39,319 nt of DNA from Elsinoe ampelina (taxonomy: Eukaryota), in NCBI GenBank assembly GCA_010093995.1, contig ML992542.1, positions 1 to 39,319 on the forward strand, in the 5' to 3' direction. The notes beneath the pieces are model-generated. The model was given only the letters and a program-made list of their open reading frames with translations. It did no database searches and was not told the origin of the DNA. The translations under genes were made by a program, and so were the position numbers. Below, piece after piece: positions 1 through 39,319 of this stretch (the first letter of the stretch is position 1; each line of letters opens with the position of its first letter).

Positions 1-37
1 TGCATGGTGCATGGTGCATGGTGCATGGTGCATGGTG
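1..37. repeat. Tandem heptamer repeat (TGCATGG)x5, possibly truncated by the window edge
   Basis: Sequence reads tgcatgg five times followed by tg. Confidence 0.9.
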
Positions 38-229
38 TACGAGGATAGATCGGGGGGTTATGAGTAATGAATGTCAACATTATCACGCACAGAGCCCGTG
101 GCAAGACATCTCCTGAGTCACTGAAATGCGTGCTCAATCTGGTAGTTCTACAAGGTAAATGACTACCAGCTAGCCAGGGCAATAATTGGAACATCAGTCC
201 CGGGACGAATGGCTCTGGTAGTTTACCTC

Positions 230-1388
230 TCAATGCGTGCCTTTCTTGCCAGCACTCCTGCCAGCCAAGATCCACGGCCGTCGCTCCCAGAAACCGTCTT
301 TGATGATGTCCACGTGCTCGGCCACGAGCGTGGCCTTGAGCTTACGCTTCCTTTCTTTGTCCAGCTGCGTCTTTGAGGGTGGGGCTGTGGTGGATGTGCT
401 GGTAGTATTGGTCGGTGGGCTGGTAGTGCTGCTGTCCGGGCTGGTAGTACCTGCATTCCGGCTGGTGGTTTCGGCCGAGGATCTGGAGGTGCCCTCAAGA
501 GGGTTGGTAGTGCTTGACGAGCCGGTAGTGTCCGAAAGCTGGTTGGGATTAGTCTTGATGTGGTAGGAGCATTGTCGTGGGAGTGCTCACGTCTCGATAG
601 ATCACCGTCCCCTTTTTGTACACTTCTGGCTCGTTGTTGTAGTTGATCCCGAAACGGGAGAAGAGGATCTCGTTCTTGTCCGCTGAGAATGTACCCTGTT
701 ACGGTCAATTAGTTTGTCTGTGGAGGGGATAGTGTATTGTGTCACCTTCAGCTCAAGCTCGGCGTCCGTGGGGCTCTGACCTCCTTGATTGACCATGGCC
801 CAGAATGTGGTGTTGTAGAGATTGTTGACGTGGCAATCTGCTTGTCTCCAGGAGAGATAGTCCCGCATGGTCTTGATGTTGGGATAGAGCACGTGGCGTC
901 CGTCGAAGGTGGGATAGGGTTCCGTCAGAGGTTCGTCGGGGAAGAACTTGGGCCATTGGAGAGCGTATTGTACGGAGAAAGTGGAGACAATGGTGGTCAC
1001 TAGTTTCCTGAGAGATGTGAGGTTGGGAAGTAGGGGCAGCCGGCATGGGTGCTTACTGTGCGCGGCGTTCGAAGAGCTGGGTATCTTTGTGGAAGACGAA
1101 GCTAGAGGATCATCAGCAAGCACAACAATATCATTTTGAGAGATAAAGCGACCTGTACTCATCACTCTGGCCATAAGCGACTACGATATCGACAAGGCTT
1201 CGCATCGTTTCGAGTGCTGCCGAATTCATGAGGTCGATTGCCCGCTTGTCATTTGGTTTGACAAAGTTGTAGCGTTTGGTAAATTTGCTGAAACCCCTGC
1301 CATCGAGTCTGACTACTATCCATGTATCTGGTAGTAGCACGTCGGTCTGCTCGAAGAAGCGAGTGTACTCAAACTCGCTGTTGGCCAT
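230..1388 (-). CDS. THG1: tRNA(His) guanylyltransferase; exons 1388-1153, 1101-1057, 1007-746, 695-591, 538-230 (318 aa)
   Basis: Thg1 motifs [94 protein letters not shown]. Four GT-AG introns join the ORF-track fragments in frame. Confidence 0.93.
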
Positions 1389-1859
1389 TGTTACTACCAG
1401 GTCGCCAGCTGTATCGATGTTTCCGGGTCGCTGATCTCAACCCGAGAGCCCAAGAAATAGAAGATGTTGTCGAAAGGCAATGGAGCTGGTAGTACCTTTG
1501 GGTCTGCCTACCAGGTGTGACTAAGAAGCTGCAAACTTTGAAGCCGGCTATTGCAAAGGTCTCCGTTCCTTCAATGCATACCGTCTGGTGCCTGGAGCCA
1601 GCATGTCTCCGTGAAGGACTATACTTGAGGAGCCGCCGCTGATGCTGTTGGCTACGGACTGGTCAGCAGAGCCGACACCTGCCGTGCCTGATCAATAGAT
1701 GGAGACACATCTGAGGTGTAGGGGAGGGGAGGTGGTGGAGATCAAAGTGCGGGCCAAGTTGACCCCGCACCGCCATCGACGTCGAACCATGTCCATTTCC
1801 CAATTCCCAATTCGCGTCCAACACTCTTCCTCCTCCGTCATTCGCGTACAGAACCAAAT

Positions 1860-3082
1860 ATGTCCACCAAGCAGGATCCTCTATCAATGGTCGACACAAG
1901 CACAGTTCTGTCACTCTTGTCTACGATGGTCATACTGGTTTCTGCCTTTGTGACCTCACTCGTCGCTCTCGAGCCAACCACATCGGACAAGATTCGCTTC
2001 CTCTTCGTGTGGCACGCCTTTGACGCGCTCATACATTTCTGCCTGGAGGGTTCATATCTTCTCAACTGCTTCTTCGCCTATGTTGACACCAGTGTCACGA
2101 AAGGCCTAGGCTACAATGGCACGGGGGTGTCGGAGTTCCTTGCCCCAGGCGTTCACTTTCTGAACAAACCAAATCGACTCTACGGGGCATTCTACGGAAA
2201 CACCCCTTTTGCTGCGCTTTGGCAGGAATACGCAAAGGCGGACAAGCGATGGGGAGGCAGCGATCTCACTGTCATAAGCCTGGAACTATTGACTGTGCTT
2301 GTCATGGGCCCAATCGCCGTCTGGGTGTGCGTCTGCTTAAGCCGACGAAAGCCTGGCACCAAAGGAGGAAGCGAATGGTTCTGGATGATTGTTCTTGCAA
2401 CGTCGGAATTGTATGGAGGTGAGTGATCATGTTCCTTTCGTGCAGGATAGATCTGGTGACCATCGTGACCGGCGGGCATTTCGTTTTAACGGCAGTATTG
2501 CACACAAGAGGGGCTTAACAGGCCCTCCGATCTCCGCAATTTAGTCGTATCGATCGCGAAGCATCTTAGACGTTCACAAGATCTCTGCTTGTCGATATGG
2601 TGGCTCAAAGAAATGCGGAGAACAATCGTAACGGCGAGGCCAGACTCTGGTGTACTGTTGGAAACTGGGGCCGTCCGATATTCGATCCTTTTCTAATCAA
2701 TAAATGTCAAATTGCTGACTGGTCGGCTACACAGGCTTCATGACATTTGCGCCCGAGTGGCTGAGTGGCTCACCTAATCTGGATACCTCGAACTTCCTCT
2801 ACACGTAAGTCTGCACTTTCCAATCTGGTTATGTATGCTACGGCTGGACCTATCACCCCACGTAGCTCCGGCATGTGCCATTTACACCACGAGTCCGACA
2901 TTCCCATGTTGGAAATCCCATGCTGCAGAATGAGGCTGATGGCGATCAACAGTTGGGTCTACCTGTTTTTCTTCAATACCCTCTGGGTCTGGATCCCCTT
3001 GTGGATCTTGTATGAGGCCTATACTGTCATCACGGGTTCTCTCTCGGACTCCGCGGCCTTGGGGACGAAGAAGTCGCAGTAG
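1860..3082 (+). CDS. Emopamil-binding protein (EBP/EXPERA) family membrane protein, sterol isomerase-like; exons 1860-2418, 2735-2804, 2953-3082 (252 aa)
   Basis: Motifs WHAFDALIHFCLEGSY, LWQEYAKADKRW, ELYGGFMTFAPEWL, WVYLFFFNTLWVWIP; hydrophobic helices. Introns GTGAGT..CAG (2419-2734) and GTAAGT..CAG (2805-2952) keep the frame. Confidence 0.88.
2438..2627 (+). ncRNA. Candidate intronic box H/ACA snoRNA
   Basis: Hairpin 1 closed by GTGCAG(2440)/TTGCAC(2503); box H ACAAGA (ANANNA) at 2504-2509; hairpin 2 closed by TCTCCGCA(2531)/TGCGGAGA(2621); ACA at 2622-2624. Lies in a 316-nt intron, whereas most introns here are 45-80 nt. Target not identified. Confidence 0.6.
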
Positions 3083-4576
3083 TATGTCATTCCCTGACGC
3101 CACACCAGCCAAACGTACGGGGGCCAACCAGAAGCGCACCTGTCCAGCACTAGTACCATGGTTTGCCCAACGAGTGCCTCGTATGTTCGGGGCCGGCAAG
3201 GGTCCGGAATTCGCATGACTGATCTACAGAGGATGTACGCGACCATGTCTCGGAAATGGGGGCCATGCATTCGACATGCGAGCGACCGTTTGTGGGCGCC
3301 TCAGGGCGAAGCATTTCAGATGCCAAGCAGGCGTGGGAATGAGATTGCATTTTCCAGATCCATCTGCCTTGCTCGGAAGCATCAGCGCCAATCCTTGACG
3401 AATATGCCAGCACAAGAAACCGACACTTGTCCGATCCCAATGGCAGCACCGCCGTTCCATAGAAGTATTTTGACAGCCACAAATGAATGCATACAGCATT
3501 ACGGCCGAGTCTCGAGAATGGTCCAGGCTGTCGGCCCGCGACGTTCAACATTAACGGTTGGACAATTCCAGAAAGCTCGCCAATGAGGTGCCTTGCGCAA
3601 AAATTCTTTTCGAGGTCAGGGACTCATTCATGAGGTAGGCTTCTGCGACGGCCTGTATCCGCTTGGAACTGCTTGGAATGACCGCCGTCTACCGAGACAT
3701 TGGCCAGACTCCAGCGGCTCTTACGTGGAACTGTGAATCTCGTCATGCAGATGACAGATCGTGAAATAGGGTAATGGTCCGGCATCTGACCCTAGCTCAC
3801 TCGATATCAGCAGCCAAAGTGGGTATGCACGCCATCCACTTGCAACACCGACCTATTTCTCTCGCCTTTGGTACACCATATGACTATCACGCGCTGACCC
3901 AGCAAGCGAAATCGACCGAACAACGGCTTCCAGTCAGGATAATCCAGGATTGCAAATCAAATTATAGATTTGGTCTCCAACGGTCGGCAACTTTATGGAT
4001 TTGTATGCAGGTCCCATGCAGAGAACATGTGGTCCAGCAGCGCATGCATGCATGCATGTTCAACGGTCTGATACATCAACGTTTGTCCGCCAACGCTTCA
4101 ACTATTGAAAGACAGGCAAGCCTCACCTTTCCATTTTCCATGTCATGAGCCGAATCTGAATCAATTATGAGCTTGTTCACAACAAACGTACTCCAGACCT
4201 GCCGTAGTTCTGCGATCGCGAGACTCCGATGAGATGGTACCTAGTAAACGGTCAGGCCAGACTTCTATACCTGGCCGTCGTCAGCAGATTCGCGTCGCCA
4301 CAGGCCGGTAGGATTTAATATACCTTCATCTCCAGTCCTCAACTTTCACTTCTTCACAACAATCAACAAACACCGCCAGCACGAACGGACTCGATACCAC
4401 AGCACAGCAACACAGGTTGCCTAGTCTACTGTGATATCTCCCGTCTCATCATCTCTCGACCTCCACTTCTTCTCCAATCCAGACCGCCCATCTTATCGAC
4501 CAAACCACCCTGCTTATCGACCAAGACACCAACCGAACCATCAATCGACAAGCAAACCCACCCCAACATCGCCACC

Positions 4577-5290
4577 ATGTCCATCACCAGCCTCTACAGC
4601 AACTCCTCCAGCGGCTCCTCCCGCAAATCCTCCCTCGACCGCCCCGCCATCGGCGCCCGCAAACTCTCCATCGAGCTCCTCCCCAACCAATCCATCTTCC
4701 GGGAAACCTTCATCGGCCACGCCATCCCGACCCTGACCTCCCCGACCCGCTCCCCAGTCTCCGAAACCCCCCCATCCCCCACCGACTCCCTCTCCCCCTC
4801 CAACCCCACCTGCACCGCCTGCGCCGCCCTCACCTCCTCCCCCAGCCTCCGCCACCCCTCCTCCCCGTCAGCAAGCTACAAGCGCCACGCCGTCATCCTC
4901 CCCACCCGCCACCACGGCGCAAACTGCCGCATGCCCGCACAAACGCGCAACCCCCCCGCACTGCCCCCCATCGGCGAAGACTGCCTCATGGAATGGGAGC
5001 GCAAAGGCAGCATGGCCATCGCGATCAACACGCCCAGCCCTTCGTCGTCGCGCAACTCGACCCCGCTGTCGAGCCCGGCGTACGCGGTGCGGAGCGGGGA
5101 TTACTTCGCCAACGCGGCGCTGGGGAGCAGGTTCAGCGTCGACACGGTGGCCGAGGGGTTCGTGGTGGGGTCCGTGCCGAGCCCGAAGCTGGGGGCCAGG
5201 GGGAGTCCCAGGGTGGGCTCGTCGGTGGGCAGGCCGGGGACGCCGGTGACGCCGACGAAGGATTATAGGAGCTTTTTGAGGATGTTGTAG
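4577..5290 (+). CDS. Hypothetical Ser/Pro-rich low-complexity protein (237 aa)
   Basis: Intact ORF with strong start context (caccATG) and strong third-position C/G bias; no recognisable domain. Confidence 0.65.
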   Translation: MSITSLYSNSSSGSSRKSSLDRPAIGARKLSIELLPNQSIFRETFIGHAIPTLTSPTRSPVSETPPSPTDSLSPSNPTCTACAALTSSPSLRHPSSPSASYKRHAVILPTRHHGANCRMPAQTRNPPALPPIGEDCLMEWERKGSMAIAINTPSPSSSRNSTPLSSPAYAVRSGDYFANAALGSRFSVDTVAEGFVVGSVPSPKLGARGSPRVGSSVGRPGTPVTPTKDYRSFLRML

Positions 5291-5680
5291 GCTCGGTCTG
5301 GCGCTGGGTATGTTGGGACCTTGGGCGGGTTTGGGAGCGTGGCGTTCGGGTTTGGGTGGGGAGGGGATTCGACACTATCTTTAATCAACTAATTACCATT
5401 TTCTGGGAAGAGGGAGGCAAGGGGAAGGAGCGTGATGACTGATACGAATCTTCTTCTTATCTCAAAAACAACAAGGCAAAAGAAAAAGTCAATTGGGGTA
5501 TCTACCGCAGATATAGAGACTAATCGTTAATTCCTTCACTCATTACCTTCTCCTCTGGGGGAAACATTACCTCTTCTCTTCTGCCTCCTCCCCCTTCTCT
5601 GCTTCGTCCCTCAACGACCCGCCTACTCTTCCCTGTTAAGCTCTGCCGACAACCATGTCGCTTCTCACGAGTGGAGCACA

Positions 5681-8583
5681 TCAATACCCAACCACCCTCC
5701 CGTAATTCCCCGGGAACAGCCCCCTCCTCCCCGCGTACACCCCCCAGAACCAATCACCATTGATATCCTCCGCCTCCCTCACCTCCGCGTTCTTGGGGAA
5801 CGCCAGCTCATCCTCGACTCCTTCGGCGGGAAAGTAGCTCCACAGCGCCTGCACCCTCAACCCCACGCCACCATCGGGAGGCAGCGCAGTCAGACCCAGT
5901 CCCTGAGCCGGAACCGCGGTGGAGGCCAACAAAGGGGAGGTCTGCACGTTGATCACTCCCTCGGTGGCGTGGGCGAAGGGCACCGATCCCTCGCGGCCGT
6001 CGGACTCGCGCCAGCGCCAGGCTTCACGGGCCTTGTCCGCTGCGTCCCGGGCGTTTGCTGCTGCTTTGGCAGGGTTGTGTTCGTCCTTGAGCGCCCAGCC
6101 GCCGACGAGGTCGCGGAGGATCACGCGGCGAAGACCTCGTTCGCGTTCTTCGAAGCCGATGACGACCATCCTGTGGCCTTTCAGGCAGCGGCGCCAGCCT
6201 TTGGGCCCGTCGGCGTGGGTGATCTTGCCGGTGGAGGAGAGGGAGTTGTAGCATGACGAGCAGATGTCGTAGTCGCCTTCGCTGCAGGTGAAGCAGTGGT
6301 AGCGTGGTGCTGAGGAGGGGATGGGGCGGTGGCAGATGTCGCACTCGCAGGGGAGGAGGAGTGGGGCGTAGGCTTCGGGGTTGGGGATGTGGGGGAGGTA
6401 TTTGGTGCGGAGGCGTAGGAGGGAGGGGATGCGGACGATTTCGTTCATGGCAGAGATGGGGCCGGGAGAAGGAGAAGTGGTGGTGGAGAGCTTGATGGTC
6501 GTAGAGATGTGGGAGAAGTTGGCACTGGTTTCGGCCGGCGGAGTGGCGGCTGGAGGTGAGGGTGGGTGTGGAGATTCCGTGTCTAAGCAGAGCAGGGACT
6601 TGAGTGCCATGGCTTCTAATGGATGCGTGCAGTGGTGGCCTCGGGATGCACAGGTTTGACAGTAACCCCAAGCACCATCGAGACAGGTCTCGCAATGCCA
6701 GTAACAGGCATTCGAATTTGAAAAGCAGGAGTCGCAGAACAGCCCAGTCTCGAGATTGGATGGGATGGCCGGATCTTGACTATGGCCGTTTTCAAGTTGC
6801 GACGATCCATTCCTGCTGTCTTTATATCGACGAGCCGTCAAGACGTGTGGTAATTCGGCGTTGGCTGGCCACTCAGATCGGTGGAAGCGGATCGAGGCAG
6901 CATAACCGAATCCAAACCAGTAGCGGCAACCTCGACCTGCTCTATAGCAGCTTAGACAGATGTTGAAGGCACCAGAGTCGCACTTTGTGCAATTGTAATG
7001 CAATGAAAATTGTATGTCGTGTTTCTGACATCGGGAGCATGATATTGCCGGTGGTGGTCGAGGGGGCGCGAGAATGGTCGACGATCGTGGTGGCCGGTGA
7101 TGTGCTGTCGTTGAGACTTCTGTCTGGCTTGACGTAGGATCAGATGCTGATGTGTGTCGTAAATGTCTTGTTGGTGGAGGATTGAGAGCTGCCTCATTGC
7201 CCTGTGCTGGTGACGAGGTTGGAGCCATCCGAGGCGAGGACTGATCTAGCGATCTTTGTGGGGACTGCGAGCGTCTTGGTGGATCTGCGGTGAGTGGTGT
7301 GGTGGACAAGGCTGAGTGCTCACGAGAACTTGCACGTTCTCTTCTAGTCCTCACCTGCAGCGTTTGTCCTTCAGGGTCGGTGTTGGTACGGCTACTGTGA
7401 GACGCACGTCGGCGACGCTCTCTTGTGTCTGAGCCGGAGGTGCTGGACAGGTCAGTTGTGGAACGACTGGCAGCCTGTGTGGTCGAGCGTGGAGGTGTGT
7501 CATTGGTGGCGGTAGATCTCTGGCTTCGGTGGCTCCCTCCACTTGATGATCTGTTCCTCTGTCGCCTGTCATTCTCAGCGGCGACTCCCAACAGATGCGG
7601 CCTCGACAAAGGCGGGCGGTCGTGGTGGGAGCGCTCAGCATTGCGCTGAGCGCTTCGTGACCGCGGGCGGTCACCATGCCGTCTATGTCCCGAAGCTGGT
7701 CTTGGGGATTGATCAGTCCTTCGCGTGCTCGAGGATCGGGAAGAGTTCTGTCCTTGCCGCCTTTGAAGTGCTTGAGCAATTCTCTCAATGACTTCTTCCT
7801 CTTGGGCCGGGGTCATGTTACTCAAATCCACCCCATCTAGTAGGCCGTCGTGAGCGATCTGGCGCATAATGTCCTCCCTGATATCCTCATCATCGATGTC
7901 GGAAGCGGAAAGAAGGGATCGCAAGCTAGATTGATGCTCGACCTGGCGGCGTTGAGCCGTGGTGCGTGACGGCTGCTGGACTCGTGCTAGGTCTGCCGGG
8001 GGATGTGCAGCAGTCCGTATAGCCTCCTCATGTCTTCGTCGTGCTCTAGTATTGTGCGCTGATCTCTCTGCTCTCCTGCGCGTCCTCTCTGGATCGACAT
8101 CTCTCAGGCTGAGATATCTTGCTTGCTCCAGCTCTCGCTCGTCATCAGAGTCCTCCGACTCGGTTTCGACATCGACTGGTGGGGTGACATTGTCGCCAGG
8201 CTTATATGTCTTTGCGATCTCGTCCTTGTCTTCCTGACTCTTTGACTTTTCTGGATGTACTCGAATCAAGTGCTCCAGCAGGGTGGTGACTGTCGCATTC
8301 GGTCTCGTGCCACGTACGGCCGCTCTACAGGATGGACAAGTATATGGTGATGAGGTGGTGGCTTTTGATGCCTGCCAGGCGAACCATTCACGCAGACATG
8401 ATCCACAGCAAGTGTGCAAGCAGTCCAGGACTGTCAGCGGCTGATACAAGACATCGGTGCATATCTGCAGGCATGTTAGTGGGGCGTGTCGTTGGAGGGG
8501 GCTGCGGGGATTGAGTCCAAGCATACCGGGCATGTCAACTCCTTCTCGAGATCCAGCAGGCCCTCACCCTGCCCATCAGGCAT
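5681..8583 (-). CDS. RING finger + three ZZ-like zinc fingers + C-terminal SH3 protein, putative E3 ubiquitin ligase; exons 8583-8527, 8464-5681 (946 aa)
   Basis: Spliced N-terminus MPDGQGEGLLDLEKELTCP|ICTDVLYQPLTVLDCLHTCCGSC...CPSCR (RING). Three CxxC..CxxC..CxxC ZZ-like units. SH3 ALWSYFP..DELAFPKNAEV..GDWFWG..GLFPGNY. Intron GTATGC..CTAAC..CAG at 8526-8465. Confidence 0.88.
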
Positions 8584-9129
8584 GTTTGAGGATGGTTGTC
8601 GGGCTAGTCGAGGAGCCTCTCATAAAAGTAAGCAGTAATACACTCGAGTGATCGACATTTGACGCGCTGCGGGGCGCTGGACCAAGGGGACCTGACGGGG
8701 ATTCAATGGGGGCGATGGGGCCTTTTGACGGGGACCTGACCCGGTTTTTGATCACTCGCATCCTGGGCAATCTTGGGCAATCTTGGTTCGCCTGACCACC
8801 TCACCTGCACGACACCTTGAATCATCTGAACAAATGGCATACCTGGCCGTATCATCCGGGACAAGCGATGTACATTCACCGTGCTGCACGCCAGACCCTG
8901 CTCGCGTACATGGTGTCGAAACCGACTCCAGACGCTATTAATGGTGGCCAATCAATCACATTCATCACATGCGCCACATTGGATGCATGAAGATCATGTA
9001 TCTCAGCCGTGGCGTCTGCGATAGGGACTCCGTGTTTCTCCCTTTCGCGTTGCGCGACGTGTGAGGTCCAAGCGATATTTCCTCTCATCTCTCGTACCCT
9101 TCCTGTTCCTTTACACACGATGGCTAACC

Positions 9130-12100
9130 ATGGAGGAAACGACCGACAAGCAGAAGTACACTGTTGGTTGGATATGTGCTCTGCACAACGAATACTTCGC
9201 CGCTCGCGCTTTCCTCGATGAGAGGCATCCATCGCTCGATGCCACGTCGCATGCCGATAACAACGACTACACTCTCGGTCGAATCGGCAAGCATAATGTG
9301 GTCATAGCCGTCTGTCCAGATGGTGGTTACGGAAATACCTCAGCCGCACATGTGGCACGTGATCTGGTGCACACCTTTCAGAATGTTCGTCTGGGGCTCA
9401 TGGTCGGCATAGGCGGAGGTGCGCCCTTCCCACCGGAACGGGATATACGCCTGGGAGATGTGGTAGTAAGCTCGGCTGTTGGGGGGCTCGCTGCTGTAAT
9501 CCAGTATGGCATGGGCAAAAAACGGCAGGGTGTCACCGGCCAAGAGACTTGGAGGGAGACTTTTGAGATCACGGGGCAGCTCGATCGTCCGCCAATGGCA
9601 CTGCGGACAGCAGTGAATGGTCTCAAAGTCATTCATCAAGAATCTGGCAACGGCATCTACGACAAGGTCGAAGTATTATTGAACACTTTACGGAAGCCCG
9701 TGCGAAAAGAGTACCAAAGGCCAGCCGCCGACACTGACTTGCTGATGCAAACCGACTTTGTCCACCAGGAAGACGCAAGACACGACTGCAGCATTCATGA
9801 CAAAGCTCACATCATCGTTCGCGATGATCGAGGAGTAGGGGAAGATTTGGTCGAAGTCCACTACGGTCCAATTGGTTCCGCTGACACAGTCATGAAAGAT
9901 GCCAAGCTCAGGGACGACCTTCGCAGGAGTCATGGTCTGATTTGCTTCGACATGGAAGCAGCTGGATTGATGAACCACTTTCCCTGTCTGGTCATTCGTG
10001 GCATAGCCGATTACTCAGACTCTCACAAGAATAAGCAGTGGCAGAACTACGCTGCCATGACTGCTGCAGCATACGCTAAAGAATTGCTTCTACAGCTTGT
10101 ACCACGAATGATTGAGAACCAGCCAACCATTCAAGACCTACTCAGCCTGCGTATGTATCCAACTGACCAAGCAAGATGATTTCGCTGACATATCATTAGA
10201 GACGCGTGTAGTAAACGACGTCACTGAGGTTCGAGAAGCTGCTGTCGTCACGCACCACAGGCTTGCGAAGATCGACGGAGATAGCAAACAGTCGCAATGG
10301 CTTCGATGGCTCAATCCTGCAGATCCGTCGGTCAACTACAACAAGGCCAAGGAAGATCATCATCCCGGTACTGGCCGGTGGCTGCTGGATCACCAGGCAT
10401 TCAGAACATGGTTCAGCACGCCGGGCAATTTGCTATGGTTGTACGGAGGTCCCGGTGTCGGCAAAAGTGTTCTATGCTCGGTGGTGATCGATTGGTTATT
10501 CGCATCTGACATCGACCAGAGGCGCATTGCGTACTTCTACTTCCATTTCGCAGATTCTGGAAAACAAGCACTCGAAGATGCCATTCGATCATTAATTTGG
10601 CAGCTCAGTGTAGCCTCACGAGCGAATATGGACAGCTTCGAACATTTGTGGCAGAGCTGTAAAAATGGTCAATACCAACCGTCCCTGGAAAGTCTGAATC
10701 AAACCCTCACGCAAATGCTGCAAAGCGATGGTGATTCTTGGATCGTCCTTGATGCATTAGACGAATGCCGGTCAGGGGGTGGGTCTCAAACATCCGGCGT
10801 GCTTCCTTGGATCCGATCAATTCTGCAAGCGACAGATCGTGTATACCTTCTTACGACCAGCCGCCCTACGCACGATCTACAATTCAATCGCCTTAATTTA
10901 ACATGTTCCCAGAGCATGGTCGAAGTCAGCTCGGCTCAGGTGACGCAAGATATCGATCACTTTGTGAGCAGTTATGTCAGGACTTCTGAGAGTCTGCGGA
11001 GATGGAGAGCAATACCGGTCATTCAGGAGAAAATAATCCGCACCTTGGTCGCTGGTGCCGATGGAATGTGAATTTATCACCTTCTGGACAGCATTCCGAA
11101 CGCTGACATTGTCCAGGTTCCTGTGGGCAGCTCGCCAACTTGAGGCTTTGCGACCATGCCTCGACAAAAGGTCTCTTCTGGCAGCTTTGGCTGACTTACC
11201 CAAGGACCTTTACATGACCTATGATCGAATCATCCAGAACACACCTGCGGAGCAGACAGAGCTCATGGTCAGATTACTTCAATTCCTACTGTACTCAGAG
11301 CGGCCTCTTCGCCTTGCCGAAGCGGTCGACGCCCTCGCTGTATCAACCACATCAGCCACAGAATTCGATCCGTCGGACAGAATGCCGCAACCAGCAGAAA
11401 TCACAGCTTTTGCACCTGGCCTGATAGTCGTTGCCGGAAGGGAGAACGATGGCTCAGACCATCATGATGGGAGGGAAGTCCGTCTCGCTCATCACACCGT
11501 CAGAAATTACCTCCGGACAAAGCCAAATCGGCATATCCTGCCGTTCAGCTTCGAATCGCAAACCTCACGGGCCGCCGTGGCAGATGTTTGCCTCGCCTAT
11601 CTTTGTGGCATAGACATGAGCGGAAACGTGGACGCCATTAACGAGAAGTACCCATTTGCTGGTTATAGTGCTGAATACTGGGCTAGCAACCTGAGAGGCA
11701 TCGAGGAAGTAAATGTCTCCCTCTTGTTTCGAGCAGAGAAGCTGATGACAAACCACGGACGATTCGAGAAACTCGTTCATCTACATTCACTCGACCGGAG
11801 CATCTTGCCATTTGCTACAATTGAAGAATTACCGCTTTACCACGCAGTCACAAGAGGTTTGCCGAAGCTAGTGGAGATGCTACTTATGGTTACGACCGAT
11901 ATAGATGCCGTAGCAGGACGATTGGGTAGTCCGCTTCATGCAGCAGCCTACCATGGTAACGTGGCAGTGGCACGCGTCCTGCTTGAACATGGCGCCAACG
12001 TAAACAATCCCTTCGGTTCTCTTGGCTCTGCCGTCCGCATTGCGTCCTGGCGTGGTCACCGAGAAATGGTGCAGATCCTGCTTGAGTGCGGCGCGGATGC

Positions 12101-13380
12101 CTTCCTGCAGCCCAGGGGCTACGCATCGATGGATCACGGCGTCACTCCATTGCCGAGCAGGAATCTCGACGCTGCAGACATGTCTGCATCACTCTTCGAC
12201 CCATTACCAGTGACAGGGTTCGAGTATGACGAAGCGGTCGACTTTGCAGCGTCACGAGGGATAAGTGGTTTGGTGAATTCTTTGTTGAGCGACAGCACGG
12301 GAAATGAGCTTCACGCCAGGTTGAGTCAAGCTCTCAACGCAGCAGCCAGTCATGGTCATCTGGATCTCGCCGCGCATCTCATAGAAGATGGTGCCGACGT
12401 CAACGCCAGGACCTCAAAGTATGGAAGCGCACTTGGCGCAGCCGCGGCTTCGAACAGCCCAGCGGTAGTGGAATTGCTATTGGATCGTGGCGCGGACATC
12501 GATACCTTCTGCCGGCCCGGCGTTACGGCCCTTCATGTTGCCATCATTAGCCGGCACTTTGCAGCCATCGACTTGCTCTTACGACGAGGAGCCAGCGTGA
12601 ATCTTACTTGTGGCGGCAAGTTAGATGTGATCAACATCGCTTGGATGAGTGGAGACGGTGACATTATGAGACTCCTCAGATCACACGGTGCTCCAACGAC
12701 CAATCCTTTCGGCGCACCATACCAGCTCATGCTGTTTTCATGCCTGCCACGGCCGGACCTCGAGGAAGAGCTTCACGGTTTTGACATTGATACTGTAGAC
12801 CTCCTTGGCAGATCCGCACTGCATTTCGTAGCGTTGCGAAATGTCGAGGATGGAGGCGCATACACGATTGAGTCCCTGTTGAGAAGAGGGATGGACGTCA
12901 ACAACAGCGACAACCAAGGCTGGACCCCGTTACATTGGGCCGCACACTTGGACAATATTCCAGTCATGCTAGAGTTATGCAGGCAAGGCGCGGATGTGAA
13001 CCTCGAGGACATCCACGGTTGCACAGCGCTCGCAATTGCTAGAATAGGAGCAGCAGACCGTGCAGCAGAAGTCCTTTACGAGAAGGTCCAATGCGGTAGC
13101 AAAGAACTTGGGCCTTCTCGAGAGCGAAAGTCATTTCTTCCATTATGCGATTGCTGTACAAAGGTAAGCTGATACTCGCAAGACTTTGTCCTTATTGGTA
13201 CTGATCGACGAGAAGCGCCTGGTCGACAGCCAATACCACTGTACGGTTTGTCCAGATTACGATCTTTGCTTTAGATGCATCGAAGACGCTGTGTTGATCC
13301 ACCCCGGTCACACCTTTGTGGACACATTCAGGTACAGTGGTGAAGAGATGGCCGACGCCCTTCACGATTCGTTTTGGTGA
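9130..13380 (+). CDS. Fungal NLR-like STAND protein: PNP_UDP phosphorylase-like effector, NACHT, ankyrin repeats, C-terminal ZZ zinc finger; exons 9130-10150, 10200-11067, 11117-13163, 13216-13380 (1366 aa)
   Basis: PNP_UDP motifs YTVGWICAL, YTLGRIGKHNVVIA, GLMVGIGGG, DIRLGDVVVS, CFDMEAAGL, LVIRGIADYSDSHKNKQWQ. Walker A GGPGVGKS, Walker B WIVLDALDE, GMFLWA. Ankyrin units SPLHAAAYHG, TALHVA, TPLHWAA. ZZ CDCC..YHCTVCPDYDLCFRC..HPGH. Three introns restore one frame. Confidence 0.92.
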
Positions 13381-14320
13381 GCGTGGGATGCATGTGCCGT
13401 ACAGCAAGGTCCAGGGGCGTTGCGAGATCACGCCGTTGAGCCGTCACGGCAAGATCGTGCCGTACTCCATACACCAGCATTGGATACCAATAGCTCATTT
13501 ACACATCACAGCGAGTGGAATGAGATCGACGATCGCGCAATAATGCAAGCACGGCGCGGATATGGTGGGCAACGACAAAAAGGACGACGAAGCCGCTGAA
13601 GTATCATGCAGCCACCGAGCATCACCGATCTTGAGCATTACTAGCTTTCAATTACCACTATCAGTACCTCCGACGCCCCGCTACCCCACTAGACCCCTAC
13701 CGGACTTCTACAGATCCCGGGTGTAGCCAAGATGCGCATCTCTACTACAGCCAGCTTTTCCATGCTCGCGTCCACCTCCGCCCCAAGCTCTCGAACGACA
13801 CAGCATATGGTTCAGCCCAGAGTTTCACCGAACAAGTCGAAGCCTGACACTCGGCAAGTGAAGACGAGCAGACAATGTGTCCCGGCTCCCAAAGGTCTTG
13901 AAGTCATCGTTGAAGGCAAAGTCGGAGGCAGCTAAACGGGCCTGTCCATGTCGATGCTGCTGGGGCGAGTAGTGGATCAAATGCAGAGCTGAGGGACTGG
14001 CTTGGAGTTGACATGTAGGGAGAAGAGCAAGATCCAAAGGACTTGTGATTTGCATGTAATGTCACGTTCTTCCTCTGCCATGGGATATGATATGCCTTGT
14101 CACCATATGCTGGTGAAGGTTAAAATTTCGATAGAGAAAGTCGATCATGCTGCTGGCCCTTCACGCTAGCCTAGCGCCTGGGAGCCAGATCATGTGCCTC
14201 TCCCATCTATAATCCGTCGGTGCAAACGTTGTACAAAGAGAAACGAAGCCTCCTCCCATCTCGATCTCGGCCATATCCTTGACCACCTCAACAAGCCCTC
14301 ACTCGATCACCTCTCCCCCC

Positions 14321-15955
14321 TCAAACATCCCCCCTGTAGCAGTACTTGTCGAAACACGCGGAACACGCATCCGGCAACTTCCCCCCGGTCTTGCCCACCA
14401 ACGCACACCCAAGACACCTCCCCCACCCCTCGGTCCCATTCTGACTCGCCACCAGATTGCCATTCGCGATGATCCCCCTCGTCTGCTCCCTGCTGAACTG
14501 CACCTGGTACGTACTGGCGTTGCTCGGGAAACTATACGCCGCGTTGGGCAACCACACGATGGTCAACTTGTCCTTGTCGTCGCAGCCGAAGAAGACGGCG
14601 CGCTTGTTGAGCCCCTGCGCGACAAAGGTCTCGGGCGGCGGGACGGCGGGCATTTTGGTCAGGCCGGCGGATTGGGCGGCGAGGTAGGTGTTTCGGATTT
14701 GGACGCCCGAGGGGAACGAGTCGTCGGTGTCGGCGGTGTTGTCGCTTACGATCAGGGCGGTGACGGGGCGTTCGGGTTGGAGGAATGGCCAGATGGGGTT
14801 GATTTGGTCGTTGAGGCCGCCGTCGGCGAGGTAGAGGGTTGGTTGGGAGGAGACGGACGGGGAGGAAGGGGATTTGTAGAAGGGGTTGGGGATGTTGGCG
14901 AGGAGGTTGGTGGGGCTGGAGGGGATGAGGCCCGAGAGGACGCCGATGAGGGACGAGTTTTCGGCGGGGTAGGGGAAGCAGTACAGGGAGAAGATGTCGG
15001 AGCTGGTGCCGAACATGTAGCCGAGGTTGTCGAAGTTGGCGGTGCATTTGTTCGGGTTGGTGGGCTGAGAGTTGGTGAGGGAGGTGCCGAGGAAGGCGGT
15101 GGAGGTGAAGGCGCGGATGCCGTTGTCCCAGGAGCCGAATTCGTAAGGGGTGAATTCGTATTGCGTGCTGCTGGGGATGGGGGTGCATTGGCCGGCGCCG
15201 GTGTCGACGCTGAGTGCGGTCATGATGGGGAAGGGGACGTTGAGGGAGGTGAAGTTGGACTTGCTGGCTTGGCCGGAGAGGCGTTCGGAGACACCGCCGT
15301 TGGGACCACTAAGGATCTGATGAGAGATGAAGCGTCCCCAGGCATCAGGAATGGTGGTGTTGAAGCCAGCGGCATCCTTGGCCTTGAGGTCCATGGCTAC
15401 GGTGTTGTAATCGGAGCTAGCCAGCATGATATTTGCCACAAGTGCATCGTCTTGGAATGCATCAAGCCAAAGGGTGTCTCGAAGCTTAGAAATGGTCGGC
15501 CAGTTGTTGCCAGACAAAGACGAGAGGAGCCATGCGCCACCAGAGAGACCGGCATAGTAGGTGAGACCCTGGAAGAGACCTGAGGTGGCAAGGTTGCTGT
15601 CACGTCCGTCAAGACCTTGGACGACACCGGCTCCAGCAAGCAATGCACGATATCCACCGCCAGAGGAAGTAAGGCCGACGACAGGTAGGTTCGTGGTGTC
15701 GAAAGCGGGGTCGACCTTCTTGAGCCATGCAGCGAGGGCAGCGTTGGCTCTGAGCGTGCGTCCTGCGACGTAGGTACTTTCGGCTGTAGACAGACCCTTG
15801 GCGGCCCTGTTCAGGCCAGAGACAGGGCAAGAGACCGAAATTGGAGCATAGTCTGATTGAGACTGGCGGTTAGTGAGTCCAAGGCCACCGACAGCATCTT
15901 TAGCAGCAGTGGCGAGAAGTGCGACCGAGGCCACTATGTTGGAGACTGGTGCCAT
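14321..15955 (-). CDS. PLB1: Secreted lysophospholipase / phospholipase B (PLA2_B family), single exon, 544 aa
   Basis: Signal-peptide-like MAPVSNIVASVALLATAA; SGGGYRA, catalytic GLSGGAW, YEFTPYEFGSWD, FDNLGYMFGTSS, LADGG. No hydrophobic GPI tail. Start placed at ATG 15955, not the longer ORF-track start. Confidence 0.9.
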   Translation of the reverse strand: MAPVSNIVASVALLATAAKDAVGGLGLTNRQSQSDYAPISVSCPVSGLNRAAKGLSTAESTYVAGRTLRANAALAAWLKKVDPAFDTTNLPVVGLTSSGGGYRALLAGAGVVQGLDGRDSNLATSGLFQGLTYYAGLSGGAWLLSSLSGNNWPTISKLRDTLWLDAFQDDALVANIMLASSDYNTVAMDLKAKDAAGFNTTIPDAWGRFISHQILSGPNGGVSERLSGQASKSNFTSLNVPFPIMTALSVDTGAGQCTPIPSSTQYEFTPYEFGSWDNGIRAFTSTAFLGTSLTNSQPTNPNKCTANFDNLGYMFGTSSDIFSLYCFPYPAENSSLIGVLSGLIPSSPTNLLANIPNPFYKSPSSPSVSSQPTLYLADGGLNDQINPIWPFLQPERPVTALIVSDNTADTDDSFPSGVQIRNTYLAAQSAGLTKMPAVPPPETFVAQGLNKRAVFFGCDDKDKLTIVWLPNAAYSFPSNASTYQVQFSREQTRGIIANGNLVASQNGTEGWGRCLGCALVGKTGGKLPDACSACFDKYCYRGDV

Positions 15956-17223
15956 GTCGAGAGGTGGAGAAGCAGTCGGTGAGGGTAAGGGTAAGAGTGA
16001 GTGCCTACCTCGGGGCTTACCTTGTGATCTTATATCGTACCTTGACTCTTTACGAAGTAGGACTGGTCCTTTGCGAGATTGGATCATGTAGTGTTGGACC
16101 GAGTTCGTTTGAGGTAGGGTTGAGAACGGGTGCATCGTGTATTGGCAGTTTCTTGAGTTCAGATATGATCGTTGACTTGTGGGTCTGAGGGCAAGGCGAG
16201 TGGTACCGGTGGCAGGACCGGAGAATAGGAGGAGGATCTGCGACGAGCTAAATTAGATGTCAGTGGTACCATCAGTATGGCCATGCGAGTGTGAGTGCCA
16301 GGTGGTGAGCTAGACCGTAGAGCTCATGTTGAGTTGTTGTCATGAGGTCGAAAGGCTTTGCAAAGGCTTAGCCATGACTGCGGAGTTGCTGCCACGTTGA
16401 TTGCTAAAATAATGACGATTGCACAACGGTCTGCAGTCGAAGTTTGAGTCGAAGTAGACGAGAAAGGAGTGTTCGACCGACGACTTCTATTTTCGCCGTT
16501 GCAGGGAACGGCCGGAGGCACAAGTCTGTCTCAGTCGCACCAATCTCGGTGGATGGGGACGTTCGGTTCGTATTTCTACCTCATGCTGAAGCCGAGGTGC
16601 ACTAGTCAGAGTTGAACGGGTTTCGCTCAGTAGAATGAGATACCAGGCTTGCTTCGTTAGTGCGCTGTGCATGGCTGTAAAGAGTGACCACCTACTGTTT
16701 CTGTACGGGTTTACTTGTCCATGTTCGGCGGGTACGCTGAGCTACGCTCCAAGTCTGGGTAGGAGGGGTGAGGGCAGAGTCACTCGACCGATGAGACAGC
16801 AATGATAAGCTTTTGTATAATATTAGACCTGTCAGGCCGAGGCTTGTGGATATATGCGAAGATATCCAAAGAGGCTACAGTATTGCGATCTGGCGACGGA
16901 GTAAGCCCCAGTCGTGCGACACCCCTGCAGCCGTCTCACCGAGACGAAGACCCCTCGAGGAGATCATCACTCACCAGCAGCAGCAGCAACGTCTATAGCA
17001 CTCACACACATCAGCAGACAAGTAATGAATCCATGGACTATCCCTCTCGCTTTCCGATAGCCTGCCCTTCGCTTCGCAGTTCAATCCGCCGGGCGCAAAG
17101 ACTCCCCACTATGACATGAAAATTCTGCATACCATGACCCACCAACAAGCGCACAATGATCGAAATGAAGAATCCTCTCCAGTACCCAGCAAGAAGCCAG
17201 ATAAAAACTGATGAAAATGCAAT

Positions 17224-17465
17224 GTTCGCGTCAGCCAGAGGCAGTGCAATACTGGCGACACAGTGCCAACTGACATGAGCAAGCTCAGCGGTCAGTCGAC
17301 GAGATAGAAAAATAAGGATAATCTTAGAAGGGGTCGTAACCCCGTTTCAGAGATTAAACTGAAAAGAACAGATACTACACTTGATCTAAGCCAAACTGTG
17401 AAGACATTAGTGACTATCCATGGTGAGAAAGGGGAGGGATTTTGACATACAGGCAAAGAGAGCTG
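17224..17465 (-). ncRNA. U2: U2 spliceosomal snRNA, split gene: exon 1 ~17465-17451, intron 17450-17396, exon 2 17395-~17224
   Basis: Spliced sequence CAGCTCTCTTTGCCT|TTTGGCTTAGATCAAGTGTAGTATCTGTTCTTTTCAGTTTAATCTCTGAAA is the conserved fungal U2 5' end, including the branch-recognition GTAGTA and stem IIa. It is followed by stem IIb GGGGTTACGACCCC, an Sm-like ATTTTTC, stem III, and stem-loop IV GCCAG-TATTGCACTGCCT-CTGGC. Mature length about 187 nt; ends approximate. Confidence 0.96.
17396..17450 (-). other. 55-nt spliceosomal intron inside the U2 snRNA gene
   Basis: Donor GTATGT (17450-17445), pyrimidine-rich interior, branch point CACTAAT (17412-17406), acceptor CAG (17398-17396). Exact removal restores GCC-TTTT-GGC of U2 stem I. 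Confidence 0.92.
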
Positions 17466-17512
17466 AGGAGAAAAAAAAAAGAGAAAGAGAAATGGAAATG
17501 ATAGAAGAAGTG

Positions 17513-17520
17513 CTTATATA
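17513..17520 (-). promoter_or_regulatory. Probable TATA box of the U2 gene
   Basis: TATATAAG on the minus strand about 50 nt upstream of the U2 5' end, followed by a pyrimidine-rich tract. Confidence 0.55.
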
Positions 17521-18283
17521 CCTGGATGCTGAGGCGGCTCTGCAGAAGATCACGGGATCACCAGCCACCTCTGTGATCCACATGCGCGCCAAACTGGAAA
17601 GGGAAGATCACAGGCATCATGTGTCCCGTGCTTTGTTGATCCTGCACATGTGCCTGAGGCAGCTACAATGCATCGTCGTGAGTTGATGGCTGACAGAATC
17701 ATTCTGTGGTGGGAGGCGACTATCAAAGTTCCGCTCAACTTATCGCCGAGAGCTTTCCGAGATTCCCGCGACAATGACTTCGTCCAATATCAGATATATG
17801 CTGGCGTCAAGTCCATGTTGTTCTTAGATGTGGAAGTATGCATGCATGATGAGGTGTTCTCCTCACCGCCTGATAGTGGCATGTGCCCAGTGACATGTGC
17901 TCGACGACAAGAAGCAAGGTAAATCAAGAATGGTAAAAGACAATGAAAACTTACACAGAGATTACTTACATTCAATGTCGACATTGTATTGCAATTATGG
18001 TCAATGAGGTCTGGAGCTGGTATGGGGTGTGGTGTGTCGTGCTTACGTACAGACGGGATGGGCTCACGTGATTTTGGACCGAGGAAACGTGACTTGCTTG
18101 ACAATAAAAACACCATCGAGCATCATCCAGCAAAGTTTTCCACGACGTCTCAGAGTCTGCGCAATGCGTTATTCGTAATTAAGTTCTGGTAGATGCTGCA
18201 CATCGCTGTAAGCTAATTGGTATCATGCACTTTCTCACTTCCGCTCCAGCTACTACCAGGCCAGACGAAGCCAAGGTCATCCC

Positions 18284-19910
18284 TTAGCTATCCTCGTCAT
18301 CATCCTCCACAATCGCCCTCCTCTTCTTCTTCCTCCCTCCGCTCTCCTTCTCCTCAATAGCCTCTCCATCCTCCCCTTCGTCTTCCTGAATCTCAACCCT
18401 CTTGCGCCTCTTTTTCGTGCTCGGGGTGCCATTTGTCCCGTTCGAAGCTCCAGCAACCTTCTCACGCTTCTCGACACTCTCGAGGAGCCTCTCGTAGTCT
18501 TCCTTCAGACCGTCCACAGCTGCATCAACCTTTTCAACCCTCTCCTCCAGATCCAGCTGTGCTAGCGAGTCTCTGTTGAACTGGTAAAGCCTCTCCTTGG
18601 CCAGCAAGCGCCAGAAGTAATACTGTCGATCTGCCTCACTGCTACTCTTCTCCTTTCTGGTGATGCGTGAGGTAGATCTGTTTGGTCGCGGAATCGTGCT
18701 GAGGAGTTGCATCTCGATCAATCGGCTGAGCTGACGTGACTGAATCTTTGTCTCTTTGGCCAGCTTTGTGCGTGTTTCTTTGGGAAGAAGCAGATCGAGC
18801 GGTATCTCTTCCCCTGGTGCGAGAGCGGAAGAAGGTATCGAGGTCGGGAGCCGAAGAGATTTGAAGGTTGAGTTGGTAGATCGCAGGTAAACCATGTCTG
18901 CAATGTCCCGCATGTCGTCAAAAGCAGCATTTGGGTCCTCGACTGTGAGTTCTGTGATGTGATCGGGAGCTGTGAGATGCTGGTAAATGATCGAGTACAG
19001 CCGTGACCCTAGACCGGACCTTTGCCGTGAAGGTAGAAGGATGACTTGTGAAATGCGTTCCCGTGATGACAAGGAAAGTGGTGATGGCTTTGATGAGCTT
19101 GGATCTGACCAAGAGGAGACAATCTTGTCAAACTCTGCTTCGGGATGTGGTTGAAGTGTAGACTCGAGCTCATCGCCCCTCGCAGGTAGAGTGAATGCCT
19201 GAAAGGATGTGACATAGCCGGCTATGATGTACTTGGAGGTCGAGGGCGGCGGTGAAGGATCAACTTGGTACAGTATGAAGAGCTTCCACCTATCGACTAT
19301 CCAGGGGTACTCCAGCTCCATGATCGTTCCTCCTTCGATGAATAATGGCACCAGTATTTGCATATTGGTGATCAACTCTTTCGTCCGTGTATCAGAGAAG
19401 GGTGCCACCCACACCTCGTATGTGCCATCTCTTGCCTCAAACGTCTCCAGTCTCTTCCCAGGTGGTACAAAGTTTGGCGCATCTGCATCTGCTAGCGCGG
19501 TCTTGCGGTCGATCTTTTGGAAAGCTGTCGGCGGCAGAAAGTCTTCGAGTGGCTCGCGCACATCGGTAGCTCTTATCTCGCCTTGTGGTTCGAACTCTCT
19601 GTCCCATTTGATCTCGAGATGTGGTTTGAGGTTATGCGCTGCGTAGCTCAGGGATATATTTAATCCTTGGTATCCAAAGATTGCTTCTTCCTCGCCGTAG
19701 ATGGGGTATGTAAACTCTGGGTTGAATGATTCGACTTTCCGGTCGCCTTGGTATATGTTGATCGTGAATGCTTCATTACTGTTTGTTGACCCTGTACCTG
19801 ATCAGCACTTACTGCCGATCATTCGCAGTTCCCGGAGCTCACTTACATTCGCCGACTTGATCTTGAATTTGCTTGACTAGCCCCGAATCATCCTCGCTGT
19901 CGGACGCCAT
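18284..19910 (-). CDS. HAT1: Histone acetyltransferase type B catalytic subunit; exons 19910-19847, 19791-18284 (523 aa)
   Basis: EWSTNSNEAF, FNPEFTYPIYGEEEAIFGYQGL, MQILVPLFIEGG, RERISQVILLPSRQRSGLGSRLY, ELTVEDPNAAFDDMRD. Intron GTAAGT..CTGAT..CAG at 19846-19792. Confidence 0.92.
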
Positions 19911-20512
19911 GGTGAAGGGGGGGTGTGTGTGTCGCCAATGATGCTCGCTGGATGCTCCGCAGAGAATGTAAGGTTCTGGTGAAGGCTTGAACAAGTGAAG
20001 CTAAATTGAGACACGCTTGTGGACTTCGCGACGCGTTTTGATTGAAAGCTTGAGCTCGGTTTATGTAGAGCCGCATCTTGTTTGCTGCACTTGAGTCAAT
20101 GGGCTTCTCAAGAGGCACATGCTCTTATTTGATGACATTCTGCTCACAGATAAGCTAGATTTACTGCTGTGAGTCTTCAGATCCTTGCACAGCTCTGATT
20201 CATGCCGCTGTAAAGTTCTCTGATCTCTTCCATTATCTTTGTCATCAACATGCTCTTCCAACATGGCAGCTTTAGCCGGGAGCAATGGTTCGTCGGCGGC
20301 TTTCCCACGAGCTCCGCCCTGCAGCTCGCTCATCAGGGTTCAACAACTCGAGTAGCTGGAATTTGTCGAGAAACTACAGTCGCTGCATCCCTTCGCTTCA
20401 TTCAACCCATTGTCTTTCCTACCAACGATTGAGCGTATCCTCTGCAATCACTTACAACGACATTCCCATGGCTCCGTAAAAAGAGTCTAGCAAGCAAGAC
20501 AAGCCGGCCAAC

Positions 20513-21861
20513 ATGTGGGACGGACTGGTGGTGCTGCTATTCCTCAGCGCATCCCTCGCCGTGTCGTGAGTGTATCATACACAACATCTGCTATTAGTGC
20601 TGACTGTGTACATAGCTCCTATCTTGCCGGCATACTTCCATTATCTTTCGCCCTAAGTCGCAAGCACATGCGCCTGTTGACTGCTTGCGGTACCGGAATC
20701 TTGGTTGGAACAGCATTGATCGTGATCATCCCGGAAGGAGTCGAGACATTATACAGTGCCAAGTCGGTCAATACGCCGCATTCGCACAGCATGCGAGATC
20801 GATCGATTGTGATATCTGGAACGCCTTCAATACATCTGGTTGCACGCAACGAGCGAGGTTTGAATGAAGGTGGCAATGAGGTAGTCCTCGTCAAGCGGAC
20901 CACAGATGGAGACACGGCACTGAGCGACCCAGACGACTTGACGCCGGCTTCAGGGGCGCTCAGAGCAGAGCAAGAGGAGGCAAGTAAAGAGCCTGGTAAA
21001 GACCATAGTGTAGATCCAGGGAGAGCGCCGCAAGAGCACCACGACGACCACGATGATGATGAGCACGACTTTGAGCCGCACGCCTGGGTCGGCATATCAA
21101 TCATCACTGGCTTCGTCTTGATGTATCTCATCGACAAAGTTCCAAAGATTGCCTCGACGCAGTCGCATCTTCGCCCAGCATACATATCTTTGGAGCGGAT
21201 GGGTATTCGCGGTGGGCAGTCTGCGGATGATGACGGCGACGACCTCGGGCCGCCAGCGGAGTCTGGCAGCTTCAAGCCGTCTTCTACGACGACAGGCCTG
21301 GTGATTCATGCTGCCGCGGATGGCATTGCCCTTGGAGCTTCTTCAACATCATCGACGAAGAAGCTAAGCATGATTATCTTCTTCGCTTTGATGATTCATA
21401 AAGCCCCTGCCGCGTTCGGATTGACAGCCGTTCTACTCAAGCAAGGTCTTTCCAAGCGGAGAGCAAAGGCTCATCTGGTCGTCTTCTCGTTGGCAGCACC
21501 GGTGGGAGCGTTGGTAACATGGTTTGCTGCGCACATCTTTAGTGGGGGATCCTTGGGTCACGATTCGAAGACGACCTTTGTGACCGGTCTGCTGCTGTTG
21601 TTCTCTGGAGGCACATTCTTGTAGGTATATTTGACAGTCGTGAAGTTCTGCGCTGATGATCACAGATATGTGGCGATGCATACCATGCAGGACAGCGGTC
21701 ATGATCACAGCTCGGAGAATGGAGGAACAGAAAATGGATATGCAGATATTTATCAGCAGCAAGTTGCAAAACAAGTGGAGGGACCGACATTCATAGATAC
21801 CCTTGCCACAGTCGGAGGCATGCTATTACCTTTGCTGACCCAATTCGGGCATGCTCATTGA
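20513..21861 (+). CDS. ZIP-family zinc/manganese transporter (ZIP9/Atx2-like); exons 20513-20565, 20616-21620, 21666-21861 (417 aa)
   Basis: GILVGTALIVIIPEGVE, His/Asp-rich loop, TTTGLVIHAAADGIALG, HKAPAAFGL, LFSGGTFLYVAMH; two in-frame introns. Confidence 0.9.
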
Positions 21862-22544
21862 ATAGACAGACAATCGACGAGCTTTTCACGGTTACAGTAC
21901 GGAGTAATTAATGAGAAGATCTGGAGCGTGGGATGCGGTGGGCTCGAGGCAAAAAAAAGTTGATGGGTTCAGCCTTGGCGCAGCAGCCGTCCGGGTGCAT
22001 TGACGTTCATCACATGTCCAACCCTTTTGCAGACATTGGCCTGCAGACATTGGCCTTGAACCTTGGGCCTGGACGCTTTCATCACTTCTGGACTCTGCTT
22101 CTGTCTCTGCTGCGTGACCGCTTTGCCCGCCCGCTTGTACCTGGACATGTACACCTGACGACGTGACGCTACGCTTTCTATTCTTTCCCACCTGAATGAG
22201 AAGCGCCTGTCTTTCATCCACCGCCGCCCCCACCGTCATTGCCGCCCGGCGCTACCAGACCGCCCGCAACGCTCCCCTTTCGTTACACGCCAACGCTCGT
22301 TGCTGAGACAGGCCCCATTTCGACGTCTGATATTTCGCTTCGCGTCAATCAAAAGAGAAGGATTCTTGGACATTCGACATTCAAATTTACGAAGTCAGCG
22401 AGCCCGTCCCGCAACCAGCCTCTACACTGAGACAGGGCCCATCTTTGGTACTGGAAACCACAGACCTCAAACAACAACTCCTGCACCTGGACCGATCACC
22501 TTCATACATCGGCTGTCAGGTGATCCTCACACAATACCGCTGAC

Positions 22545-24959
22545 ATGGAGGAGGAGAACGAGTGGATGCCATCCTTTCAACGACAACCGTCACGACCCAT
22601 TTCCCTACCCATGCCTTACGAGACCGACGATCAGATGCCACTACAACATGGCAAACCCAACACCTCGCACATATTTGCTCCACGGCACACGCGACCTATA
22701 CCTTCCCCTACACAAGCCATACCCATACCAATTCCCTCGAACCCAAATGTCATCCCTGGTAATACCCTTCCTTCCGCTCCCGCCTCGCCTCCCACACCTG
22801 CGCCTTCGCCGTCACCAAAGCGGAGGGGTCCTGATTGGAGGACTGCTGGTGCACATGAAGATATGGGTTTCTCAGACGACGAGTCGGACGTAGCTGAGAG
22901 TAGCAGTGCCTTTCTAAGTCGAGGGAGGAGCAAGTTTGCTCAGGGACTTGGATACAGGCACATCCGATCCATGTTTGCAGAGATGGGCAATGAGGAGCGG
23001 AAACGACTGTTGGCGGAAATGCTGAACATGTGTGATGGCAAGACACTGGGGTTCGTTGCTGGCTTTGTCGGTCCTCGATTAAAGCGGGATCCTTTTGGCG
23101 TTTTGCCTAACGAGTTGTGTCTCCGGGTAAGTTACGAGAATACCTACATGTGTGCTTGAGATTGTGTTGACATGGACAGATACTTACCTTCATCGACGAT
23201 GCCAAGACGCTAGCTCGATCCTCACAGGTCTCGAAGAGGTGGCATGAATTGGTTAGCGATGACATGGCCTGGAAATCGTTATGCGAAAAGCACGCTTACC
23301 GCCGAATGTCCGACGATCCTCCACCGACTCCGCGCACATCTTCTATCATCCCTCAAAGTCCTTCGATAGCGCAGACATCTTCCACAACGCTGCGGTATCC
23401 TACACCATCAGAACCCTTCCGAACGCCTTCCTTGACAGATATCCGGTCCAAGAGTCTCGATCGTGCCTCTGGCTCATCAAGCTCGAGAACGAGACGGCGG
23501 CCGAAAGCCATGACTTACAGGAGTCACTTCAAGCAAAAGTATCAAGTGGAGACGGCATGGAGAGCGGGAGGCAAGGTCGATCAACGGCAGATAACACCTG
23601 ACCAAGGCGTCGTGACGAGTCTCCATCTGACAGATCGATACATCATCGTAGCGCTCGACAATGCCAAGATCCACGTCTTTGACACGGAAGGAAAGCATCT
23701 CAAGTGTCTCCAAGGTCATGTCATGGGCGTCTGGGCAATGGTACCATGGGGCGATATTCTGGTGTCTGGTGGCTGTGACCGCGACGTTCGAGTTTGGGAC
23801 ATGAACACAGGGTAAGTGGTCATCAAAAATCAAAATCTGCGATACTAACATTCTTCAGCCGAGCCGTACATATGCTCCGAGGCCACACCTCCACCGTCCG
23901 CTGCCTGAAGATGGCTGACGCAACGACCGCCATCTCCGGCTCCCGCGACACCACACTCCGCATCTGGGATATCGAAACCGGCCACTGCAAACACATCCTC
24001 GTTGGCCACCAGTCCAGCGTCCGCTGTCTCGAAATCCACGGCGACCTCGTTGTAAGCGGCAGCTACGACACCACCGCTCGCATCTGGAGCATTTCCCAAG
24101 GCCGCTGCCTCCGCACCCTGCAAGGCCACTTCAGCCAAATCTACGCCGTAGCCTTTGACGGCAAGCGCGTCGCAACCGGCAGTCTCGACACCAGCGTCCG
24201 CGTCTGGGATCCCAACGATGGGTACGTCTTCTCCTTCTTCCCCCCTTCGCATCCTCCCAGCTAACTCCTCCCAGCCGCTGCCTCGGCATCCTCCAAGGCC
24301 ACACGTCCCTCGTCGGCCAACTCCAACTCCGCGGCGACACCCTCGTGACCGGCGGCTCCGACGGCTCCGTCCGCGTCTGGTCCATGCAAACCTACACCGC
24401 GGTCCACCGCCTCGCCGCGCACGACAACAGCGTCACGTCCCTCCAATTCGACGACTCACGCATCGTATCCGGCGGCTCCGACGGCCGCGTCAAAGTCTGG
24501 GACCTGCACCACGGGACTCTGGTGCGCGAACTCGGGGCTCCAGCCGAAGCCGTCTGGCGCGTCGTCTTCGAGGAGGAAAAAGCCGTCGTGCTGGCGAGCA
24601 GACAGGGCAAGACGGTCATGGAGGTGTGGAATTTCAGTCCGCCCGCGGAGGAGATTGCGGGGAGGAGGGTGGGGAGTCCGGCGAGTTTGCCGGAACGCAT
24701 GGCGGCGGAAGTGGAGGAGGACGGGCCGGCGCGGAGCGCGAGTCTGGGGGATGCGATGGATGAGGGGTTCGGGAGGGGGTTGGGGAGGGAGGGGATGGCG
24801 AGGAGGGAGTGGGAGGGGGAGCAGGATAGGGGTGGGGCGAAGGGGAAGGGGAAAGGGAGGGAGGCGGACGGGGAGGGCGAAGGGGAGGAGGGGTTGGTGG
24901 ACGGGATGAAGGATGTGGTTATGGAGGATGGGGAGGGGGAGGGGAAGGAAGAACGGTAG
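22545..24959 (+). CDS. F-box/WD40 repeat protein (Cdc4/Fbw7-like SCF substrate receptor); exons 22545-23126, 23180-23811, 23859-24221, 24275-24959
   Basis: F-box DPFGVLPNELCLRILTF..VSKRWHELVSDD; WD40 repeats GHVMGVW, GHTSTVRC, GHQSSVRC, GHFSQIYA, GHTSLVGQ, AHDNSVTS; three canonical introns. Start codon less certain. Confidence 0.88.
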
Positions 24960-25212
24960 GGTCATGGAAGTGCGGGGCATGGTGTAGGAGTCGTGTGTGT
25001 GTATATTGCACAGGATGAGTGTGGGTGGCATTGGGCGGGCTGCATTGCATCGCTGGCATTTGGGGAAGGGACAGAATGATGGCATGATAGACTTGCATTT
25101 AGCGGATTGGATATTGTCATTTGTTAACGTTCATGAATCTTGGAAGATGAGTCTGCTTTGGACTGTGGTCTTAGCTTTCATGTTCACGGGATTCTTCTGG
25201 CATGCTTCTCCA

Positions 25213-27327
25213 TCATGAATCCTCCGTCTTCACCCCCTCGACCCTGACCTCTTCTGACTTTAGATCTTCGGCCTTGACGTCCTCCATCTTCACGTCTTCC
25301 GTCTTCACATCCCCACTCTCCTGCTTGATCGCGACATCTTCGTTCTCTGCCTTCACCTCCGACTTTGCCTTTACCTCCGACTTGGCCTCCGTCTCCCGTC
25401 TGCCGATTGGGATCTTCGTCGCCTCATACCCTTTGCTCGTGAGATACAGAAAATGAGGCTGGTTGTAGTTGTCGATGTGGTTGAAGAACTGATGGAACCT
25501 GTACACCAGTCAGCAAAACATTCCCTTTCATCTGCTTGAGCTTGCAAGCATGGTACTCACGTATTCGCCCCCCTCTCCTCGTCCCATATCCGCCCATAGA
25601 TCTGCTCGCGCTTGAACTTTTCAATCTTCTCATCATGTTTGCCAAAGTCCAATTGCTCTCTGCCGAACTTCTGCGCTTGGTTCTTGTTGTACGTGTCGAA
25701 TACGGGTCGCTCGAGCAGCAGCCCCAGGCCGGGTACCTTGGGGATGCTCCATTTCTCCTTGCCATAGGATTCGTTGATGCGTTTGGGGGCATCGGCGCCG
25801 CATCGCACTAGCAGGGTGACCATTCCGACGAGTTTGCGGATTTGGTGCATCATGAAGGATTGCCCGTGGACTTTTAGGGAAAGCCACTCTGTACCTTCGA
25901 TGATGATGGGCTCGGGGTTGACGACAAAGGATTTGATATTGCGTTTCGCTGACGGATCGGTCGGGGCTTTTTGGATGGTGTAGTTGTGGAAGTTCTTCGT
26001 GCCGACATAGGCGGAGAGGGCGGATTGGATGAGGGCGATGCGAGCTGGGGAGATGCGGTAGCTGCGACGGGCGGAGTCGTATGCGGCTTTGAGACGTTTG
26101 GTGGCTTGAAAGAGGGCTTCGCGCTTGACAGGGCCGAGGATGCTTTGCTGGGACGGAGCGTCTTCGGTCGGGGGCGGTGCCTCGTCTTCTTGGGGTTCCT
26201 CTTCAGGATCTTCATCTGGGTTGCGTCTGCCTTTGTCCTGTGGTCGTTTGGTGTTGGAAGAGTCGATATCGGCGATGCCGCGAATGTAGCTGTCGTCGCC
26301 ACCAAGAGTGATGCCGTCCCAGCGAGGGAAGAGGGCCCTGACGACAAGCTCGCGGATCTCGTCGTCCAATTCGTCCAGGATGGGCTTGATGTGTTTTTCT
26401 TCTACGTCAGGCCAAAAGTCCTTGATGTCCTCCTGTCTTTGAGCCATGGCCTCCGAGTCTCCAGTCTCCTCTGCATACCTTGTACAAACCTGGGCGAGAA
26501 AGCTGCTGGGATGTGGAGAAATGAAAGAGTTTGACGGAATCAAGTACTCATACCACCGACTGTCCACAGCTTGATAGCATGAAAAGCTGTTGATCGTACG
26601 CTCGATGCCCCAGACCCTTATCTGAGGAGACAAGTGTTCGTTGATCTTGTCCACTATGTCTTCGTCTTCAACGATGAGCTTCAGTGAGATCATGTTGCCC
26701 GCAGCATGAACGCCTTTGTCTGTTCGGGCGCATCTAACAAGACTAGACTTCTTGGGATCGTCGGCATTGGCCTTTGAAATGGCACCTGCTTTGACAAAGG
26801 CCGTGAAGAGATCGCCTTCGATGGTCCGTTCTGTAGGTGATCTGAGCATGTCAGCTTTGGATTGGACTGGTAGAAATGACCTTGCTCACATTTGCATGCC
26901 CCGGTATCCTGTCCCACTGTAGCCAATCAGAACCGCAACCTTCTTCTTGGGCCTTCTGTCCTCAGCAGCGATCTCTTCCTGGGCGTATGCGGACGGGAGG
27001 ACCGATGGCTTGTCGCCGTCCTTCTCGCGCTTTTGCTTCTCGTGCTCGTTCCTTGATCGCTTGTCCATTTTCTCACGCCTGTTCCAAGAGTCAGAGCCAT
27101 GAAGGATCGCATGCACCACAACGTACATACTGATAATCCTTCCGTCCCAAATCTCGTTTCTTACCACGGCTACCATGTCTTCCGCGGTCATCTTCGAACC
27201 GTCTCCGCTTCCTGTCTGCATGTGATCCAGCACCTCCCTCAGAGTCAGGTGACCGATCTCTCTTTGTGTTGGGAGACCTCTGGTTATTTGCCTCCACGGC
27301 GACTGCCGAATCATTGTCGACCGCCAT
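25213..27327 (-). CDS. PUS1: tRNA pseudouridine synthase 1 (TruA family); exons 27327-27131, 27078-26890, 26841-25561, 25498-25213 (650 aa)
   Basis: RPKKKVAVLIGYSGTGYRGMQ, catalytic RCARTDKGVHAAGN, GTKNFHNYT, HGQSFMMHQIRKLVG, IPKVPGLGLLLERP; three in-frame introns. Confidence 0.93.
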
Positions 27328-27785
27328 GTTGCAAGTGAGAACATTCGAATGTTGAGTTCTTGATTGGAGAGGTGAAATTTAGAGCTCCGCAAAATCAAGC
27401 TGCGGGCAAGCAGAAATAAGGTGCGGTCCGAGCACCTAGCGCGGCCCCGAGGCTCAGCCCTACGGGTTCAAGTTCACGTGAAACGAGTAAAGTGCATCTG
27501 ACTCCTCTTTTCTCTCTTTACCGGAAATTTTCTGCATAAGATCGCAGCCGCAGTAAGAGGAGGGTCAAGGTAATCTACTCATCTGGTATGCATCATCACT
27601 GATCTGGGCTCGCTGGGACCGTCGTGGTCCTTTCGCCAGGGCTGGGGACGCCTTTGGCCTGATATCCAGTTACATTCCATCACTTGCGACGTGACACTGC
27701 CGAGTCTTTGTTCTCCTCGAGTCTTCAAGCTTGACCGCTCAACCTCTAATAGCAATCTTCTTTCCTCCCCACACCGGTCGGTAGC

Positions 27786-29066
27786 ATGGAGCTCGCTCAG
27801 ACCTTGGTACGCACAGTAGTGCGCGCCTTCTACTCTACCGAGCACATTCTCATCGTGGAAGCGCTCTCGATTCATGGCACTCTCACTGATTCGGACCTCG
27901 CTCATCTCTTTGGCATGCAAACCAAGGCGCTGCGCAAATTCTGTGGTAAACTCAAAGAAGATGGGCTGATATCCGTGCAACCACGAGGCGAAAAGAAAGA
28001 AGGTGCTCCTCCAGCATGGTCTCACAGCAACGGCTCGTCACAACCCAAAGAGCGACTCTTCTTCCGTGACTGGTACTACATTAATTTCCATCGGGCGATC
28101 GACAGTATAAAATACCGTCTGCACAAGTTGAGCAAGCACATTGAGCAGCAAGGCGCATCGACACAAGTTCGCAAAGAACTCGGCTGCCCTCGATGCAAGT
28201 CAACTTACACCACCCTGGAGGTCATGGATACTCAAACGGCAATGGGCGAGTTCTTGTGCCACCGATGCCACCATGTCCTTCAGGAAGAAGAAGATAACGA
28301 CGGTCCTGCAGAGAACGAGAGCATGAAGCGCATGAACAACCAGCTCTCCAAGATTGTGGATTTGATGCGCAAGATTGATAGTGCCAATGTGCCCGAGAAC
28401 GATGCAGAGACCGCCTACGCTAATCGCGTCCCCGTGGAGCGACCAGACACGAATCCTGGCTCACAAGCGACGGTCGTTCACGAAGCCAAGCCTCTCATCG
28501 CTAGCAGCAAGGGTCTTGCTATGGTACAGGAGAAGGTGTCCGTCAACTTGATGGACGGCAAGACGGATCCAGAAGAAGAGGCAAGAGAGCGAGCAAAGGC
28601 TGCAGCGAAAGCCAAGCAGGCTACGCAGAACGCCCTGCCGACGTGGATCACCAACAGTACTGTCAGCGGAGAAATTACGCGAGCAGGCCAAAAGGAGCTC
28701 AACGATAAAAAGCTCCGAGGCGAGGATGGTCTAGAACTCGTGACCGAGGAGACCGAAGAGGACAAGAAAGCTGTCGACAATGTTGCCCTGGACGATTATT
28801 ACGTTCAGTACAGGAAGGAATTGGAACTCGAGCGACTCAGAGCACTCGAGGAAGACGACGACGAATCGGGCGGCGAGGATGACTTTGAGGACGTGGAGAT
28901 GGGAGACTCCAAGCGCGTCAAGGTCGAGGAGGCGAGTAACAGTGTCAAGAAGGAGGAGGATGAGAAGACCGACGGAGCAGCAAAAGTCAAGGATGAACCA
29001 AAGGATGAAAACAAAGTTTCAGACGCCGACGATGACGATGATGAATTGGAGTTTGAGGACGTGTAA
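27786..29066 (+). CDS. TFA1: Transcription initiation factor IIE large (alpha) subunit, single exon, 426 aa
   Basis: LVRTVVRAFY winged helix, WYYINFHRAIDSIKYRL, zinc ribbon CPRC..CHRC, QNALPTWITNSTVSGE, acidic tail ending ELEFEDV. Confidence 0.92.
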   Translation: MELAQTLVRTVVRAFYSTEHILIVEALSIHGTLTDSDLAHLFGMQTKALRKFCGKLKEDGLISVQPRGEKKEGAPPAWSHSNGSSQPKERLFFRDWYYINFHRAIDSIKYRLHKLSKHIEQQGASTQVRKELGCPRCKSTYTTLEVMDTQTAMGEFLCHRCHHVLQEEEDNDGPAENESMKRMNNQLSKIVDLMRKIDSANVPENDAETAYANRVPVERPDTNPGSQATVVHEAKPLIASSKGLAMVQEKVSVNLMDGKTDPEEEARERAKAAAKAKQATQNALPTWITNSTVSGEITRAGQKELNDKKLRGEDGLELVTEETEEDKKAVDNVALDDYYVQYRKELELERLRALEEDDDESGGEDDFEDVEMGDSKRVKVEEASNSVKKEEDEKTDGAAKVKDEPKDENKVSDADDDDDELEFEDV

Positions 29067-29233
29067 CAATACCAAGCATGCTATGGCTGCTATAGACAAT
29101 GCAACAATTTTTCGAACCTGACACCTGCCTTGAGGTTCTTACAAGCCCTGGCTCATGCATTTATTGTACAGATATATTCAGCAGGCACCTGACCTGCTCA
29201 CCTTGGTCTTGGTCGACCTCATCCATCTCATCC

Positions 29234-30423
29234 TTACCGCTCTGCCAGCATATTCCTCACTTGCGAGAAATAATGATTCGTCACCGTCTCTTGCACTTCC
29301 TCCTTGGTCAACCACAAGAAATCCGTATCGCCCAACACGTTCTTCGTCAGATCTGCTTGCCCAGCCATGATCCTTGCCTTCATGAAGAATACCTTCTCCC
29401 CAAGCTCTTCCACGTTCCTCTCCTTGTGCGTGATCGTCTTGGGGAAGTCGTACTGATACCACCCGATCGGCGCATTGCCCACCACCCACGTATTCATGTT
29501 AATGCCGCCTGCCTGCACCAGCACTCTCTCCGCAGCCTATCTTTGTCAGCACCTTCTCGCCCATCTCCAGCCGTCAAAGGGCAGAAGAACAAACCTGATG
29601 CAACCCCTCCCTCCCCCTCACCACATCCCCAGGAAACACCCACCTCCCCTCCCCATTCCTCACAAGCAAATACAACGTCCTCTCCCCCCTCCGATCCAAA
29701 CTCCTCCGATCCCCCTCCCTATCCGCCGCACTCACCCTCCCCACCGGCCGCACAACCGGCTCCTTCTTCGCCTGCCTAACACTATACTCCTCCTGACCCT
29801 GCTGACCCCCCTCCCCCTCCTCCCCCTTCGGCTTCTCCTGCCCCTCCCTAGCCCTCACGGCCGGCGTCTCAAACGCCCCCTCCGCATCCCTGATGACCTC
29901 CTCAATAATCTCCTCCTCCTCCCCCGTGCGGTCACCGATGAGCACCTCGTCGTTCCACCCCTCGGATCCGTAGGCAGAGTACACCCCCACGTCGCGCGAG
30001 GGCGTCAGCCGGGCGCGGATTTTCCGCTTCCATTCCCCGTCCGAGGGCGTGCCTTTTTTGTAGTAGAAGTAGCGGGTGAAGGGGAGGGCGAGGCGTTCGT
30101 TGAGGCGGCGGTTGTAGAGGTGGTAGGATTTTTCGAAGGGGTGGAGGGGTCGGGTGAGGAAGGGGGGTCGGGAGAGGATGACGGAGGTGAGGACGCGGTA
30201 GGATTGTTGGGGCTGAGGCGGGGAGGATGAGGTGGGTTGTGGGGTGGTGGGTTGGGGAGTGGGCGAAGGGGCGGTGGCGGTGGAGGCAAGGCGGAGGGAG
30301 ATGCGGCAGGAGAGGCAGATGGTGGAGGGTTCTGGCAGGGTTAGAGTGGGAGGTTGAAGTGCTGGGAGGGGTGGGTGTACCTGTGAGGAGAGCCCGGCGG
30401 GCTGTGCGCGTGGTTATGGTCAT
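29234..30423 (-). CDS. MRPL17: Mitochondrial large-subunit ribosomal protein mL46 (yeast MrpL17); exons 30423-30381, 30331-29595, 29536-29234 (360 aa)
   Basis: Arg-rich targeting-type N-terminus MTITTRTARRALL..ICLSCR; LSRPP..RLNERLALPFTRYFYYKKGT; RSLDRRGERTLYLLV; LHQAAERVL..GINMNTWVVGNAPIG; EKVFFMKARIMAGQ; DFLWLTKEE. Confidence 0.88.
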
Positions 30424-30942
30424 CACATCAAGGTGTGGGGATGTGATGCTCGATATGTACAGTCGCTGAGTGTAGCAGGCGATGGAGAGGTGTTGTGTCA
30501 CTGAACCTGAAGCTATCCAGAAATTTTGGCTCGAGGTACGCTTCGCATATCGCGATCTAGCTCACCGTACATGATATGGCAATTTCTGCGCACTGTGGAA
30601 AGTCTTTCTCCTTCATGGCACTATTCCTTATCTTCAACTGCTTAAACTAATAGCAATTTGACCATTTAAAGGTGCCCAGACCGACAAGGCAGTCTTTTCG
30701 CTAGCTGTACCCTCAAAACTTTTCCGGCGTACCGTTAGATAGATACTGTCTACACTTCTGATCACCATGGCTGTGGGCTGAGGAGCAGTCACGACTGGAC
30801 TCAAGCATGTCGATGGTTTCAATGATGTCGTCTTTATGATTCTAATCCAATTGGTCATCCCTATATTGAAATACGCTCTGGAGCCTGCTCCCTATTCGCC
30901 ATCGATGCCTTCCCCACTACAATCAAGCTCGCCTCTTACCGC

Positions 30943-31872
30943 TCAGTGACCACCCGTTGTCGGCAATCCCAGCGCGACCTTGAATGAATCATAGATCAAC
31001 CACTGGAATGCCGTGAGCGTGCCAATCATGACGATCCTGACTGGCAACCCGTTCCACAGCCCTCTGAACCCGATATTGCCATAAATTCTCCCCATAGCCT
31101 TACCGGCGCTCTCCCCAGGCTTTCGATCGTTGTTCAGCTTGCTGACCATGACATCTGCTGGATGACTGATTGCGGCACAAGCAATGCCTGCAATGTATCC
31201 TCCCAAGAAACTCACACCCGTCTGAGCCAGAGCACCATAATCCTCCTTCGGTTTGCCCAAAGACTTGTATATTTGGCTAACCGCGGCTTCGAACGAACTA
31301 AACTTGCACATCGTGTACGGAACCTGTCGTCCCCATAGCGGTACAAGTCCCTTGTATAGTCCTCCAATCCCTTCTTGCTTGATAACTTTGCTCAGCGCTT
31401 CCCGCATATTGGTAGCAAATGGCGGAAGCGAAGTCTGCATCCTGACCTTGACCGACTCGAATGGGCAGAGGAAGATATCCGCAATGAATTCGGCCGTCGC
31501 ACTGGCTCCAAGATATACGACCGTCTTGTTCGTGTTCGGGAAGAGCTTCTCGCCATAGTAGTACTTGAAGACTTCGTAGGCGCCGTACTTGCCCGCGCCT
31601 TGGAACGCATAGCCCACGAATGTTGGGGACCAGCCCAGCCAGATGCCGCGGAAGCCGTCGGTTTTAAGGATCTTGGACCAGCCTTGGAGATTGGATTTGT
31701 ATATCTTCGAGTCTACTTGGCGGCGACATTTTACGAGGTCGAGAGGTGTGACGGCTGTGTGGGTGGGACCGCAGGCTATCACGCCGCCCAGGGTGCATGC
31801 AGCAAAGTATGTGCCTGAGAAGAGCTCGATTTGACGTTTGGGTTGGAGGACGCCGGGTTTGGAGGAAGACAT
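30943..31872 (-). CDS. PIC2: Mitochondrial phosphate carrier (SLC25A3 family, Pic2-like), 309 aa
   Basis: Three carrier signatures [65 protein letters not shown]. Pic2 versus Mir1 assignment is by recall. Confidence 0.9.
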
Positions 31873-32708
31873 TGGGGAGAGTCGTGAGTAAAGAAGCTAT
31901 AGAGCAGCTGGGAGGTGATTGAAGAGCTCGAGGCTGTCAGTTTGGTCGCATGCAGGTTATCTTATTAGAGCTTGTCAATGGAGGTACGCTGGTGAGGTTT
32001 TTCGAGAGAATAGAGAGGGGATTGACAGGAATTGCTACAACGATAACAAAACACTTTGAAACCTGGTTTACGGCCTCTGTGCCATTTTATCGACCTCTTA
32101 CCTCTGCATGACGTTGTTTCCACAAAGCTCCGGCGATAGGCTCGCGCGTAGCTCGCTCTTTTCGAGCGGACGACACATCCGAAGTGATCGACACGCTGCG
32201 AACGATTGCGACCGGGGGGAGCGAACGCGGTGATTATTAAAAAGTCAATTGCTTGTTGGGAGAGTGTGATGTCAGGGACCGAGTGTAGGAAACAGAGCAA
32301 GGGGTTCGGCACCAGGTTCGGCGGGTGGAAAGAAAGCTTGTTTGTGCTTGAGAGCGCTCACTCAGCTGATGACCTGATCACAGCCGAGGATGCTAGAGCT
32401 CAAAATGCCCATGTCAATAAACCTGGATGTAGATCAGGAATGCAAGGCACTTCTGCAGCTGGAATCACGTTTCCCATCTCTTCGCTGGCAAGCTGAAGTC
32501 GGGCTTTGTGCGACCAACCATGTGGTTGATTAAGAGCCGAATGATGACAGCAGCTGACCCTCCACCACAAAACGCCACGCTCCGATCAAACATGCTGGGT
32601 ATGCTACTATACATGTGACGGGACTTGGCCCATCCTTCGTGTCGTTCTTGCGACCTCCGCATCCATTTTGCAACTCATCACTCAGCTGTGATGCCTGAAT
32701 TTCCTCCT

Positions 32709-34386
32709 CTAGTCCACTCCAGCATAAAGGTCGACGACGATATTGATGCATGCCACGACAATCTGCCTGAAGTTAGTACAATCAATGTGATGTCCAGTAA
32801 TAGACGACTTACCTCCGCGGCGATGAGTACGATCACGATCCATTCCAAATACTCTCCGTGACTGTGCGTCAGCTGATCTTTCAGCACTTGCAGCAAGTCG
32901 GCAATCACATCGAGTCGTTCGGTCAAGAGTCCAACCCGCTGATCCATCTCCAAGTAGCTGCGTACCGCTTGATACACAGGCTCAAGTTGAGGTTCCGCCC
33001 ACATCAGCTCCGGTGCATCAAGCACGGATCCCTGCAGATGGATGTTGATTCGTAGGATGAAGAGCTCGCCAATCTGCATGTTGATCTCCTTGCGTGTGAG
33101 CTTCACTCGCCCAGTCATGGCGATCGTCGATGGAATCTCCTTTGTCGTGTCAATCGTGTTGTCAACTAGGTCTTCGTATAGCGAGGTCTATCGCATGTCA
33201 GTTCAGTGTGTCTATGCTTATGGGTCAGACGTACTTTTGTGCTCTGGGCAAGAGCATGGCTAATGGCCAGCTTCGTCATGTAGTTCCGCTTCTCCCTCAA
33301 ACTAATGAAGTCATTGTATATCCGCGCCTGATACTCTTTTGTGTAGTAGAAGTTGAAGTTTTCGGTCTGTACATCGTCTTTTGCGAGCTTTTCGACCTCA
33401 AACTTGGCGATCTCCTTCAGAAATCTTTGCTCTTCCTTGACACTCATACCCCAAATTACCACAACACCGTACTCGAATAGGAAGACTTCCGGTATGTGTA
33501 CAGAAGTGTCGAAATCTGGTGTATTTTGTTGCTCGCCAAGGTCGGGCGTTGACGCAGATGGCGCAATCTCTTCTGCTGTCGAAGAGTCGCCCACGACAAC
33601 TTCACCATCTCGCGAATTCTCGCGCTGCAGATCAATAAGATCCTCACGTTGTCGCTCAGCGTGCTCGTCAACCTCCAAGGCACTATCTGAGAATCTCCTC
33701 TGTTGGGTCGAGTGCACTTCTGCCCGAGTTTGCTGATCTGATCGTCGTTCTGGCTTTGCATAAGTATATGGCGTGTAGATGCATTCGTCGAAAAGCTTTG
33801 GCGCGGCACTCTTTGTCTTTATTCTTCCTTTCAAAAAGCGCATGAGGTCATCCAGCCGGTATGTATTTGCAGTGCAGAACGCCGTGACACGCGGCAGCTT
33901 GTCTCTGTCATCTTTTCCCAATCGTGCCGCATCCCTCCTTGCTGTCGGATCCTTGATCCTTGTGAATTGCGAGTATACCTCGCGTCCACTCTCCTCATCC
34001 GGGCCATCTTCCCCATGTTCTGGGTTGGGAAGAAGTTTGAGCTTCTGAGCAGTCCGCGTAGTTCTCTGGGGTCCAATCTTGGATAATGGCGCGGCGGGTA
34101 CAGAAAGAGGAGCTCCTTGACTATTTCTTCTTCGCAATTTGCTGTTCAATGCTGACAGCATCGGTTGTCCTCCATCTCTTACTGTACTTTGCAGGCCGCT
34201 GATCGACCCTGTCGAGAGTGATTGAGTGTTCGGGAAGGAGGGTCTGCTTCGCGGCGGGCTTGAAGAGTCGACCTGAGTATTGAACGTGACGCTCCTTTGA
34301 GGTTTTCCGGGTGTAGGAGTCTTTCGTCCAGCTCCAGTGGCCTCCCCAAGGAGGGGAGTGGCCTCTGAAGTCGCTGCAGCTGCCAT
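32709..34386 (-). CDS. RMD1: Sporulation protein Rmd1 (DUF155 family); exons 34386-33235, 33187-32813, 32762-32709 (526 aa)
   Basis: KIGPQRTTRTAQKLKLLP, LPRVTAFCTA, EVFLFEYGVVVIWG, RIYNDFISL, KLAISHALAQSTK, IGELFILRINIHL, YLEMDQRV, LEWIVIVLIAAE; two introns. Confidence 0.92.
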
Positions 34387-35567
34387 ATCGTGGCACTACC
34401 TTCGATCAATCACAGCCACGTTCTATAACTGCCCGCTCGACATCAGTAAGCATGCCCTGTGGATCGCTTGGTCCAAATCTGGTGGCCAAAGATCTTGTCC
34501 AGACCATTGATTCGCGTGGATAGCTTGGGTACAATTTAGAAAACAGCTCTCGGGTGGTGACAAGCATGACGTTTGCGCAAGAGCAAGGTTTCAAGTTGCG
34601 GAAGACCCACCATCTTGAATCTGACCAATCGGAACAGATTAGGAATATGCAAGTCCTCTTCCGCGGGAACCAACCACTTCTTCTCCTGGCTAGTAAATTT
34701 GACTTCGATTTTTAAGGCAAAAGTCCTTGCAATGTTCCCTCATTCACATACCGAACCAATGACTTCCGTCTCGTCTGCGCGCAAGAGCTATCGATACATG
34801 TCCTATGTACCTAGTACGCTAGGTATCAGCGCCACGAACAGCCGTGTCTATATAATGATGCACTGTCCCCTTCAGTTTCACTCCAAAATCGCAGCTACGC
34901 GCTGATGCTAACGGATTCATGTAACAGAAGCCCCAGCTCCGACGTGGTACAGCAATGGTCACCGGGCACAAACACCGGCGAGTGGCATGTGCTACTGCGA
35001 TGAAAAGATTCAACAATAAGTTCTATGGGACCAGCGCATAGCGACTCATCGCTGGCCATACATTTGAGCTGTCTTTGTAGGCAACGTTGCGTTGTCCAAA
35101 TCGTATCAGGTGCTCCCAAAAGTAGCAGGCCGTATGATGGAGCAATGTTCTCGCAGGTCACGCTGCAGTGATCACCCATCACTCGTGCATCTCGGTAATC
35201 AGGCGTTTTAGGCGAAATCACTAGGATTCTCAGCTGAGCGGTAGATCGAGCCAAATCCTACGAATGTGGATAAGTTAGTACAAGCATTTGCCTTGTTCCA
35301 TGCAAAAGTCATGGGTACCTGCGCCCCTTGAGAAGTGATGATGCGAGTTTGATCACCCAAAACAAATGGGGAGCGTTGGCTTTGCCTGAATTTCATGACC
35401 TCGAGCGGCACGAATACCTAGATAGTCCTGCAGACCTGCTGCCCATGTTGATACGAGGTTTCGTTCTGCGCGCACGTATCTTGTACGACCTGATGTTGCT
35501 CTGCTGATCAAAGTCCATCTTTGTTGTTGGCAGACGAGTACAGGCGGTGTCAGGTCTTCAAGATTCG

Positions 35568-38327
35568 ATGCAAGCGATCTTTCTCCCAAACTGCCACAAC
35601 GCAAATTCGAGTCGACTCCGCAATCGGATTCGAAGACCATTCGACGGTGTGCGCTTGCCCAAGGAGACGTCACGCATCGTTGGGCATCCTGTCTTTCTTG
35701 AACAGCATCTGCGAAGATACAACGGCGAAGACGTACACAGTGTGGCTGATTACCCAACCAAAGTGCCCAGGCTTCCGGCGGATCTATGTCCATCTTACGA
35801 AGACCAAGGCCCCTCAGACAATTCCATCGTCCCACCTGATGATAGGATGGGAGATCCCTCGCGATTACCTGACCAAATCATTAGAAAACAGCGCGAGCAG
35901 GCGAAGACGTGCTGTGGGCAAGTCTTTGGGACCTTGGCTCAAGTGGAGGCTCACCGCGCAAGTCAACATCCATCGCCACGAACGTCGACAGCTGCCCAAA
36001 AAGAGACACCCACCGTGACTTCTCAAAACGCAGTCAGCGGCATAGTACCGTCGGTAACTCCGAAGTAAGTCTTTGCCCTGATATGGTCATCAGGCCACTT
36101 CTGCCTATTTTTCCCATCGTGGCGTGGCTGACGTAGGCATCAGCTCTGCCTTGAGAGATGCTTCGATTAAGCCAGCAGTCTCTGATAATGCCTCCAATTC
36201 ACCAACGCGTTTGCTCTCTCGCTCTCAAACACCACAGACGACGAGCGCGGAAAATGCGCAGATGCAAATCTCGAGGCTCTCACTGGAAGAAGTTCCCGCC
36301 AATCTCACCGGCAAGCCTAGCGAGCTCGCCTCACATATCAAACGCACGAACACGAGTTCGCCATCCAAGAAGAGGCCTGCGAGCTCAGAGGTCTATGGTC
36401 ATCGATCAAGTGCGCCAAGATCCATACATCGACAGATCCCTCGTCGAACTCCCGTAGCCACTTCTTTTCGAGAACCGGATATCGCCACTGATGAGTTCCA
36501 CCGCGGTGAGCCACGGAGTAGGAACCTCTTTGACCCCAATAAGGCCGACTCTGTCACCAAAAGTTCATCTTCGCAGCAACAAGTCGCCTTCCGATCCACT
36601 GAGATTCCTTTGCGGGAAGTCAAATTTGATAGTGCTGATGGGCTACCCTCGTCGCTGAAGCGAGAAGCATCATCGAACAGTATTTCTAAAGATCAACTAT
36701 TTGCTGAGGTCAAGGGCTTATATCGAAGCTTGGAAATTGTCGAGCAGAGATGCATTCGCCTCGACCAAACTCATATGGCGGATAAGATGAAGCAGATGCA
36801 GCCGGAGGAGTGGCAAGCGTTAACTGCCCTGCATCGTACTCTGTTGTATGAGCACCATGACTTTTTGCTTGCTTCTCAACATCCATCTGCGCCACCAGAG
36901 CTCAGAGCACTTGCGTCTGAGCGTCAAATACCTTTCCGGATGTGGAAGTATGCCATTCATGCGTATCTGGAACTCTTACGACAGAAACTTCCAGAGTCAC
37001 TGGAGTTCATGGAGGCTTTCATATATCTCTCGTACCAGATGATGGCGCTTCTCTACGAAACAGTGACACTTTTTGAGGATGTTTGGACTGAATGTCTCGG
37101 TGACCTTGCTCGGTACAGGATGGCAATCGAAAATCATAGCATCAGCGTTCGGGAAGTATGGACCGACGTCGCTCGATACTGGTACACCAAGGCATCTGAT
37201 CGCCAGCCGATAGTCGGCCGATTATATCACCACCTGGGTATATTAGCACGACCTCACCTGCCTCAACAGCTGTATTATTATGCAAAGTCACTGTGTTGCG
37301 TCCAACCATTTGCGAATGCAAAGCACTCAATCAAGGCAGTGTTTGAGTCAGCTTCCCAAGTTTTGACCACGACATCGAGCGAGAAAAAGACCGACGCTCT
37401 TCAGAGACTTGACGCCACATTTGTGCAGATGCATGCGCAGCTATACGAGAAGCAGTCCGACACCCTGATCAGCGTGACGATTTCGCATGTACAGGTCCTG
37501 CTGCGTGAGAATCTTTCTCGTCCGGACAAGAAGTGGAAGCAGTATGGAGTATTTCTGATGATATCGAACGTGGCCGCATGCTTCAGCTATGGAGCTTTCG
37601 AGAATCCGCTCCGCCGTTCAATGGAGCAGAAGACATATGTATGTGACTATCGAGCTGTTTCTCTCGCCCTTACCACGCTGACCATGTCCTAGTCATCATC
37701 GAAGTCTTCTCCTTCTTCGGACGTCTGGATTCAGCTCTCCATCAGGGTTCTCTCGACAACTACGGACATCATGCTGGCCTCGAAAGATCATAAGAACATG
37801 TTACCACTGTTTCATGTCCTGCTGGTGGTGCTGGACAGCCTATGCAATGTCATTAGGAACTGCCATGAGGCAACAACACTTCTCGTCGCAATGCCATGGA
37901 TCGGCATCTCGGCGTACTTGAACGATCTGGCCAAAAGCAAAGACAACATGGCCGACCACGTCAAGAACGCCAGACCGGATCAGAAATTCATTCCACAAGT
38001 GAAGGAGGAAGCAAAACCACTGACGGAGGACTTCTCATTGAGGGGCTTAGTGTGGTGCAAGGACTATTTCCCAGAAGCTTGGTTCCGAGGGAACAGTAAC
38101 GACGAACTGCCGTTCCACGAGCCAGCCAGCTGCGAGATTGATCGTGCGCAGCGGTGCTTGTGGTTGGCAGTCAAGATATCAGCCGTAGGATTTCTCGTCA
38201 CATATGTAAAGGAACAAGCTAACCTGGACACCAGAAGTCAACGTACCTCAATTTTGACAAGGCGTCATGCACATTTGAGCCCTCGCTACAGGCCGATAAA
38301 GACATAGATCTCGTCGATGCGCCTTGA
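35568..38327 (+). CDS. Est1/SMG6-like TPR (Est1 DNA/RNA-binding) domain protein; proposed exons 35568-36064, 36144-37638, 37693-38184, 38235-38327
   Basis: LHRTLLYEHHDFLLASQHPSA, RMWKYAIHAYLELLR, FIYLSYQMMALLYE, WTECLGDLARYRMAIE, GRLYHHLGILARP, PLTEDFSLRGLVW. First exon and last exon are less certain. Confidence 0.8.
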
Positions 38328-39038
38328 AGGAAGCCCCTTTCGGAGGACTTGGGTAATTTGATGTTTGGTAGGTTGCACCTCGTGCATCATGTATCGCCTG
38401 GGAGAGAGCTCGACTATCCCTTCCGCTATGAGGTCAAGATGATCGAAGCTTCGTCGACTTTTGCAACGGAGAGTCGCAGCATCGAAGGCGTGGAGGGTAC
38501 GATATTGGTGAAGGGCGAGCTGAGTGTTCAGAGAGTGTGCATCCGAGCTGGAGCGAGCAGCGGTGGGGCGACGATTCAGGCAAATTGCCTTCTGTGGAGG
38601 GCGCCAGAAGTGCCAGCTGCCTTGTCCCGATATGACGACTTAGGAGATGCTGGTAAAGACCACTAGGTCTTCAAGGTCTCGCGGTCTCCCACAATTTCGC
38701 TAGTCAAGATTCGCGAGCGAGAAGACTCGATATGCCACGCGCAGCTTTGAGACACCAAAGATGAGCTTTGGGAGGACAGATCTTCGGGCCTCAAACAACA
38801 AGTTCAGGCATCTTCCTTGCCAGTAGCACACTGTTGGAGAATGAGGACCAAACATTCCATCGCCATCCCATGACATAGCTCCTCTGAAATCAAATACAAA
38901 AGTTTCACTCGCGATGACCACAAATGTATGAATTGAAGCAGCATTGACTCTGTGTTACAGTCGTTTTGAGTTCAACCGAGCCACCCCGGGCTTGGCGTGT
39001 TGTACTCCGCGTCGACCTCTCGTTATCAAATTTAGCTA
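38286..39038 (-). pseudogene. Possible RIP-disrupted reading frame of unknown product
   Basis: One frame of about 250 codons broken only by TAG 39038-39036, TAA 38957-38955, TAG 38702-38700 and TAA 38642-38640. No homolog recognised. Confidence 0.3.
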
Positions 39039-39319
39039 GCTAGAAGTCCATAGAGAATACTAATAAATTAAAGCTAAAAAAAGGTGTAATAGTCGCTATA
39101 CTACTCTAATTAGGTTGTTACTGTTATAGTTAATTATCGGATAGCTAAATTAAAACTAGTAGATATATAGTTCTTACTCGCTAAAGAGTATACTAATTGT
39201 ACTATTTATGCTACTACTAAGGTAGCTAGAGCTATAATCTACTAAATTCGACTATCCCTCGAGTTCTTTAGCACTTCTTATCCTTCTATTAAAGCTTATA
39301 TACTACACTCTTATACTTT
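39030..39319. repeat. Edge of an AT-rich, RIP-degenerated repeat or transposon relic
   Basis: Abrupt fall in GC, abundant TpA (tagctagctag, tatactactctaattagg), scarce CpA/TpG, stops in all frames. Element family not recognisable. Confidence 0.7.

Follow-up and report, generated by a model that had tools for sequence, protein, structure and literature searches.

Evidence for a spliceosomal-type intron in the stem I loop of a U2 snRNA gene from a filamentous-type fungus

The DNA analysed here, in the following called the window, is a single stretch of 39,319 nt. Its sole match to an Rfam family, as determined by cmscan, is a U2 snRNA gene (RF00004) on the reverse strand, located within a 2-kb spacer between the ORFs of a lysophospholipase (PLA2_B) and of the histone acetyltransferase HAT1 (Table 1). 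In addition, the fungal HAT1 C-terminal domain matches the HAT1 ORF just below threshold (20.4 bits, cut-off 22). On the far side of the lysophospholipase ORF follows, in forward orientation, a gene combining PNP_UDP_1, NACHT/NPHP3_N and ankyrin-repeat domains in an NLR-like architecture. Such a PNP_UDP-NACHT-ankyrin arrangement is typical of filamentous fungi, and judged from its DNA the host looks like a filamentous fungus of ascomycete type. Within this gene we predict a 49-nt intron (10151-10199) and a further change of frame near 11040-11070. Two more ORFs of the window may be mentioned. One, at 25563-26840 on the reverse strand and about 8 kb from the U2 gene, encodes a PseudoU_synth_1 protein (tRNA pseudouridine synthase); in yeasts, U2 is a substrate of this enzyme family, and the proximity is probably due to chance. 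The other, at 36145-37638 on the forward strand, encodes an Est1 DNA/RNA-binding domain (telomerase/NMD factor family) and has a predicted intron on either side (79 and 54 nt).

Table 1 Positions of the U2 gene, its parts and its neighbors in the window, and of the corresponding gene on the metagenome contig L007.
Sequence	Feature	Position	Strand	Evidence or remark
Window	PNP_UDP_1, NACHT/NPHP3_N and ankyrin-repeat gene	~9025-13172	+	Pfam
Window	Lysophospholipase (PLA2_B) ORF	14321-16252	-	Pfam
Window	Rfam match RF00004 (U2)	17407-17220	-	cmscan, model 1-192
Window	U2 exon 2: remaining stem I loop and 3' half, GUAGUA, stem-loops IIa, IIb, III and IV	17220..17395	-	Rfam alignment
Window	Sm-site-like AUUUUUC	17307..17313	-	Rfam and L007 alignments
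Window	Branch-point recognition sequence GUAGUA	17378-17373	-	aligned to invariant model columns, single-stranded region after stem I
Window	Intron, spliceosomal type, 55 nt	17396..17450	-	splice signals; L007 intron at identical position
Window	Acceptor CAG	17398-17396	-	
Window	Branch CACTAAT	17412-17406	-	branch A 17407, 11 nt before the intron 3' end
Window	Donor GTATGT	17450-17445	-	
Window	U2 exon 1 AGCTCTCTTTGCCT: U2 5' end, 5' half of stem I, first loop U	17451..17464	-	14 nt; 5' boundary inferred
Window	Pyrimidine-rich leader between TATA box and U2 5' end	17465..17512	-	sequence read; compared with L007
Window	TATA box TATATAAG	17520-17513	-	first T 56 nt upstream of the inferred U2 5' end
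Window	HAT1 histone acetyltransferase ORF	18284-19801	-	Pfam
L007	TATATAA	545-551		53 nt upstream of exon 1 start
L007	U2 exon 1	598-611		14/14 identical to window exon 1
L007	Intron	612-681		70 nt; GTATGT, GCTAAC, CAG

An earlier reading of the same DNA, made from its letters and in the following called the sequence-only reading, had proposed a U2 gene on the reverse strand that is split by 55 nt with the signals GTATGT, CACTAAT and CAG, and all these elements lie at the places it had given. When the Rfam U2 model was run on the genomic sequence, as that reading had suggested, it scored 131.5 bits against a gathering score of 46 (E-value 1.1e-26). From model position 16 onward the alignment is clean, and this part, covering positions 16-192, is exon 2. 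The first 15 model positions are mis-aligned: positions 1-12 were laid over 12 bases from the 3' end of the intron, positions 13-15 were deleted, and six non-standard pairs (marked 'v') appear in stem I of this contiguous genomic alignment. The segment absent from the contiguous match is supplied by exon 1, which corresponds to model positions 2-15. In the genome, the U2 5' end and stem-loop I are accordingly not contiguous, and they become so only after the intron is removed in silico. The placement of U2 by the sequence-only reading was right, with the end it gave, 17224, falling 4 nt inside the 3' end of the Rfam match at 17220. Its statement that all downstream stems are present holds in the Rfam alignment; the Sm site, however, reads AUUUUUC and not AUUUUUG. 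The TATA box that it had noticed upstream is indeed there.

The insertion point lies between Rfam model positions 15 and 16, within the loop of stem I. In silico removal of the 55 nt lets the first 32 nt fold as stem I with a GCC-UUUU-GGC top (-8.3 kcal/mol), in agreement with the earlier proposal that exact removal restores this structure. A snoRNA inside the intron was considered as well and ruled out, because 55 nt are too short. Nothing similar to the intron was detected by blastn elsewhere within the window.

For comparison with mRNA introns, we used a heuristic search for introns joining long open frames in the window. It returned 20 candidates, 14 of which measure 45-64 nt; their donors are GTAAGT, GTATGT or GTACGT, and CTRAY branches are mostly found 9-12 nt before YAG. 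Nine candidates were checked by Pfam on the flanking pieces. One of them (33188-33234, 47 nt) was verified exactly, as the DUF155 profile ends at position 85 on one side and resumes at position 87 on the other (profile 1-85 and 87-173). Two others (47 and 53 nt) interrupt a WD40 propeller that resumes behind them, which supports both; one fits an architecture of PNP_UDP followed by NACHT, and the remaining five are unverified. The U2 intron, with its 55 nt, GTATGT donor, CTAAT 11 nt before the intron end and CAG acceptor, falls within the size range and signals of these predicted mRNA introns, and the similarity in size and style that had been read from the sequence is thereby confirmed.

We then looked at metagenome contigs, which were scanned for exon 1 followed by a GTRWGT donor and, at distances usual for introns, by CTRAY as branch and YAG as acceptor. 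This pattern yielded ten loci. One of them, here called L007, contains a full U2 gene (137 bits), and no Rfam family was found in the remaining nine. Exon 1, donor, branch and acceptor of L007 were demanded by the search pattern and are hence not independent evidence. No demand was made on the U2 body behind the acceptor, on the TATA box, on the interior of the intron, which is unrelated, or on compensatory changes in the RNA, and these are independent. In both L007 and the window, the U2 body begins directly behind the acceptor and with the same nucleotide. Also in L007, a pyrimidine-rich leader lies between the TATA box and exon 1. In the alignment of the two upstream regions, the TATA box is among the few conserved blocks; its distance to the start of exon 1 is 56 nt in the window and 53 nt in L007. 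The part of the leader that adjoins exon 1 falls into a 41-nt block of 88% identity (window 17485-17445; blastn).

The introns themselves are unrelated in their interiors, with 39 of 70 positions identical in a forced global alignment. A blastn comparison of the window with L007 gave two HSPs only, one covering leader, exon 1 and donor and the other exon 2; between the two introns there was no HSP, and the 1,291 bases of L007 show no similarity to the window beyond the U2 gene and its leader. Stem I re-forms in L007, too, once its intron is removed in silico. As a side observation, the last 19 nt of the L007 intron (663-681) are able to mimic the 5' half of stem I by pairing with the beginning of exon 2, and Rfam lays this intron end onto model positions 1-15 with one flagged stem I pair only. 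Because the window intron has no such pairing, we regard this resemblance as probably coincidental.

The two U2 genes are well diverged. Their mature RNAs are identical at 152 of 191 positions and their 3' domains at 82 of 117. Among the 26 pairs predicted by RNAalifold for the 3'-domain consensus of the two sequences (stem-loops IIb, III and IV), 12 differ at both bases yet still pair, 14 are the same in both genes and not a single one is broken. This pattern argues that both genes have been kept foldable since they diverged, and both appear to have been under structural selection ever since. That two genes so far apart are both held to the U2 fold is evidence against a decaying pseudogene.

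This bears on the strongest competing explanation, according to which the gene in the window is a non-functional or minor U2 paralogue and the working U2 comes from an intronless gene elsewhere. The Sm-site consensus is RAU4-6GR, and the Sm-like site of the window departs from it by a C where L007 (AUUUUUG) and the Rfam consensus (AUUUUUgg) have G. This C, the sole blemish of the gene, could point to a weaker paralogue or a variant U2 copy. Fungi of this type can moreover have more than one U2 gene, as two predicted U2 loci are reported for Aspergillus fumigatus in the available text of a study of its non-coding RNAs (PMC2377427). We nevertheless consider this explanation improbable. The marks by which a pseudogene would be recognized, promoter loss, truncation and disrupted stems, are not seen: the TATA box is in place, the match is full-length with all stems intact, and none of the 26 pairs predicted for the 3' domain is broken relative to L007. 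The diverged relative, too, has exon 1, the splice signals and the TATA box, none of which would have survived decay.

Still less probable, in our estimation, is that the 55 nt are not spliced out, so that either a start further downstream yields a 5'-truncated U2 or the insert is retained as an expanded stem I loop. Nothing speaks for this directly, although stem I is retained, enclosing the insert, when the unspliced RNA of the window is folded to minimum free energy (MFE). In the unspliced L007 RNA, by contrast, the predicted fold does not keep stem I. Donor, branch and acceptor are complete and correctly spaced in both genes, whereas the interior is unconserved and differs in length (55 and 70 nt); this combination is typical of introns and not of structural expansions. 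The identity of exon 1 at all 14 positions, furthermore, is not expected for a segment lying outside the RNA. That a U2-like 5' fragment and splice-like motifs merely came to lie by chance upstream of a 5'-truncated U2 gene can be practically dismissed: the motifs are short, but the 17-letter motif of exon 1 plus donor, expected 0.03 times per window at up to two mismatches (dinucleotide shuffles), occurs once and exactly, on the same strand and one short-intron length (55 nt) upstream of the U2 body, the same architecture recurs in L007, and the same pattern, run as a control on 596 Gb of prokaryotic genome contigs and on viral contigs, matched 11 times, without U2 or any other Rfam family at any of these loci.

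We thus consider it very likely that the U2 snRNA gene in the window is genuine and belongs to a filamentous-type fungus, that it has a TATA promoter, and that it is split in the stem I loop by a canonical 55-nt GT-AG intron, whose position is kept in a diverged fungus. The functional-looking U2 gene with an mRNA-type intron put forward by the sequence-only reading finds its strongest support in L007, where an unrelated 70-nt intron occupies the identical position. In the comparison with this one relative, the position of the intron is conserved while interior and length drift. Because the position has been kept while the sequence changed, the intron appears to be a stable feature of the gene and not a recent accident. 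For the two sequences compared, one ancient gain followed by drift would account for interiors that are unrelated at a common position; repeated insertion at one favored site is a possible alternative.

Introns of the mRNA type are known from snRNA genes, and the window apparently adds to them a new site in U2 and a new lineage. The basidiomycete yeast Rhodotorula hasegawae is said to have such introns in its U1, U2, U5 and U6 genes. Its U2 intron, reportedly described by Takahashi et al. in 1993 (Mol Cell Biol 13:5613), is said to be 60 bp long and to be located just downstream of the branch-site recognition sequence. For U6, an intron in S. pombe was reportedly found by Tani and Ohshima in 1989, and Canzler et al. 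are said to have surveyed fungal U6 introns in 2016. The U2 genes of R. hasegawae and of the window are alike in having a short GT-AG intron in the conserved 5' region, for which reverse splicing near the active site offers an interpretation. They differ in that the R. hasegawae intron reportedly lies downstream of GUAGUA, whereas that of the window is found on the upstream side of this sequence, within the loop of stem I. In further contrast to R. hasegawae, the site described here is common to a second, diverged fungus, and its host looks like a filamentous ascomycete.

In the available text of a 2018 review on U6 (PMC5855946), the 1993 report by Takahashi is the only case of a U2 intron cited. 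The full-text literature we searched, which did not extend to the original Rhodotorula paper and the 2016 U6 survey, contains no report of a U2 intron outside Rhodotorula. Likewise, it contains none for ascomycetes, where the supplements of PMC2396436 and PMC2377427, beyond the reach of this search, may show one. The supplement of PMC2396436 concerns predicted sequences of fungal snRNAs, with introns marked by 'i' in Figure 1, and that of PMC2377427 an alignment of Aspergillus U2. According to the accessible part of the A. fumigatus study, U2 was not cloned and was 'only partially' aligned, the two predicted loci measure 276 and 277 nt, and the sizes seen in northern blots differ from the predicted ones (PMC2377427). 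An unrecognised intron in the A. fumigatus U2 genes is a possibility that would explain both the partial alignment and the northern mismatch.

Similarities extend to other small RNA genes of fungi. Fungal U6 introns also have canonical signals within a spliceosomal snRNA, their sequence is otherwise unconserved, and some of their positions are common to related species. As would be the case for the U2 gene described here, the snRNA needs the spliceosome for its own maturation, according to the available text of the U6 review (PMC5855946). The differences are that U6 is a Pol III transcript, another RNA and interrupted at another site, whereas U2 is a Pol II transcript of the Sm class. The introns of fungal U3 snoRNA genes, as in S. 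cerevisiae and Neurospora, are described in the accessible part of a 2017 survey as short and spliceosomal, located almost exclusively in the 5'-most stem-loop and at lineage-typical positions (PMC5832005). The same part of that survey names U3 and U6 as the only small structured RNAs then known to be often interrupted by introns (PMC5832005). The resemblance to the window is that of a TATA-driven small RNA gene with a short spliceosomal intron in the 5' stem-loop, as far as this source describes it (PMC5832005); unlike U2, U3 is not a component of the spliceosome. When compared with canonical, intronless U2 (RF00004), the RNA of the window agrees after removal of the intron in its 5' end, stem I, GUAGUA, stem-loops IIa, IIb, III and IV and the Sm-like site, and it differs in that the gene is split and the first 15 model positions are mis-aligned.

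Based on these features, the gene would be expressed as follows. Transcription is probably by RNA polymerase II, driven by the TATA-box promoter and with a predicted start near A17464. Among 21 sequencing runs listed for the window, two DNA runs contain 0.96 of its sampled words and three putative RNA runs with the same organism label 0.33-0.42, shares that carry no weight for splicing or expression. The primary transcript would carry the 55-nt intron inside the loop of stem-loop I, and the spliceosome would join the 14-nt exon 1 to the 176-nt exon 2, so that the mature U2 would measure about 190 nt. The intron itself may have originated by reverse splicing near the catalytic core. By the textbook numbering of U2, we take its site to be between two U2 segments, one pairing with the 3' end of U6 (helix II), the other pairing next to its AGC triad (helix Ia/Ib). 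Because 55 extra nt split these two segments, unspliced U2 is unlikely to be functional. If all U2 copies carry the intron, new U2 would need existing U2 snRNP, and a feedback loop through the maturation of U2 by itself is plausible. The U6 sides of the U2/U6 helices are given in the available text of the 2018 review (PMC5855946). The same logic holds for the fission yeast U6 intron, for which this review raises regulation by splicing as an idea.

A more far-reaching possibility is that the stem I loop intron is old and clade-wide in a large group of filamentous ascomycetes, that it is present in every U2 copy, and that it was overlooked through mis-alignment by covariance models. The A. fumigatus U2 loci described above are one lead in this direction; we state the possibility tentatively and think it rather doubtful. 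Were it clade-wide, however, U2 biogenesis would depend obligatorily on pre-existing U2 snRNP, the efficiency of pre-U2 splicing would be a homeostatic sensor of spliceosome capacity, and the insertion point, a few nt away from where U2 pairs with the AGC triad of U6, would be a relic of reverse splicing at the catalytic center.

Spliceosomal RNAs seldom contain introns, and those that occur provide natural evidence, through the reverse-splicing hypothesis, on which RNA parts belong to the active site. The second, different site in U2 that is common to two diverged fungi adds a data point beside U2/U6 helix I and suggests that stable inheritance of snRNA introns is possible in U2. Because Rfam annotation gives the split U2 as a full-length match with a wrong 5' end, such a feature is easily missed in the annotation of fungal genomes. 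For these fungi, the finding implies that production of a core splicing RNA may depend on the splicing machinery itself, as a self-dependence or feedback circuit.
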